The position numbers and the translations under genes were made by a program. Positions 1 through 64,000 of a stretch of 64,000 nucleotides of DNA are shown here, piece by piece. The notes below the pieces were generated by a model. The model worked only from the letters and a program-made list of their open reading frames with translations, did not search any database and was not told where the DNA came from. Positions within the stretch are counted from its first letter, which is position 1, and each line of letters starts with the position of its first letter. The stretch lies in IMG/VR virus record IMGVR_UViG_2706796071_000001. One strand, written 5' to 3'. This DNA comes from a virus. Taxonomy: Duplodnaviria > Heunggongvirae > Uroviricota > Caudoviricetes > Herelleviridae.

Positions 1-768
1 ACAGATGATATGTATGAAAAGGTTGTGTATATACGACCTTATGTTGGAGTAATACAAAGCCTTAACCCTCAACATGTACAGTATGAATCATTTTCTAATA
101 ATGGTTATGATATAGAGGCAGAATTAAGTTTCAGGAAAGTAAGTTATTTAGTTGATAAAGGGTCTATACCTACAGATTCTTTATCTACTTTAACAGTTCA
201 TTTAGTAGAAAGAAATCAAGAGCTATTAATAGATTACTTTGATGAGATACAAGACGTGTTGTACGGAGAATATATGGAAGAAGAATATGTATTCGATGAA
301 GATGTACCCTTAAGTACGATACTAGCATTAGACTTAAATGATAATCTTAAATCCTTATCAAATATAAAGTATATGTTCAAAGGTGCTCCTAAAGAGAATC
401 CATTTGGAACAGATAAAGATGTTTATATAGATACTTATAACTTATTATACTGGTTATATTTAGGTGAAGATGAAGAGTTAGCATACCCTATGAATATTAA
501 TTATTTCTTTACAGAGGGTAGATTCTTTACTATATTCGGTAAAGGACATAAGTACAAGGTAGATGTTAGTAAATTTATAGTTGGAGATATATTATTCTTT
601 GGTAGAAGTGATACTAATATAGGTATTTATGTAGGTGATGGAGAGTTTATATCTATGATAGGTAAATTTCCTAAAGATGAAACACCTATAGGAAAATATA
701 AACTTGATGATTACTGGAATGAATTTAACGGAAGAGTTATGAGATTCGATGAAGAGGTGTATATTTAA
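1..768 (+). CDS. Tail/baseplate protein with degenerate NlpC/P60-like C-terminal domain (5' truncated by window)
   Basis: Frame is open from base 1; DTYNLLYWLY and GDILFF...NIGIYVGDGEFI resemble NlpC/P60 motifs; sits upstream of the GDPD spike as in Kayvirus. Confidence 0.7.
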   Translation, partial: TDDMYEKVVYIRPYVGVIQSLNPQHVQYESFSNNGYDIEAELSFRKVSYLVDKGSIPTDSLSTLTVHLVERNQELLIDYFDEIQDVLYGEYMEEEYVFDEDVPLSTILALDLNDNLKSLSNIKYMFKGAPKENPFGTDKDVYIDTYNLLYWLYLGEDEELAYPMNINYFFTEGRFFTIFGKGHKYKVDVSKFIVGDILFFGRSDTNIGIYVGDGEFISMIGKFPKDETPIGKYKLDDYWNEFNGRVMRFDEEVYI

Positions 769-3314
769 TGGTAGTAAGATTCCAATCTTCCATGGGGAGA
801 AGTTTAAAAAGAGTAGATTCAGATGATTTAAATGTAAAAGGATTAGTTTTAGCTACAGTTAGTAAAATTAATTATAAATATCAATCAGTAGAAGTTAAAG
901 TTAACAACTTAACTTTGGGAAGTCGTATAGGTGACGATGGTAGCTTAGCTGTACCTTATCCTAAATCTTTCATAGGAAGAACACCGGAAGGAAGCGTATT
1001 CGGTACAAAACCCCTTATTACTGAAGGTTCTGTAGTATTAATAGGATTTCTAAATGATGATATAAATAGTCCTATTATTCTAAGTGTTTATGGTGATAAT
1101 GAACAGAATAAAATGATTAATACCAATCCTCTAGATGGAGGTAAGTTTGATACAGAAAGTGTCTATAAATATAGTAGTTCACTATATGAAATTTTACCAT
1201 CTTTAAATTATAAATATGATGATGGGGAAGGAACAAGTATTAGGACTTATAATGGTAAATCATTTTTCTCTATGACATCAGGTGAAGAAGAGAAACCTCA
1301 GGCAACAGATTTTTATACTGGAACTGAGTATCAAGATTTATTTACTTCTTATTATGGTAATAAGACATTAATTGAGCCTAGAATACAAAAGGCTCCGAAT
1401 ATGTTATTTAAACATCAAGGAGTTTTTTATGATGATGGTACACCGGATAATCATATAACTACTTTATTTATATCTGAAAGAGGGGATATAAGAGCCTCAG
1501 TTTTAAATACAGAAACACAGAAAAGAACCACACAGGAAATGTCAAGTGATGGGTCTTATAGGGTTATCAAACAAGATGACGATTTAATGTTGGATGAAGC
1601 CCAAGTTTGGATTGAGTATGGTATTAGTGAAGATAATAAATTCTATATTAAAAATGACAAGCATAAATTTGAATTTACTGATGAGGGAATTTATATAGAT
1701 GATAAGCCTATGTTAGAAAACTTAGATGAGAGTATAGCAGAGGCTATGAAGAATTTGAATGAAATACAAAAAGAACTCGATGATATAAACTACCTTCTCG
1801 AGGGTGTAGGTAAGGACAATTTAGAAGAATTAATAGAGTCTACAAAAGAGTCTATAGAAGCTTCTAAACAAGCAACTTCAGATGTTAATAGACTTACAAC
1901 TCAGATAGCAGAAGTGAGTGGTAGAACTGAAGGTATTATAACGCAGTTCCAAAAATTTAGAGATGAGACTTTTAAAGATTTTTATGAAGATGCTTCTACT
2001 GTTATTAATGAAGTAAATCAGAATTTCCCTACTATGAAAACAGATGTTAAGACCTTAAAGACTAAAGTTGATAACCTAGAGAAAACTGAAATACCAAATA
2101 TTAAAACTAGATTAACAGAACTAGAGAACAATAATAACAATGCTGATAAAATAATCTCAGATAGAGGAGAACATATAGGTGCTATGATACAGTTAGAGGA
2201 AAATGTCACTGTACCTATGAGAAAATATATGCCAATACCATGGAGCAAAGTTACTTATAATAATGCAGAGTTTTGGGATTCTAATAATCCTACTCGATTA
2301 GTAGTACCTAAAGGAATAACAAAAGTAAGAGTTGCAGGTAATGTTTTGTGGGACTCTAACGCCACAGGACAACGTATGTTGAGAATATTGAAAAATGGTA
2401 CTTATAGTACAGGATTACCTTATACAAGAGATGTAGCTATATCTACAGCCCCTCAGAACGGTACTAGTGGAGTTATTCCTGTTAAAGAAGGGGATTACTT
2501 TGAGTTTGAAGCTTTTCAAGACTCAGAAGGTGACAGACAATTCAGAGCAGACCCTTATACATGGTTTAGTATTGAAGCTATAGAATTAGAAACTGAGACT
2601 ATGGAGAAAGACTTTATGCTTATAGGGCATAGAGGGGCAACTGGATATACAGATGAGCACACGATAAAAGGATATCAAATGGCTTTAGATAAAGGTGCAG
2701 ATTATATAGAATTGGATTTACAATTAACAAAAGATAATAAGTTATTGTGTATGCATGATTCTACTATAGACAGAACAACAACAGGAACAGGTAAGGTAGG
2801 AGATATGACTTTATCTTATATACAAACTAATTTTACATCTCTTAATGGTGAGCCGATACCATCTCTTGATGATGTATTAAATCATTTTGGAACAAAAGTT
2901 AAATATTATATAGAAACTAAACGTCCGTTTGATGCTAATATGGATAAAGAATTATTAACTCAATTAAAAGCAAAAGGATTAATAGGAATAGGTTCAGAGA
3001 GATTCCAAGTAATTATTCAATCATTTGCTAGAGAATCATTAATTAATATTCATAATCAATTCTCTAATATACCTTTAGCTTACTTAACAAGTACATTCTC
3101 TGAAAGTGAAATGGATGATTGTTTAAGTTATGGTTCTTATGCTATTGCGCCTAAATATACAACTATAACTAAAGAATTAGTAGATTTAGCTCATAGTAAA
3201 GGACTTAAAGTACACGCATGGACGGTAAACACAAAAGAAGAAATGCAAAGCTTAATACAAATGGGTGTAGATGGATTCTTTACAAACTACCTAGATGAAT
3301 ATAAAAAGATTTAA
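768..3314 (+). CDS. Central tail spike-like protein with C-terminal glycerophosphodiester phosphodiesterase (GDPD)
   Basis: N-terminal gp5/VgrG-like OB signature (EGSVVLIGFLNDDINSPIILSVY), coiled coil, then IGHRG, EHT, ADYIELDLQLTKD, HD and WTVN GDPD motifs. Confidence 0.9.
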   Translation: MVVRFQSSMGRSLKRVDSDDLNVKGLVLATVSKINYKYQSVEVKVNNLTLGSRIGDDGSLAVPYPKSFIGRTPEGSVFGTKPLITEGSVVLIGFLNDDINSPIILSVYGDNEQNKMINTNPLDGGKFDTESVYKYSSSLYEILPSLNYKYDDGEGTSIRTYNGKSFFSMTSGEEEKPQATDFYTGTEYQDLFTSYYGNKTLIEPRIQKAPNMLFKHQGVFYDDGTPDNHITTLFISERGDIRASVLNTETQKRTTQEMSSDGSYRVIKQDDDLMLDEAQVWIEYGISEDNKFYIKNDKHKFEFTDEGIYIDDKPMLENLDESIAEAMKNLNEIQKELDDINYLLEGVGKDNLEELIESTKESIEASKQATSDVNRLTTQIAEVSGRTEGIITQFQKFRDETFKDFYEDASTVINEVNQNFPTMKTDVKTLKTKVDNLEKTEIPNIKTRLTELENNNNNADKIISDRGEHIGAMIQLEENVTVPMRKYMPIPWSKVTYNNAEFWDSNNPTRLVVPKGITKVRVAGNVLWDSNATGQRMLRILKNGTYSTGLPYTRDVAISTAPQNGTSGVIPVKEGDYFEFEAFQDSEGDRQFRADPYTWFSIEAIELETETMEKDFMLIGHRGATGYTDEHTIKGYQMALDKGADYIELDLQLTKDNKLLCMHDSTIDRTTTGTGKVGDMTLSYIQTNFTSLNGEPIPSLDDVLNHFGTKVKYYIETKRPFDANMDKELLTQLKAKGLIGIGSERFQVIIQSFARESLINIHNQFSNIPLAYLTSTFSESEMDDCLSYGSYAIAPKYTTITKELVDLAHSKGLKVHAWTVNTKEEMQSLIQMGVDGFFTNYLDEYKKI

Positions 3315-3318
3315 TATT

Positions 3319-3346
3319 AAAGACCTATTAATTTAGGTCTTTTTTT
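3319..3346 (+). terminator. Rho-independent terminator
   Basis: AAAGACCTA/TAGGTCTTT stem followed by a T-tract. Confidence 0.85.
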
Positions 3347-3368
3347 AGTTGTAATTTAAACTAGTTCG

Positions 3369-3378
3369 TGATATATTA
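3369..3378 (+). promoter_or_regulatory. Putative late promoter -10 element (TGATATATTA)
   Basis: One mismatch to the TGTTATATTA motif recalled for Kayvirus late promoters; precedes structural genes; no sigmaA -35 at 17 bp. Confidence 0.6.
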
Positions 3379-3420
3379 GTAGTATGAGATTTATATACAT
3401 ACTGAAAAGGAGAGGATAAA

Positions 3421-4212
3421 ATGCCACAATCAGATGGAATAAGTAATCTTCATAGAATAGCTTTACGCTTCCCTAAAGAAGGCGGTGGTTATGATATGTA
3501 TAGATTTAAAGTTAACCCTGAGAACTACACAATAGATTCACCACAACGTACGACAGCAATTAAAACAAAATCAGATATCGTAATAGAAGATTATGGTAAA
3601 GACATAGAAGTTATTAACTTCACAGGTACAACTGGTTTTAGACCTGTGAGAGAGGCAGATGGGTTAAAAACAGGTAAGCAGAAAATGGAAGAGTTACAAA
3701 GTAGAGTTAGTGAATATGCTATGCAAGGTGGTAGCGGTAACGTAAGTGGCTCTTACTTACAATTTTTTAACTTTACAGATGATAGTTACTATAAAGTTCA
3801 TTTAGCTCCGCAAGGGTTAAAGGTAACTAGGTCTAAAGATGAACCGTTACTTTTTAGATATGAAATAACATTAGTAGTCATCGGTTCATTAACAGAAGCA
3901 GATAGAAGTGCTGTAACAACAGAAGAGTTTGGTAATGTTAAACCTAACGCTTCTCAAAGAGTAGATGAAGGTATAAAAGAATTAGATAAAAATGCTCGTA
4001 AAACTAGAGATAGAAATAACCAAGAAATATCTAGAAGAGAAAATACAATACCTAAATCTACAGGAGATAATACAAACGAGGGTAATAGGTTAAAGCAAAG
4101 TTTCCCTAGTAGTTCTATATATAATCCTAGACAATCTACTAATGGATTAAAAGGTAATATTGACAATATGGCTTTAATAATAGGCTATGGTGATGGAGGT
4201 GTATCTAGCTAA
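3421..4212 (+). CDS. Baseplate / tail tube initiator-like protein
   Basis: FKVNPENY...T...G...INFTGTTG pattern typical of tube-initiator folds; synteny. Confidence 0.55.
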   Translation: MPQSDGISNLHRIALRFPKEGGGYDMYRFKVNPENYTIDSPQRTTAIKTKSDIVIEDYGKDIEVINFTGTTGFRPVREADGLKTGKQKMEELQSRVSEYAMQGGSGNVSGSYLQFFNFTDDSYYKVHLAPQGLKVTRSKDEPLLFRYEITLVVIGSLTEADRSAVTTEEFGNVKPNASQRVDEGIKELDKNARKTRDRNNQEISRRENTIPKSTGDNTNEGNRLKQSFPSSSIYNPRQSTNGLKGNIDNMALIIGYGDGGVSS

Positions 4213-4736
4213 TGAATAATTTTATACCACAACCTCAAGGGTTACTTAGGTTTTTAAACGCTCTAGATACAGATTTAACTTCTTCTCATATGAATTTACT
4301 TGATGAAGAGGTATCATTTGTATCTAAATTTTATACACCGCAATTACAATTAAGTGAATTAGCAAAAAAAGTATTGACAAATATAAAGACAGATGATATA
4401 CCTGTATTAGAAAGAGAATTTAATGATAATACAATTATTCATAAAGCTAACGATACATTACTAAAAGTACAAGCACCAAGAATGTATATGATTCTACAAT
4501 CTATTGTGCTTGAAGCGTATGCTATTGTTAATTGCTTTGTAGAAAATCCAAGTTCTTTAAAATATCTAACTGAAGAAGATGTTAGCATAACACGAGAAAA
4601 TTTAAATTATGTAGCAGATTATTTAGGTAACTATGATGATTACAATAGTGTTGTCTTAGATTTAAGAGACCTAGATTTATGTTTTAGTGCTATAGAGTTA
4701 CAATTACCTCTAATTAAAAAGGAGGCTAACGTATAA
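4212..4736 (+). CDS. Conserved virion protein (174 aa)
   Basis: Coupled ORF in baseplate operon; Kayvirus synteny. Confidence 0.6.
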   Translation: MNNFIPQPQGLLRFLNALDTDLTSSHMNLLDEEVSFVSKFYTPQLQLSELAKKVLTNIKTDDIPVLEREFNDNTIIHKANDTLLKVQAPRMYMILQSIVLEAYAIVNCFVENPSSLKYLTEEDVSITRENLNYVADYLGNYDDYNSVVLDLRDLDLCFSAIELQLPLIKKEANV

Positions 4737-5440
4737 TGAGATTTAAGAAGCACGTAGTTCAACATGAGGAAACGATGCAAGCAATAGCACAGAGATACTA
4801 TGGTGATGTTAGTTATTGGATAGACCTAGTAGAGCATAATAATTTAAAGTATCCTTATTTAGTAGAAACTGATGAAGAAAAAATGAAAGACCCTGAACGA
4901 TTAGCTTCTACCGGTGATACATTGATTATACCTATAGAATCTGATTTAACAGATGTATCAGCAAAAGAAATTAATTCTAGAGATAAAGATGTATTAGTTG
5001 AATTAGCTTTAGGAAGAGATTTAAATATTACTGCAGATGAAAAGTATTTTAATGAACATGGTACTAGTGATAATATACTAGCATTCAGCACAAATGGTAA
5101 TGGAGATTTAGATACTGTAAAAGGCATAGATAATATGAAACAGCAATTACAGGCACGTTTATTAACTCCTAGAGGTTCTTTAATGCTACACCCTAATTAC
5201 GGTTCAGATTTGCATAATTTATTTGGTCTTAATATACCTGAACAAGCTACATTAATAGAAATGGAAGTATTGAGAACATTAACATCAGATAATAGAGTAA
5301 AATCTGCTAATCTAATTGATTGGAAAATACAAGGTAATGTTTACTCAGGTCAATTTTCAGTGGAAATAAAATCTGTTGAAGAATCAATAAATTTTGTCTT
5401 AGGACAAGATGAGGAAGGAATTTTTGCTTTATTTGAATAG
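4736..5440 (+). CDS. Baseplate wedge protein, LysM plus gp25-like domain
   Basis: N-terminal HVVQHEETMQAIAQRYYG...GDTLIIP LysM; C-terminal LLTPRGSLMLHPNYGSDL gp25-type motif. Confidence 0.8.
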   Translation: MRFKKHVVQHEETMQAIAQRYYGDVSYWIDLVEHNNLKYPYLVETDEEKMKDPERLASTGDTLIIPIESDLTDVSAKEINSRDKDVLVELALGRDLNITADEKYFNEHGTSDNILAFSTNGNGDLDTVKGIDNMKQQLQARLLTPRGSLMLHPNYGSDLHNLFGLNIPEQATLIEMEVLRTLTSDNRVKSANLIDWKIQGNVYSGQFSVEIKSVEESINFVLGQDEEGIFALFE

Positions 5441-5454
5441 GAAAGGATTAAATT

Positions 5455-6501
5455 ATGAAAACTAGAAAATTAACTAACATACTATCAAAATTAATAGATA
5501 AGACAATGGCAGGTACAAGCAAGATAACAGACTTTACTCCTGGTTCAGCTTCTCGTTCATTATTAGAAGCTGTATCATTAGAGATAGAGCAATTCTATAT
5601 TCTAACAAAAGAAAATATTGATTGGGGTATACAAGAGGGTATCATTGAAGCTTTTGATTTTCAAAAAAGACAATCTAAAAGAGCTTATGGTGATGTTACT
5701 ATTCAATTCTACCAACCCTTAGATATGAGAATGTATATACCTGCAGGAACAACTTTTACTTCAACACGACAAGAATACCCTCAGCAATTTGAAACATTAG
5801 TTGATTATTATGCAGAGCCTGATTCTACTGAGATTGTTGTTGAAGTTTATTGTAAAGAAACAGGGGTTGCAGGTAATGTTCCTGAAGGAACAATTAATAC
5901 TATAGCATCAGGTTCTAGTTTGATTAGAAGTGTTAATAATGAGTATTCTTTTAATACAGGAACTAAGGAAGAGAGTCAGGAAGACTTTAAACGTAGATTC
6001 CACTCTTTTGTAGAATCTAGAGGTAGAGCAACTAATAAATCAGTAAGATATGGTGCACTGCAGATACCTGATGTAGAAGGTGTTTATGTTTATGAAGAAA
6101 CAGGACATATTACAGTATTTGCTCATGATAGAAACGGTAATTTATCAGATACCTTAAAAGAAGATATAATTGATGCTTTACAAGACTATAGACCAAGTGG
6201 TATAATGTTAGATGTTACAGGTGTAGAAAAAGAAGAAGTTAATGTTTCTGCTACAGTAACTATATCTAATAAATCTAGAATTGGTGATACATTACAAAAA
6301 CATATCGAAAGTGTTATTAGAAGCTATTTAAATAATTTAAAAACTTCTGATGACCTAATAATTACAGACCTTATTCAAGCTATAATGAATATTGATGACG
6401 TATTAATATATGATGTGTCATTTGATAACTTAGATGAGAACATTATAGTACCACCACAAGGGATTATTAGAGCAGGAGAAATAAAAGTAGAACTAAAGTA
6501 A
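5455..6501 (+). CDS. Baseplate J-like wedge protein
   Basis: DFTPGS...LLEA, G..GNVPEGTINTI, GTKEESQEDFKRR, YRPSGI motifs. Confidence 0.85.
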   Translation: MKTRKLTNILSKLIDKTMAGTSKITDFTPGSASRSLLEAVSLEIEQFYILTKENIDWGIQEGIIEAFDFQKRQSKRAYGDVTIQFYQPLDMRMYIPAGTTFTSTRQEYPQQFETLVDYYAEPDSTEIVVEVYCKETGVAGNVPEGTINTIASGSSLIRSVNNEYSFNTGTKEESQEDFKRRFHSFVESRGRATNKSVRYGALQIPDVEGVYVYEETGHITVFAHDRNGNLSDTLKEDIIDALQDYRPSGIMLDVTGVEKEEVNVSATVTISNKSRIGDTLQKHIESVIRSYLNNLKTSDDLIITDLIQAIMNIDDVLIYDVSFDNLDENIIVPPQGIIRAGEIKVELK

Positions 6502-6521
6502 AGAGAGGTGAAACTTAAGTC

Positions 6522-9500
6522 GTGGCTAATTTTTTAAAGAATCTTCATCCATTATTAAGAAGAGATAGAAACAAAAAAGATAATCAAGACCCTAACTTTG
6601 CTCTCATAGACGCACTCAATGAAGAGATGAATCAAGTAGAGAAAGATGCTATAGAAAGTAAGTTACAATCTTCTCTAAAGACATCTACCAGTGAATATTT
6701 AGATAAGTTTGGGGATTGGTTCGGAGTTTATCGTAAGACCGATGAGAAAGATGATGTTTATAGAGCAAGAATTATAAAATATTTACTCTTGAAAAGAGGA
6801 ACTAATAATGCTATAATAGATGCTATAAAAGATTATTTAGGTAGAGATGATATTGATGTAAGTGTATATGAGCCCTTTACAAATATTTTCTATACGAACA
6901 AATCACATTTAAATGGTGAAGACCACTTAATGGGATACTATTATAGATTTGCTGTTATTAATGTCTCTATAGGTGATTATTTTCCTGTAGAGATTATAGA
7001 TGTAATTAATGAATTCAAACCTGCAGGTGTAACTCTATATGTCACTTATGATGGGGCTTCTACTATTAGAGGAAGAGCAATCATTAAGTGGTTAGATGGA
7101 CTACCTAAAATAGAAACATACCAAGAGTTTGATAGATTTACAGGTTATGATGATACATTCTATGGTCATATTAATATGAATCAAAGTAAAGATACTGATA
7201 ACAGTTCATCAGATATTTTTAAAACAAATCATAGCTTAATTAATAGTTTAGATGTTTTAACAGGTTCATCTAGTGTAGGGAGACAGTATATTAACTACGG
7301 ATATGTAACATCATATGTTTATAATCCGGGTATGACATCCTCTGTAAACCAAATAAGTGCTAGTACAGAAGGTAGAGGTCAAGAAGTACCTACTGACTAC
7401 TATATGTATACTAGTACTAAGAATAACAATACAGTAGAGCTTAGTATGCAAACTACTTCCGGAGTGTCTTATTTATATAATAACTTTAATTTTAGAGATT
7501 ATATGAGTAAATATAGACCTCAAGTAGATTTACAATCTGATGAGGCTAGAAGAATTGTATCTGATTATATAAAAGAATTAAGTATTGATTACTATCTTAG
7601 TGCTGTGATACCTCCTGATGAAAGTATAGAAATTAAATTACAAGTTTATGATTTTTCTATTAATAGATGGCTCACAGTATCAATTAATAATTTATCTTTC
7701 TATGAAAAAAATATTGGGAGTAATATAGGGTATATAAAAGATTATCTAAACAGTGAATTAAATATGTTTACTAGATTAGAGATAAATGCAGGTAAAAGAG
7801 ACTCAGTAGATATTAAAGTTAACTATCTAGATTTAATGTTTTATTACTATGAACGAGGAATTTACACAATAAAACCTTATAAAGCATTAGTAGAAAATTA
7901 TTTAGATATATCTAGAGAGACTTATGTAGAGGCGTTTAAAATAGCATCATTATTGAATGGAGACATTATAACTAAAACAGGTTTCCAACCTATAGGATAC
8001 TTAAAATTAGTTGGTAGTTATGAGAATACAAGACCTAGCGCAGTAAACATAGTAGCTAAAGATACAGATAATAATCCTATAGAATCTACTGAGTTAGATG
8101 TGTATAGTACAATAGAAAACAGGAATCTATTACAGTCTTATAAAGGTGTAAATAATATAGCTAGAGAAATAACATCTACGGAAGAGTTTACCGTATCAGG
8201 ATGGGCTAAAGAGATATATTCAACTAATTATTTGTCTAAAGTACTAAAACCAGGTAAAGTATACACTTTATCTTTCGATATGGAAATAACAAATAATGAC
8301 CCGACTCTTAAATCTTATTCTGATAATCATGGTATATATTTATACAGTAATACCAAAGGAATTGTTGTTAATGGTGTTAAATCTATGGAGCGCACTGTAG
8401 GTAACAAAGTATCTATAACTCAGACTTTTACAGCACCTACTATTACCGACCACAGGTTATTAATTTATACTGGAAGATATACATCTGATGGTAAAGCATC
8501 AACTCCTCCAGTGTTCTTTAATACAGTTAAAATTACTGAACTAAAATTATCTGAAGGTAACTCTAAATTAGATTATTCACCTGCTCCTGAAGATAAACCT
8601 AATGTAATAGAAAAAGGAATTCAATTTAATAATATCAAAACCAATATACAGACTTTAAATATCAATTCAGATACTAATCTAAAAAATGTGACTCTATATT
8701 ACTCTTACTATGGTGATAGTTGGGTAGAATTAAAAACTATAGGTAATATTAGTACAGGAGAAACAACAGAAACTAATAATTTAATAGATTTATATGGATT
8801 ACAAACAGTAGATTATTCTAACATAAATCCAATGTCAAAAGTATCATTACGTTCTATTTGGAATGTTAAATTAGGTGAACTTAATAATCAAGAAGGTTCT
8901 TTATCTAATATGCCTAATGACTATTTTAATGCTGTATGGCAAGACATAGATAAACTATCAGATATTGATTTAGGTTCTATGAGAATGGTCAAAGACACTG
9001 AAGGTGGAGTATTTGATGGGGCTACAGGTGAAATTATTAAGGCTACTTTATTTAACGTTGGTGTTTATACTGATTTAGATATGTTAGCTTATACTTTGAC
9101 TAATTATACTGAACCATTAAATTTAGGTTCTAGTAGATTGATAAGTGAGCTAAAAGAAGAATTACTAACATCAGAATCATTTAATGTTGATAATAGAATT
9201 AAAGTAATTGACTCAATCTCTGAGCAATTACCTAATAATAATATATTGAGTAACTCTTATCAAACACAAACGATTACACAGAATGGATTTGCTAAATATA
9301 ATTTGAAAGAACCTATAGAACAAAGAAAACAATACAACCTAAGAATACATGGGGACTTTAAAGAAGGTCTAGAAAGGTTAGCTGTAGGTAATTCTAATGG
9401 GTCATTTAATGAAGTATTTGTTTATCCTGAAAATATTAAAGACGGTATAGTAGATATTACTTATACTTCTAGAGATGATAACTATGCAGAGGGAAAACAA

Positions 9501-9587
9501 AGACTTAATAATGATTATAGAGTTTATGCTAAACCATACGATAGTGGAGTAGTGACAATTTACAGTCTAGAGTTAATAAAAGTTTAA
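6522..9587 (+). CDS. Large baseplate protein (N-terminal gpI/gp7-like wedge, C-terminal putative carbohydrate-binding modules); GTG start
   Basis: YLDKFGDWFGVYRK..E.DD.YRARI and FKPAGV wedge motifs; NLLQS...LKPGKVYTLSFD CBM-like segment. Confidence 0.75.
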   Translation: MANFLKNLHPLLRRDRNKKDNQDPNFALIDALNEEMNQVEKDAIESKLQSSLKTSTSEYLDKFGDWFGVYRKTDEKDDVYRARIIKYLLLKRGTNNAIIDAIKDYLGRDDIDVSVYEPFTNIFYTNKSHLNGEDHLMGYYYRFAVINVSIGDYFPVEIIDVINEFKPAGVTLYVTYDGASTIRGRAIIKWLDGLPKIETYQEFDRFTGYDDTFYGHINMNQSKDTDNSSSDIFKTNHSLINSLDVLTGSSSVGRQYINYGYVTSYVYNPGMTSSVNQISASTEGRGQEVPTDYYMYTSTKNNNTVELSMQTTSGVSYLYNNFNFRDYMSKYRPQVDLQSDEARRIVSDYIKELSIDYYLSAVIPPDESIEIKLQVYDFSINRWLTVSINNLSFYEKNIGSNIGYIKDYLNSELNMFTRLEINAGKRDSVDIKVNYLDLMFYYYERGIYTIKPYKALVENYLDISRETYVEAFKIASLLNGDIITKTGFQPIGYLKLVGSYENTRPSAVNIVAKDTDNNPIESTELDVYSTIENRNLLQSYKGVNNIAREITSTEEFTVSGWAKEIYSTNYLSKVLKPGKVYTLSFDMEITNNDPTLKSYSDNHGIYLYSNTKGIVVNGVKSMERTVGNKVSITQTFTAPTITDHRLLIYTGRYTSDGKASTPPVFFNTVKITELKLSEGNSKLDYSPAPEDKPNVIEKGIQFNNIKTNIQTLNINSDTNLKNVTLYYSYYGDSWVELKTIGNISTGETTETNNLIDLYGLQTVDYSNINPMSKVSLRSIWNVKLGELNNQEGSLSNMPNDYFNAVWQDIDKLSDIDLGSMRMVKDTEGGVFDGATGEIIKATLFNVGVYTDLDMLAYTLTNYTEPLNLGSSRLISELKEELLTSESFNVDNRIKVIDSISEQLPNNNILSNSYQTQTITQNGFAKYNLKEPIEQRKQYNLRIHGDFKEGLERLAVGNSNGSFNEVFVYPENIKDGIVDITYTSRDDNYAEGKQRLNNDYRVYAKPYDSGVVTIYSLELIKV

Positions 9588-9595
9588 TAAATAAG

Positions 9596-9624
9596 TTGAC
9601 AGAAAGTTAATAATATGGTATACT
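9596..9624 (+). promoter_or_regulatory. SigmaA-type promoter
   Basis: TTGACA-17bp-TATACT with extended -10 (TGG). Confidence 0.8.
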
Positions 9625-9652
9625 TATAAAGTAATATTTAGTGGGTATACCA

Positions 9653-9662
9653 TGTTATATTA
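9653..9662 (+). promoter_or_regulatory. Putative late promoter (TGTTATATTA)
   Basis: Exact motif upstream of baseplate/fibre genes. Confidence 0.65.
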
Positions 9663-9682
9663 ATAAAGAAAACAACAGATGA

Positions 9683-10219
<537 letters not shown>

Positions 10220-10239
10220 AGAAAGGGAGATAATTCTAA

Positions 10240-13200
10240 ATGGCAATTAATTTTAAAGGTTCACCTTATTTAGATAGATTTGACCCGTCTAAAGATAGAA
10301 CAAAAGTATTATTTAATCCTGATAGACCTCTACAACAGGCAGAATTAAATGAAATGCAGTCTATAGACCAATATTATTTAAAAAATCTAGGAGACGCTAT
10401 TTTTAAAGACGGAGATAAGCAATCAGGACTTGGATTCACATTGTCTGAAGATAATGTATTGACAGTAAACCCTGGTTATGTATATATCAACGGTAAAATA
10501 AGATATTACGATAATGATGATTCAGTTAAAATAACTGGTGTAGGTAAAGAAACTATCGGTATTAAGTTAACAGAACGTATTGTTACACCTGATGAAGATG
10601 CTAGCCTATTAGACCAAACTAGTGGGGTACCAAGTTACTTCTCTAAAGGTGCAGATAGATTAGAAGAAAAGATGTCATTAACAGTTAATGACCCTACCTC
10701 AGCAACTATTTATACTTTCATGGATGGAGATTTATATATCCAATCAACTAATGCTGAAATGGATAAAATCAATAAAGTATTAGCTGAGCGTACTTACGAT
10801 GAGTCAGGTTCATATAAAGTAAATGGTTTTGAACTATTCTCAGAAGGTAATGCTGAAGATGATGACCATGTTTCTGTAGTTGTAGATGCAGGTAAAGCAT
10901 ACGTAAAAGGTTTTAAAGTAGATAAACCAGTATCAACAAGAATTAGTGTACCTAAATCTTATGACTTAGGAACAGCAGAAAATGAAAGTACTATATTTAA
11001 TAAGTCTAATAACTCTATCAGTTTAGCTAATAGCCCTGTAAAAGAAATTAGACGTGTTACAGGTCAAGTACTTATTGAAAAAGAACGAGTTACAAGGGGA
11101 GCTCAAGGTGACGGTCAAGACTTTCTTTCAAATAACACAGCATTTGAAATTGTAAAAGTTTGGACTGAGACAAGCCCAGGAGTTACTACAAAAGAGTATA
11201 AACAAGGAGAAGACTTCAGATTAACAGATGGTCAAACTATTGACTGGTCACCTCAAGGTCAAGAACCTTCAGGTGGTACCTCATACTATGTTTCTTATAA
11301 ATATAATAAACGTATGGAAGCCGGTAAAGATTATGAAGTAACAACACAGGGTGAAGGGTTAAGTAAGAAATGGTACATTAACTTTACACCTTCAAATGGA
11401 GCTAAGCCTATTGACCAGACAGTAGTATTAGTAGATTATACTTATTATTTGGCACGTAAAGATTCAGTGTTTATTAATAAGTATGGTGATATTGCAATAT
11501 TACCTGGTGAACCTAATATTATGAGGTTAGTTACACCTCCATTAAATACAGACCCTGAGAACTTACAATTAGGTACTGTTACAGTATTACCTGATTCAGA
11601 TGAAGCAGTCTGTATTTCATTTGCAATTACTAGATTGTCTATGGAAGACTTACAGAAAGTTAAAACAAGAGTAGATAACTTAGAGTATAACCAAGCAGTA
11701 AATGCTTTAGATGATGGTGCTATGGAAGGACAGAACCCACTAACATTACGTTCAGTATTTAGTGAAGGTTTCATTAGTCTTGATAAAGCAGATATTACCC
11801 ATCCTGACTTCGGAATAGTATTTAGTTTTGAAGATGCAGAAGCTACTCTAGCTTATACAGAAGCCGTTAACCAACCTAAGATTATTCCTGGAGATACAAC
11901 AGCTCATATTTGGGGTAGATTAATTTCAGCACCATTTACTGAGGAACGTACAATCTATCAAGGTCAAGCATCAGAAACATTAAATGTTAACCCTTATAAT
12001 ATCCCTAATAAACAAGGTGTACTTAAGTTAACACCTAGTGAGGATAATTGGATTGATACTGAAAATGTTACAATTACTGAGCAAAAAACTAAGAAAGTAA
12101 CTATGAAACGATTTTGGAGACACAATGAAAGTTACTATGGTGAGACCGAACACTACTTGTACTCTAATTTACAATTAGACGCAGGTCAAAAGTGGAAAGG
12201 TGAAACTTACGCTTATGACAGAGAACACGGTCGTACAGGTACATTACTAGAATCAGGTGGTCAACGTACTTTAGAAGAGATGATTGAATTCATTAGAATT
12301 AGAGATGTATCCTTCGAGGTTAAAGGTCTAAACCCTAATGATAATAACTTATATTTATTATTTGATGGTGTAAGATGCCCTATTACCCCTGCAACTGGTT
12401 ACAGAAAAGGTTCTGAAGATGGAACTATTATGACAGATGCAAAAGGAACAGCTAAAGGTAAATTTACTATTCCTGCAGGTATTCGTTGTGGTAACCGAGA
12501 AGTTACACTCAAGAATGCTAACTCTACAAGTGCTACAACTTACACAGCTCAAGGACGTAAAAAAATCGTTCAAGATATTATTATTAGAACTCGTGTAACA
12601 GTAAACTTAGTAGACCCATTAGCACAATCATTCCAGTATGATGAGAACAGAACTATATCATCATTAGGTTTATACTTTGCTTCTAAAGGAGATAAGCAAT
12701 CTAACGTTGTTATCCAAATTAGAGGTATGGGTGACCAAGGTTATCCTAATAAAACAATTTATGCAGAGACAGTTATGAATGCAGATGATATTAAAGTATC
12801 TAACAATGCTAGTGCTGAAACTAGAGTATATTTTGATGACCCTATGATGGCTGAAGGCGGTAAAGAATATGCTATTGTTATTATTACTGAGAACAGTGAT
12901 TATACAATGTGGGTAGGTACTAGAACTAAGCCTAAGATTGATAAACCTAATGAGGTTATCTCAGGTAATCCATATCTTCAAGGTGTGTTATTTAGTTCAT
13001 CAAACGCATCAACATGGACTCCTCATCAAAACTCTGACCTTAAATTTGGTATCTATACTTCTAAATTTAATGAAACAGCAACAATTGAATTCGAACCAAT
13101 TAAAGATGTATCTGCAGATAGAATAGTTCTTATGTCTACGTACTTAACTCCTGAGAGAACAGGATGTACATGGGAAATGAAATTAATTCTAGATGACATG

Positions 13201-13698
13201 GCATCTTCTACAACATTCGACCAGTTGAAATGGGAACCTATTGGTAACTATCAAGATTTAGATGTTTTAGGTCTAGCAAGACAAGTTAAGCTAAGAGCAA
13301 CTTTCGAATCTAATAGATATATCTCACCATTAATGAGCTCTAGTGATTTAACATTCACTACATTCTTAACAGAATTAACAGGTTCATATGTTGGTAGAGC
13401 TATTGATATGACAGAGGCTCCTTACAATACAGTAAGATTTAGTTATGAAGCTTTCTTACCTAAAGGTACTAAAGTTGTTCCTAAGTACTCTGATGATGAC
13501 GGAAAAACTTGGAAAACATTTACTAAATCCCCTACAACTACTAGAGCCAATAATGAGTTTACACGCTACGTCATTGACGAGAAAGTAAAATCATCAGGAA
13601 CAAATACTAAACTACAGGTTAGATTAGATTTATCAACTGAAAATAGCTTTTTACGTCCTCGTGTTCGTAGACTTATGGTTACTACTAGGGATGAATAA
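10240..13698 (+). CDS. Adsorption-associated tail/baseplate fibre protein (DUF4815-like)
   Basis: PYLDRFD...VLFNPDRPLQQAELNEMQ, ERTYDESGSY, DPLAQSF motifs; 1152 aa. Confidence 0.8.
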   Translation: MAINFKGSPYLDRFDPSKDRTKVLFNPDRPLQQAELNEMQSIDQYYLKNLGDAIFKDGDKQSGLGFTLSEDNVLTVNPGYVYINGKIRYYDNDDSVKITGVGKETIGIKLTERIVTPDEDASLLDQTSGVPSYFSKGADRLEEKMSLTVNDPTSATIYTFMDGDLYIQSTNAEMDKINKVLAERTYDESGSYKVNGFELFSEGNAEDDDHVSVVVDAGKAYVKGFKVDKPVSTRISVPKSYDLGTAENESTIFNKSNNSISLANSPVKEIRRVTGQVLIEKERVTRGAQGDGQDFLSNNTAFEIVKVWTETSPGVTTKEYKQGEDFRLTDGQTIDWSPQGQEPSGGTSYYVSYKYNKRMEAGKDYEVTTQGEGLSKKWYINFTPSNGAKPIDQTVVLVDYTYYLARKDSVFINKYGDIAILPGEPNIMRLVTPPLNTDPENLQLGTVTVLPDSDEAVCISFAITRLSMEDLQKVKTRVDNLEYNQAVNALDDGAMEGQNPLTLRSVFSEGFISLDKADITHPDFGIVFSFEDAEATLAYTEAVNQPKIIPGDTTAHIWGRLISAPFTEERTIYQGQASETLNVNPYNIPNKQGVLKLTPSEDNWIDTENVTITEQKTKKVTMKRFWRHNESYYGETEHYLYSNLQLDAGQKWKGETYAYDREHGRTGTLLESGGQRTLEEMIEFIRIRDVSFEVKGLNPNDNNLYLLFDGVRCPITPATGYRKGSEDGTIMTDAKGTAKGKFTIPAGIRCGNREVTLKNANSTSATTYTAQGRKKIVQDIIIRTRVTVNLVDPLAQSFQYDENRTISSLGLYFASKGDKQSNVVIQIRGMGDQGYPNKTIYAETVMNADDIKVSNNASAETRVYFDDPMMAEGGKEYAIVIITENSDYTMWVGTRTKPKIDKPNEVISGNPYLQGVLFSSSNASTWTPHQNSDLKFGIYTSKFNETATIEFEPIKDVSADRIVLMSTYLTPERTGCTWEMKLILDDMASSTTFDQLKWEPIGNYQDLDVLGLARQVKLRATFESNRYISPLMSSSDLTFTTFLTELTGSYVGRAIDMTEAPYNTVRFSYEAFLPKGTKVVPKYSDDDGKTWKTFTKSPTTTRANNEFTRYVIDEKVKSSGTNTKLQVRLDLSTENSFLRPRVRRLMVTTRDE

Positions 13699-13701
13699 AC
13701 T

Positions 13702-13730
13702 AGAGGGGTTGATTGACCCCTCTTTATTTA
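13702..13730 (+). terminator. Rho-independent terminator
   Basis: AGAGGGGT/ACCCCTCT stem followed by TTATTT. Confidence 0.7.
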
Positions 13731-13746
13731 ATAAGGAGAGATTTAT

Positions 13747-13905
13747 ATGCCTAGAGAAGTTAGAGACCCTTATTCTCAAGCTAAATTATTTATACCTACA
13801 GTTGAGGAAAAATCAATTAAGGAATTAGAAAAAACATACAAAGAAAAAATTGATGAAGCTACTAAGTTAATCAATGAATTAAAGAAAGAGAGAGGAGAAA
13901 AATAG
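13747..13905 (+). CDS. Small coiled-coil protein (52 aa), absent from the ORF track
   Basis: AAGGAGAG RBS; MPREVRDPYSQAKLFIPTVEEKSIKELEK...GEK; stop abuts the next ATG. Confidence 0.8.
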   Translation: MPREVRDPYSQAKLFIPTVEEKSIKELEKTYKEKIDEATKLINELKKERGEK

Positions 13906-15825
13906 ATGGCATTTAACTACACGCCTCTTACTGAAACACAGAAGTTAAAAGATATGTATCCTAAAGTTAATGATATAGGTAACTTTTTAAAAACAGAAGT
14001 TAACCTTAGTGATGTAAAACAAATATCACAACCTGACTTTAATAATATTTTAGCATCTATACCTGATAGTGGTAACTACTATGTAACTAATTCAAAAGGT
14101 GCTCCTAGTGGAGAAGCTACGGCAGGATTTGTAAGATTGGATAAAAGAAATGTAAATTATTATAAAATTTACTATTCACCATATAGTAGTAATAAAATGT
14201 ATATCAAGACTTATGCTAATGGTACTATATATGATTGGATTAGTTTTAAATTAGATGAAGGTAATTTATACAATGAAGGTAATACTTTAAATGTAAAGGA
14301 ACTCACTGAATCTACAACTCAGTATGCAACACTAGTTAATCCTCCAAAAGAGAACTTAAGTACAGGGTGGGTTAATTACAAAGAAAGTAAAAATGGTGTT
14401 TCTTCTTTAGTAGAATTTAACCCGGTTAATTCCACTTCAACTTTTAAGATGATAAGAAAATTACCAGTACAAGAACAAAAGCCTAACTTATTGAAAGATA
14501 GTTTATTTGTTTATCCTGAAACTAGCTCTTCAAATATCAAAACAGATAATTGGAATACACCTCCTTTTTGGGGATACACAGCTAATAGTGGTCGTTCAGG
14601 GGTTAGATTTAGAGGAGAGAATACTATACAGATTGATGATGGTAGTAGCACATACCCTACTGCAATGACTAATAGATTTAAGATGGGTAATGAGCTTTCT
14701 GTAGGTGATACAATTACTGTATCTGTATATGCTAAAATTAATGACCCTGCATTACTTAAAGATAACTTAGTTTACTTTGAACTAGCAGGGTATGATACGG
14801 TAGATAGAACTGATAATCCTTATACAGGAGGACGTAGAGAAATAACAGCAAGTGAGATAACAACTGAGTGGAAAAAATACTCTTTCACATTCACGATACC
14901 TGAAAATACAACTGGAGCCTCAGGAGTTAAAGTTAACTATGTATCTTTACTTTTAAGAATGAATTGTTCATCTAGTAAAGGTAATGGTGCTGTAGTATAC
15001 TATGCCTTACCTAAATTAGAAAAATCATCTAAAGTTACACCATTTATCACACATGAAAATGATGTTCGTAAATATGATGAGATTTGGTCTAACTGGCAAG
15101 AAGTTATTAGTAAAGATGAATTAAAAGGTCACTCCCCTGTAGATATCGAATATAATGATTATTTTAAATATCAGTGGTGGAAATCTGAAGTTAATGAAAA
15201 GAGTTTAAAAGATTTAGCTATGACAGTACCTCAAGGATATCATACATTTTATTGTCAAGGCTCTATTGCCGGGACGCCTAAGGGACGTTCTATTAGAGGA
15301 ACCATTCAGGTAGATTATGACAAAGGTGACCCCTACAGAGCTAATAAGTTTGTTAAATTATTGTTTACTGACACAGAAGGTATACCTTATACATTATACT
15401 ACGGAGGGTATAATCAAGGTTGGAAACTCTTAAAGCAATCAGAAACTTCTACTTTACTATGGGAAGGTACTTTAGATTTTGGGTCTACGGAAGCTGTTAA
15501 CTTAAATGACTCATTAGATAATTATGATTTAATTGAGGTAACTTATTGGACTCGTTCAGCAGGACATTTTTCTACAAAAAGATTAGATATAAAAAATACA
15601 TCAAATTTACTGTATATTAGAGACTTTAATATTTCAAATGATAGTACAGGTTCTAGTGTAGACTTTTTTGAAGGGTATTGCACTTTCCCTACTAGAGCAT
15701 CAGTACAACCTGGTATGGTAAAATCTATAACTTTAGATGGGTCTACAAATACAACAAAAGTAGCATCATGGAATGAAAAGGAACGTATAAAGGTATACAA
15801 TATTATGGGAATTAATAGAGGATAA
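13906..15825 (+). CDS. Receptor-binding protein with carbohydrate-binding domain (639 aa)
   Basis: PNLLKDS CBM-like start; C-terminal LLWEG...NLNDSLDNYDLIEV fibre domain; position of a known Kayvirus RBP. Confidence 0.8.
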   Translation: MAFNYTPLTETQKLKDMYPKVNDIGNFLKTEVNLSDVKQISQPDFNNILASIPDSGNYYVTNSKGAPSGEATAGFVRLDKRNVNYYKIYYSPYSSNKMYIKTYANGTIYDWISFKLDEGNLYNEGNTLNVKELTESTTQYATLVNPPKENLSTGWVNYKESKNGVSSLVEFNPVNSTSTFKMIRKLPVQEQKPNLLKDSLFVYPETSSSNIKTDNWNTPPFWGYTANSGRSGVRFRGENTIQIDDGSSTYPTAMTNRFKMGNELSVGDTITVSVYAKINDPALLKDNLVYFELAGYDTVDRTDNPYTGGRREITASEITTEWKKYSFTFTIPENTTGASGVKVNYVSLLLRMNCSSSKGNGAVVYYALPKLEKSSKVTPFITHENDVRKYDEIWSNWQEVISKDELKGHSPVDIEYNDYFKYQWWKSEVNEKSLKDLAMTVPQGYHTFYCQGSIAGTPKGRSIRGTIQVDYDKGDPYRANKFVKLLFTDTEGIPYTLYYGGYNQGWKLLKQSETSTLLWEGTLDFGSTEAVNLNDSLDNYDLIEVTYWTRSAGHFSTKRLDIKNTSNLLYIRDFNISNDSTGSSVDFFEGYCTFPTRASVQPGMVKSITLDGSTNTTKVASWNEKERIKVYNIMGINRG

Positions 15826-15846
15826 AGAAAGGTGGAATAAAAAACT

Positions 15847-16218
15847 ATGGCTGTTAAATATGATATAGGTAATAATGAGATAGTATTACACTTAAGAGAA
15901 GGTAAATATATAACAGGGTTTACAACAGTAGGAGGGTATGACAAGGAGTTAGGTCAAGTAAAAGTTAATAGAGAAATCTTACCTGCTTACTTCTTTGATA
16001 ATTTTGCCTATGAAAGATATTTGTATTATAGTAAACCTGAAGAGGTTATAGAAAATAAAAACTATGTACCACCACAAATCAATGATGATGAGGAATCCCA
16101 ACAAATTACTGTACCTAAAGAACAATATGATAGTTTAAAAGAAGAACTAGAGCTTATGAGAAAACAACAAGAAGCTATGATGGAAATGCTTCAAAAGCTC
16201 TTAGGTCAAAAGGGGTAA
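15847..16218 (+). CDS. Tail fibre assembly chaperone-like protein (DUF2977-like)
   Basis: ITGFTTVGGY...LPAYFFDNF..ERYLY...VIENKNY resembles DUF2977 proteins found after staphylococcal phage fibres; C-terminal coiled coil. Confidence 0.5.
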   Translation: MAVKYDIGNNEIVLHLREGKYITGFTTVGGYDKELGQVKVNREILPAYFFDNFAYERYLYYSKPEEVIENKNYVPPQINDDEESQQITVPKEQYDSLKEELELMRKQQEAMMEMLQKLLGQKG

Positions 16219-16224
16219 TTATAA

Positions 16225-17601
16225 ATGGCATTAAATTTTACTACAATAACGGAAAACAATGTTATTAGAGACCTGACTACTCAGGTCAATAACATTGGAG
16301 AAGAATTAACAAAAGAAAGAAATATATTTGACATTACCGATGATTTAGTTTATAATTTTAATAAATCACAGAAAATTAAACTAACTGATGATAAAGGATT
16401 AACTAAATCTTATGGAAACATAACAGCCCTTAGAGATATAAAAGAACCTGGTTACTATTATATTGGAGCTAGAACATTAGCAACGTTATTAGATAAGCCT
16501 GACATGGAGTCTATTGATGTTGTATTACATGTAGTACCTCTTGACACTTCTAGTAAAGTAGTTCAACATTTATATACACTATCTACTAATAATAACCAAA
16601 TTAAAATGTTATATAGATTTGTCTCAGGAAACTCTAGTTCAGAATGGCAATTTATTCAAGGATTACCTAGTAATAAAAATGCTGTTATATCAGGTACTAA
16701 TATTTTAGATATATCTTCACCAGGTGTTTATTTTGTTATGGGAATGACAGGAGGTATGCCTAGTGGTGTAGATTCAGGTTTTTTAGATTTAAGTGTAGAT
16801 TCTAATGACAATAGACTAGCTAGGTTAACTGACGCTGAAACTGGTAAAGAGTATACTAGTATTAAGAAACCTACAGGAGTATACACAGACTGGAAAAAAG
16901 AATTTGAACCAAAAGATATGGAGAAATATTTATTAAGTAGTATTAGAGACGATGGTAGTGCATCATTCCCACTTCTAGTTTATACTAGTGATAATAAAAC
17001 ATTCCAACAAGCTATTATAGACCATATAGATAGAACAGGTCAAACAACTTTTACTTTCTACGCTCAAGGTGGTGTGTCAGGTTCACCTATGTCTAATAGT
17101 TGTCGAGGATTATTCATGTCTGATACACCTAACACGTCTAGTTTACACGGTGTCTATAATGCTATAGGTACGGATGGTAGAAACGTAACAGGTTCAGTGG
17201 TAGGAGGTAATTGGACTTCACCAAAAACATCTCCTTCTCATAAAGAATTATGGACGGGAGCACAGTCATTCTTATCTACAGGAACTACTAAGAATTTATC
17301 AGATGATATCAGTAACTATTCTTATGTAGAGGTCTATACTAAACATAAGACAACAGAGAAAACTAAAGGTAATGATGATACAGGTACAATTTGCCATAAG
17401 TTTTATCTAGATGGCAGTGGTACTTACGTTTGTTCAGGTACATTTGTATCGGGAGATAGAACAGATACAAAACCACCTATTACAGAGTTTTATAGAGTGG
17501 GTGTATCTTTCAAAGGTTCAACATGGACTCTTGTAGATAGTGCAGTACAAAATAGTAAAACTCAATATGTTACAAGAATTATAGGTATTAATATGCCATA
17601 G
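16225..17601 (+). CDS. Receptor-binding protein (458 aa)
   Basis: IKEPGYYY and SSPGVYFV fibre repeats; C-terminal ELWTG...NLSDDISNYSYVEV; position of the second Kayvirus RBP. Confidence 0.8.
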   Translation: MALNFTTITENNVIRDLTTQVNNIGEELTKERNIFDITDDLVYNFNKSQKIKLTDDKGLTKSYGNITALRDIKEPGYYYIGARTLATLLDKPDMESIDVVLHVVPLDTSSKVVQHLYTLSTNNNQIKMLYRFVSGNSSSEWQFIQGLPSNKNAVISGTNILDISSPGVYFVMGMTGGMPSGVDSGFLDLSVDSNDNRLARLTDAETGKEYTSIKKPTGVYTDWKKEFEPKDMEKYLLSSIRDDGSASFPLLVYTSDNKTFQQAIIDHIDRTGQTTFTFYAQGGVSGSPMSNSCRGLFMSDTPNTSSLHGVYNAIGTDGRNVTGSVVGGNWTSPKTSPSHKELWTGAQSFLSTGTTKNLSDDISNYSYVEVYTKHKTTEKTKGNDDTGTICHKFYLDGSGTYVCSGTFVSGDRTDTKPPITEFYRVGVSFKGSTWTLVDSAVQNSKTQYVTRIIGINMP

Positions 17602-17629
17602 ACTAGGAAACTTATCCTAGTCTTTTTTT
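17600..17629 (+). terminator. Rho-independent terminator ending the structural module
   Basis: AGACTAGGA/TCCTAGTCT stem plus T-tract. Confidence 0.9.
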
Positions 17630-17630
17630 C

Positions 17631-17659
17631 TTGACTTAGGGAGCATTATGTGGTATACT
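17631..17659 (+). promoter_or_regulatory. SigmaA-type promoter for the replication module
   Basis: TTGACT-17bp-TATACT with TGG extension. Confidence 0.8.
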
Positions 17660-17690
17660 ATAACTCGTGTAAGGATATAAGGAGACTAAA

Positions 17691-19439
17691 ATGAGATTAA
17701 GAATTAAGAACTTATATACCTATGTAGAATTTGAGGAGGATGATAAATACTTAAAAGATATATTTTTAAAGAGAGTTCATACTACTATAGGAGCAAGGCA
17801 AGAAGGTTTTCAATATAGCCCTGCGTACAAAAGAGGTAGTTGGGATGGTTATGTAGACTTTTATGTTTATGAGGAAGATAAATTCCCTACTGGACTTTTA
17901 TTTAAAATTGAGTTATTATTAGGTGAGTTACAATCAAGGTATAACTTCCAGTTTGAAACAATTGATGAGCGTGATGAAAGTTTCTTATCTGAAGAAGATA
18001 TTGATGATGAGATAACATTGCTTGATAATAATATCGGTCAAATTACCTTAAGAGATTACCAATATGAAGCAGTGTACAATAGCTTAACATTTTACAATGG
18101 TATTGCTCACTTAGCTACTAATGGCGGTAAAACTGAAGTTGCTAGTGGTATTATAGACCAATTATTACCTCAATTAGAAAAGGGTGAAAGAGTAGCATTC
18201 TTCACAGGCTCTACAGAGATATTCCATCAGTCTGCAGATAGACTACAAGAACGTTTAAATATTCCTATTGGTAAAGTAGGTGCAGGTAAATTTGATGTTA
18301 AGCAGGTTACAGTTGTAATGATACCTACTTTAAATGCAAACCTTAAAGACCCAACACAAGGGGTAAAGGTTACACCTAAACAAAATATTAGTAAAAAGAT
18401 TGCTCAAGAGATATTACCTAAATTTGAAGGTGGAACAAATCAAAAGAAATTACTAAAAGTATTACTTGATAACACAACACCTAAAACAAAAGTAGAACAA
18501 AACGTATTAAGTGCCTTAGAGATAATTTACCAAAATAGTAAGACAGATGCAGAAGTTTTATTAAACTTAAGAAATCATAATGCACATTTTCAAAAAATTG
18601 TTAGAGAAAAGAACGAAAAGAAATATGATAAATATCAAGATATGAGAGATTTTTTAGACTCAGTTACAGTTATGATAGTTGATGAGGCACACCATTCTAA
18701 ATCTGATTCTTGGTACAATAATCTAATGACATGTGAAAAAGCTTTATATAGAATTGCATTAACAGGGTCTATAGATAAAAAAGATGAATTACTTTGGATG
18801 AGATTACAGGCTCTATTCGGTAATGTTATTGCACGAACTACTAATAAGTTTTTAATTGATGAAGGTCATTCTGCTAGACCAACAATAAATATTATACCTG
18901 TAGCTAATCCTAATGACATAGATAGAATTGATGATTATAGGGAAGCTTACGATAAAGGTATAACAAATAATGATTTTAGAAATAAACTTATTGCAAAACT
19001 AACAGAAAAGTGGTATAATCAAGATAAAGGTACACTGATTATTGTAAACTTCATTGAACATGGAGACACGATATCAGAAATGTTAAATGATTTAGATGTA
19101 GAGCACTACTTCTTACATGGAGAAATAGACTCTGAAACTAGGAGAGAAAAATTAAATGATATGAGAAGTGGTAAGCTTAAAGTAATGATAGCTACATCAC
19201 TTATTGATGAGGGTGTAGATATATCCGGTATTAATGCACTAATATTAGGTGCAGGAGGCAAGTCATTAAGACAAACATTGCAACGTATTGGTCGTGCTTT
19301 ACGTAAGAAAAAAGACGATAATACAACACAAATATTTGATTTTAATGATATGACAAATAGATTTTTATATACTCATGCTAATGAGCGTAGGAAAATTTAT
19401 GAAGAGGAAGATTTTGAAATAAAAGACTTAGGAAAATAG
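17691..19439 (+). CDS. Superfamily 2 DNA helicase (UvsW-like)
   Basis: LRDYQ Q-motif, ATNGGKT Walker A, DEAH box, LTGS, QRIGRALR. Confidence 0.92.
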   Translation: MRLRIKNLYTYVEFEEDDKYLKDIFLKRVHTTIGARQEGFQYSPAYKRGSWDGYVDFYVYEEDKFPTGLLFKIELLLGELQSRYNFQFETIDERDESFLSEEDIDDEITLLDNNIGQITLRDYQYEAVYNSLTFYNGIAHLATNGGKTEVASGIIDQLLPQLEKGERVAFFTGSTEIFHQSADRLQERLNIPIGKVGAGKFDVKQVTVVMIPTLNANLKDPTQGVKVTPKQNISKKIAQEILPKFEGGTNQKKLLKVLLDNTTPKTKVEQNVLSALEIIYQNSKTDAEVLLNLRNHNAHFQKIVREKNEKKYDKYQDMRDFLDSVTVMIVDEAHHSKSDSWYNNLMTCEKALYRIALTGSIDKKDELLWMRLQALFGNVIARTTNKFLIDEGHSARPTINIIPVANPNDIDRIDDYREAYDKGITNNDFRNKLIAKLTEKWYNQDKGTLIIVNFIEHGDTISEMLNDLDVEHYFLHGEIDSETRREKLNDMRSGKLKVMIATSLIDEGVDISGINALILGAGGKSLRQTLQRIGRALRKKKDDNTTQIFDFNDMTNRFLYTHANERRKIYEEEDFEIKDLGK

Positions 19440-19450
19440 GAGGGTAAGAG

Positions 19451-21064
19451 ATGGCAACAAAAACACAAAGAAAGCTATACCAATATCTAGAGGAAAATGC
19501 TACAGAAAATAAATTTCATATTTCTACTAAGAAAGAGCTAGCAGATTCTCTAGGTGTTTCCATCTCTGCTTTATCCAATAACCTTAAAAAGTTAGAAGAA
19601 GAAAATAAAGTCGTTACTGTTTCTAAAAGAGGAAAAAACGGCGGGGTAATAATAACTTTAGTTAGAGAGTATGACACAGAAGAATTGAAAGAATTCAATA
19701 ATTCTATAGATAATATTATTACTTCCGATTTACAGTATGCTAAGGCATTAAGAGAAAAGCACTTCCCTTCTTATAGATATGAGAGAAAAGAACAACGTAG
19801 ACGTACTAAAATAGAAATGGCACAATATAATGCCATTAAGGATGAGAAGAGAAGAATTATAGCAGATATGAACTTCTATTCAGAAGGTCTTCCTTACCCT
19901 TCTAAAGATATTTTTAATATGTCTTATGACCCGGAAGGATTTTATAAAGCATACATTCTATGTAAGTTATATGACCAATATGCTATTTCTCATATGGATG
20001 CTAAACATACAAGTCACCTTAAAGCAATGAGTAAGGCAACAACTAAAGATGAATATGACTATCATCAACATATGTCTGAATACTATAGAAATAAAATGAT
20101 TCAAAACTTACCTAGAAATAGCGTTAGTGATAATTTCTTTGGTAGTAAAATGTTTAATACCTTTTATAATTTTTATTTAAAAATAAAAGATAAAAATATT
20201 AATGTATTTAAATATATGCAAAACGTATTTAAAAATGTAACATTTTATTATGAGAACGGTATGCAACCTAATCCAATACCTTCTCCTAACTTCTTTAGTT
20301 CAGATAAGTATTTTAAAAACTATAATAATTATATTAAAGGAATAAAAAAAGGCGTTAACAGTACGAATAGACACCTAGGTGATACAGACAGCATCATTAA
20401 CTCATCAGACTATGTGAAAAACCCTGCTGTATTACAGCTACACCAACTATATACTACAGGATTAAATTCTACTTTACATGATATTGATACTATGTTTGAA
20501 CAAGCCTTAGACCTTGAAAATGCCTCCTATGGATTATTTGGAGATATGAAACACATTATCTTACTACAGTATAATTCTATGATTGAAGAAGAAATTAGGA
20601 ACTTACCTACAGAAGAGAAGAATATTATTAATAAGTATGTAAAACAATGCATAATTAACGATTATTCACCAACAAGTATCTCACCATCTGCAAGACTATC
20701 AATGTTTACTATGCAGAAAGAGCATATAGTTTATAATAAACAGTTAAACAAAGGAATCAAGAGAGAAGATTTATTACCATTAAGTTTAGGTGGTATAGTG
20801 AATAAAGATTCACTAAGTGGTATAGATATACAAAACTTAGAACAGAATGGTAATGAGTACCTATATATGAGACAACACACTTCAACTTATTATATACTAA
20901 GAATGTTTGGTGACTATCTAGGATATGAAGTAAACCTAAGAGAAGTAAAATATATTGTAGAGAAATATAATTTAATTGATAAAATACCATTGACAAAAGA
21001 GGGTATGTTGGATTATAATAAACTTATACATTTAGTAGAGGAAGAGGTTAATAACTATGAGTAA
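19451..21064 (+). CDS. HTH-containing replication/regulatory (Rep-like) protein
   Basis: N-terminal KKELADSLGVSISALSNNLKKLEEE winged HTH; lies between two helicases. Confidence 0.65.
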   Translation: MATKTQRKLYQYLEENATENKFHISTKKELADSLGVSISALSNNLKKLEEENKVVTVSKRGKNGGVIITLVREYDTEELKEFNNSIDNIITSDLQYAKALREKHFPSYRYERKEQRRRTKIEMAQYNAIKDEKRRIIADMNFYSEGLPYPSKDIFNMSYDPEGFYKAYILCKLYDQYAISHMDAKHTSHLKAMSKATTKDEYDYHQHMSEYYRNKMIQNLPRNSVSDNFFGSKMFNTFYNFYLKIKDKNINVFKYMQNVFKNVTFYYENGMQPNPIPSPNFFSSDKYFKNYNNYIKGIKKGVNSTNRHLGDTDSIINSSDYVKNPAVLQLHQLYTTGLNSTLHDIDTMFEQALDLENASYGLFGDMKHIILLQYNSMIEEEIRNLPTEEKNIINKYVKQCIINDYSPTSISPSARLSMFTMQKEHIVYNKQLNKGIKREDLLPLSLGGIVNKDSLSGIDIQNLEQNGNEYLYMRQHTSTYYILRMFGDYLGYEVNLREVKYIVEKYNLIDKIPLTKEGMLDYNKLIHLVEEEVNNYE

Positions 21065-22499
21065 GAAAATAAAGGAGCTTATTCTTCACAAATCAATGAA
21101 GGATATACATTTTGCAAGAGAAGTATTAGATAACTTACCTAAGAACCTATTTTCAGCAGAATCTGAAGATATGGGCTACCTATTTACAGCTATAAAAAGA
21201 ACAGCGCATATATCAGACAAAATGTCTAATGAAGCGTTAGCTATTAAAATAGAACAGCTTATGGGAAATAACAGGGAAGATGAAGAGAAAGTAACCAAAA
21301 CATTAACTTACTTAGAAGATTTATATAAAGTAGATGTTAATGAAAAAGATGAATCTGTTAATTATGAAATAGAGAAGTATATTAAAACAGAAATGTCTAA
21401 GGAAGTATTAGTTAAGTTTATTGCAGAAAATAAACAAGAAGACTCAGATAACTTACATGAGCTTGTAGATAAATTAAAACAAATAGAGGTAAGTGATATT
21501 TCAGGAGGTAATGGAGAATTTATTGATTTCTTCGAAGACACTGAAAAGAAACAAGAATTATTAAGTAATTTAGCTACAAATAAATTCTCTACAGGATTTA
21601 ACTCTATTGATAATCATATTGAAGGCGGTATAGCAAGAGGAGAGGTTGGATTAATTATAGCTCCAACTGGTAGAGGTAAGTCATTAATGGCTTCTAACTT
21701 AGCTAAAAATTATGTGAAGAGTGGATTAAGTGTTTTATATATTGCATTAGAGGAAAAAATGGATAGAATGGTTTTACGTGCAGAGCAACAAATGGCAGGA
21801 GCAGAAAAAAGCCAAATTGTAAACCAAGACATGTCTTTAAACAGTAAAGTTTATGATGCAATACAAAACCATTACCAAAAGAATAGAAAGTTACTAGGTG
21901 ACTTTTATATTTCTAAACATATGCCAGGTGAAGTTACACCAAACCAACTAGAGCAAATTATTGTTAATACTACAATTAAGAAAGATAAGAATATTGATGT
22001 TGTTATTATTGACTATCCTCACTTGATGAGAAACCCATATGCTAAGTATCACTCAGAATCAGATGCAGGAGGGAAACTGTTTGAAGATATTCGTAGATTA
22101 TCACAGCAATATGGGTTTGTATGTTGGACTTTAGCTCAGACTAACCGAGGAGCTTATGGCTCAGATGTTATTACAAGTGAGCATGTAGAAGGTTCTCGTA
22201 AGATTGTCAATGCTGTTGAGGTTTCTCTAGCAGTAAACCAAAAAGATGAAGAATTCAAGAGTGGTTTTTTAAGACTATACTTAGATAAAATTCGTAACAG
22301 TTCTAATACAGGGGAACGATTTGTTAATCTTAAAGTAGAGCCAACTAAGATGATTGTAAGAGATGAAACACCTGAAGAGAAACAAGAACATATACAATTA
22401 CTATCTGATAATGGAAAAGAGGATACAAGTAAATTCCAAAATAAAGATAATAAAATAGAAGCTATAAATAACACATTCGGAGGATTACCAGGAGTTTAA
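21057..22499 (+). CDS. Replicative DnaB-like helicase
   Basis: APTGRGKS Walker A, YIALEE, VIIDYPHL Walker B, LAQTNR, DKIRN. Confidence 0.9.
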   Translation: MSKKIKELILHKSMKDIHFAREVLDNLPKNLFSAESEDMGYLFTAIKRTAHISDKMSNEALAIKIEQLMGNNREDEEKVTKTLTYLEDLYKVDVNEKDESVNYEIEKYIKTEMSKEVLVKFIAENKQEDSDNLHELVDKLKQIEVSDISGGNGEFIDFFEDTEKKQELLSNLATNKFSTGFNSIDNHIEGGIARGEVGLIIAPTGRGKSLMASNLAKNYVKSGLSVLYIALEEKMDRMVLRAEQQMAGAEKSQIVNQDMSLNSKVYDAIQNHYQKNRKLLGDFYISKHMPGEVTPNQLEQIIVNTTIKKDKNIDVVIIDYPHLMRNPYAKYHSESDAGGKLFEDIRRLSQQYGFVCWTLAQTNRGAYGSDVITSEHVEGSRKIVNAVEVSLAVNQKDEEFKSGFLRLYLDKIRNSSNTGERFVNLKVEPTKMIVRDETPEEKQEHIQLLSDNGKEDTSKFQNKDNKIEAINNTFGGLPGV

Positions 22500-22517
22500 A
22501 TTTTTACTATATACCAC

Positions 22518-22546
22518 TTGACATTTTATATGTTAGGTGGTATAAT
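22518..22546 (+). promoter_or_regulatory. Consensus sigmaA promoter embedded in a 15-bp hairpin
   Basis: TTGACA-17bp-TATAAT with TGG extension; arms 22510-22524 and 22530-22544 pair. Confidence 0.88.
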
Positions 22547-22577
22547 TATTTTATAAAGAATAAAAGGAGAGATTAAT

Positions 22578-22997
22578 ATGAAAATTAAACAAATATTACC
22601 TAGCAATAACCCAAACAAATATCACCTTTTGATTGAGAGCAAGCTAATACCTAGTTACTACTCAACAAGAGATGATGTTTATAATGATTACTATGATTTA
22701 AATCTATATGGTATGTTTGATGATAATGAAAATTTATTATGTTCATGTGCAATAGAAAAGTATAATGAATTAGTATTCATGAAAAGGTTTGTTATGGTCG
22801 GGGAACATGGTAATGGATATTTTAAACAGATGGTTTCTCTTATAATAAAAGAAGAACCTCATATATGTTTAACTATAAATAAAGATAATATTAAAGTAGC
22901 TGATATTTTAAATGAACTAGGATTTATTAATGCAGGAGAAGTAATTGATAGAACAGGAAAGTATACTTATGAATTATACCAAGGAGGAAGAGCTTAA
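22578..22997 (+). CDS. Putative GNAT-fold acetyltransferase-like protein (139 aa)
   Basis: KRFVMVGEHGNGYFKQMV resembles motif A; NKDNIKVADILNELGFINAG resembles motif B. Confidence 0.55.
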   Translation: MKIKQILPSNNPNKYHLLIESKLIPSYYSTRDDVYNDYYDLNLYGMFDDNENLLCSCAIEKYNELVFMKRFVMVGEHGNGYFKQMVSLIIKEEPHICLTINKDNIKVADILNELGFINAGEVIDRTGKYTYELYQGGRA

Positions 22998-24022
22998 TGA
23001 AGTTTGTATTTTTTACAGATAGTCACTTTCATTTATTTACAAACTATGCAAAACCTGATGATGAATTTGTAAATGATAGATTTAAAGAGCAAATAGAAGC
23101 ATTACAGAAAGTTTTTGATATTGCTAGAGAAGAAAAAGCTAATGTTATTTTCGGAGGAGATTTATTTCACAAACGTAATTCAGTAGATACTAGAGTATAT
23201 AACAAAGTATTTAGTACATTTGCTAAAAATAAAGATGTCCCTGTATTATTACTTAGAGGTAATCATGATGCTACAACTAATTCATTATATACCGATTCAA
23301 GTATAGATACATTTGAGTATTTATCTAATGTAAGTGTAATAAAGTCATTAAATACAATTTTAAAAGATAATGTTAATATTGTATTTACAGCTTATGGAGA
23401 TGAAACAGAAGAAATAAAAACCTACATTAACAGTAACTATGATAAAGATATGGTTAATATACTAGTAGGTCATCTAGGTGTAGAAGGGTCATTAACAGGT
23501 AAAGGTTCTCATAGATTAGAGGGAGCCTTCGGATACCAGGACTTATTACCTGATAAATATGATTTCATTTTACTAGGTCATTATCATCGTAGACAATATT
23601 TCCAAAACCCAAATCATTTTTATGGAGGCTCGTTAATGCAACAATCATTTTCTGATGAGCAAGAAGCTAACGGTGTTCATATAATAGATACAGAAAAAAT
23701 GACTACAGAATTTATTCCAATTCATACACGTAGATTTATTACTATCCAGGGAGAAGATATACCTGAAAATTTTGACCAACTCATAGATGAAGATAATTTT
23801 ATCAGAGTTATTGGTACTGCAAACCATGCTAAAGTTTTAGAAATGGATGAGAGCATGAGGGATAAAAATGTTGAAGTTCAGATTAAAAAAGAGTATACTG
23901 TAGAGAAACGTATTAGCAGTGATGTATCTGATGACCCTTTAACAATTGCTAGTACTTATGCCAAGCAATATTCACCTGAATCTGAGCAAGAAATACTTGA
24001 ATGTTTGAAGGAGGTTCTATAA
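22997..24022 (+). CDS. sbcD: SbcD/Mre11-like recombination nuclease
   Basis: DSHFH, GDLFH, GNHD, GHLG, GHYH phosphoesterase motifs. Confidence 0.9.
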   Translation: MKFVFFTDSHFHLFTNYAKPDDEFVNDRFKEQIEALQKVFDIAREEKANVIFGGDLFHKRNSVDTRVYNKVFSTFAKNKDVPVLLLRGNHDATTNSLYTDSSIDTFEYLSNVSVIKSLNTILKDNVNIVFTAYGDETEEIKTYINSNYDKDMVNILVGHLGVEGSLTGKGSHRLEGAFGYQDLLPDKYDFILLGHYHRRQYFQNPNHFYGGSLMQQSFSDEQEANGVHIIDTEKMTTEFIPIHTRRFITIQGEDIPENFDQLIDEDNFIRVIGTANHAKVLEMDESMRDKNVEVQIKKEYTVEKRISSDVSDDPLTIASTYAKQYSPESEQEILECLKEVL

Positions 24023-24399
24023 TGAGAGGGTATAGAAGATATTTAGATAAAACTGATGAAGAGAATTTAGCAGAAGACTGGAAGAAAGTAGCAGATGATT
24101 TATGGAAAGTTTTTGAAAATATGGAGCCTAGGATTAACAAACTAGATATTAGTAATGTTGAGGACAAAGATTTAGATACAAAGAAACCTATTTTACAATT
24201 CCAAGATTCAGACAGAGTAATAGAGAACATTTGTAATGTTGAAGGTTTAGAAGATGGTTTATCTAAAATGAAAAAGATTTTTGATGATAGTAATTTTGAA
24301 AAACATTACTATAATAGAATTGTAGAACATGATGAATATTATTGGATTGATTATGGCTCTCATCATTGTTTCTTTAGGGTTACGAAAGGAGATAAGTAA
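24022..24399 (+). CDS. Hypothetical protein (125 aa) between sbcD and sbcC
   Basis: AGGAGG RBS before ATG 24022; TAATG overlaps at both ends. Confidence 0.8.
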   Translation: MRGYRRYLDKTDEENLAEDWKKVADDLWKVFENMEPRINKLDISNVEDKDLDTKKPILQFQDSDRVIENICNVEGLEDGLSKMKKIFDDSNFEKHYYNRIVEHDEYYWIDYGSHHCFFRVTKGDK

Positions 24400-26318
24400 T
24401 GGTTGTATTTAAACAAGTAGAAGTTAATAATTTTTTAGCAATTAAAGAGGCTACATTAGAGTTAGATAATAGAGGTCTCATTCTCATAGAGGGTGAAAAT
24501 AAATCCAATGAGTCATTCCATTCAAATGGCTCCGGTAAGTCAACTTTGATATCTGCCATTACTTATGCTTTATATGGTAAAACTGAAAAAGGATTAAAAG
24601 CAGATGATGTAGTAAATAATATTGAGAAGAAAAATACATCTGTTAAACTTAAGTTTGATATTGGAGAAGATAGCTATTTAATTGAACGTTACCGTAAAGA
24701 TAAAGAGAATAAGAACAAAGTAAAATTATTTGTTAATGATAAAGAAATTACAGGCTCAACAAATGATGTTACTGATAAACAGATACAGGATTTATTTGGT
24801 ATTGAGTTTAATACGTATGTTAATGCTATCATGTATGGTCAAGGAGATATTCCTATGTTCTCTCAAGCAACAGATAAAGGGAAAAAAGAAATTCTTGAAT
24901 CTATTACTAAGACAGATGTATATAAACAAGCGCAAGATGTAGCAAAAGAGAAAGTTAAAGAAGTAGAAGAACAACAAAATAACATAAGACAGGAAATCTA
25001 TAAACTAGGTTATCAGTTATCTACAAAAGATGAGTACTTCCAAAGAGAAATAGAACAGTATAATCAATATAAAGAACAATTGGTTCAGATAGAAAACAGT
25101 AATAAGGAAAAAGATAGATTAAGAGAACAAGAGGAGAAGCAAATAGAAGCTCAAATAGAGCAATTAACTTCACAGATACCAACAATACCTGAAGATGAAT
25201 TTAAGCACTCAGAGGAGTATAATAAAGCTTCTCAAAGCCTAGATTTACTTTCTAATAAATTAACCGAACTAAATCAAGTATATGTAGAGTATAATACTAA
25301 AGAACAGGTATTAAAATCCGAAATAGCTACATTAAGTAATAGTTTAAATCAGTTAGATACAAATGACCATTGTCCGGTTTGTGGTTCTCCTATAGATAAC
25401 TCTCATAAATTAAAAGAACAGGAAAATATTAATAATCAGATTGAGAGTAAGAAACAAGAGATTACTAGTGTATTAGAAATGAAAGATACGTACAAAGAAG
25501 CTATTGATAAAGTAAATAATAAATCACAAGAAATTAAAGACAAAATGTCCCAGGAAGACCAACAAGAACGTGAGCATAATAATAGGGTTAATAGTATTAT
25601 TCAAGAGTCTTCTAAGATTAAATCAGATATTAGTTCATTAGAAAATAATAAAACTTATTTAAAAGTTAAATATCAACATCAATCTGTTCAAGGATTAGAA
25701 AGAGAAGAGCCAAGTAAAAAGAAACATGAAGAAGATAAAAAAGAATTACAAGAATCTATTGACAAACATGAAGAGAATGTAGTACAATTAGAAACTAAGA
25801 AAGGGAAATATCAACAAGCTGTAGATGCTTTTAGTAATAAAGGTATACGTTCAGTAGTGCTAGACTTTATTACACCTTTCTTAAATGAGAAAGCCAATGA
25901 ATATCTTCAAACTTTATCAGGTTCAGATATTGAAATAGAGTTTCAAACTCAAGTAAAAAATGCTAAAGGAGAACTAAAAGATAAATTTGATGTTATTGTT
26001 AAGAATAGTAAGGGCGGAGGCTCGTATAAATCAAACTCAGCAGGGGAGCAAAAACGTATTGATTTAGCAATTAGTTTTGCAATTCAGGATTTAATTATGA
26101 GTAAAGATGAGATATCTACAAATATTGCACTTTATGATGAATGTTTTGATGGATTAGATACCATAGGGTGTGAAAATGTAATTAAGTTATTAAAGGATAG
26201 ACTTAATACAGTAGGAACTATATTTGTAATTACTCATAACCAAAGTTTAGCTCCTTTATTTGAACAAACAATTAAAATTATAAAAGAAAACGGAGTATCA
26301 AAACTGGAGGAAAAATAA
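24399..26318 (+). CDS. sbcC: SbcC/Rad50-like ATPase
   Basis: GSGKST Walker A, CPVC zinc hook within coiled coil, SAGEQKR signature, LYDECFDGLD Walker B, ITH. Confidence 0.93.
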   Translation: MVVFKQVEVNNFLAIKEATLELDNRGLILIEGENKSNESFHSNGSGKSTLISAITYALYGKTEKGLKADDVVNNIEKKNTSVKLKFDIGEDSYLIERYRKDKENKNKVKLFVNDKEITGSTNDVTDKQIQDLFGIEFNTYVNAIMYGQGDIPMFSQATDKGKKEILESITKTDVYKQAQDVAKEKVKEVEEQQNNIRQEIYKLGYQLSTKDEYFQREIEQYNQYKEQLVQIENSNKEKDRLREQEEKQIEAQIEQLTSQIPTIPEDEFKHSEEYNKASQSLDLLSNKLTELNQVYVEYNTKEQVLKSEIATLSNSLNQLDTNDHCPVCGSPIDNSHKLKEQENINNQIESKKQEITSVLEMKDTYKEAIDKVNNKSQEIKDKMSQEDQQEREHNNRVNSIIQESSKIKSDISSLENNKTYLKVKYQHQSVQGLEREEPSKKKHEEDKKELQESIDKHEENVVQLETKKGKYQQAVDAFSNKGIRSVVLDFITPFLNEKANEYLQTLSGSDIEIEFQTQVKNAKGELKDKFDVIVKNSKGGGSYKSNSAGEQKRIDLAISFAIQDLIMSKDEISTNIALYDECFDGLDTIGCENVIKLLKDRLNTVGTIFVITHNQSLAPLFEQTIKIIKENGVSKLEEK

Positions 26319-26914
26319 TGAAATTAAAGATTTTAGATAAAGATAATGCAACACTCAATGTGTTTCATCGTAATAAGGAGCACAAAACGATAGATAATGT
26401 ACCTACTGCTAACTTAGTTGATTGGTACCCTTTAAGTAATGCTTATGAATATAAGTTAAGTAGAAATGGAGAATATTTAGAATTAAAAAGGTTGCGTTCT
26501 ACCTTACCTTCTTCTTATGGCTTAGAGGATAATGACCAAGATATTATTAGAGATAATAACCATAGATGTAAAATAGGGTATTGGTATAATCCTGCAGTAC
26601 GTAAAGATAATTTAAAGATTATCGAGAAAGCTAAACAATATGGTTTACCTGTTATAACAGAAGAATATGATGCTAATATTGTAGAACAAGGGTTTAGAGA
26701 TATTGGAGTTATATTCCAAAGCCTTAAAACTATTGTTGTTACTAGGTACCTAGAAGGTAAAACAGAAGAAGAATTGAGAATTTTTAACATGAAATCGGAA
26801 GAGTCACAATTAAATGAAGCTCTTAAAGAGAGTGATTTTTCGGTAGATTTAACTTATAGTGACCTAGGTCAGATTTATAATATGTTACTATTGATGAAAA
26901 AAATTAGTAAATAG
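26318..26914 (+). CDS. asf: Anti-sigma factor / host RNA polymerase sigmaA-binding protein (phage G1 gp67-type)
   Basis: 198 aa sequence recognised as near-identical to G1 ORF67 (MKLKILDKDNATLNVFHRNKEHKT...LLLMKKISK). Confidence 0.85.
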   Translation: MKLKILDKDNATLNVFHRNKEHKTIDNVPTANLVDWYPLSNAYEYKLSRNGEYLELKRLRSTLPSSYGLEDNDQDIIRDNNHRCKIGYWYNPAVRKDNLKIIEKAKQYGLPVITEEYDANIVEQGFRDIGVIFQSLKTIVVTRYLEGKTEEELRIFNMKSEESQLNEALKESDFSVDLTYSDLGQIYNMLLLMKKISK

Positions 26915-26928
26915 TAAGGAAGGATATT

Positions 26929-27996
26929 ATGAGGTTTGAAGACTTTTTAACCCAAGAATTAGGAGAACCAAAAGAAAATACTATAGGTGAACTAAGATAC
27001 TGTTGTCCGTTTTGTGGAGAAAAAAGTTATAAGTTCTATGTTAAGCAAGCTTTAGACTCTAGTAATGGTCAGTATCACTGTAAAAAATGTGATGAATCCG
27101 GTAATCCTATTACATTTATGAAGACTTATTATAACATTACAGGTAAACAAGCTTTTGATTTATTAGAGTCTAAGAATATAGATATAGAGAGAGCCCCTTT
27201 ACTTACAACTAATAATAAGGATTTAACTGAATCAGAGAAACTTATATTAATGCTTAGAGGAGTACATCAAGATAAAGGAAATACTAATCTTAAACCTCCT
27301 CGATTACCTGAAGGGTATAAATTATTAAAGGATAATTTAAATAATAAAGAGATTATACCTTTTTTAAAATACTTAAAAGGTAGAGGTATAACTTTAGAAC
27401 AAATCATTAATAATAATATAGGTTATGTTATTAATGGGTTTTTCTATAAAGTTGATGGAGAATCAAAAGTCTCATTAAGGAATAGCATTATATTTTTTAC
27501 TTACGATAATGATGGAAATTACCAGTATTGGAATACACGAAGTATAGAAAAGAACCCGTATATTAAATCTATCAATGCCCCTGCTAAACAAGATGAAGTA
27601 GGAAGAAAAGATGTCATATTTAATTTAAATATAGCAAGAAAGAAAAAATTCTTAGTTATAACCGAAGGTGTATTTGATGCTTTAACCTTTCATGAATATG
27701 GGATAGCAACACTAGGTAAGCAAGTAACAGAAAATCAAATAAAAAAAATAATTGATTATGTTAGCATAGATACATCAATATATATTATGTTAGATACCGA
27801 TGCGTTAGATAATAATATAGATTTAGCTTATAAGCTAAAAACACATTTTAACAAAGTTTACTTTGTACCTCATGGTGATGAGGATGCAAATGATATGGGA
27901 ACAAGGAAAGCTTTTGAGTTGTTAAAACAGAATCGAGTATTAGTAACACCTGAAAGTATACAGAGTTACAAAATACAACAAAAACTTAAACTTTAG
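26929..27996 (+). CDS. DNA primase
   Basis: CPFC...CKKC zinc finger; TOPRIM ITEGVFDAL and DTDA. Confidence 0.92.
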   Translation: MRFEDFLTQELGEPKENTIGELRYCCPFCGEKSYKFYVKQALDSSNGQYHCKKCDESGNPITFMKTYYNITGKQAFDLLESKNIDIERAPLLTTNNKDLTESEKLILMLRGVHQDKGNTNLKPPRLPEGYKLLKDNLNNKEIIPFLKYLKGRGITLEQIINNNIGYVINGFFYKVDGESKVSLRNSIIFFTYDNDGNYQYWNTRSIEKNPYIKSINAPAKQDEVGRKDVIFNLNIARKKKFLVITEGVFDALTFHEYGIATLGKQVTENQIKKIIDYVSIDTSIYIMLDTDALDNNIDLAYKLKTHFNKVYFVPHGDEDANDMGTRKAFELLKQNRVLVTPESIQSYKIQQKLKL

Positions 27997-27998
27997 TC

Positions 27999-28027
27999 TT
28001 GACCTTAGAGAAGTTTTATGTTATACT
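27999..28027 (+). promoter_or_regulatory. SigmaA-type promoter
   Basis: TTGACC-17bp-TATACT with TGT extension. Confidence 0.75.
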
Positions 28028-28061
28028 AGTAATTAAGTAATTAATAAAGGAGAAAAAAATA

Positions 28062-28400
28062 ATGTCAAATAATAAAAAAGATATTTTAGAATTTGTAGAT
28101 GAATACATTACAGCTTTAAGAGTTGGTAATGAACAACGACAACATCAATTAGAAGAGATAGGTAAAGAAGAAACAGCAACGTTAACAGATGTAGCTAAAG
28201 CTATTACTAACCTGATGTTAGGTGTTAATGAGCAAATGACAGACTTGGAATACAACAATGAGTTAAACTTAAATATTTTAATTGATGCTCTATATAAAGC
28301 CGAGCTTATTAATGAAGATGTACTAGGCTACATCCAAGAATCAATTGATAAGTCACAAGAAGAACCTAAAAATGAAGAAGAAAAAGGAGAACAAGAATAA
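28062..28400 (+). CDS. Hypothetical protein (112 aa)
   Basis: AAGGAG RBS; acidic helical ORF. Confidence 0.75.
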   Translation: MSNNKKDILEFVDEYITALRVGNEQRQHQLEEIGKEETATLTDVAKAITNLMLGVNEQMTDLEYNNELNLNILIDALYKAELINEDVLGYIQESIDKSQEEPKNEEEKGEQE

Positions 28401-28852
28401 TGGAAAAAAATATTAGCACACACACAAAAGGTATTAGTCAAGCAGACATGGAGAAATGGATTGAAGCTGTAGTACAAGGAACTGTTGATGGTAAACAAGT
28501 TGAGGAAAAAACAGCTAAACAACTATATAGAATTGGTTCACGCAGTGTTTCTTTAGAAGAAGCAACTCGTATTGCTAAAGTCATTAATGCTGTTACAGTT
28601 CAAGAGATGTCAGGAGATTTTAATGACGCATTTAACGCAATTGACTTAATGATGATTGTCATGGAAGATGAGTTAGGAGTAACTCAAGAGCAAGTTGGAA
28701 AAGCTAAAGATAAGTTAAATGAGAAACGAGAAGCTTATTTAAAAGAGAAGCAAGAAGAATTACGTCAAAAACAACAAGAAGAGGCACAAAAAGAAACTGA
28801 ATCTGACAGCAATGAAAAAGTAATTCAGTTGAAGAAAAATGACGAACAGTAA
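28400..28852 (+). CDS. Hypothetical coiled-coil protein (150 aa)
   Basis: Coupled ORF with RBS. Confidence 0.75.
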   Translation: MEKNISTHTKGISQADMEKWIEAVVQGTVDGKQVEEKTAKQLYRIGSRSVSLEEATRIAKVINAVTVQEMSGDFNDAFNAIDLMMIVMEDELGVTQEQVGKAKDKLNEKREAYLKEKQEELRQKQQEEAQKETESDSNEKVIQLKKNDEQ

Positions 28853-29447
28853 GAAAAAAGGGGATACATTCGAACGTAAAATAGCTAAAGAATTAACTGC
28901 TTGGTGGGGATACCAATTTAATAGGTCTCCTCAATCAGGTGGTGCATCTTGGGGTAAGGATAACAATGCTGTCGGAGATATAGTAGTACCTCAGGAAGCT
29001 AATTTTCCTTTAGTAGTAGAATGTAAACATAGAGAAGAATGGACTATAGATAACGTTCTTTTAAACAATAGAGAACCACATACATGGTGGGAGCAAGTCA
29101 TTAATGATAGTAGCAAGGTGAATAAGACACCTTGCTTAATATTTACTAGAAACAGAGCTCAGAGTTACGTTGCTTTACCTTATGATGAGAAAGTATATGA
29201 GGACTTAAGAAATAACGAATATCCTGTTATGAGAACAGATTTTATTATTGATAATATTAGAAAAGATAAATTTTTTTATGATGTTCTTATAACTACCATG
29301 AATGGGTTGACCTCATTTACACCTTCTTATATTATATCTTGCTACGACAAAAAAGATATAAAACCATACAAGAAGGTTGAGTCTAATTTATCTGAGGTAA
29401 GTAAGCATGAAGATGAATTGATTAATGACCTTCTTAATGATATATAA
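28839..29447 (+). CDS. Holliday junction resolvase (Hjc-like PD-(D/E)xK)
   Basis: SKKKGDTFERKIAKEL, GDI and VVECK motifs. Confidence 0.85.
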   Translation: MTNSKKKGDTFERKIAKELTAWWGYQFNRSPQSGGASWGKDNNAVGDIVVPQEANFPLVVECKHREEWTIDNVLLNNREPHTWWEQVINDSSKVNKTPCLIFTRNRAQSYVALPYDEKVYEDLRNNEYPVMRTDFIIDNIRKDKFFYDVLITTMNGLTSFTPSYIISCYDKKDIKPYKKVESNLSEVSKHEDELINDLLNDI

Positions 29448-29463
29448 GGAAGGTAAGATAGGT

Positions 29464-29856
29464 ATGACAAGTAAAGAAAGACCATTAATTGTATATTTTT
29501 CAGGTACAGGGCAAACAGAAAGACTAGTAAACAAAATTAATATTAATAATTCATTTGAAACATTTAGGGTTAAAAGTGGAAAAGAGAAAGTAAATAAACC
29601 TTTTATACTAATAACACCTACTTATATGAAAGGTGCAATACCTAAACAAATAGAAAGATTCCTAGAAATTAATGGGAGCCCTAAAGAAGTTATTGGTACA
29701 GGAAATAAACAATGGGGCTCTAATTTCTGTGGAGCAAGTAAAAAGATTTCAGAGATGTTTAAGATTCCTTTAATTGCTAAAGTAGAGCAATCAGGACACT
29801 TTAACGAGATACAACCAATATTAGAACACTTTAGTAATAAATATAAAGTAGCGTAA
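29464..29856 (+). CDS. nrdI: NrdI flavodoxin
   Basis: VYFSGTGQTERLV, LITPTY, GTGNKQWGSNFCGA; start moved to ATG 29464. Confidence 0.92.
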   Translation: MTSKERPLIVYFSGTGQTERLVNKININNSFETFRVKSGKEKVNKPFILITPTYMKGAIPKQIERFLEINGSPKEVIGTGNKQWGSNFCGASKKISEMFKIPLIAKVEQSGHFNEIQPILEHFSNKYKVA

Positions 29857-29870
29857 AGGATGAGAGATAT

Positions 29871-31985
29871 ATGGCAACATATGGAAAATGGATTGAGTTA
29901 AATAATGAAATAACTCAATTAGATGACAATGGAAAAAATAAACTCTATAAAGACCAAGAGGCTTTAGATGAGTATTTAAAATATATTGAAGATAATACAA
30001 GAAAGTTTAATAATGAAGTAGAAAGAATTAGAGTATTGACAAAAGAAGGAACATATGATAAAATATTTAACAAAGTTCCCGATACTATTATTGATGAGAT
30101 GACTAAGTTAGCTTATAGTTTTAATTTTAAGTTTCCTAGTTTTATGGCAGGACAGAAGTTCTATGAGTCTTACGCATCAAAACAGTATGACGAGAATAAA
30201 AAACCTATTTTTGTTGAAGACTATGAGCAACATAACGTTCGAGTAGCTTTATATTTATTTCAAGATGATTATGTAAAGGCTAGAGAATTATTAGTACAAC
30301 TTATGGAGCAAACATTCCAACCATCTACGCCTACGTATAATAACTCAGGGCAAGCTAATAGAGGTGAACTAAGTTCATGTTATCTATTTGTAGTAGATGA
30401 TTCAATTGAGTCTCTAAATTTTGTTGAGGATAGTGTAGCTAATGCTAGTTCTAATGGTGGAGGAGTTGCTATTGATTTAACTAGAATTAGACCTAAAGGA
30501 GCTCCAGTACGTAATAGACCTAATTCAAGTAAAGGTGTTATTGCTTTTGCTAAAGCCATTGAGCATAAAGTTAGTATCTATGACCAAGGCGGAGTTAGAC
30601 AAGGTAGTGGTGCAGTATATCTTAATATCTTCCATAATGATATCTTAGATTTATTGAGTTCTAAGAAAATTAATGCTAGTGAATCAGTTAGACTAGATAA
30701 ATTGTCTATTGGTGTTACAATACCTAATAAGTTTATGGAATTAGTTAAAGAAGGTAAACCTTTCTACACGTTTGACACTTATGACATTAACAAAGTATAT
30801 GGTAAATATTTAGATGAATTAAATATTGATGAGTGGTATGAAGAGCTACTAAATAATGATAAGATTGGTAAAGTAAAACATGATGCTAGAGAAGTCATGA
30901 CAGACATTGCTAAAACACAATTAGAATCAGGTTACCCTTATGTATTCTATATTGATAATGCTAATGATAATCACCCTCTTAAAAATCTAGGTAAGGTTAA
31001 AATGAGTAACTTATGTACAGAAATTTCACAATTACAAGAGGTATCAGAAATTTATCCATACTCTTATAGTAATCATAATGTTATTAATAGAGATGTTGTT
31101 TGCACATTAGGTTCTCTTAACTTGGTTAATGTAGTTGAAAAAGGTTTATTGAATGAATCTGTAGATATTGGTACAAGAGCATTAACAAAAGTTACTGATA
31201 TTATGGATTTACCTTACTTACCTAGTGTTCAAAAAGCAAATGATGACATTAGAGCTATCGGATTAGGTTCAATGAATTTACATGGGCTTTTAGCTAAGAA
31301 TATGATTAGTTATGGGTCTAGGGAAGCATTAGACCTCGTAAACAGTTTATATAGCGCTATTAACTTCCAGTCTATTAAGACATCTATGCTAATGGCTAAA
31401 GAAACAGGAAAGCCATTTAAAGGATTTGAAAAATCGGATTACGCTACAGGTGAATACTTTGTAAGATATATTAGAGAGCCTAACCAACCTAAAACAGAAA
31501 AAGCTAAGAAAGTCTTAAACAAGGTTTATATTCCGACACAAGATGATTGGGATGAATTAGCTAAGGCAGTTAAAGTTTATGGATTGTATAACGGATATAG
31601 AAAAGCTGAAGCACCTACTCAATCTATATCATACGTACAGAATGCTACAAGCTCAATTATGCCTGTACCTAGTGCTATAGAGAACAGACAATATGGAGAC
31701 ATGGAAACATACTATCCAATGCCTTATTTAAGCCCGATAACTCAGTTCTTCTATGAAGGAGAAACAGCTTATAAAATTGATAATAAACGTATTATTAATA
31801 CAAGTGCAGTAGTTCAGAAGCATACAGACCAAGCAGTATCTACTATACTTTATGTAGAGTCAGAAATACCGACTAATAAGTTAGTATCCTTATATTACTA
31901 TGCTTGGGAACAAGGATTAAAATCATTATATTATACACGTTCACGTAAACTTTCTGTTATTGAATGTGAAACATGTTCGGTTTAG
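29871..31985 (+). CDS. nrdE: Class Ib ribonucleotide reductase alpha subunit
   Basis: QPSTPT, SSCYL, SNLCTE thiyl Cys, APTQSISY, C-terminal CETC. Confidence 0.95.
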   Translation: MATYGKWIELNNEITQLDDNGKNKLYKDQEALDEYLKYIEDNTRKFNNEVERIRVLTKEGTYDKIFNKVPDTIIDEMTKLAYSFNFKFPSFMAGQKFYESYASKQYDENKKPIFVEDYEQHNVRVALYLFQDDYVKARELLVQLMEQTFQPSTPTYNNSGQANRGELSSCYLFVVDDSIESLNFVEDSVANASSNGGGVAIDLTRIRPKGAPVRNRPNSSKGVIAFAKAIEHKVSIYDQGGVRQGSGAVYLNIFHNDILDLLSSKKINASESVRLDKLSIGVTIPNKFMELVKEGKPFYTFDTYDINKVYGKYLDELNIDEWYEELLNNDKIGKVKHDAREVMTDIAKTQLESGYPYVFYIDNANDNHPLKNLGKVKMSNLCTEISQLQEVSEIYPYSYSNHNVINRDVVCTLGSLNLVNVVEKGLLNESVDIGTRALTKVTDIMDLPYLPSVQKANDDIRAIGLGSMNLHGLLAKNMISYGSREALDLVNSLYSAINFQSIKTSMLMAKETGKPFKGFEKSDYATGEYFVRYIREPNQPKTEKAKKVLNKVYIPTQDDWDELAKAVKVYGLYNGYRKAEAPTQSISYVQNATSSIMPVPSAIENRQYGDMETYYPMPYLSPITQFFYEGETAYKIDNKRIINTSAVVQKHTDQAVSTILYVESEIPTNKLVSLYYYAWEQGLKSLYYTRSRKLSVIECETCSV

Positions 31986-31998
31986 AAAGGAAATAGAT

Positions 31999-33048
31999 AT
32001 GGATATTACACAAAAAGTAAAGCAACATAATAAAAATGCAGTATTAAAAGCAACAAATTGGAATATTGAAGATGACGGGATGTCTGATATTTATTGGGAG
32101 CAAGGAATCTCCCAATTTTGGACTCCTGAAGAGTTTGATGTATCAAGAGATTTAAGTGCCTGGAATAGTTTAACTGAGAGTGAAAAGAACACTTATAAGA
32201 AAGTCCTTGCAGGGCTCACAGGGCTCGATACGAAGCAAGGAGGGGAAGGTATGAACTTAGTATCATACCATGAACCAAGACCTAAATACCAGGCTATATT
32301 TGCGTTTATGGGTGGCATGGAAGAGATACATGCTAAATCTTATAGTCATATCTTTACAACATTATTAAGTAATAAAGAAACAAGTTATTTATTAGATACT
32401 TGGGTTGAAGAGAATGACTTTTTAAAAGTAAAAGCTCAGTTTATTGGATATTACTATGACCAATTATTAAAACCTAATCCTACTGTATTTGATAGATATA
32501 TGGCTAAAGTAGCTAGTGCCTTTTTAGAAAGTGCATTATTTTACTCAGGATTTTATTACCCTTTACTTCTTGCAGGAAGAGGTCAGATGACACAATCAGG
32601 AGCTATTATTTATAAAATTACCCAAGATGAATCTTATCACGGTTCAGCAGTAGGATTAACAGCTCAATATGATTACAATCTTCTAACAGAAGAAGAAAAA
32701 AAATTAGCAGATAGAGAAACTTATGAATTATTAAATATTCTTTATACTAATGAAGTAGCTTATACACATAGTCTATATGACCCGCTAGAGTTAAGTGAAG
32801 ATGTAATTAACTATGTTCAGTATAACTTTAATAGAGCTCTTCAAAATCTTGGAAGAGAAGACTATTTTAATCCTGAACCTTATAACCCTATTGTAGAAAA
32901 TCAAACTAATGTAGACAGATTACGAAATGTTGATTTCTTTAGTGGTAAAGCAGACTATGAAAAATCTACAAATATCAAAGATATTAAAGATGAAGATTTC
33001 TCATTCTTAGATAGTAAAGAGTATAGTACTGCTAAGGAATTCCTATAA
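31999..33048 (+). CDS. nrdF: Class Ib ribonucleotide reductase beta subunit
   Basis: QFWTPEE, EEIHAKSY, DESYH, DFFS; start moved to ATG 31999 behind AAAGGA. Confidence 0.95.
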   Translation: MDITQKVKQHNKNAVLKATNWNIEDDGMSDIYWEQGISQFWTPEEFDVSRDLSAWNSLTESEKNTYKKVLAGLTGLDTKQGGEGMNLVSYHEPRPKYQAIFAFMGGMEEIHAKSYSHIFTTLLSNKETSYLLDTWVEENDFLKVKAQFIGYYYDQLLKPNPTVFDRYMAKVASAFLESALFYSGFYYPLLLAGRGQMTQSGAIIYKITQDESYHGSAVGLTAQYDYNLLTEEEKKLADRETYELLNILYTNEVAYTHSLYDPLELSEDVINYVQYNFNRALQNLGREDYFNPEPYNPIVENQTNVDRLRNVDFFSGKADYEKSTNIKDIKDEDFSFLDSKEYSTAKEFL

Positions 33049-33065
33049 AAAGGAGAAAAGATATT

Positions 33066-33395
33066 ATGGATAGAAAAGAAGCAATGGATTTATTAAGTAA
33101 AACAGAAATATTATTTAAAAAACATGATGAGTTTTCATGTGTGAGTGATATCAATGACCCTATGAAGTTATTTAGTAACTCTAAAGATGTCAAAGCTGAT
33201 GATATGTCTAAGTCTTTTCAGTTAGAGTTTATGCATGATATGACTATGTATACTTTATCTTATGGCTCAGGACAGCTAAAACTAATTGATTTATCAGAAG
33301 GTTATGAAGCACAAAAAGCTACAGTAGTTAACTCATTTCCCGAAATTATTAAAACATTAGAAAAGGATGATTCAGAAGATGGAAAAAATGAATAG
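33066..33395 (+). CDS. Hypothetical protein (109 aa)
   Basis: AAGGAG RBS; within the nrd operon. Confidence 0.75.
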   Translation: MDRKEAMDLLSKTEILFKKHDEFSCVSDINDPMKLFSNSKDVKADDMSKSFQLEFMHDMTMYTLSYGSGQLKLIDLSEGYEAQKATVVNSFPEIIKTLEKDDSEDGKNE

Positions 33396-33699
33396 TTTAG
33401 TAGATTTAAATACAGCAATTAGACAAAAGAAAGATGTTATTGTCATGATTACACAAGATAATTGTGGTAAGTGTGAAATCTTAAAAAGTGTAATCCCTAT
33501 GTTCCAGGATTCAGGGGATATTAAGAAACCTATTTTAACACTTAATTTAGATGCAGAAGATGTAGATAGAGAAAAGGCTGTTAAGTTATTTGATATTATG
33601 AGTACACCAGTATTAATTGGGTATAAAGATGGTCAGTTAGTTAAAAAATATGAAGACCAAGTTACACCAATGCAATTACAAGAATTAGAGTCACTTTAA
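33379..33699 (+). CDS. Thioredoxin/NrdH-like redoxin
   Basis: CGKC active site and STP cis-Pro loop. Confidence 0.85.
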   Translation: MEKMNSLVDLNTAIRQKKDVIVMITQDNCGKCEILKSVIPMFQDSGDIKKPILTLNLDAEDVDREKAVKLFDIMSTPVLIGYKDGQLVKKYEDQVTPMQLQELESL

Positions 33700-33700
33700 T

Positions 33701-33757
33701 TTGGAATTTCCTACTATCTGTGCTATACTATAATAGTACAAGGTAGTAGGATTTTTT
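33701..33757 (+). promoter_or_regulatory. Terminator hairpin containing a promoter -10
   Basis: Stem 33709-33726/33733-33751 plus T-tract; TTGGAA-17bp-TATACT with TG extension. Confidence 0.65.
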
Positions 33758-33776
33758 AATGGAAGGAAGATGACAT

Positions 33777-34502
33777 ATCGCAAAGAATAAAACATTAACG
33801 ATATATAATAGTGATAGATATTTTAATATACACACAAAAGATAAAGATAAAATTAATGAGGCTATTAAAGTCACACACGGTAATGAAGAAGAAATTGAAA
33901 AGAATATGGATGAACTAATATCTAAATCGAGACGATATATTATGAGAGATGAAAATCATTATATGCTATTTAATGAGAAATACAATAATGATAGGCTCAT
34001 AGAGAAAGTATGTAAACATGGTGGTAAAGTTACATACTATACTGATTCAGTATTACCTTATTATGTTTTAAAAGACTTATCTAGTCATCCTGATTCAGAA
34101 GTTGTTTATCGTATGCGTAATGGTTTTACTGCAAAAGAAGTAGATAATATAGCTTTATCATTTATGGGAACAAAAGTTATTATTGATATTTCTGTAGTAT
34201 TTCCTTATGTAAACCCTTATGATATTATTAGAAGTTTACATGATATTAAAACAAATGTAGATGAAGTTCATTTATCATTCCCTCGTATACTAGAAGTAGA
34301 TGAGAAGCAAGAAAAATTTTATTTCTTTGATGGTGAAGCTTATGATTTAAAACCTGAATATAAAGTTGATTTTGCAGATAAAATTAGAGTGTCCCTATCA
34401 GTATGGAAAATGTATATCTATATCTTAACAAGTAGTCGTGATTTTGAAGATGTAGACAATGTAATTACGAAACTAAAACAACAACGAAAGATTAAGATAT
34501 AA
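33777..34502 (+). CDS. Hypothetical protein; ATG ORF starts at 33906 but probably extends to an ATC start at 33777 (241 aa)
   Basis: 43 extra in-frame sense codons; GGAAGGA SD about 9 nt upstream of ATC GCA AAG. Confidence 0.7.
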   Translation: MAKNKTLTIYNSDRYFNIHTKDKDKINEAIKVTHGNEEEIEKNMDELISKSRRYIMRDENHYMLFNEKYNNDRLIEKVCKHGGKVTYYTDSVLPYYVLKDLSSHPDSEVVYRMRNGFTAKEVDNIALSFMGTKVIIDISVVFPYVNPYDIIRSLHDIKTNVDEVHLSFPRILEVDEKQEKFYFFDGEAYDLKPEYKVDFADKIRVSLSVWKMYIYILTSSRDFEDVDNVITKLKQQRKIKI

Positions 34503-34511
34503 GGTGATTAT

Positions 34512-34817
34512 ATGAGTACAGCAAATAGAAGAGATATAGCAAGGAAGATATCAGAGAACACGGGTTATTATATACAAGATGTAGAAGAGATACTAAGTGC
34601 AGAGACAGATGCTATTTCTGACTTACTAGAAGAAGGGTATACTAAAGTAAAGAATCATAAATTTATGCAAATAGAAGTTATTGAAAGAAAAGGTAAAAAA
34701 GCTTGGGATGGGCTGAATAAAGAATATTTCCATTTACCTAATAGAAAAGCTATAAAATTTAAACCACTTAAAGAATTAGAAGAGGTTATTGATAGACTTA
34801 ATGAAGAAGAGAAATAA
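34512..34817 (+). CDS. HU/IHF-like DNA-binding protein
   Basis: IARKISENTG...ERKGKKAWD...PNRKAIKFKP arm motif. Confidence 0.85.
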   Translation: MSTANRRDIARKISENTGYYIQDVEEILSAETDAISDLLEEGYTKVKNHKFMQIEVIERKGKKAWDGLNKEYFHLPNRKAIKFKPLKELEEVIDRLNEEEK

Positions 34818-34862
34818 TTCTCTTCTTTTTTTATTGACAAGATTTAAAATATATGGTATAGT
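34804..34862 (+). promoter_or_regulatory. Terminator followed by sigmaA promoter for DNA polymerase
   Basis: AAGAAGAGAA/TTCTCTTCTT stem, T-tract, TTGACA(34834)-17bp-TATAGT. Confidence 0.85.
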
Positions 34863-34892
34863 ATTATTAAGTTAAAAAAGGAGAGGAATTAA

Positions 34893-37800
34893 ATGAAAGT
34901 ATTAATCTTATTTGACCACATTAGAGAAGAACATTTTTCTGTAAGTAAAGATGGGAGTGTGAAATCTAATGTATTAAATACACCTAATGGAAAAACACTT
35001 AAGAAATTACTTGAGAAGTGTTCTAACTTAAAGAGAGATAAAACAAACAGAGACTATGATATTGATTTTCTCTATAACGCAGTACCTACACCTATTAGAA
35101 ATGATTATGGTAAAATTATTAAATACCAAGATGTTAAACAAGCAGAAGTAAAACCATATTATGAAAGAATGAATAACATTATTATTGATAACTCCTATGA
35201 TATGATAATTCCCGTAGGTAAATTAGGTGTTAAATATTTATTAAATGTTACAGCTATCGGTAAAGTAAGAGGGGTACCAAGTAAAGTAACAATTGAAAAT
35301 GAAACATCTTCTCATGATGTATGGGTATTACCTACGTATAGTATTGAATACACTAATGTAAATAAAAATAGTGAACGTCATGTTGTATCAGATTTACAAA
35401 CAGTAGGTAAGTTTGTAGAACAAGGTGAGGAAGCATTTAAACCTAAAGAAGTATCTTACGAATTAGTAGATAACATTGAAAGAGTAAGGGAAATATTTAA
35501 TAAGGAAGTAAAGAATGATAATTATGATGGTGTAGATATCACCGCATGGGACTTAGAGACTAACTCATTAAAGCCTGATAAGGAAGGAAGTAAACCGTTA
35601 GTATTATCTCTATCATGGAGAAATGGTCAAGGTGTGACTATACCTTTATACAAATCGGACTTTAATTGGGAAAATGGTCAAGAAGATATTGATGAAGTAC
35701 TAGAATTACTTAAGAATTGGTTAGCTAGTAAAGAAGATATTAAGGTGGCACATAATGGTAAATATGATATTAAATTTTTAATGAGTACTGAGAACTTTAA
35801 AGATTTTGAGAGTATTCAAGATACTAAAGTAGGTTGGTATTTAGCTGTCACACAAGAAGTTAAAGAATCTTTGAGATTATCTGACTTAGCTTACGAGGTA
35901 ACAGATGTCGGAGGTTACGATAAACCATTAGAAGATTTTAAATTATGGTTTGTTACTAAGTTATTAAGATTTTTCTCTGATAAAATTAAGGAAATACAGA
36001 AAGAAAATAAAAAAATTGCTAAGAAAGAGTATGATGTTAAAGCTCCTGAATACAAAGAGTGGCTAGATACTAAATTAAATGAAACAGTAGTAGAACTAGA
36101 TGATACTGAAAAGAGATTTAGAGTTAGTGAATTAGAGAAAAAATATATTCAGTTAGGTCTTTCACCTGAAATTGTAAACATGAATTTAGTTATGAACAAC
36201 GATGAATTTATTAGTATTGCAGAACAATCACCTGAATACATGGGATTATCTGATTACGCTAAATCTTACACACTGAATACTGCAATTGATTTAATTAACA
36301 AGTATAGAGATGTAAAAGATGTAGTTAATGATATTGATGGAGGTAACTTTAACTATGACTGGTTCCCTATTGAACTAATGCATCCATATGCATCAGGAGA
36401 CACAGATGTATGTAGAAGAATTCATTGTGATGTTGTTAAAAAACTTAAAGAGCAAGATAGACCTAAGTCAATGCACTTATTAGAAGTTAACTACCCAAGA
36501 CTTACTAAATCATTAGCTAGAATTGAATCAAATGGTTTATATTGTGACTTAAATTACATGAAAGAAAATGATGAGTCATACGAATCTGAGATGGCTAAGA
36601 ACCACGCTACTATGAGAGAACACTGGGCTGTTAAAGAATTTGAAGAGTATCAGTATAACCTTTACCAAATGGCGTTAGAAGAGCATGAGAAAAAGCCAAA
36701 AGACAGAGACAAAGATATTCATCAGTATAGAGATAAGTTTAAAGATGGTAAATGGATGTTTTCTCCTAGTTCAGGAGACCATAAAGGTAGAGTAATTTAT
36801 GATATTCTAGGAATTCAGTTACCTTATGATAAAGAGTATGTTAAAGAAAAACCATTTAACGCTAATGTTAAAGAAGCAGACCTTACTTGGCAGGATTATA
36901 AAACAGATAAGAAAGCTATTGGTTATGCATTAGATAACTTAGAATTAAAAGATGATGTTAAAGAACTTCTTGAATTACTTAAATATCATGCTAGTATGCA
37001 GACAAAACGTAACTCATTTACTAAGAAATTACCTAATATGATTAATAAACAAAAACGAACATTACATGGTTCTTTTTCTGAGACAGGTACAGAGACATCA
37101 AGATTAAGTAGTAGTAATCCTAACTTACAAAACTTACCTGCTCATACATCAGATGTGAACAAGTTTGATTATAAACATCCAATTAAACGTTCATTTGTTT
37201 CTAGATTTGAAAATGGAGTACTACTAGGAGCCGACTATAGTGCCCTAGAGATGCGTATTATTGGATTATTTACTAAAGACCCTGATATGCTACAATCATT
37301 CTTAAATGGTGAGGATATTCATAAGGCTACGGCAAGTATTGTTTATAATAAACCAGTAGAAGAAGTAACTAAAGAAGAGAGACAAGCAACTAAAGCAGTT
37401 AACTTCGGATTAGCCTTTGGTGAATCACCATTCTCATTTGCAGGTAAAAATAATATGGAAGTAAGTGAAGCAGAAGAAATATTTGAAAAATATTTCCAAA
37501 CAAAACCAAGTGTAAAAACTTCTATTGACAATGTACATGAATTTGTGCAACAATATGGTTATGTCGATACAATGCACGGACATAGAAGATTTATCCGCTC
37601 AGCTCAATCAACAGATAAAAAAATAAAAAATGAAGGTTTAAGACAATCATTTAATACCATTATCCAAGGCTCAGGTAGTTTCTTGACAAATATGTCTTTA
37701 ACTTACTTAGATGACTTTATTCAGTCTCGTAACTTGAAATCAAAAGTTATTGCCACAGTACACGATAGTATCTTAATTGATTGCCCTCCTGAAGAGGCTA

Positions 37801-38111
37801 AGATTATGGCTAAAGTGACAATTCATATTATGGAGAATTTACCGTTTGATTTCTTAAAAGCAGAAATTGATGGAAAAGAGGTACAATATCCAATAGAAGC
37901 TGATATGGAAATTGGTTTAAATTATAATGATATGGTTGAATACGATGAAGAAGAAATTGATACATTTAATTCTTACCAAGGTTATATTAAATATATGATG
38001 AACTTACAAACTTTAGAAGATTATAAAGAGTCAGGTAAATTAACTGATGAACAATTTGAAAAAGCTACTAATGTTGTTAAAAGTGAAAAACATATCTATC
38101 AAGAAATTTAA
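34893..38111 (+). CDS. polA: Family A DNA polymerase with N-terminal UDG-like domain and 3'-5' exonuclease; uninterrupted
   Basis: ExoI WDLET, ExoII HNGKYD, ExoIII YASGD; TGTETSRLSSSNPNLQN; motif A DYSALEMR; motif B KAVNFG; motif C VHDS. Confidence 0.95.
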   Translation: MKVLILFDHIREEHFSVSKDGSVKSNVLNTPNGKTLKKLLEKCSNLKRDKTNRDYDIDFLYNAVPTPIRNDYGKIIKYQDVKQAEVKPYYERMNNIIIDNSYDMIIPVGKLGVKYLLNVTAIGKVRGVPSKVTIENETSSHDVWVLPTYSIEYTNVNKNSERHVVSDLQTVGKFVEQGEEAFKPKEVSYELVDNIERVREIFNKEVKNDNYDGVDITAWDLETNSLKPDKEGSKPLVLSLSWRNGQGVTIPLYKSDFNWENGQEDIDEVLELLKNWLASKEDIKVAHNGKYDIKFLMSTENFKDFESIQDTKVGWYLAVTQEVKESLRLSDLAYEVTDVGGYDKPLEDFKLWFVTKLLRFFSDKIKEIQKENKKIAKKEYDVKAPEYKEWLDTKLNETVVELDDTEKRFRVSELEKKYIQLGLSPEIVNMNLVMNNDEFISIAEQSPEYMGLSDYAKSYTLNTAIDLINKYRDVKDVVNDIDGGNFNYDWFPIELMHPYASGDTDVCRRIHCDVVKKLKEQDRPKSMHLLEVNYPRLTKSLARIESNGLYCDLNYMKENDESYESEMAKNHATMREHWAVKEFEEYQYNLYQMALEEHEKKPKDRDKDIHQYRDKFKDGKWMFSPSSGDHKGRVIYDILGIQLPYDKEYVKEKPFNANVKEADLTWQDYKTDKKAIGYALDNLELKDDVKELLELLKYHASMQTKRNSFTKKLPNMINKQKRTLHGSFSETGTETSRLSSSNPNLQNLPAHTSDVNKFDYKHPIKRSFVSRFENGVLLGADYSALEMRIIGLFTKDPDMLQSFLNGEDIHKATASIVYNKPVEEVTKEERQATKAVNFGLAFGESPFSFAGKNNMEVSEAEEIFEKYFQTKPSVKTSIDNVHEFVQQYGYVDTMHGHRRFIRSAQSTDKKIKNEGLRQSFNTIIQGSGSFLTNMSLTYLDDFIQSRNLKSKVIATVHDSILIDCPPEEAKIMAKVTIHIMENLPFDFLKAEIDGKEVQYPIEADMEIGLNYNDMVEYDEEEIDTFNSYQGYIKYMMNLQTLEDYKESGKLTDEQFEKATNVVKSEKHIYQEI

Positions 38112-38119
38112 TAAAAGTA

Positions 38120-38148
38120 TTGACAATATGTTTAACTTATGTTATACT
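38120..38148 (+). promoter_or_regulatory. SigmaA-type promoter
   Basis: TTGACA-17bp-TATACT. Confidence 0.8.
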
Positions 38149-38180
38149 ATATAGGTAATAAGTATAAGGAGGAAAAAAGA

Positions 38181-38423
38181 GTGAATACAGGAGAGATTAG
38201 ATTTAATCGTTCTATGGATGAATGGATTATAACAAGTATGTACCAAGATGAATTAGGTGAAATGAATATTGTTGTTACATTCTATAATAGAGAAGAAGAT
38301 AAACATGGCTCTACAGTTTTACCGACAGAATCATCTACTGGAGAAGTAGCAGAAGAATTAGCAAGTCTTGAAGAAGAATATCCTTTAGCTTTACCTTTAA
38401 GTAGTATTTCAGTTAATATTTAA
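38181..38423 (+). CDS. Hypothetical protein (80 aa, GTG start)
   Basis: AAGGAGG RBS before GTG 38181. Confidence 0.75.
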   Translation: MNTGEIRFNRSMDEWIITSMYQDELGEMNIVVTFYNREEDKHGSTVLPTESSTGEVAEELASLEEEYPLALPLSSISVNI

Positions 38424-38439
38424 AAGGAGGAACTGATAA

Positions 38440-38922
38440 ATGGAGATATACATTGATTCCCTAGATTTTACAAATTTTACTATTAAAGATAGAAATGGGA
38501 ACTCACAAGAGTTTGATATTACAGATGAATTAAAGATTACAGAGTATACAATACAAGAAGATTTTATGCAACAATCAGCTAAGTACGCTTTTTGGGCTTC
38601 TATATTAGAGAAGGTCAGAGCATATTCTGAAATGGAGCAAAGAAACCTAGAAACAATTGGTAGTAAGCTAAACCTTACAATTAGACAAGAGTATGAACAA
38701 CAAGGTAAAAAGCCTACTAAAGATATGATTGAGTCTAGTGTGTATATTCATGATTCCTATCAACAACAACTTAAAGTTGTTGAGGCTTGGAATTATAAAG
38801 TTAAACAACTTCAATATGTTGTAAAAGCTTTTGAAACAAGAAGAGATATGATGATTCAATTAGGTGCAGAGTTACGACAAACAAATAAAAATGGTGGAAT
38901 TACTAACCCATTTTCACATTAA
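38440..38922 (+). CDS. Putative UvsY-like recombination mediator
   Basis: Long helical protein (Q.AKYAFWASILE...KVKQLQYVVKAFETRRDM) adjacent to SSB and RecA. Confidence 0.45.
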   Translation: MEIYIDSLDFTNFTIKDRNGNSQEFDITDELKITEYTIQEDFMQQSAKYAFWASILEKVRAYSEMEQRNLETIGSKLNLTIRQEYEQQGKKPTKDMIESSVYIHDSYQQQLKVVEAWNYKVKQLQYVVKAFETRRDMMIQLGAELRQTNKNGGITNPFSH

Positions 38923-38943
38923 AAAATAAAGTAAAGAATATAA

Positions 38944-38972
38944 TTGACAAATATAAAAAACTATGTTATAAT
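38944..38972 (+). promoter_or_regulatory. Consensus sigmaA promoter
   Basis: TTGACA-17bp-TATAAT with TGT extension. Confidence 0.88.
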
Positions 38973-39008
38973 AAATAAGTAAATTAATTAAAAGGAGAAA
39001 AGATAATT

Positions 39009-40280
39009 ATGGATTTCAATCAATTTATTAACAATGAGGCAAGCAAATTAGAAAGTAGTAACAGTTCTTTTAATAACAATGTAGAGAGCTATAAACCTAA
39101 AAACCCTGTATTACGATTAGGTAATATTAAAGATGCAAATGGAAATAAAGTTACTAAAGAAAATGCTTTTGTACGAGTATTACCTCCTGCACAAGGAACA
39201 AATGTTTTCTTTAAAGAATTTAGAACAACAGGTATTAACTACTCTAAGAAAGATGGTTCCCAAGGATTTACAGGGTTAACACTACCTGCAGAACCAGGTT
39301 CATCTGTACTTGACCCTTACATTCAGGATTGGATAACAAATGGAGTTCAATTTAGTAGATTCCCTAATAAACCAGGAGTACGTTACTACATTCACGTTAT
39401 TGAATACTTTAATAATAACGGACAAATTCAACCTAAAACAGATGAGCAAGGAAATGTAATGATTCAACCTATGGAGTTATCAAACACAGGGTACAAAGAA
39501 TTAGTAGCAAATCTTAAGGATACTATGTTAAAACCATCACCTAATGCACCTCATAGTTTTATTTCAGCAAACGAAGCATTCTTGGTTAACATTGCTAAAG
39601 CTAAAAAAGGTGAAATGTCATGGAAAGTTAGTGTTTATCCTAATGCTCCTTTAGGTGCATTACCTCAAGGGTGGGAACAACAATTATCAGATTTAGAACA
39701 GTTAGCAAAACCAACAGAAGAACAAAATCCTAACTTTGTTAACTTCTTAATCAATAATGTTAATAACACAGAGTTAAGCCACGATAACTTTAAGTTTAAC
39801 CGTGAGTCTAACGTATTAGGTGAAGAACCTTCAGAACCTAAACAAGCTCCTACTCAACAAGATATTGATAATCAGATGCCAAGTAATATGGAAGGTCAAC
39901 CTAACCAACCACAACAAGGTCAAGTAGGTCAGTATACTCAACAAGGTCAAAATAATGGTCAAGGACAGCAGTTACAAGGTAACCAACAACCAATTAGTAA
40001 TACTCAATTTGGTCAAGGAGCACCTTCAGGACAACAACCTAATAATACAGGTTCAGTTGATTGGAATAACTTAGCTCAACAACAATCACAACCGGATTCA
40101 AATCCTTTTAATGACTTTGATGTAAACAGTGTTGATGATTCACAAGTACCTTTCGAGACACAACCTCAAAACACACAACAAGCACCTGAACCACAACAAA
40201 CTACTCAGGAGCCTCCAAAACAAAAACAAACGCAAAGTATTGACGATGTATTAGGTGGTCTAGACTTAGATAACCTATAA
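39009..40280 (+). CDS. Putative single-stranded DNA-binding protein (gp32-like) with long Q/N/G-rich tail
   Basis: FVRVLPP...FFKEF N-terminal domain; low-complexity tail ending in acidic-hydrophobic DDVLGGLDLDNL; upstream of recA. Confidence 0.6.
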   Translation: MDFNQFINNEASKLESSNSSFNNNVESYKPKNPVLRLGNIKDANGNKVTKENAFVRVLPPAQGTNVFFKEFRTTGINYSKKDGSQGFTGLTLPAEPGSSVLDPYIQDWITNGVQFSRFPNKPGVRYYIHVIEYFNNNGQIQPKTDEQGNVMIQPMELSNTGYKELVANLKDTMLKPSPNAPHSFISANEAFLVNIAKAKKGEMSWKVSVYPNAPLGALPQGWEQQLSDLEQLAKPTEEQNPNFVNFLINNVNNTELSHDNFKFNRESNVLGEEPSEPKQAPTQQDIDNQMPSNMEGQPNQPQQGQVGQYTQQGQNNGQGQQLQGNQQPISNTQFGQGAPSGQQPNNTGSVDWNNLAQQQSQPDSNPFNDFDVNSVDDSQVPFETQPQNTQQAPEPQQTTQEPPKQKQTQSIDDVLGGLDLDNL

Positions 40281-40285
40281 GATAT

Positions 40286-40310
40286 AGAGTGCCTTAGAGC
40301 ACTCTTTTAT
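40286..40310 (+). terminator. Putative terminator
   Basis: AGAGTGC/GCACTCT stem followed by TTTATT. Confidence 0.6.
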
Positions 40311-40339
40311 TTGAGATATAATTACTAGGAGGATATTAA

Positions 40340-41596
40340 ATGGCAAGAGCAAAAAAAGGTAAAGAAGTAGATTTAACAGATTTAAATACAATTGATTTAG
40401 GTAAAGAATTAGGATTAACATTATTATCGGATACAAACAGAGCAGATATTAAGAATGTTATACCTACAATGGTTCCTCAGTATGACTATATTTTAGGTGG
40501 AGGTATTCCATTAGGTAGATTAACAGAGGTTTATGGTTTAACTGGTAGTGGTAAATCAACATTTGCAGTTCATTTGTCTAGGATTGCAACACAATTAGGT
40601 GTTATTACTATTTGGATTGATATTGAAGGAACAGCAGACAACAATCGTATGGAACAACTTGGAGTAGATGTTTCAAAATTATTCTCTATTCAATCAGGAG
40701 AAGGTAGACTTAAAAATACAGTAGAATTATCTGTAGAGGCTGTAGGTAAAGAATTAGAGTACTGGATTGACACCTTTAATGAAAAGATACCTGGAGTACC
40801 TATTGTGTTTATTTGGGACTCACTAGGAGCTACACGAACTCAGAAAGAGATTGACGGCGGTATTGATGAGAAACAAATGGGTCTTAAAGCATCAGCTACT
40901 CAAAAAGTAATTAATGCGGTAACACCTAAATTAAATGATACAAACACAGGATTAATTGTTATTAACCAAGCACGTGACGATATGAATGCAGGTATGTATG
41001 GTGACCCTATTAAGTCTACGGGCGGTAGAGCATTTGAACATAGTGCTAGTTTACGTATTAAGGTTCATAAAGCATCTCAACTAAAACAGAAAAGTGAATT
41101 AACTGGTAAAGATGAATACCATGGTCATATCATGCGTATTGAAACTAAGAAATCTAAATTATCGAGACCAGGACAAAAAGCAGAAGCAGACTTACTGTCT
41201 GATTATATGGTAGGTAAAGAAGATGACCCTATCTTATTAAATGGTATTGACTTAGAACATACTGTATATAAAGAAGCAGTTGAAAGAGGTTTAATTACTA
41301 AAGGTGCATGGAGAAACTATGTTACATTGAATGGTGAAGAAATTAAACTTAGAGATGCTGAATGGGTACCTGTATTAAAAGATAACAGAGAGTTATATTT
41401 AGAATTATTTAGTAGAGTATATGGAGAGCATTTCCCTAATGGTTACTCACCATTGCTTAATAACAAAGTAATTGTAACTCAACTAGAGGAGTATCAAGCT
41501 CTTGAAAACTACTATAAAGAATGGGCTACAGATAATAAACAAGAGGAACAAGAGGAAGAACTAAAAGGAGAATCTCAAGAAAAGGATTCTGAATAA
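40340..41596 (+). CDS. recA: RecA/UvsX-like recombinase; uninterrupted
   Basis: GGGIPLGRLTEVYGLTGSGKST, WIDIEG, IWDSLGA, INQAR, GGRAFEH. Confidence 0.93.
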   Translation: MARAKKGKEVDLTDLNTIDLGKELGLTLLSDTNRADIKNVIPTMVPQYDYILGGGIPLGRLTEVYGLTGSGKSTFAVHLSRIATQLGVITIWIDIEGTADNNRMEQLGVDVSKLFSIQSGEGRLKNTVELSVEAVGKELEYWIDTFNEKIPGVPIVFIWDSLGATRTQKEIDGGIDEKQMGLKASATQKVINAVTPKLNDTNTGLIVINQARDDMNAGMYGDPIKSTGGRAFEHSASLRIKVHKASQLKQKSELTGKDEYHGHIMRIETKKSKLSRPGQKAEADLLSDYMVGKEDDPILLNGIDLEHTVYKEAVERGLITKGAWRNYVTLNGEEIKLRDAEWVPVLKDNRELYLELFSRVYGEHFPNGYSPLLNNKVIVTQLEEYQALENYYKEWATDNKQEEQEEELKGESQEKDSE

Positions 41597-41599
41597 TAG

Positions 41600-41953
41600 A
41601 TGGATAATTTAATAGATAAAAACATGAATCAGGTAAAAGAATCTTTGGGGAATGCAAATTCCTCAGATGTTCTTCCTTTACCTTATAAAGATATAGCAAA
41701 GAAATTTGAAGAAGTAAAAGAAAAAGGTGAATCAATTATCATTGAAGAAGGTGGATTCCCTTACACAGATTCTACAGTGATGTATATAGAACATGTAACA
41801 GATAGATGGGCAGGAGGATACTCCTTAATTAGACATGAAGGTGAAGAGGTTAAAGTACCTAAAACTATCCATTTCTCTGATATATATGTTAAGGATAAAT
41901 CACATAAAGTAAGAATAATCTTCGAGGGGGCTAATCCTTATGAAGAAAGCTAA
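41600..41953 (+). CDS. Hypothetical protein (117 aa)
   Basis: ORF between recA and sigma factor; Kayvirus synteny. Confidence 0.7.
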   Translation: MDNLIDKNMNQVKESLGNANSSDVLPLPYKDIAKKFEEVKEKGESIIIEEGGFPYTDSTVMYIEHVTDRWAGGYSLIRHEGEEVKVPKTIHFSDIYVKDKSHKVRIIFEGANPYEES

Positions 41954-42602
41954 CAATGGTAATAGATATGTAATAGATATAGACGGTATTCCTGTTGATT
42001 TTGAAAGGGACTTAGATAGTTTACTTAATAGGTATAAAAACCTTAGATGGTCATTGTATCATAGATACGCAGGTATTTTATCTAATGATTTTGAAAGACA
42101 AGAATTAAGAGAATACATTGATGAACAATTTATTAAACTAGTTAAAGAATATAATATTAGAAGTAAAGTAGATTTTCCAGGTTATATTAAAGCTAAATTA
42201 ACTTTGAGAGTTCAAAATAGTTATGTTAAGAAGAATGAAAAGTACAAGCGTACTGAAATTATAGGTAAAAAAGATTATACAGTAGAGTCTCTAACAGAAG
42301 ACTTAAATGAAGACTTTGAGGATAATCAAATTATGAGTTATGTATTTGATGATATAGAATTTACAGAAGTTCAAAGTGAGTTACTTAAAGAATTACTTAT
42401 TAACCCTGAAAGAGAAGATGATGCCTTTATCGTTTCTCAAGTAGCGGAAAAGTTTGATATGAAAAGAAAAGAAGTAGCAAGTGAGTTGACAGAACTCAGA
42501 GACTATGTTAGATTTAAAATAAATGCATACCATGAGTACTATGCTAAGAAAGAATTAAATAACCATAGAGTTAATACTGAAAATCATATTTGGGAAAACT
42601 AG
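41940..42602 (+). CDS. Phage RNA polymerase sigma factor (probable late sigma)
   Basis: Region 2-like ERQELREYIDEQFIKLVKEYN...DFPGYIK; C-terminal HTH (VSQVAEKFDMKRKEVASEL). Confidence 0.8.
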   Translation: MKKANNGNRYVIDIDGIPVDFERDLDSLLNRYKNLRWSLYHRYAGILSNDFERQELREYIDEQFIKLVKEYNIRSKVDFPGYIKAKLTLRVQNSYVKKNEKYKRTEIIGKKDYTVESLTEDLNEDFEDNQIMSYVFDDIEFTEVQSELLKELLINPEREDDAFIVSQVAEKFDMKRKEVASELTELRDYVRFKINAYHEYYAKKELNNHRVNTENHIWEN

Positions 42603-42609
42603 TTACAGT

Positions 42610-42670
42610 GCCTTCCTTGTGTTATATTATTATCGAGAATTCAATAATAAAGCATAGGGAAGGCTTTTTT
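42610..42670 (+). terminator. Long terminator hairpin with late promoter TGTTATATTA (42620-42629) in its 5' arm
   Basis: 14-bp basal stem 42610-42623/42651-42664 (three G-U pairs), 7-bp upper stem, then T6. Confidence 0.8.
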
Positions 42671-42729
42671 CTATGTCTTATAGAATGCTTTAAAATAGAT
42701 TACTAAAATAAAGATTGGAGATTAAGCTT

Positions 42730-43362
42730 ATGGCTAAAAAGAATGTTAATGATGTATTACAACAAGAATCTGTTACAGTAGCAGATAAGTATTTACAAGT
42801 TAAAGTTAACCGTGACGGTTATACTCGTACACATGAAGGACAATATGCGTACAAAGTAGTTTCAGAGGGAGAAGAATTATTCTTATATCCTGTACAAACA
42901 GATGGTAAAGGTACACTAAATGTAATGAAGAAATCACCTATTGCTTACACTGATGGAGACAATATCCATTTTGTAGTAAACACAGTAGTAGACCCTTATA
43001 ATCACTCATTTATCCGTACTGAAGATATTAAAGGATTAGATAAAGGTAAACAACTTATTCAAGCTTTCTTAGCTTTCGTTGAAGACCGTTTCAAATTTGG
43101 TGTTTATAACGTATTTGTTGCAAACAACAAAGAGGATGTATTATCTATTGTAGACCCTACAGATAATGATGCAGATGAAGTTAAAGATAGTTTAGAGCAC
43201 GCACATGAAGATGTAATTGCGGATTTCCCTGCTAGCCCTGCTCGTAAGGACGTTAAAGGCGTAGATTCAGGAGAAGGTCAAGGAGACACTTCAGAACCAT
43301 CAGCACCTAAGAACGTTCAAATTACTCCTAAGGAAGACGGAGCAGACGTATCAGCAGAATAA
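42730..43362 (+). CDS. Virion-associated protein (210 aa) ending in FN3 A/B-strand-like peptide
   Basis: Behind late promoter; C-terminus EPSAPKNVQITPKEDGADVSAE. Confidence 0.7.
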   Translation: MAKKNVNDVLQQESVTVADKYLQVKVNRDGYTRTHEGQYAYKVVSEGEELFLYPVQTDGKGTLNVMKKSPIAYTDGDNIHFVVNTVVDPYNHSFIRTEDIKGLDKGKQLIQAFLAFVEDRFKFGVYNVFVANNKEDVLSIVDPTDNDADEVKDSLEHAHEDVIADFPASPARKDVKGVDSGEGQGDTSEPSAPKNVQITPKEDGADVSAE

Positions 43363-43384
43363 TATATAGATAAGGATGGTAAAT

Positions 43385-43897
43385 TTGGCTAAGTTAAATT
43401 TATACAAAGGTAATGAGTTACTAAACAGCGTAGAAAAAACAGAAGGAAAATCAACAATCACGATTGAGAATTTAGATGCTAATACGGATTACCCTAAAGG
43501 TACTTTTAAAGTATCATTCTCAAATGATTCAGGAGAGTCAGAGAAGGTCGATGTTCCTCAGTTTAAGACAAAAGCAATTAAAGTTATTTCAGTTACCCTT
43601 GACGTTGATAGTTTAGACCTTACAGTTGGAGATACTCACCAACTATCAACAACTATCACGCCTAGTGAAGCATCTAACAAAAATGTGTCATTTGAATCAG
43701 ACAAATCAGGTGTTGCTAGCGTAACATCAGAAGGCTTAATTGAAGCAGTTAGTGCAGGAACAGCTAATGTTACTGTAACTACTGAAGATGGTAGTCACAC
43801 TGATATTGTTGCTGTAACAGTTAAGGAACCTATTCCTGAAGCACCTGCAGACGTAACAGTTGAACCTGGTGAAAATAGCGCAGATATTACTGTATAG
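43385..43897 (+). CDS. Ig-like (Big_2) tail/virion protein (170 aa, TTG start)
   Basis: Big_2 motif SVTLD...LTVGDTHQLSTTITPSEASNKNVSFESD...ASVTSEGLIEAVSAGTANVTVTTEDG; N-terminal partial FN3. Confidence 0.85.
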   Translation: MAKLNLYKGNELLNSVEKTEGKSTITIENLDANTDYPKGTFKVSFSNDSGESEKVDVPQFKTKAIKVISVTLDVDSLDLTVGDTHQLSTTITPSEASNKNVSFESDKSGVASVTSEGLIEAVSAGTANVTVTTEDGSHTDIVAVTVKEPIPEAPADVTVEPGENSADITV

Positions 43898-43911
43898 GAG
43901 GACAATAAAGA

Positions 43912-44139
43912 ATGGAAAAGACATTAAAAGTTTATAGTAATGGTGAAGTTGTGGGCTCTCAAGTAGCTAATAACGATGGAGCTACTACAGTATCTATTAC
44001 GGGCTTAGAAGCCGGAAAAACTTATGCTAAAGGAGATTTTAAAGTAGCATTTGCTAATGATTCAGGTGAATCAGAAAAAGTAGATGTTCCTGAATTTACA
44101 ACTAAAACTCCTACTGAAGAACCTTCAGGAGACGCATAA
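43912..44139 (+). CDS. Partial FN3-like virion protein (75 aa), paralog of the preceding ORF's N-terminus
   Basis: Shares FKV.F.NDSGESEKVDVP.F.TK; AGGAGG RBS. Confidence 0.8.
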   Translation: MEKTLKVYSNGEVVGSQVANNDGATTVSITGLEAGKTYAKGDFKVAFANDSGESEKVDVPEFTTKTPTEEPSGDA

Positions 44140-44144
44140 TAATT

Positions 44145-44203
44145 AAGACCAACTAAAAAGTTGGTCTTTTTTTATTGACAATTTATAATATCTATGATAC
44201 ACT
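44145..44203 (+). promoter_or_regulatory. Terminator followed by sigmaA promoter
   Basis: AAGACCAACT/AGTTGGTCTT stem, T-tract, TTGACA(44175)-17bp-TACACT. Confidence 0.8.
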
Positions 44204-44234
44204 ATATAAGAATTAAGAAAAGGAGGGGAAAGTA

Positions 44235-44495
44235 ATGGATATTCCAACAATATTATTTAGAAATCCATATGATTATACGAAAGTAAAAAAATTAATGGAA
44301 AACAAAGAGCAGTATATTGTAGTAAAGTTTGATTCTGTTTCTGTTCATAATTTAAATGTTCAAGGTATGATGAATGTCATCCAAGATTACCTACACATCT
44401 ATGGTTACAGAGTTAAAGAGTACGGACAAGAAAATGCTTCTAAAGATGATGAAAGAGATGTTAAAGGTTACTTATATGAAAGAGTAGGTGAGTAG
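44235..44495 (+). CDS. Hypothetical protein (86 aa)
   Basis: AAGGAGG RBS. Confidence 0.75.
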   Translation: MDIPTILFRNPYDYTKVKKLMENKEQYIVVKFDSVSVHNLNVQGMMNVIQDYLHIYGYRVKEYGQENASKDDERDVKGYLYERVGE

Positions 44496-44498
44496 GGT

Positions 44499-45254
44499 AT
44501 GGGAATTATAGTAAACTCCAACCATATTCAATCAGACACTTTATATGAGTATGATAGCTTTTTTGATATTGAGAAAGTAGATACATTTGAAGAAGGATTG
44601 CTTTCAATACAGGATGAGCCAACTGTTTTAGCAGGATTCATCTATGATGATATCACATTTAATAAGGTCATTAATTCTAATTCAGATATTGATGACTATA
44701 TTAAGAATAATGATATTTATTATGTCTCTGATATAGGATTACTTCCTGATACTTTTATCACTGTTGATTCTGATAGAAAATATTATTCATTATTACAACA
44801 GATAACTGAGTTAAGTAAAGACCCTTTTCCTAAATGGGTAGAGGATGATGCAAAAGGTTTAACTAAGTATTATAACTTTCAAGATTTTGAAGATGTATTT
44901 GATTTAAATAGTTTTTACAAAAAAGAAGTTGACATGGTAAGAGAAAAGTGCTATAATAATGGTAATGTATATTTATTATATGAGGTTCTGCCTGATTATA
45001 AATTACCTCTAGCTTATAGTTTACTTTCAAACAAGGAGCATGGTATTGTTATTATCGGTTCACAGACACGTTCTAATAATGATATACTGACTTTTTATGT
45101 TAAAGGTATGGATGCTAAGGCAATAGCTAGTATGTTCAATGTAGAACATGATTATGATTCTAATATTTTCCATACATTTGTAAACAGTCACATTAATATT
45201 TTAGGAAATCAAATAACTAAGTTTATAAGAGAGAAAGGAAGCAGTTATGAGTAA
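44499..45254 (+). CDS. Hypothetical protein (251 aa)
   Basis: Long ORF, phage-like composition, synteny. Confidence 0.75.
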   Translation: MGIIVNSNHIQSDTLYEYDSFFDIEKVDTFEEGLLSIQDEPTVLAGFIYDDITFNKVINSNSDIDDYIKNNDIYYVSDIGLLPDTFITVDSDRKYYSLLQQITELSKDPFPKWVEDDAKGLTKYYNFQDFEDVFDLNSFYKKEVDMVREKCYNNGNVYLLYEVLPDYKLPLAYSLLSNKEHGIVIIGSQTRSNNDILTFYVKGMDAKAIASMFNVEHDYDSNIFHTFVNSHINILGNQITKFIREKGSSYE

Positions 45255-46497
45255 CTATAAAACAATAGAAGAAGTACAAGCAGTTATTATTGGGGTATTA
45301 TTTAAAGATGAAGGTAAAATTATAACATCTAAGTTTAATAAAATTACTAAAGAGTTTGGTTTAGATAGAATCGGTAAAGATGACCTTAAAGAAATTGTAG
45401 AGGATATCCGACAAGACGCTTATCTAAATGAACTTAAAAACAAAGCAATTAAAGGTAAAGTAACGTTAGGTGATTTAAAAGATGTTGCAGATAACCAAGT
45501 ATTCGAAGGTAATAACTACCATGAAGAAGTATCTACTTATGTAGTAGCTAAAGAAAAAGAATTGTCTCACTTAAGAGAACAGCGTAAGCACAATAGGCAT
45601 ACTGCATACCCTCAAATTATGTTTGATGAACTTAAAGAACATATGGTTAAGGAATTACAAGGGGAAACATTAGTAGAACATCACGGAAGTAAAGCTAATA
45701 TTAATGATACAGAGCTAATTGTGTTACTATCAGATTTCCATATTGGAAGTATTGTATCTGATATGACTAATGGTAAATATGATTTTGAAGTTCTTAAAGC
45801 AAGATTAAATCATTTTATTAATACAACAGTTAAAGAAATTGAAGATAGAGAAATTTCTAATGTAACTGTTTACTTTGTTGGGGACTTAGTAGAACATATT
45901 AATATGAGAGATGTTAACCAAGCATTTGAAACAGAGTTTACTTTAGCAGAACAAATCTCTAAAGGTACTCGATTACTTATTGATATCCTGAATGTACTAT
46001 CTAATGTAGTTTCCGGAGAACTAAGATTTGGTATTATTGGTGGTAACCATGACCGTATGCAAGGTAACAAGAATCAGAAGATTTATAATGATAACATTGC
46101 TTATGTAGTGTTAGATTCTTTATTGTTATTCCAAGAACAAGGACTATTAAATGGTGTAGATATTATTGATAATCGTGAAGATATTTATACTATTAGAGAT
46201 ACCTTTGGCGGTAAATCTATTATCATTAACCACGGAGATGGGTTAAAAGGTAAAGGTAATCATATCAATAAATTTATCTTAGATAGTCATATTGACTTAT
46301 TAATTACAGGTCATGTACATCATTTCTCAGTAAAACAAGAAGATTTTAATAGAATGCACATCGTAGCTTCATCTCCGATGGGATATAATAACTATGCTAA
46401 AGAGTTACATTTATCAAAAACTAAACCTTCACAGCAGTTATTATTCATAAATAAGGAAAATAAAGATATTGATATTAAAACAGTATTTTTAGATTAA
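45247..46497 (+). CDS. Calcineurin-like metallophosphoesterase
   Basis: DFHIG, GDLVE, GNHDR, HGD, GHVH motifs. Confidence 0.85.
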   Translation: MSNYKTIEEVQAVIIGVLFKDEGKIITSKFNKITKEFGLDRIGKDDLKEIVEDIRQDAYLNELKNKAIKGKVTLGDLKDVADNQVFEGNNYHEEVSTYVVAKEKELSHLREQRKHNRHTAYPQIMFDELKEHMVKELQGETLVEHHGSKANINDTELIVLLSDFHIGSIVSDMTNGKYDFEVLKARLNHFINTTVKEIEDREISNVTVYFVGDLVEHINMRDVNQAFETEFTLAEQISKGTRLLIDILNVLSNVVSGELRFGIIGGNHDRMQGNKNQKIYNDNIAYVVLDSLLLFQEQGLLNGVDIIDNREDIYTIRDTFGGKSIIINHGDGLKGKGNHINKFILDSHIDLLITGHVHHFSVKQEDFNRMHIVASSPMGYNNYAKELHLSKTKPSQQLLFINKENKDIDIKTVFLD

Positions 46498-46510
46498 GGA
46501 TGGTTAATAA

Positions 46511-46879
46511 ATGGATACAATTTTTATTATAGGTGTAGCGTTTATAACTTTTGCAACATTTAACATAGTCTTTAGATTATTTGATTTATGGACTACAGAG
46601 AAAAAAATGGTAAGTCAAGGACAACCTCCACTAAGTAACTTTGAGTACTATCATGTGATAGTACCTTACTTAGTAGGTGTTATTGTTATTATACTGAGTA
46701 TTATTTTTAGGGATTCCTTGTATTCCGCACAATCAGGGTTCGGTGTTATTATTACAAGCTTTATTTACATGCTAGTTTATGTTATAATTGGTCTTGTAGG
46801 GTCATTTGTACTTACAATATTCCAAGCTAGAAAAGCTAGACAGTATCAAACACAGGAGGATAATAATGAAGTTCAATGA
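46511..46879 (+). CDS. Membrane protein (122 aa, about 3 TM)
   Basis: Three hydrophobic segments. Confidence 0.75.
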   Translation: MDTIFIIGVAFITFATFNIVFRLFDLWTTEKKMVSQGQPPLSNFEYYHVIVPYLVGVIVIILSIIFRDSLYSAQSGFGVIITSFIYMLVYVIIGLVGSFVLTIFQARKARQYQTQEDNNEVQ

Positions 46880-47177
46880 TATTTATGAGCAATTAATTAA
46901 AAATGATACAGTACAAAACATTCATGAGTCTCAAGATGACAAAGGAAATATTTATACAATACAGTTTGATAAAGGTAATGATAAGTATTTATTTAATGTT
47001 ATTAATGATGGATTCTTGAAAGAAATGACAAATGGTATGGTAGACCATCCTGAAGGTCAGCCATATTCAGTAAGTTTAATCAATAAAGAAACACCTAGTA
47101 TGTCAGTGAAACAATATTTAACAGATGTAGAAGATATTGTACCTACTATTAGAAAAATGGAAAAGGATTTCTTATAG
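46866..47177 (+). CDS. Hypothetical protein (103 aa)
   Basis: AGGAGG RBS before ATG 46866. Confidence 0.75.
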   Translation: MKFNDIYEQLIKNDTVQNIHESQDDKGNIYTIQFDKGNDKYLFNVINDGFLKEMTNGMVDHPEGQPYSVSLINKETPSMSVKQYLTDVEDIVPTIRKMEKDFL

Positions 47178-47220
47178 AGTCAAGTCTTTACTTGACTCTT
47201 TTTACTATATATGGTATATT
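47176..47220 (+). promoter_or_regulatory. Terminator whose 3' arm is a -35 box, plus -10
   Basis: AGAGTCAAG/CTTGACTCT stem; TTGACT(47192)-17bp-TATATT. Confidence 0.75.
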
Positions 47221-47240
47221 AATATAGAGGTGACTTAAAA

Positions 47241-47777
47241 ATGGATTTTAATTTTAGTGCTTTTGATAATAGCTCATTAGCAATGAGAATTAGTGAGGGT
47301 GTATACTATTTCAATGATACCCCTTATTACTTTATTGAGCATGTAGAAGAGGAAATGTCTGAGTATGTTATTGTGTATGACATACATGACAGAGAGGAAA
47401 AAGAAAATCCTCAGAAGAAATATAGAGTAGAACCTTACCAACAGACAATACCTGGAGGTACACCCCTTAGTAATTTGATTAAGAGTATGATGCCTCAACG
47501 TAAGTATCCTAAGAAGGTTACAGAAGACCCTATATTTGTAGCTAATGTTATTCCTTTAGGAACAGATACAGTAACAGGTAAAACCGGTAAAGGATTTTTT
47601 GAAAGAGATAAGGATAGAACTATCTATTCTCAAAAGGAACCAACTAAAGTCGTTCATGGTCAATACACAGGTGTTTTTATAGGTCTAACAAGTGTTAAGT
47701 GGAATAGAACATATACCCCCTTAGAAAGTGTTGTTGAGTACTACAAAAGGGTTAAAGGGGATAGGTTAAATGTCTAA
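47241..47777 (+). CDS. Hypothetical protein (178 aa)
   Basis: GAGGTG RBS; long ORF. Confidence 0.75.
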   Translation: MDFNFSAFDNSSLAMRISEGVYYFNDTPYYFIEHVEEEMSEYVIVYDIHDREEKENPQKKYRVEPYQQTIPGGTPLSNLIKSMMPQRKYPKKVTEDPIFVANVIPLGTDTVTGKTGKGFFERDKDRTIYSQKEPTKVVHGQYTGVFIGLTSVKWNRTYTPLESVVEYYKRVKGDRLNV

Positions 47778-48537
47778 TGATGTAGTTAAGTTCTATGAAA
47801 AAGATATTAAAGACCTTATCAGAACTAAAAAACACATGTTCAAAGACGATGAAATAACTAGTGATATAAACGATATACGAATCTTTAATGAGAAAGTCAT
47901 TTGTCAAGGTAAATGCAGAACAGATTGTTTAGTGTTAGACCGTAATGGTACAGTAATGGGTATAGAGATAAAAACAGAACGAGACTCTACACAAAGATTA
48001 AATAACCAGTTAAAGTATTATAGTCTAGTATGTAAATATGTATATGTAATGTGCCATGACAAACATGTACCTAAAGTAGAACAAATACTTAAAAGGTATA
48101 AACATAATCATGTAGGTATAATGAGTTACATTAGTTTTAAAGGCAAACCTGTTGTAGGCAAATACAAAGATGCTACACCATCACCACATAGAAGCCCTTA
48201 TCATACAATGAATATATTATGGAAGACAAACTTAATGACAATACTTAGATTGATTAGAGACCCTCATACGTATAGAACAGGGTATAGCTATAATGCTAGT
48301 GGTAGATATAGTGGAGGGGAAGGTAATTTCTCCCAAACAACTCAAAGTAAAAGAATGAAAAAACCTGCTATTATTAACCAAATAATTCATTATGTAGGGG
48401 TAGATAATACTTATAAACTCTTTACAAGAGGTGTTATCTATGGTTATAATAATAGGTGGGAAGTTATAGAAGAAGATTTCTTTAATACTATGAAGAATGG
48501 GGTAAGAGTAATCAATGAGCAAAGACAAACCAAATAG
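47770..48537 (+). CDS. PD-(D/E)xK nuclease-like protein (sce7726-like)
   Basis: EKVI...RTDCLVL...GIEIKTERDSTQRL..Q...Y pattern. Confidence 0.6.
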   Translation: MSNDVVKFYEKDIKDLIRTKKHMFKDDEITSDINDIRIFNEKVICQGKCRTDCLVLDRNGTVMGIEIKTERDSTQRLNNQLKYYSLVCKYVYVMCHDKHVPKVEQILKRYKHNHVGIMSYISFKGKPVVGKYKDATPSPHRSPYHTMNILWKTNLMTILRLIRDPHTYRTGYSYNASGRYSGGEGNFSQTTQSKRMKKPAIINQIIHYVGVDNTYKLFTRGVIYGYNNRWEVIEEDFFNTMKNGVRVINEQRQTK

Positions 48538-48961
48538 ACGTAAAGAGATACAGCATCAACCTGTTAACTTTGCCCCTACGAATACTTTAACAGGAGCTAA
48601 TAATAGTTTCTTTGCTAAAAAGCCTTCAGAGCCTAAAGATGCAACATCTGTTATTGAATATCGTATACTATTTATTAAAAGATTTGATAACGTAACAAGT
48701 ACAGATGTGAAATTACAGAAAAAGTATGCACTAAATCTTATTAGTGAAGCACTTGATGTTAAAGAAACTTACTTGTCTCTTAAGCAAAAAGGAAAAAAAA
48801 CAGAATCTATTTTGCATACAGATAGAGTTTATTATGTTCATAGAGGTAAGAAACTTATTGGAAAGTGTAGTATCAGAGAACAAAGAACATTTAAGGGTAA
48901 ACATTTGATATTTATATTCAAAACAAGACATAGAGTTAAAGCAGAAAGGAAAGATAAATAA
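48515..48961 (+). CDS. Basic hypothetical protein (148 aa)
   Basis: Overlapping coupled ORF, K/R-rich. Confidence 0.7.
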   Translation: MSKDKPNRRKEIQHQPVNFAPTNTLTGANNSFFAKKPSEPKDATSVIEYRILFIKRFDNVTSTDVKLQKKYALNLISEALDVKETYLSLKQKGKKTESILHTDRVYYVHRGKKLIGKCSIREQRTFKGKHLIFIFKTRHRVKAERKDK

Positions 48962-49824
48962 TGTTAAAAGGATTTTCAGAACATGTAGACAAACCTACAA
49001 CTATTAAGACCTTATACAAGACCTTAACAAGTGGTAAAGTAGAATTACTAGGTGTATCTTACGATAGTGATTACTTCCCTTCAGGTGTTACAGTACAATC
49101 TTACATTGAGGATATAGGTAATGAAGATGAGGGTCTACAGTTTGTTAATAAGGTAAATGTAGTAGAATCAATGAAACAGGCTGTAGTAGGTATGAATAAT
49201 CAATTAGGTTCTTCAGGTCTTGGCTATGTGAGAACTGAACAACTTAAAAAAGAGTTGGAAGAGACTGGACTAATGACAGATTTACTTGCTAGAGGTACTA
49301 ACTTAACCTCTACTAAGAAAGTAGATATTGTAAGTACTTTTATTGAGCCTGAGGTAACATACCAAAATATTACTATAGCTAAAGATATTAAACTACGTTT
49401 GTATAAAGTAGAAGAAGAATCACCATTAAATGGTTACACTCATATTGTATACTTACTTACTACAGAAAAACTATATGATGGTCAAACACTCTTCGGTATG
49501 CTCTCTAAAAAAGATAAGTTATCTAAAGGAGATACTGATAAATTATTAGCATTCTTCAGAAACAATAGTTTAATAAGTAAAAGTGTATTTTGTGTTAAGT
49601 TATTAAGTAAAGACTACTACTTTAATTTATATAATACACATGAGACAGGGATATTCTTTTTAGAAGACACAGATGTTATTACTATTGCTTGTGGTCAGTC
49701 ATATGTTAAAGTTAACACTAAAGATATTAAGTCTAGTTATGTTAAAATTGAAGATAAGACTCATAAATTAACTGAGCTAGTAATTAACCTAAAGGGTGAC
49801 GACACATTAACTATTTTATTCTAG
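48961..49824 (+). CDS. Hypothetical protein (287 aa)
   Basis: Long coupled ORF. Confidence 0.75.
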   Translation: MLKGFSEHVDKPTTIKTLYKTLTSGKVELLGVSYDSDYFPSGVTVQSYIEDIGNEDEGLQFVNKVNVVESMKQAVVGMNNQLGSSGLGYVRTEQLKKELEETGLMTDLLARGTNLTSTKKVDIVSTFIEPEVTYQNITIAKDIKLRLYKVEEESPLNGYTHIVYLLTTEKLYDGQTLFGMLSKKDKLSKGDTDKLLAFFRNNSLISKSVFCVKLLSKDYYFNLYNTHETGIFFLEDTDVITIACGQSYVKVNTKDIKSSYVKIEDKTHKLTELVINLKGDDTLTILF

Positions 49825-50195
49825 GAAAATGTTATAAATATGTGATAATTAAGTATAAATATACGTTATATAAGAAGTTTTCATAATGTTTTTAATACAG
49901 AAACTAGTTAAGTTTTTTCTACTTGCTCTAGTTTCTGTGAAATTATATTTATGAAAAGTTAAAATATCTTTTAGGTAAAGGCTTTGTAAATAGTTAAAAA
50001 ATATATTAAAATTTTATACAAAGTAGTTAATAAAATTATATTACATTTATATATTATGAAATAATAACAGAAATTGTGATATATTATATAGTGTAACCTT
50101 GAAACAGTTGATGTTGTAGGGTTTGTTTATGTTCGTTAAACTGGTTTCAGAACATCAGTTACCATAAATAAATGACAGTTAAGGAGAGCTATATA
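49825..50195. other. Largest non-coding gap; AT-rich with inverted repeats (candidate ncRNA, origin or leader)
   Basis: ACAGAAACTAG(49897)/CTAGTTTCTGT(49928) and TTTTCATAA(49878)/TTATGAAAA(49949); late motif TGATATATTA at 50077. Confidence 0.5.
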
Positions 50196-50927
50196 ATGGC
50201 TAGAAAAAAGAATTTAAGAAATAAAAACAGTGATATAAAAGTTGTTCCTGATAAAGAAAAAGAAAGTATATTATCTAAGTTATACCATAATAAGTTACTA
50301 CGTTCAAAGGTAGATAATGCATTAGATGAAGACATGAGCTATGATGATATTATAGAGTTATGTAAAGAATATGATTTAGAGTTGTCTAAATCAGCTATCA
50401 CAAGATATAAGAGTAAGAGAAAAGAAGCTATTGAAAATGGATGGGATTTAGGAGAACTTATTGATAAACGTAAAAAAACAAGTGTAAAAGATATAAAAGA
50501 AAAAGAAACTCCTATATTAGAAGAAGAGCAACTTTCTCCATTTGAGCAATCAAAACATCATACACAGACGATTTATGATGATATACAAGTACTAGATATG
50601 ATTATATCTAAAGGTGCAAAAGGATTAGAGTTTGTGGAAACATTAGACCCTGCTCTAATGATACGTGCAATGGAAACGAAAGATAAAATTACAGGCAATC
50701 AGTTAAAAGGTATGTCATTTATTGGACTTAGAGAATTACAATTAAAACAAACAGCTCAAGATACAGCTATGAGTGAAGTATTATTAGAATTTATACCTGA
50801 AGAGAAACATGAAGAGGTATTACAACGATTAGAAGAACTACAAAATGAATTCTACAAAAATCTAGATTTAGATGAGGAAAGTAGAAAATTAAAAGAAGCT
50901 CTTGATAGAGTAGGCTATACAATTTAG
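50196..50927 (+). CDS. Putative HTH DNA-binding protein with Mu gp27/DUF3486-like N-terminus (243 aa)
   Basis: SKL...LRSKVDNALDEDMSYDDIIELCKEYDLELSKSAITRY; AAGGAGAG RBS before ATG 50196. Confidence 0.5.
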   Translation: MARKKNLRNKNSDIKVVPDKEKESILSKLYHNKLLRSKVDNALDEDMSYDDIIELCKEYDLELSKSAITRYKSKRKEAIENGWDLGELIDKRKKTSVKDIKEKETPILEEEQLSPFEQSKHHTQTIYDDIQVLDMIISKGAKGLEFVETLDPALMIRAMETKDKITGNQLKGMSFIGLRELQLKQTAQDTAMSEVLLEFIPEEKHEEVLQRLEELQNEFYKNLDLDEESRKLKEALDRVGYTI

Positions 50928-50944
50928 ATAGTGAGGTTAGAGTA

Positions 50945-51403
50945 ATGGCAGATGAGATTAGTTTAAATCCAATACAAGATGCTAAGCCAATTGACGATAT
51001 AGTAGATATCATGACATACTTAAAAAACGGGAAAGTACTGAGAGTTAAACAAGACAACCAAGGAGATATCCTTGTTAGAATGAGTCCAGGGAAACACAAA
51101 TTTACTGAAGTATCTAGAGACTTAGATAAAGAATCATTCTACTATAAAAGGCATTGGGTTCTCTATAATGTATCTGTTAACTCTCTTATAACATTTGATG
51201 TTTATCTAGATGAAGAATATTCAGAAACAACTAAGGTTAAGTATCCTAAAGATACTATTGTAGAATATACAAGAGAAGACCAAGAAAAAGATGTTGCTAT
51301 GATTAAAGAAATACTTACAGATAATAATGGTAATTATTTCTATGCACTTACAGGGGAGACAATGCTCTTTGATGAAAATAAATTAAATAAAGTTAAAGAT
51401 TAG
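50945..51403 (+). CDS. Hypothetical protein (152 aa)
   Basis: GAGGT RBS. Confidence 0.75.
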   Translation: MADEISLNPIQDAKPIDDIVDIMTYLKNGKVLRVKQDNQGDILVRMSPGKHKFTEVSRDLDKESFYYKRHWVLYNVSVNSLITFDVYLDEEYSETTKVKYPKDTIVEYTREDQEKDVAMIKEILTDNNGNYFYALTGETMLFDENKLNKVKD

Positions 51404-51405
51404 GG

Positions 51406-51434
51406 TTGACAGCTCCTATAGTTTATGATATAGT
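51406..51434 (+). promoter_or_regulatory. SigmaA-type promoter
   Basis: TTGACA-17bp-TATAGT. Confidence 0.75.
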
Positions 51435-51467
51435 ATATGTATACTAAAAGTAAAGGAGCTAACAATT

Positions 51468-51911
51468 ATGTTTATTTCATTAAATCAAGAAGAGAAAGAA
51501 TTATTAACTAAAGAGGAAAGTAAATACACACCATTAGAAACATCAAGAGAGTTTAACACACCTAAAGAAGAATTCATTGTAACAAGCTATAATGAAGGTA
51601 AACCTTTAGATTACATTGCAAAAGAAGCTAAGGTAAGTATGGGATTAATTTACACAGTTCTAAACTACTATAAAGTAGGTAAGCGTAATAAGAAATCACC
51701 TGTAGAAGAAAGAATTGCACATATCTTAAAAGATAAAAACTTAGTCAAAGAGATTATTAAGGATTATCAATATATGAATTTACAGGACATTTATAGTAAA
51801 TATAATCTTCATAAGAATGGTTTATATTACATCTTAGATTTATACCATGTGGAGAGAAAATCTGAACTTAAGGACAAAGCATTAGAAGAGGATAATATTG
51901 TCGTTGAGTAA
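51468..51911 (+). CDS. Putative DNA-binding protein with tandem HTH-like repeats (147 aa)
   Basis: KPLDYIAKEAKVSMGLIYTVLNYYKV and MNLQDIYSKYNLHKNGLYYILDLYHV. Confidence 0.55.
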   Translation: MFISLNQEEKELLTKEESKYTPLETSREFNTPKEEFIVTSYNEGKPLDYIAKEAKVSMGLIYTVLNYYKVGKRNKKSPVEERIAHILKDKNLVKEIIKDYQYMNLQDIYSKYNLHKNGLYYILDLYHVERKSELKDKALEEDNIVVE

Positions 51912-51927
51912 GTAAAGAGGTTATAAT

Positions 51928-52632
51928 ATGAGAAATAAAAAATCATTTCAAGAGCAGTTAAATGATATGCGTAATAAAGAGAAATGGGTATCTGAAGAGG
52001 AGTTCACTGAAGAAGTGGCTCCTCCTGAAGAACCTGAAGTAGAAGAAGAAAAACTATATACTTTAAATGAGTTAAAAGAGAGCTTACTAGATGCTCAAGG
52101 ATTAAAAGATGTTGTAGCTGATTTTCCTGCATCTAAAGATTTATATGAACCTAATAAGTTATATATCTGTACAATACCTAAAGGATATCAGTCTACCGAA
52201 GTACAACCAGGACAATATATTGGTATTAGTACTGGATTATTATCAGAGTCAGAAGACTTCAGCCATTTAAGAGGTCAAATGCCTAGAAACTTATATGAAA
52301 CTTCTCATGTTTTAAAACCTTTGATACGTATTAATAATACAAATATTGAATACCAACAACATGAGTTACTTGAAGACATTAAGGATGACAAAAAGATATA
52401 TGATGTAGAGTTAGAAGACTTAAGATTAGCAACAGGAGAAGAAGTTTCTCATCTAGAAATTGTTGATAATAAGTTTTTTGAAAGTCGTATTAATGAAGTC
52501 CTTGACCGATACACTGAACTAACGGATTCTGATGATTTACTTAAGTACTATAGTAAATTACGAGAATTAGTAGGCAGTGACAAAATGATTTATTGTTCAC
52601 TCCTCGATAAATGTGTTAAAATTATAGATTAA
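51928..52632 (+). CDS. Acidic hypothetical protein (234 aa)
   Basis: GAGGT RBS; long ORF. Confidence 0.75.
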   Translation: MRNKKSFQEQLNDMRNKEKWVSEEEFTEEVAPPEEPEVEEEKLYTLNELKESLLDAQGLKDVVADFPASKDLYEPNKLYICTIPKGYQSTEVQPGQYIGISTGLLSESEDFSHLRGQMPRNLYETSHVLKPLIRINNTNIEYQQHELLEDIKDDKKIYDVELEDLRLATGEEVSHLEIVDNKFFESRINEVLDRYTELTDSDDLLKYYSKLRELVGSDKMIYCSLLDKCVKIID

Positions 52633-52637
52633 TAGTA

Positions 52638-52676
52638 GTCTCCTCTTATATTATAACTGTAAGAGGAGACATTTTT
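52638..52676 (+). terminator. Terminator hairpin with late-promoter-like TCTTATATTA in arm/loop
   Basis: GTCTCCTCTTA/TAAGAGGAGAC 11-bp stem followed by ATTTTT. Confidence 0.75.
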
Positions 52677-52693
52677 GTATAGAGGTGTTAATT

Positions 52694-53092
52694 ATGTCAA
52701 GAAAAGCAAGTATATTCTATATACTAGTGGTTATTGTTTTGGCTTTCTCTATCTCATCTTATTATATATCTTCTTTCATGTATCACGACAAAGCAAAAAA
52801 TGAAGTCTCTACTGAGTTATCGAACACAGGAAAGATTAAAGAAGAAAAGAACGTAGAATTTGTCGGTGACTACACATTGAAAAAAGTGGAAGATAATAAA
52901 GCTTATTTTATGGAAACATTACCTACTTACCTACCAGGTAGAACAGGAGATAACAGCATAGATATGAGGTACTACAAAACAAGTAGATTTAAGGAAGGGG
53001 TAAATTTCAAGCTTATTAGGGTATATACTGAAGATGGAGAAGATAATCCAATTCATAAGTATAGGTTTGAAGCAGTACCAACCAAAAAGTAA
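52694..53092 (+). CDS. Membrane-anchored protein (132 aa)
   Basis: N-terminal TM helix; GAGGTG RBS before ATG 52694. Confidence 0.75.
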   Translation: MSRKASIFYILVVIVLAFSISSYYISSFMYHDKAKNEVSTELSNTGKIKEEKNVEFVGDYTLKKVEDNKAYFMETLPTYLPGRTGDNSIDMRYYKTSRFKEGVNFKLIRVYTEDGEDNPIHKYRFEAVPTKK

Positions 53093-53108
53093 TAAGGGGG
53101 TGACTTAA

Positions 53109-53171
53109 ATGACAACATTAATTGTCGTCATCTTTATTGCTATCATTTATTACTTATGGAACAGTGATTGA
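53109..53171 (+). CDS. Putative 20-aa hydrophobic micro-peptide MTTLIVVIFIAIIYYLWNSD
   Basis: AAGGGGGTG RBS; fills the gap before a terminator; single TM helix. Confidence 0.55.
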   Translation: MTTLIVVIFIAIIYYLWNSD

Positions 53172-53213
53172 GTCAAGTTAATTCTTGACTCTCTTTTTGT
53201 TTTATGGTATATT
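53170..53213 (+). promoter_or_regulatory. Terminator whose 3' arm is a -35 box, plus -10
   Basis: GAGTCAAG/CTTGACTC stem; TTGACT(53185)-17bp-TATATT. Confidence 0.75.
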
Positions 53214-53238
53214 AATATATAGAAAGGAGAGATTAACT

Positions 53239-53481
53239 ATGGAAATGGCAGATTTAGAAAGATTTGATGCATTTGTAAGACTAATTTCAGATGATGAGCT
53301 TTCGGAGGAAAGAATACTGGAGTTAAGCGTAGACTTACTAAACCCGATACTAGAAGGAGGTACAGCTTACAAGGCTAAAAAACGTATTAAGAGTAAATTT
53401 GGTAAGTTAGAAGCAAAAAATTTTAAACGAAACTATAAATTCTTACTTAAGTCGATAGCTCAAATAGACCAAAGGAGATAG
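53239..53481 (+). CDS. Hypothetical protein (80 aa)
   Basis: AAAGGAG RBS before ATG 53239. Confidence 0.75.
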   Translation: MEMADLERFDAFVRLISDDELSEERILELSVDLLNPILEGGTAYKAKKRIKSKFGKLEAKNFKRNYKFLLKSIAQIDQRR

Positions 53482-53485
53482 GACA

Positions 53486-54043
53486 ATGACAGAAAGGGAA
53501 AAATTAATTAAAGATATTGAAGAGGCTAATAGAGACATACAGTTACAGTTAAAAGAAGTAGATAATTATAAGGACAGCATACGTTCTAAAGGAACAAGAA
53601 ATTATATCTCTACAAAGGTATTAGATTCTATTATGGTTGGTTTCGTAGTTAGTTTTTTAATACTCATTATAATGCGTGTACTTGAATACTTTGTAACAGG
53701 TAATGCTGTTTATTCACCCTTAGCGCCTGCAGTTATCATTATGTTTGTTTTAGCACTCGGTACATGGAAAGTAAGTAAGATGAACAAGATAGTATCCTAC
53801 AGAGGAACTATTAAGATGTACTGGGAACTAAGTAATGCTGAGCAAAAACAAGCTAAGGTATTTAAGTATCCTAATGATGAAGTAGATATTGTATCAAAAC
53901 ATAACTTAAGACAAATAACTTTTAGTGAGATTAATATACTTCATCTTAAATATATGAGATATAATAAGGCAGTAGAACAGCATACTAAGTTATCTAAAGA
54001 ACTTTTTAAAAAAGATAAAGAAACTGTTGACAAGAACAAATAA
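53486..54043 (+). CDS. Membrane protein (185 aa, 2 TM)
   Basis: Two central hydrophobic helices flanked by coiled coils. Confidence 0.75.
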   Translation: MTEREKLIKDIEEANRDIQLQLKEVDNYKDSIRSKGTRNYISTKVLDSIMVGFVVSFLILIIMRVLEYFVTGNAVYSPLAPAVIIMFVLALGTWKVSKMNKIVSYRGTIKMYWELSNAEQKQAKVFKYPNDEVDIVSKHNLRQITFSEINILHLKYMRYNKAVEQHTKLSKELFKKDKETVDKNK

Positions 54044-54055
54044 GTGTAGTATAGT
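54027..54055 (+). promoter_or_regulatory. SigmaA-type promoter
   Basis: TTGACA-17bp-TATAGT overlapping the end of the upstream ORF. Confidence 0.75.
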
Positions 54056-54078
54056 ATTACTAAAGGAGGAGAGATATT

Positions 54079-54255
54079 ATGGTTATACCTAGTATTAAAG
54101 CACAAAACAAATTCAAGAATGAATTAGAGTATTATAAGCAAGGTCACATTAGTGAAAGTAAAATGTTAGAATTAGCTTTTGATTACATTCAAGAATTAGA
54201 ACAAAATAATGAATACGTTACTAATTTGCTAGAAGAGGAGAGATACGGTGAGTAA
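54079..54255 (+). CDS. 58-aa protein, probable DNA sliding-clamp (DnaN) inhibitor of G1 ORF240 type; absent from the ORF track
   Basis: AAGGAGG RBS; MVIPSIKAQNKFKNELEYYKQGHISESKMLELAFDYIQELEQNNEYVTNLLEEERYGE recalled as the Kayvirus clamp inhibitor. Confidence 0.65.
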   Translation: MVIPSIKAQNKFKNELEYYKQGHISESKMLELAFDYIQELEQNNEYVTNLLEEERYGE

Positions 54256-54496
54256 ATTTATCGGAGTGTACTTATTTAATTTATTAGTAGTAGCACTAAT
54301 TTATACAATAGGATTTTTGTTCTTTTACGGTGTAGCTAGTTTAGTTATTATTATAACTCATGCTACAATTGACCCTTTTGTATTAGCTACTTTCTTAGGA
54401 ATAGGATTCTTAGTTATTAGAACTGCACACAGAATCATGGCACGAGTAATTAATGATGCAGTAGCCCAAGCCATTAAGGCTAAAGAAAATGAATAA
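54248..54496 (+). CDS. Membrane protein (82 aa, GTG start)
   Basis: Two TM helices; GAGGAG RBS. Confidence 0.75.
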   Translation: MSKFIGVYLFNLLVVALIYTIGFLFFYGVASLVIIITHATIDPFVLATFLGIGFLVIRTAHRIMARVINDAVAQAIKAKENE

Positions 54497-54722
54497 AGGG
54501 GAATTTATTATGGATAAAACATTACCAAAGTTTAGTGTATATGAAGTTATTGTAAAGACTGTAATTATGACACCAACAGAAGGAAGTTCTGACCGAGAAT
54601 CATTTTACTTTTCAACTCAAGAGTTAGCAGAAAGATTTGTTAAAGAAAATCAAGTAGAAACAAAAGATGGAAAACGTGTATCTTTTTCTATTAAAGAGCA
54701 TAAAGTAAATCAACCCGGCTAA
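54489..54722 (+). CDS. Hypothetical protein (77 aa)
   Basis: Coupled ORF. Confidence 0.7.
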   Translation: MNKGEFIMDKTLPKFSVYEVIVKTVIMTPTEGSSDRESFYFSTQELAERFVKENQVETKDGKRVSFSIKEHKVNQPG

Positions 54723-54775
54723 CATTAATTTGTTAGCTTTTTTTTATTGACAAATCATTTTATATAGTGTATAGT
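54718..54775 (+). promoter_or_regulatory. Terminator followed by sigmaA promoter
   Basis: GCTAACA/TGTTAGC stem, T-tract, TTGACA(54747)-17bp-TATAGT. Confidence 0.8.
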
Positions 54776-54803
54776 AATATTATACAGAAAAGGAGGAATT
54801 ATT

Positions 54804-55448
54804 ATGAAAGTTTCAGAAGAAGTAAAACAGAGCTACTTAGAGAATAAAGCTAATACTAAAATGGATAAGATAAGTTGGTCTGAGTTAAGGTCTAGTCCTG
54901 CAGGTAGAACAATAGGAGACTTAATATATTTTAGTGTAATTATAATAAATAATATCATAGCTATAGCATTAACATTAATTCTAGGAGACATTATCAAAGA
55001 TTTAACGGATAGTACTCTAGTAAAAATAATAAGTATATTACTTATTATTATCGTTGTATATGGTATACTATCGGCTTTAATACCTATACTAATATTTAAA
55101 TCTGTATTTCCTGGATGGGAATATACTGAATGGAATAATTCTTACTATTTGAGATTACCTGAAGAAAAAGATTATAAGTATTATAGTTACTGGTATTTAA
55201 ATTTATTAGGTGTTACTGAGTTTTATCGGACAAATGATGAGGGTAAAGAAATTAAAGAAACTAGTTTAAGTTGGGTTTTTTACACTAAGGTTGATAGACC
55301 TGCGGATATTGACCATTGGAAAAATCAATTAATAACTAATAGACCTTTAACAATTTCTGAGTACAAAAAATTAAAGAAACTAGATAAAGAAAGTGAAATT
55401 AGAAAACAAGAAGATTTAGAAGAATACAAACAATACAATAGTAATTAA
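54804..55448 (+). CDS. Membrane protein (214 aa)
   Basis: Two TM helices; AAGGAGG RBS. Confidence 0.75.
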   Translation: MKVSEEVKQSYLENKANTKMDKISWSELRSSPAGRTIGDLIYFSVIIINNIIAIALTLILGDIIKDLTDSTLVKIISILLIIIVVYGILSALIPILIFKSVFPGWEYTEWNNSYYLRLPEEKDYKYYSYWYLNLLGVTEFYRTNDEGKEIKETSLSWVFYTKVDRPADIDHWKNQLITNRPLTISEYKKLKKLDKESEIRKQEDLEEYKQYNSN

Positions 55449-55463
55449 AGAGGTGAAAAACCA

Positions 55464-55712
55464 ATGATAAGTTCATTTGATAGTGTATTACTTGTAATAT
55501 ACATTATTATAGCTTTTGCAGTAGCTATGGCAATACTTTATTTAGTATTTAAGGGTTTGACTCTTTTACTAGATAAATTAATGATGATGTTATTAAGTAA
55601 AACTACTTTAGATGTAGAAGCTTGCTCTATGATAATGGCAGTTATCAGTACAATTGTGTTTGGTATTATTGTACTTTTAATATGGTTAGCAGTAAACAAT
55701 ATTTTATTGTAA
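55464..55712 (+). CDS. Membrane protein (82 aa)
   Basis: Two TM helices; GAGGTG RBS. Confidence 0.75.
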   Translation: MISSFDSVLLVIYIIIAFAVAMAILYLVFKGLTLLLDKLMMMLLSKTTLDVEACSMIMAVISTIVFGIIVLLIWLAVNNILL

Positions 55713-55723
55713 GGAGTTTTACT

Positions 55724-55900
55724 ATGGATTTTAATGACTTTATAAACAGTGAATCAGATAGAGTAGGTAAACCTAAGCAAAAAAAGAAGGTAGAAAATAA
55801 ACTACCTTCTTCTACTCCTATTGAAGAGAAAGAAAAAATGTTGAAAAGAATAAGGGAAAAATCACTATACATTGATTTAAGGAGAAAAGGAAATGACTAA
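55724..55900 (+). CDS. Basic hypothetical protein (58 aa)
   Basis: AAGGAG RBS before ATG 55724. Confidence 0.7.
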   Translation: MDFNDFINSESDRVGKPKQKKKVENKLPSSTPIEEKEKMLKRIREKSLYIDLRRKGND

Positions 55901-56189
55901 AGAAACAAATGTACTTTACAAAGATAAGTATAGGGATTATACTATAGTTGTAAGACTAGCAGGTAATATTATTGTTACTGAAGTAGATAAGAAACATAAA
56001 ACAAAATTTTCACCTATCATATTTGATAATGGTCGAGAGGGTGTAGAATTAGTAATGCGTATTGGCTCAGAAGAACTTGACATGAAAGAACTTAGGGAGT
56101 TTACTAAAGAGGTATCAACAGCTCAGAAAGCTTTAGAATATTTTAATAAAAAACTTTACATTAAAGGCTTGACAGATGAAGCATTTTAA
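55893..56189 (+). CDS. Hypothetical protein (98 aa)
   Basis: Coupled ORF with RBS. Confidence 0.7.
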   Translation: MTKETNVLYKDKYRDYTIVVRLAGNIIVTEVDKKHKTKFSPIIFDNGREGVELVMRIGSEELDMKELREFTKEVSTAQKALEYFNKKLYIKGLTDEAF

Positions 56190-56197
56190 TATATACT
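56169..56197 (+). promoter_or_regulatory. SigmaA-type promoter
   Basis: TTGACA-17bp-TATACT. Confidence 0.7.
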
Positions 56198-56227
56198 AAG
56201 ATTATAAATAAAACAAAGAAAAGAGGA

Positions 56228-56419
56228 ATGATTATTATGTTATTAGGAATTTTATGGTTTATATGGGGATTTGTATCTTATTTTGTAGTGATGTTTGGAA
56301 TTGAATTTTGGAAAGATAGATGGATGCCTGGAGTTATAGGTGCAGGAGCCTTACTACTATTCTTATTTTGGATTATGAAGTCTATTCATAATGCTATGAC
56401 AGTAGTATACTTGTATTAG
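56228..56419 (+). CDS. Small membrane protein (about 60 aa)
   Basis: Two hydrophobic helices; GAGGA RBS. Confidence 0.7.
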   Translation: MIIMLLGILWFIWGFVSYFVVMFGIEFWKDRWMPGVIGAGALLLFLFWIMKSIHNAMTVVYLY

Positions 56420-56431
56420 GAGGTTATATAG

Positions 56432-56803
56432 ATGATTGATATACTAGTTATTCACTATGAAGAAACAAATAAACGGGTTTTAAAAGAAACAATACAAACA
56501 ATACAAAATCATTTAAATGATGAACATGGTTTAGTTAAGATGACAGCAACAAAACTTAGCAGAGAGAATATAGAAAAAAGATTTAATGATTATAATATAG
56601 TTATTGCAGAAAATGACCCTGATAGTTTTTACAGCTATTCAGATGCAGTAGACGATGTATATTTTGTTATAGATATACCAATTTCATATTTAGATATACA
56701 TGCAGGTGTGGAGTGGGATGTTGATAATCCTGTAGATATGTTAGATAGGAACCCTGATTTTATAGAAGCTATGGGTCAATTAAATGAAGATTTAATGTTA
56801 TAA
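56432..56803 (+). CDS. Acidic hypothetical protein (123 aa)
   Basis: AGGAGG RBS. Confidence 0.75.
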   Translation: MIDILVIHYEETNKRVLKETIQTIQNHLNDEHGLVKMTATKLSRENIEKRFNDYNIVIAENDPDSFYSYSDAVDDVYFVIDIPISYLDIHAGVEWDVDNPVDMLDRNPDFIEAMGQLNEDLML

Positions 56804-56815
56804 GGAGGAAATAAA

Positions 56816-57163
56816 ATGTTAAATGAAAAACTAAAAAATTTAGAAGATACGAAAGTATATATGATTAATAGTATTGCAAGTTTACTAAGTGCAAGTACAG
56901 GTAAGTCAAGTAAGGTATTTTTTGATGAAGGAACTATTAAAATTGTAAGTGGTGATACAAAAGCGGTAGAAGTTATTGATAATTTAGTTCACCCTCATTC
57001 AGGACGTTTACCTATTAAAACAACAGAACGTATTGCTCTTGGTAGACTAACAGATTCTTTACAGTTTGTTATTTCAGAAATAGAAGCGGTTAAAGACCAA
57101 ATTATAGATGAAGAAAATGAAGCTTACATTGATTTTGTGATGGAAGATTGGAATTGGGATTAA
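56816..57163 (+). CDS. Hypothetical protein (115 aa)
   Basis: AAGGAGG RBS. Confidence 0.75.
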   Translation: MLNEKLKNLEDTKVYMINSIASLLSASTGKSSKVFFDEGTIKIVSGDTKAVEVIDNLVHPHSGRLPIKTTERIALGRLTDSLQFVISEIEAVKDQIIDEENEAYIDFVMEDWNWD

Positions 57164-57168
57164 CGCCT

Positions 57169-57441
57169 ATGGACTTAATGACAATAGCTTCTGTTGCCTT
57201 TATAGCTGTAGTTATCATTGATTTAATTAATGATGATATGAGCTATATGTTAACTGGTACTGCAATATTAATAAACATTTGGGCAGGTTTTTATGGATGG
57301 TTCTTTTTATTACAAGCAGGTATGTTACTTTTCTTACTCTTAGCTAGAAAAGTTAAAGATGATAAGGAGTCGATTCTATACTCCAGTGCTTCATTAATAT
57401 GTGCACTAGGAATGATAATAAATCTTCTTATATTTTCTTAA
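57169..57441 (+). CDS. Membrane protein (about 90 aa, 3 TM); start uncertain
   Basis: Hydrophobic helices. Confidence 0.65.
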   Translation: MDLMTIASVAFIAVVIIDLINDDMSYMLTGTAILINIWAGFYGWFFLLQAGMLLFLLLARKVKDDKESILYSSASLICALGMIINLLIFS

Positions 57442-57450
57442 AAATAAGTG

Positions 57451-57479
57451 TTGACACTTCTAAACTTTTGTATTATACT
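57451..57479 (+). promoter_or_regulatory. SigmaA-type promoter
   Basis: TTGACA-17bp-TATACT. Confidence 0.75.
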
Positions 57480-57510
57480 ATATGTATAACAAGTACAGGA
57501 GATGATTAAT

Positions 57511-57816
57511 ATGAGTAAAGAAACAATCAGAAGACAATTTTCAAATGCAATTGAGATTATGGCAACAACTAAAGAATGGTGGAACTTCCCTAAAAGTTTT
57601 GATACGAATAAAGAATTTAAAATTAAAACTTTTAAAAATGATACACTTGTATTTGAAGTCAGAGAAGGCAGTAGAAATTTAGGAAGCTTTGTAGTTTTTA
57701 CAAACATTGATTTTGATTATGATAAACTAGAAGGAACTTCAACACAATATATGATTAATTACTTTGCTAAGAAATTAACTAAAGATATGTTTAACTATCA
57801 TAAGTTACAATTATAG
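57511..57816 (+). CDS. Hypothetical protein (101 aa)
   Basis: AGGAGA RBS before ATG 57511. Confidence 0.75.
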   Translation: MSKETIRRQFSNAIEIMATTKEWWNFPKSFDTNKEFKIKTFKNDTLVFEVREGSRNLGSFVVFTNIDFDYDKLEGTSTQYMINYFAKKLTKDMFNYHKLQL

Positions 57817-57830
57817 TAGGAGGTGGAAAG

Positions 57831-58181
57831 ATGAGAGAGGAATTAAAACCTTTTAATAGAAAACAAGTCAATGTTAAAGGGTACTTAGATGATGTTAAGT
57901 ACTCAAAGCGTAGAAGACATAAGGGTAATCAACATGGATGTGTAAAAATAACAGTTACTGATGTAAAGATTAATGGTATATCTATTGACCATGTTAATAT
58001 TGAAGTTGGAATTTCTTTTTATGAGAAATTAAAGGAATTACAGGGAAAAAGAATTCAATTTGTAGGTACTGTTTACAAATATGTTAAACATGCTCGAGGA
58101 CATAAAGGTAGAATTAAAGGATTTTATAAAGAGGATTATAGTGTAACTTTAGATAAGAAGTTACAAAAGGAGGAAAATTAA
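57831..58181 (+). CDS. Basic protein, possible OB-fold nucleic-acid binder (116 aa)
   Basis: Beta-rich; VNVKGYLDDV...KGKRIQFVGTVYKY; K/R-rich loops. Confidence 0.45.
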   Translation: MREELKPFNRKQVNVKGYLDDVKYSKRRRHKGNQHGCVKITVTDVKINGISIDHVNIEVGISFYEKLKELQGKRIQFVGTVYKYVKHARGHKGRIKGFYKEDYSVTLDKKLQKEEN

Positions 58182-58214
58182 AATGGGAATACATTAAATA
58201 AGGTGGCTATATAA

Positions 58215-58394
58215 ATGAATGAGTGGTATGCTCTATGTTACTATGATAGAGTAGGTAAAAAGAAAATACCTAGGCAAGTTAGAGCACATAGAGATATTTC
58301 AGTATTAGAAGAATTAAAAGAAAGATTAGAAGAAAGAAATCCTAATACAGAATACTCTATAAAAACAACAAAAGAATTTGATGAGGAGAGATAA
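58215..58394 (+). CDS. Hypothetical protein (59 aa), absent from the ORF track
   Basis: AAGGTGG RBS; MNEWYALCYYDRVGKKKIPRQVRAHRD... Confidence 0.7.
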   Translation: MNEWYALCYYDRVGKKKIPRQVRAHRDISVLEELKERLEERNPNTEYSIKTTKEFDEER

Positions 58395-58396
58395 GG

Positions 58397-58465
58397 ATGC
58401 TAACACCACAACAAAAAGATTCATTAAAAGAACAACAAAAGAAATTAAGTAAAAAGAAGAAATAA
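58397..58465 (+). CDS. Putative 22-aa basic micro-peptide MLTPQQKDSLKEQQKKLSKKKK
   Basis: GAGGAG RBS 8 nt upstream; fills the gap before a promoter. Confidence 0.45.
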   Translation: MLTPQQKDSLKEQQKKLSKKKK

Positions 58466-58468
58466 CTG

Positions 58469-58497
58469 TTGACAAATGAGTGTGCATAGGTTATACT
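58469..58497 (+). promoter_or_regulatory. SigmaA-type promoter
   Basis: TTGACA-17bp-TATACT. Confidence 0.75.
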
Positions 58498-58528
58498 TAA
58501 GTTAACAAATAAAGAGGAGGTATGACCT

Positions 58529-58603
58529 ATGTTATTCATAATTTTTATTCTAGCAGTATTCTTTGTACTAGGGTTTATTAACGGATGGAACTCAGAAGAC
58601 TAA
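58529..58603 (+). CDS. Putative 24-aa hydrophobic micro-peptide MLFIIFILAVFFVLGFINGWNSED
   Basis: GAGGAGGT RBS; first ORF after a sigmaA promoter; single TM helix. Confidence 0.6.
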   Translation: MLFIIFILAVFFVLGFINGWNSED

Positions 58604-58619
58604 AAAAGGAGTGGTTATA

Positions 58620-59030
58620 GTGAAGTTAGAAGATAAAGTATTAGAAAGAATTGATTCTCTTGGAGGTAAGTTAGGTGATATTAGCCAACATGCTTGGGAA
58701 GCTTTAGTAAAGTACCAAATTATATATGGTATTATAGACCTTATAGTAGGTATTGTAGTTATAGCATTAACTTTATTTTTATGGAAGGTATTTATTAACC
58801 AACATAAAAAGGTAAATGATATGGATAGAGATGATGATTATAGTTTACTATTTGAAGATTGTGAAGATTTATCAGGCATAGGTTTGTTTTATGTAATAGT
58901 TACATCATTAATATCACTATTTGCATTTATATACTTAATCTATGGAATACCTATGGATATTATAAAGATATTAAACCCTGAAGTATTTGCAGTAAAAGAT
59001 TTAATCGAACAAGCTAAAGGAGGAAATTAA
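58620..59030 (+). CDS. Membrane protein (136 aa, GTG start)
   Basis: AAGGAG RBS; two TM helices. Confidence 0.7.
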   Translation: MKLEDKVLERIDSLGGKLGDISQHAWEALVKYQIIYGIIDLIVGIVVIALTLFLWKVFINQHKKVNDMDRDDDYSLLFEDCEDLSGIGLFYVIVTSLISLFAFIYLIYGIPMDIIKILNPEVFAVKDLIEQAKGGN

Positions 59031-59031
59031 A

Positions 59032-59256
59032 ATGAACTATAAAGAAGTACTAGAAGTTATTAAAAAGAATAAGCCATGTAAGGTTAGATTTACCGGAAGT
59101 ATTCTAGCAATCGTTAATAAGGAATTTAATGCAGATACTGATAAAGGTATACTACAAATTGATGTATCAAATATTAATAAAGATGACTATATTAAGATAC
59201 AACAGTATTGTTTAGAAAGAGATGATTATACTGTAGCAGGAGCTATTTTATTTTAA
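59032..59256 (+). CDS. Hypothetical protein (74 aa)
   Basis: AAGGAGG RBS. Confidence 0.7.
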   Translation: MNYKEVLEVIKKNKPCKVRFTGSILAIVNKEFNADTDKGILQIDVSNINKDDYIKIQQYCLERDDYTVAGAILF

Positions 59257-59268
59257 GGAGGAGTAATT

Positions 59269-59469
59269 ATGAATTATAGAGATTTTATTACGGATTGTAT
59301 TAGTGGTGGTTATAACGTCCACATTAGTGTTACTGAGAAAAGAGTTCACATTATTTCAGAAATGACATCAGCATCTTATCCGAAGAAAGAAATTAATTTG
59401 GATGAACTACAAGCTTATGTTTATTATATGAATAATTTTGGAAGTCAGATTACAACGGAGGGATTATAA
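59269..59469 (+). CDS. Hypothetical protein (66 aa)
   Basis: AAGGAGG RBS. Confidence 0.7.
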   Translation: MNYRDFITDCISGGYNVHISVTEKRVHIISEMTSASYPKKEINLDELQAYVYYMNNFGSQITTEGL

Positions 59470-59760
59470 ATGGAATTAGTTATTAATATTATAGCAGTAT
59501 TAATTGGTATGTATGGTATTTACTTTTATGTTACAAAATTTAGTACTGGTCTATCAGGTATTTTAATTGTACTAGGTATGGCTGTAGGTCTTTACTTTTA
59601 CTTAGATTACTTAAATGTTAGAGAGAATGTTATTCGATTAGTATCTGTAATGTTTGGTGCTTTCTTATTTAGTATCGAGATGATTTATAATAAGATTATG
59701 TTTGAAATTAAAAAATCTAAGTATGATAAGACTGTTAGAACGTACAGAGGAGACCAATAA
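59470..59760 (+). CDS. Membrane protein (96 aa, 3 TM)
   Basis: Hydrophobic helices; GGAGG RBS. Confidence 0.7.
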   Translation: MELVINIIAVLIGMYGIYFYVTKFSTGLSGILIVLGMAVGLYFYLDYLNVRENVIRLVSVMFGAFLFSIEMIYNKIMFEIKKSKYDKTVRTYRGDQ

Positions 59761-59852
59761 GAATTTTACTATAAAGAGTACTTAAAATAGGTTAAGTGCT
59801 CTATATGGTACCTTAAAATGGCTTAGAATTGAAATTAAGGAGATGAAAAGTT

Positions 59853-60146
59853 ATGTATCCTGATATAGGTGAGTTAGCTTATAAATTAAAAAGTACTAGA
59901 GAAAGACTAGAAGGTATTATGATGGAGGAAGTTTGGGAAATACATCATAGAGAAACAGGAAAACTAGTTTTTAAAGGTGGATACTTAGAAGTAAAAGAAA
60001 TATTAAGAAAAATGTATAAGGAGAATTTAACATTAGTAGATGTAGACACAATGTTAAATATCGGTCAAGGGTTTTTTGATGTTGCTAAAAGTATATCAGC
60101 AGAAAATGTATTTCAAATAAACTATAAAAAGGAGTTACCACGATGA
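59853..60146 (+). CDS. Hypothetical protein (97 aa)
   Basis: AAGGAG RBS; ATGA overlap with the prs-like gene. Confidence 0.65.
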   Translation: MYPDIGELAYKLKSTRERLEGIMMEEVWEIHHRETGKLVFKGGYLEVKEILRKMYKENLTLVDVDTMLNIGQGFFDVAKSISAENVFQINYKKELPR

Positions 60147-61051
60147 TTAAAGTATTTTCAGAAATGGATACAAAATATAAAACAATTGTGCCTGAAAAGT
60201 TCCCTAATGGTGAGATTAATTTTAAATATGATGACTTAAAATATTTAGTAGAAGGGGAACTATGGTTTGATGTTTTCTTTAAATGGGAAAATGATGCAGA
60301 CTTAATGCATTTGTATATGTTTACTAAGTACCTAGAACAATTAGGTATTAAAGATAATGTTTCCTTCTTGGAAGTTGCATACTTACCCTATAGCAGAATG
60401 GATAGAGTAGAAGAAGGTCACAGTAATATGTTTAGTCTTAAGTATATTGCAGAATTTGTTAACAATCTTAATTATAAATCTGTATTGATAGCAGAAGCTC
60501 ATAGCCCTGTAACAGGAAAACTAATTAAAAATTCTGTTTCTATAGATGTCACACTTAAATTATTAGACCAATATATTGAAATGTCTGAAGAACCTGTAAC
60601 AATTGTACTACCTGATAAAGGAGCATATGACAGATACTTATCTGATGTGGAAGACATCTTAAAGGATTCCAATATTGAAAATTATTCAATTGTATATGGT
60701 GAAAAGAAACGTGATTTTGAAACAGGTAAAATTAAAGGTATTAAAATCGTTAAAGATAAAAATACTCTATATGATAACTGTATTATACTAGATGATTTAA
60801 CAAGTTATGGTGGTACATTTGTAGGTTGTAAAAAAGCCCTTGACAATCTTAAGGTAAATAGTGTATCATTAATATTGACTCATGCAGAGAAAGTATTTCA
60901 AGACGGTAAATTATTTAAGTCAGGGTTTAAAGATATTATTGTAACAGACTCAATGTTACCTGATAACCAGTGGGAGAAAGCTATTGCTAAACACAGAGCA
61001 CAAGAAAACGGAACAGAATTACAAATAAAGAGTATCGAAAGATATCTATAA
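60143..61051 (+). CDS. PRPP-synthetase-like protein; candidate ADPR-PP synthetase (Adps) of NARP1
   Basis: FPNGE, LPYSRMDR, LPDKGA, ILDDLTSYGGTF, THA motifs. Confidence 0.85.
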   Translation: MIKVFSEMDTKYKTIVPEKFPNGEINFKYDDLKYLVEGELWFDVFFKWENDADLMHLYMFTKYLEQLGIKDNVSFLEVAYLPYSRMDRVEEGHSNMFSLKYIAEFVNNLNYKSVLIAEAHSPVTGKLIKNSVSIDVTLKLLDQYIEMSEEPVTIVLPDKGAYDRYLSDVEDILKDSNIENYSIVYGEKKRDFETGKIKGIKIVKDKNTLYDNCIILDDLTSYGGTFVGCKKALDNLKVNSVSLILTHAEKVFQDGKLFKSGFKDIIVTDSMLPDNQWEKAIAKHRAQENGTELQIKSIERYL

Positions 61052-61068
61052 AAGGAGAAGAATAAACT

Positions 61069-62538
61069 ATGCTAAATCCAACATTAATGTGTGATTTCTA
61101 TAAATTAAGTCACAGAGAGCAATATCCGGAAGGTACAGAAATTGTATACAGTACACTTGTACCTAGAAGTAATAAATACTATGAACATAGTGATAATATT
61201 GTAGTATTTGGTATTCAATCATTAGTTAAGAAGTACTTTATTGATATGTTTAATAAAGAATTCTTTAATAGACCTAAAGAGGAAGTTATTAATGAATATA
61301 AACGTACGGTTAAGTTTACATTAGGTCACGAGAATCCTGACGCTAAACATTTAGAACAATTACATGACCTAGGTTACTTACCTATTGATGTAAGAGCTTT
61401 AAAAGAAGGTACAGTAGTTCATCCTAATACACCTGTTATGACAATTGAAAATACTCATTCAGATTTCTTTTGGTTAACTAACTACTTAGAAACCATTATT
61501 AGTACTCAAACATGGCAAGCAATGACTAGTGCTACACTAGCGTATGATATGCGTAAAATGTTAGATAAGTATGCACTAGAAACAGTAGGTAATATTGAAG
61601 CAGTAGATTTCCAAGGACATGACTTTAGTATGCGTGGAATGAGTTCATTAGAAACAGCTCAACTAAGCTCAGCAGGTCATGCAATTAGTTTTAAAGGTAG
61701 TGACACTGTACCTGTAGTAGACTTTTTAGAATCTTACTACAATGCAGATGTAGAAAAAGAAATGGTTGTTGCTTCCATCCCTGCTACTGAGCATTCAGTT
61801 ATGTGTGCAAATGGTGATTATGAAACAATGGATGAATATGAGACATACAAACGTATGTTAACAGAAATTTACCCGACAGGAGTATTCTCTATTGTATCTG
61901 ATACTTGGGATTTTTGGGGTAATATGACTAAAACTTTACCTAGATTAAAAGATATTATTATGGAACGTGACGGTAAAGTAGTAATCAGACCTGATAGTGG
62001 AGACCCTGTTAAGATTATTTGTGGAGACCCTGACGCAGATACTGAGTATGAACGTAAAGGTGCTGTAGAGGTGCTTTGGGATACTTTTGGAGGTACTGAA
62101 ACTGAAAAAGGATATAAAGTACTAGATGAGCATGTAGGATTAATTTATGGGGACTCTATTAACTATGAGCGTGCACATCAAATTTGTGAAGGATTAAAAG
62201 AAAAAGGTTTTGCAAGTATTAACGTTGTATTAGGTGTAGGTAGTTTCTCTTACCAATTTAATACTCGTGATACTCATGGCTTTGCAATCAAAGCAACCTA
62301 TGCTAAGATTAAAAATGAAGAGAAACTTATCTATAAGAACCCTAAAACAGATAGTGGCAAACGTTCACACAAAGGTAGAGTAGCTGTTTATGCAGATGGC
62401 TCATGGGAAGATAACCTAAATCTTCACCAATGGTTAAATAAACAAAATGTTACTCAATTAGAAAAAGTATTTGAAGATGGTAAGTTATACAGAGACCAGT
62501 CACTAAGTGAAATTAGAGAAATAATTAAAAATAATTAA
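61069..62538 (+). CDS. Nicotinamide phosphoribosyltransferase-like protein; candidate Namat of NARP1
   Basis: DFYKLSH, HDFSMRG, SIPATEHS, VSDTWD, RPDSGDP, YGDSI, GVGS, KTDSGKRS motifs. Confidence 0.9.
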   Translation: MLNPTLMCDFYKLSHREQYPEGTEIVYSTLVPRSNKYYEHSDNIVVFGIQSLVKKYFIDMFNKEFFNRPKEEVINEYKRTVKFTLGHENPDAKHLEQLHDLGYLPIDVRALKEGTVVHPNTPVMTIENTHSDFFWLTNYLETIISTQTWQAMTSATLAYDMRKMLDKYALETVGNIEAVDFQGHDFSMRGMSSLETAQLSSAGHAISFKGSDTVPVVDFLESYYNADVEKEMVVASIPATEHSVMCANGDYETMDEYETYKRMLTEIYPTGVFSIVSDTWDFWGNMTKTLPRLKDIIMERDGKVVIRPDSGDPVKIICGDPDADTEYERKGAVEVLWDTFGGTETEKGYKVLDEHVGLIYGDSINYERAHQICEGLKEKGFASINVVLGVGSFSYQFNTRDTHGFAIKATYAKIKNEEKLIYKNPKTDSGKRSHKGRVAVYADGSWEDNLNLHQWLNKQNVTQLEKVFEDGKLYRDQSLSEIREIIKNN

Positions 62539-62546
62539 TAAATCTT

Positions 62547-62585
62547 AAACTCCCTATTGACAAAGGGAGTTTTTTATTGTATAGT
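62547..62585 (+). promoter_or_regulatory. Terminator with TTGACA in its loop, plus -10
   Basis: AAACTCCCT/AGGGAGTTT stem, loop ATTGACAA; TTGACA(62557)-17bp-TATAGT(62580). Confidence 0.8.
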
Positions 62586-62628
62586 ATAAGTATAGTAAAT
62601 AAAGAAGTGAAAGATAGGAGGAATAAAT

Positions 62629-62940
62629 ATGAATGCATTTCAAGCTAGGACATTATCTATCATAACTAAACTAGAATCAAAGAAAGAATACGAAGAAATG
62701 GTTCCTGTGTACACGAGAAGTGCCTTAGAAGATATTAGTAAAAGAATTGAGTACTCAGCTAGTATAGGTCAGTCAGAACTAAAAGTAGAAACAATAGATT
62801 ACCCTAATCTTAATAAAGAAGCATTTAAGTGTATTAAAGCAGAGCTAAAGAAGGAAGGATTTAAAGTATCGTTTAAAACTTTTAAAGAAAATTATGGTAC
62901 TTGTATCCTTGTTTCTAAGGGGATAATTATTAAATGGTAA
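62629..62940 (+). CDS. Hypothetical protein (103 aa)
   Basis: AGGAGG RBS. Confidence 0.7.
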   Translation: MNAFQARTLSIITKLESKKEYEEMVPVYTRSALEDISKRIEYSASIGQSELKVETIDYPNLNKEAFKCIKAELKKEGFKVSFKTFKENYGTCILVSKGIIIKW

Positions 62941-62956
62941 AGTAGGAGGAATTATA

Positions 62957-63190
62957 ATGACATATATAACACATAGACAAATTGACTATATAGTCTACCT
63001 ACACAAGATACTTGAAGAATTTGGTTATGTAGATTTTGAGTTTAAAACCTATTCAGAATACAGTAAACTAAACACTAAACAAGCAGGTGTATATATTAGG
63101 AAACTAGAAAATGAAATGACTCCTAATGTATATGATGCTATGGAAGAGAAGGTATGTTTAGAAGAGATTTATGGTATAGGGCAAGAATAA
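62957..63190 (+). CDS. Hypothetical protein (77 aa)
   Basis: AGGAGG RBS. Confidence 0.7.
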   Translation: MTYITHRQIDYIVYLHKILEEFGYVDFEFKTYSEYSKLNTKQAGVYIRKLENEMTPNVYDAMEEKVCLEEIYGIGQE

Positions 63191-63211
63191 AAGAATAATT
63201 TTATTTTAGTG

Positions 63212-63240
63212 TTTACATTTAGTAAGTAATATGGTAATAT
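63212..63240 (+). promoter_or_regulatory. Putative sigmaA promoter
   Basis: TTTACA-17bp-TAATAT with TGG extension. Confidence 0.5.
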
Positions 63241-63269
63241 TAGTATATAATAAATTAGGAGGAATTAAT

Positions 63270-63464
63270 ATGAATAGAGAACAAATTAGTAAATTAGAAG
63301 ATAAAGTGAACGAGGTAGTTAGCAACGAGGAAATTATAGATGACGTAGCATATGTACAAGCACATAAATTAATTAAAGAATATTTAGATTTACCAATCTC
63401 AAATCTTGAGAAAAAAGATGTTATGACAGAAGTATTATTGTTACTTAATAAAGCTAATAATTAG
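63270..63464 (+). CDS. Hypothetical protein (64 aa)
   Basis: AGGAGG RBS before ATG 63270. Confidence 0.7.
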   Translation: MNREQISKLEDKVNEVVSNEEIIDDVAYVQAHKLIKEYLDLPISNLEKKDVMTEVLLLLNKANN

Positions 63465-63477
63465 GAGGAGATAGATT

Positions 63478-63801
63478 ATGGAAATAAAGTATATAGCTAA
63501 ATATTTTGGCTCAGGAACAAATAGAGGGAAGTTAAGCACGAACGGTTTTGATTTTATAGGAGTTTCTATAAATGATAACGAAACACACTTAACTTTTCAT
63601 TTTAGGCAGGATTTTCGTGTTACAATAGTGGATGCACATAATGGAAGTAAAAAAGTAAATGGTGTTATATGTAAAGATTCAGAAGTGTTTAAGCAAGTGG
63701 TATATGAACTAGAAAAAGAAGCATTAAGAAGAAGAGAACAGAAAGAAAGAGAAGAAGAAGAATTTAATGAAATAAGTAGTTATTTACAAAAACTTTTATA
63801 A
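63478..63801 (+). CDS. Hypothetical protein (107 aa)
   Basis: AGGAGG RBS. Confidence 0.7.
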   Translation: MEIKYIAKYFGSGTNRGKLSTNGFDFIGVSINDNETHLTFHFRQDFRVTIVDAHNGSKKVNGVICKDSEVFKQVVYELEKEALRRREQKEREEEEFNEISSYLQKLL

Positions 63802-63813
63802 GGAGGAATTGTA

Positions 63814-64000
63814 ATGGAAGTAGATGGCTCAAGATTATTATATTTAGAAAGTTGTGAGGGTCTAGTTGGTTCTTTAAAGGCAGAAAATGAACAACTCAAA
63901 AATCGTAATACAGATTTAAATGAGCAAGTGATGAATATACAAGAAAAATTTGAGGTTACTAGAATGAACCTTGACAGTAAGACTGAAATGTATAACTATA
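63814..64000 (+). CDS. Coiled-coil hypothetical protein (3' truncated by window)
   Basis: AAGGAGG RBS; MEVDGSRLLYLESCEGLVGSLKAENEQLK... open to the window end. Confidence 0.65.
   Translation, partial: MEVDGSRLLYLESCEGLVGSLKAENEQLKNRNTDLNEQVMNIQEKFEVTRMNLDSKTEMYNY

What the first reader, a model, noticed from the sequence alone, without database searches (positions are those of the whole stretch)
42730..44139. FN3-like domains split across three genes: candidate strand-complementation chain on the virion
Seen: ORF A (210 aa) ends EPSAPKNVQITPKEDGADVSAE and ORF B (170 aa) ends EAPADVTVEPGENSADITV; both read as FN3 strands A-B only. ORF B begins LNLYKGNEL...TITIENLDANTDYPKGTFKVSFSNDSGESEKVDVPQFKT and ORF C (75 aa) is LKVYSNGEV...TVSITGLEAGKTYAKGDFKVAFANDSGESEKVDVPEFTT; both read as FN3 strands C-G only. 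So A is donor-only, B is acceptor + Big_2 + donor, and C is acceptor-only. Each has its own RBS, and in-frame stops (43367, 43906) block simple frameshift fusion of the kind known for SPP1 gp17.1*. Inference: the proteins assemble in trans, A(anchor)-B(n)-C(cap), like donor-strand exchange in pili. This would give a variable-length Ig-like filament whose length is set by the B:C ratio. I know of no description of this in phages.
Basis: partly seen in the sequence, partly recalled or inferred. Interest (0 to 1): 0.85.

Follow-up and report, generated by a model that had tools for sequence, protein, structure and literature searches.

The report
Split FN3 domain links capsid proteins
Three neighbouring genes of this Staphylococcus phage K-type virus each encode part of one small fibronectin-type fold, and the separately made proteins most likely clip together on the capsid by completing each other's fold, a little-described plug-and-socket way of hanging Ig-like proteins (and, in relatives, enzymes) on a virion.

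Summary
The window is a Staphylococcus Kayvirus (phage K type). A (42730-43362) and B (43385-43897, TTG start) each end in a 22-residue hairpin. B begins with, and C (43912-44139) consists of, a 63-65-residue beta module. Stops close every direct route between the frames.

- **Conservation:** the cut is at the same point in four Twortvirinae genera, and also in siphophages.
- **Fold:** a homologue in which hairpin and module sit in one frame folds as a complete FN3 domain (pLDDT 86.5; Z 11).
- **Separate proteins:** published MALDI-TOF of purified virions shows A, B and C at exactly their separate masses, so they are not fused.
- **Location:** residues 2-175 of A are solved together with the major capsid protein (PDB 9ROX, 9ROZ), so A sits on the capsid. 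B and C have no anchor of their own.

Best reading (0.68): non-covalent hairpin complementation, as seen in the Tuc2009 BppU-BppA crystal structure. I could not fold the pairing directly. The variable-length A-B(n)-C filament is not supported: the phage has a third socket protein, relatives put sockets on large enzymes, and the tail sheath carries a plug-like insertion.

This scan found the same layout before on other phage DNA. I found no general description in print.

The parts
42730..43362 (+). Gene A: capsid decoration protein, 210 aa (anchor + disordered linker + plug)
   Evidence: ORF and sequence. The virion mass of 23,069 Da in phage K equals A minus Met with V for I. The N-terminal domain is conserved across Herelleviridae.
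42733..43254 (+). A residues 2-175: capsid-binding anchor domain
   Evidence: Identical stretch solved as 'Putative Ig-like protein' in PDB 9ROX and 9ROZ, 10 chains. The same two entries hold the major capsid protein, 16 chains per entry. AF2 model: residues 1-155 at pLDDT 65-89. No Foldseek PDB match at E <= 0.001.
43255..43293 (+). A residues 176-188: acidic, Gly/Ser-rich flexible linker (the disordered stretch begins near residue 161)
   Evidence: pLDDT below 50 for residues 161-195. Not part of the deposited PDB chain. Poorly conserved in alignment A6.
43294..43359 (+). A residues 189-210: plug 1, EPSAPKNVQITPKEDGADVSAE (FN3 strands A-B)
   Evidence: Matches plug profile A7 at E 8e-12 in the phage's own record. 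Motif P-x-x-P-x-N/D-V-x-V...A-D/E-V/I is kept in four genera. The equivalent residues 8-24 of P0100 fold as strands A and B of FN3.
43360..43384 (+). A/B junction: stops in all three frames (43360, 43367, 43371), Shine-Dalgarno AAGGA, then TTG start
   Evidence: Read. The TTG start of B is conserved in K, Twort, Romulus and BS2.
43385..43897 (+). Gene B: extender protein, 170 aa (socket + Big_2 + plug)
   Evidence: Virion mass 17,718 Da equals B170 minus Met, 17,717 Da. 96 homologues were found, and nearly all that carry the module start directly with it.
43385..43573 (+). B residues 1-63: socket 1 (FN3 strands C-G), MAKLNLYKG...SGESEKVDVPQFKTK
   Evidence: Alignment A3. Profile hit to fibronectin FN3 places it at FN3 positions ~31-90. 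Weak Pfam fn3_2 hit at profile positions 31-85 of 89.
43583..43804 (+). B residues 67-140: Big_2 bacterial Ig-like domain
   Evidence: Pfam PF02368, E 8.6e-14, above the gathering score.
43829..43894 (+). B residues 149-170: plug 2, PIPEAPADVTVEPGENSADITV (FN3 strands A-B)
   Evidence: Plug profile A7, E 5.7e-11. Conserved in 33 aligned B homologues: P151, P154, V159, E163, A166.
43895..43911 (+). B/C junction: TAG stop, AGGAGG Shine-Dalgarno, and TAA at 43906 in the C frame
   Evidence: Read.
43912..44139 (+). Gene C: cap protein, 75 aa (socket 2 = residues 1-65, 43912-44106, then the short acidic tail TPTEEPSGDA with no plug)
   Evidence: Virion mass 7,818 Da equals C with Met, 7,817 Da, with 96% peptide coverage by MS/MS. 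33 homologues. 52% identical to the B socket.
44145..44168 (+). Intrinsic terminator closing the A-B-C unit
   Evidence: 10-bp stem followed by a T run.

Best explanation
A, B and C are Ig-like decoration proteins of the capsid of a Staphylococcus Kayvirus. Most likely they are held together by a fibronectin type III (FN3) domain that is split between polypeptides.

A binds the capsid shell through its N-terminal domain. It carries about 35 disordered residues and then a 22-residue hairpin, the plug, which corresponds to FN3 strands A and B. B starts with the other five strands (the socket, C to G), continues with a Big_2 domain, and ends in a second plug. C is a socket with a short acidic tail. 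After separate translation, a plug inserts as a beta-hairpin into a socket and completes the seven-stranded sandwich without a covalent bond. This tethers B and C to A, most simply as A-C and A-B-C.

Shown: the gene anatomy and its conservation; separate polypeptides of the predicted masses in purified virions; the A anchor solved with the capsid protein; and plug + socket of a homologue predicted as one complete FN3.

Inferred: that the plugs and sockets of this phage really pair, who pairs with whom, and the stoichiometry.
For: - Same cut after strand B at both junctions, with no direct recoding route.
- The A|B|C layout, the cut point and the TTG start of B are kept in Kayvirus, Twortvirus, Silviavirus and Baoshanvirus, where A is 50-73% identical.
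- Plugs are conserved while the linker before them is not.
- P0100 residues 1-100, a natural same-frame plug + spacer + socket whose TAG was read as Q by a gene caller, folds at pLDDT 86.5 and pTM 0.76. The plug residues form strands 8-14 and 18-24, and only the spacer is disordered.
- All top structural matches to that model are FN3 domains over residues 1-99, Z 10-11, including titin 2NZI.
- The socket profile aligns to the C-terminal two thirds of fibronectin FN3 modules.
- MALDI-TOF of CsCl-purified K, 812 and K1/420 virions gives 23,069, 17,718 and 7,818 Da. These equal A, B and C as separate chains. B and C have no anchor domain, yet they stay on the virion.
- The same holds for the 15,871-Da socket protein of Triavirus phages and for the Twort C homologue at 7,638 Da.
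- A residues 2-175 sit in PDB 9ROX and 9ROZ together with the capsid protein. The deposited A chain stops at residue 175, so the linker and plug are absent from it, and B and C have no PDB entry.
- Phage vB_SauH-Ge has deleted B by recombination between the two sockets. It keeps A plus one socket protein, as a modular system allows.
- Crystal precedent: the Tuc2009 BppU hairpin 296-321 completes BppA domain 2, and the composite resembles titin 2NZI.
Against: - No direct test of pairing for this phage's own sequences.
- The fold test used a homologue only 49% identical to the B socket, with plug and socket joined in cis.
- Pfam FN3 hits are all below threshold, even for read-through constructs.
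- In the A model alone the plug is a low-confidence hairpin, pLDDT about 49.
- MALDI shows presence in virions, not contacts.
- The paper behind 9ROX and 9ROZ was not found, so I do not know whether extra density was seen.
- Sequence similarity to the Tuc2009 acceptor is not significant (E 0.25).
Confidence: 0.68

Rival explanations
1. One reading: B polymerises head to tail, giving A-B(n)-C filaments of variable length set by the B:C ratio.
For: B has both a socket and a plug. The A and B plugs are nearly interchangeable in Twort (77% identical) and Romulus (71%), which suggests promiscuous pairing, so a B plug could enter a B socket. At least 12 of 94 socket-family representatives also end in a plug.
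Against: B starts with TTG in all four genera, while A and C use ATG and C has the strongest Shine-Dalgarno. This points to less B than cap. B sockets and C sockets form separate orthologous groups (58-75% identical within B against 38-61% between B and C), which fits fixed partners as well. A third socket protein also competes for plugs. No ladder or filament has been reported.
Confidence: 0.15
2. The half domains do not pair with the tails. B and C bind the virion in some other way (for example through Big_2, or through the five-stranded module touching capsid or sheath directly), and the C-terminal tails are only conserved linkers or relics of a once continuous gene.
For: No contact has been shown for this phage. 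Pfam does not call FN3. The plug of A is predicted with low confidence on its own.
Against: A relic would not keep the same cut point, the plug motif and separate starts across four genera and in unrelated siphophages. C has nothing but the socket, yet it is a prominent virion protein. The plug fills exactly the missing strands in the fold model. The Tuc2009 structure shows this pairing physically.
Confidence: 0.12
3. B closes on itself: its own C-terminal plug fills its own N-terminal socket, so only A-C or A-B pairs exist and no chain forms.
For: It was not tested here.
Against: This is inference from fold geometry. In FN3 and Big_2 the N and C termini lie at opposite ends, and socket and Big_2 are joined without a linker (...FKTKAIKVISV...). 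Only about 8 residues (KEPIPEAP) lie between Big_2 and the plug, too few to reach back about 7 nm. A self-closed B would also have no way to stay on the virion, yet it is there.
Confidence: 0.08
4. Recoding (frameshift, readthrough or hopping) fuses A-B-C into one chain in a fraction of products.
For: Frameshift-added Ig-like domains are well known in phages. Related siphophages have +1 shift-like sites that add the plug itself.
Against: Stops in all three frames lie within 12 nt at the A/B junction, and the B/C junction would need two events. The unfused masses are what is seen in virions. No slippery heptamer is present.
Confidence: 0.03

Closest known systems
Lactococcus phage Tuc2009 baseplate tripod: BppU C-terminal hairpin with BppA domain 2 (PDB 5E7T; Legrand et al. 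2016, PMC4742702)
   Same: A C-terminal beta-hairpin of about 25 residues on one virion protein completes a sheet of a partial beta-sandwich of about 57 residues in another. The authors found the composite most like titin 2NZI. That same titin entry is among the top matches of the composite modelled here. Sizes match: plugs of 22-25 residues, sockets of 60-65.
   Different: In Tuc2009 the acceptor is at the C terminus of BppA and the site is the baseplate. Here sockets are at the very N terminus, the site is the capsid, and one protein (B) has both socket and plug, so joints can be chained. Sequence similarity is not significant (E 0.25). The paper did not describe it as a split FN3 family.
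Ig-like or FN3 domains added in cis to phage structural proteins, often by programmed frameshift
   Same: The outcome is the same: Ig-like domains displayed on capsid or tail in sub-stoichiometric or flexible form. In related siphophages the plug itself appears to be added by a +1 shift at CCC-NNN-stop.
   Different: There the whole domain is part of one chain. Here the domain is divided between chains, and no recoding is possible at these junctions.
Anchor + Big_2 decoration proteins of other Herelleviridae (Listeria P100 gp77, Enterococcus EFDG1 398-aa protein, Staphylococcus phages Alsa_4 and PG-2021_14)
   Same: Homologous N-terminal anchor (32-45% identical), the same genome position after the late sigma factor gene, and Ig-like domains displayed from it.
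   Different: Their Big_2 domains are fused to the anchor in cis, with no plug and no B- or C-type genes beside them. P100, EFDG1 and Bacillus phage Goe3 have no socket anywhere in the genome.
Donor-strand complementation and exchange in chaperone-usher pili (textbook knowledge)
   Same: An incomplete Ig-like fold in one subunit is completed by strands from the next, which allows head-to-tail chains with a cap.
   Different: Pili donate one N-terminal strand and need a periplasmic chaperone and an usher. Here two C-terminal strands (a hairpin) are donated, in the cytoplasm, and no chaperone gene is evident. The two are not homologous.
T4 Hoc and other Hoc-like capsid fibres
   Same: Strings of Ig-like domains tethered to the capsid surface by a capsid-binding domain. 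A Hoc-like protein (7X30) is among the Big_2 matches of B.
   Different: Hoc is a single polypeptide.

Membership tests
Fibronectin type III domain (split across two chains) | Sequence match to Pfam fn3 models above the gathering score | tested here: not met
   fn3 and fn3_2 hits reach only E 0.02-0.09 and 13-16 bits against cut-offs of 25-27, for B, C and the read-through constructs.
Fibronectin type III domain (split across two chains) | Socket aligns to strands C-G and lacks the first ~30 residues of the fold | tested here: met
   Profile A3 against PDB sequences hits fibronectin 1FNF at E 1.7e-4. Profile positions 23-56 align to residues 53-86 of the 94-residue FN3-10 module.
Fibronectin type III domain (split across two chains) | Plug + socket together form the seven-stranded FN3 sandwich | tested here: met
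   For a homologue only: P0100 residues 1-100 give pLDDT 86.5 and match FN3 structures at Z 10-11, rmsd 2.0-2.4 A, over residues 1-99. This was not tested on the window's own pairs.
Big_2 bacterial Ig-like domain (PF02368) | Pfam match above the gathering score | tested here: met
   B residues 70-143 (173-aa numbering), E 8.6e-14, 51.7 bits against a cut-off of 22.8.
Tuc2009-type hairpin complementation (BppU-BppA) | C-terminal hairpin of ~25 residues on the donor, and a partial sandwich of ~57 residues on the acceptor | tested here: met
   Plugs are 22 residues at the C termini of A and B; sockets are 63-65 residues. The paper's figures are 25 and 57 residues.
Tuc2009-type hairpin complementation (BppU-BppA) | Physical insertion of the hairpin into the partner's sheet | not testable with these tools
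It needs binding assays or a structure.
Tuc2009-type hairpin complementation (BppU-BppA) | Sequence homology to BppA domain 2 | tested here: inconclusive
   5e7t_B is hit at E 0.25, profile positions 26-65 against residues 247-283.
Frameshift-appended Ig-like domain (SPP1 gp17.1* type) | An overlapping open frame reachable by one -1 or +1 shift before the stop | tested here: not met
   Stops at 43360, 43367 and 43371 close all frames at the A/B junction. TAG 43895 and TAA 43906 block the B/C junction. Unfused masses are seen in virions.
Chaperone-usher donor-strand exchange | Single N-terminal donor strand, periplasmic chaperone and usher | tested here: not met
   The donor is a C-terminal two-strand hairpin. 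The neighbouring ORFs scanned against Pfam match only DUF7329 and, weakly, a metallophosphatase.
Herelleviridae capsid decoration protein (anchor family of A) | Homologous N-terminal domain, found on the capsid | tested here: met
   Anchor aligned across Staphylococcus, Listeria, Enterococcus and Bacillus phages. Residues 2-175 are in PDB 9ROX and 9ROZ, which also hold the major capsid protein.

The most novel reading that the evidence does not exclude
The split FN3 is a general, exchangeable docking system of phages of Firmicutes, not just a three-gene curiosity.

Plugs sit on the capsid decoration protein, on extender proteins, on frameshift-extended capsid and tail-tube proteins of siphophages, and possibly as an internal hairpin inserted in the contractile sheath of Staphylococcus Twortvirinae.

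Sockets sit at the N termini of very different cargo: small caps, Big_2 strings, a collagen-stalked GH20 hexosaminidase, and proteins of 1,000-1,700 residues.

If so, enzymes and adhesins would be hung non-covalently on heads and tails and swapped by simple gene exchange.
Probability: 0.4. Interest if true: 0.82.

Novelty: new variant of a known kind. Interest (0 to 1): 0.66.

Why it matters
Kayviruses are the main therapeutic phages against Staphylococcus aureus, so their surface proteins matter. Those proteins bear on adsorption to biofilm or mucus, on immune recognition, and on stability.

If the plug-and-socket reading holds, three things follow.
- It explains how proteins with no anchor stay on the particle.
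- It explains why so many phage genomes have small 'major tail protein' or 'Ig-like' ORFs that begin in the middle of a fold.
- It offers a natural 22-residue tag and 60-residue catcher pair for displaying cargo on phage particles without fusing it to a capsid gene.

It would also generalise a single crystallographic observation (Tuc2009) into a family. A profile search of 1.84 billion proteins (one representative per 50%-identity cluster) found 454 proteins at E <= 0.001. Of the top hits re-scored, 94 of 134 carry the module at their extreme N terminus.

Tried and rejected
- **Complex prediction.** The pairing of this phage's own plug and socket remains untested.
- **Pfam on read-through constructs.** A-tail + B-head (P0135) and B-tail + C (P0136), made with hand-set codes, gave only sub-threshold Ig-like hits. 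The Big_6 match did extend from profile positions 26-60 to 2-60 when the plug was added, at E 0.0075. This is suggestive, not significant.
- **Looking for an unsplit relative.**
  - A search of longer proteins with the B socket found nothing at E <= 0.01, which is weak evidence.
  - The one apparently unsplit hit, P0100, is a gene call that read TAG as Q.
  - The 40 re-scored representatives without an N-terminal socket were not examined one by one; the hit table shows many as long proteins with several matched stretches.
- **Foldseek of the A model against PDB.** No match at E <= 0.001. The copy ends on 2026-04-08 and did not return 9ROX, so I could not read the entry title. I inferred capsid location instead from shared PDB entry codes.
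- **Literature.**
  - No paper was found for 9ROX or 9ROZ, and none describes a split FN3 in phages.
  - The phage 812 neck paper's gp164 stopper decoration protein is 152 aa, so it is not A, B or C.
  - Its held supplements gave no hits for these proteins.
  - The 2016 phi812 paper is not held.
- **Hopping or readthrough at the junctions.** Rejected by reading the sequence: no matching landing codons in frame, and several stops.
- **Plugs in PG-2021_14 and Alsa_4.** None found at E <= 1, although both genomes have sockets. This is unexplained.
Full report
**What the window is.** The 1.7 kb around the finding is 100% identical to Staphylococcus phage 355Saur083PP. It is 99-100% identical to phage K, ISP, Sb-1 and more than 100 other Kayvirus records. 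The three genes follow the UvsX-like recombinase and the late sigma factor genes. Records annotate them variously as 'Ig-like protein', 'major tail protein' or 'tail morphogenetic protein'.

**The observation.**
- A and B end in related 22-residue tails: EPSAPKNVQITPKEDGADVSAE and PIPEAPADVTVEPGENSADITV.
- B begins with a 63-residue module, and C is essentially that module at 65 residues. The two are 52% identical and share SGESEKVDVP-x-F.
- The frames are 1, 2 and 1. Stops at 43360, 43367 and 43371 close all three frames at the first junction. TAG 43895 and TAA 43906 block the second.
- B starts at TTG 43385, not ATG 43376. The 170-aa product without Met weighs 17,717 Da, the value published for virions.

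**Is it FN3?**
- Pfam alone does not say so. Big_2 in B is solid (E 8.6e-14), but all fn3 hits are below threshold, even when I read the junctions through with hand-set codes.
- A profile of 21 N-terminal modules hits fibronectin FN3 domains in the PDB (E 1.7e-4). Its positions 23-56 align to residues 53-86 of a 94-residue module, so the first ~30 residues of the fold are missing from the module.
- A database protein, P0100, turned out to be a gene call that read a TAG as Q. It therefore joins a tail, an 8-codon spacer and a module in their natural order.
- Residues 1-100 of P0100 fold at pLDDT 86.5. The tail forms strands 8-14 and 18-24, and only the spacer is disordered.
- The top 50 structural matches listed are FN3 domains aligned over residues 1-99 (Z 10-11, rmsd 2.0-2.4 A).
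- So the tail is strands A-B and the module is strands C-G. This was shown on a homologue 49% identical to the B module, not on the window's own pairs.

**Conservation.**
- Twort, Romulus (Silviavirus) and phiSA_BS2 (Baoshanvirus) have the same A|B|C order and the same cut point. All three start B with TTG, while A is only 50-73% identical.
- A Sciuriunavirus has A, B and a larger socket protein.
- Sepunaviruses keep the tail on A but encode two socket proteins elsewhere. One of them is a socket + plug of only 92 aa.
- Phage vB_SauH-Ge lost B by recombination between the two modules and keeps A plus a B/C chimera.
- Most of the 96 B homologues begin with the module within about five residues of the start; the rest are fragments or distant Big_2-only proteins.
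- An exhaustive profile search found 454 representatives at E <= 0.001. Of 134 re-scored, 94 carry the module at the extreme N terminus, in proteins of 50-1710 residues. At least 12 of those also end in a plug-like tail.
- Other Herelleviridae have the A anchor fused to intact Big_2 domains in cis and no tail: Listeria P100, Enterococcus EFDG1, and Staphylococcus phages Alsa_4 and PG-2021_14.

**The same split in siphophages.**
- In phi12 the major tail protein ends ...GSLPS. The +1 frame continues from TTA-CCC-AGC-TAA as ...LPANPQNVEVAVNSKSATVSAE.
- A separate ORF then starts MTKTLKVYKG... (module + Big_2).
- Phage 187 does the same after its major head protein. Enterococcus phage EH93P2 does it after a Big_2 protein.

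**Experimental anchors.**
- MALDI-TOF of purified virions (PMC5923470, Table 3) lists 23,069, 17,718 and 7,818 Da for K, 812 and K1/420.
- These equal A minus Met (with the K variant V for I), B170 minus Met, and C with Met.
- C was confirmed by MS/MS at 96% coverage.
- The phi12-type socket protein (15,871 Da), its tail protein (23,295 Da) and the Twort C homologue (7,638 Da) also match my computed masses.
- So the proteins are separate, unmodified chains that stay on purified particles.
- A residues 2-175 are solved as 'Putative Ig-like protein' in PDB 9ROX and 9ROZ, 10 chains.
- The mature major capsid protein is in 9ROW, 9ROX and 9ROZ: 48 chains, or 16 per entry, the T=16 asymmetric unit.
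- By inference, A is a capsid decoration protein with about 5 copies per 16 capsid subunits. Its last 35 residues are not in the deposited chain.
- B and C are in no PDB entry.
- My A model agrees: a folded anchor, then pLDDT below 50 for residues 161-195.

**Mechanism.**
- The best-supported reading is non-covalent beta-hairpin complementation. The plug of A enters a socket of B or C, and the plug of B enters another socket.
- B and C have no other means of attachment, yet they are prominent virion proteins.
- The principle is proven once in phages. In Tuc2009 the 25-residue C-terminal hairpin of BppU completes a sheet of the 57-residue BppA domain 2. The authors found the composite most like titin 2NZI, an entry that also ranks near the top for my composite model.
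- I could not test the pairing for this phage.

The system is not closed.
- The same phage encodes a third socket protein of 105 aa, outside the window.
- In phage MCE-2014 the homologous socket heads a 697-aa protein with collagen repeats and a GH20 catalytic domain.
- In Twort it heads ORF001, a 1380-residue open frame.
- The tail sheath of K-like, Romulus, Twort, C1C and BS2 phages has a 25-29-residue insertion, ...EVPSNVEVEAGEESATVTATS.... It matches the plug profile at E about 1e-4 per genome.
- That insertion is absent from P100, EFDG1, Goe3, Alsa_4 and PG-2021_14.
- Sockets may therefore dock on the tail as well as the head.
- Whether B forms polymers is open. Plugs look interchangeable in Twort and Romulus (71-77% identical), which allows it. 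But the conserved TTG start of B and the separate orthologous groups of B and C sockets fit short, defined chains better.

**Novelty.**
- Earlier agents of this scan reported the same layout in another kayvirus and in Enterococcus and Lactobacillaceae phages. One of those notes gave me the Tuc2009 lead, which I checked.
- My literature searches found no paper that describes a split FN3 family or this Kayvirus trio as such.
- I class it as a new variant of a known kind: Ig-like virion decoration combined with hairpin complementation. The new features are serial socket-plug extenders and exchangeable cargo.

Noticed in passing
outside the window: L053:1980-2036 (nearest held record, G001:C1:59479-59535); tail sheath residues ~274-296: The 587-aa tail sheath protein of Staphylococcus Twortvirinae has a 25-29-residue insertion, EVPSNVEVEAGEESATVTATS. 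It matches the plug profile at E 2e-4, 8.5e-5 and 1.2e-4 in three genera. It is present in K-like, Romulus, Twort, C1C and BS2 phages, and absent in P100, EFDG1, Goe3, Alsa_4 and PG-2021_14. It may be an internal docking hairpin for socket proteins on the tail.
   Followed up: partly
outside the window: OR062949.1 127792-128109 (L027:1489-1806): A third socket protein of 105 aa (MERTLNLYDSKGK...DVPEFTT... then ...SKLWFKPIN) lies in an unannotated gap of the window's own phage record. Homologous sockets head a 697-aa collagen-like GH20 hexosaminidase in phage MCE-2014 (L025:829-2922, minus strand) and ORF001, a 1380-residue open frame, in Twort.
   Followed up: partly
L007:1080-1190 (phi12), L008:1085-1195 (phage 187), L009:1355-1490 (Enterococcus EH93P2): The major tail protein, the major head protein and a Big_2 protein each end at CCC-NNN-stop followed by CCCCAAAA. 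The +1 frame encodes a 20-22-residue plug and is followed by a separate socket ORF, so these look like +1 frameshift sites that add the plug. The phi12-type socket protein is seen at 15,871 Da in virions.
   Followed up: partly
L001:1616-2507 (phage vB_SauH-Ge): A natural deletion of B by recombination inside the shared SGESEKVDVP stretch leaves A plus a chimeric socket: the B head with the C tail, 76 aa from the first in-frame ATG.
   Followed up: yes
window 43385; L002:3675; L016:2155; L018:2170: B starts with TTG in Kayvirus, Twortvirus, Silviavirus and Baoshanvirus, while A and C use ATG. This conserved weak start may limit the supply of the extender.
   Followed up: partly
L019 and L020 records (PG-2021_14, Alsa_4): These Twortvirinae have sockets within open frames of 1275, 575 and 445 aa. 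They have no plug on the A homologue, no sheath insertion, and no plug-profile hit at E <= 1. Their docking site is unknown.
   Followed up: no
L033:407-1243 (protein P0100): A public gene call translated with TAG=Q joins a plug and the next socket ORF into one false 278-aa protein. It is an annotation artefact that happened to be useful as a cis mimic.
   Followed up: yes
window 44499-45254 and 45247-46497: Downstream genes: a DUF7329 protein (E 5.7e-109) and a 416-aa protein with a borderline calcineurin-like phosphoesterase match (E 5e-4, just under the cut-off; annotated as an exonuclease in relatives). Both are unrelated to the finding.
   Followed up: no
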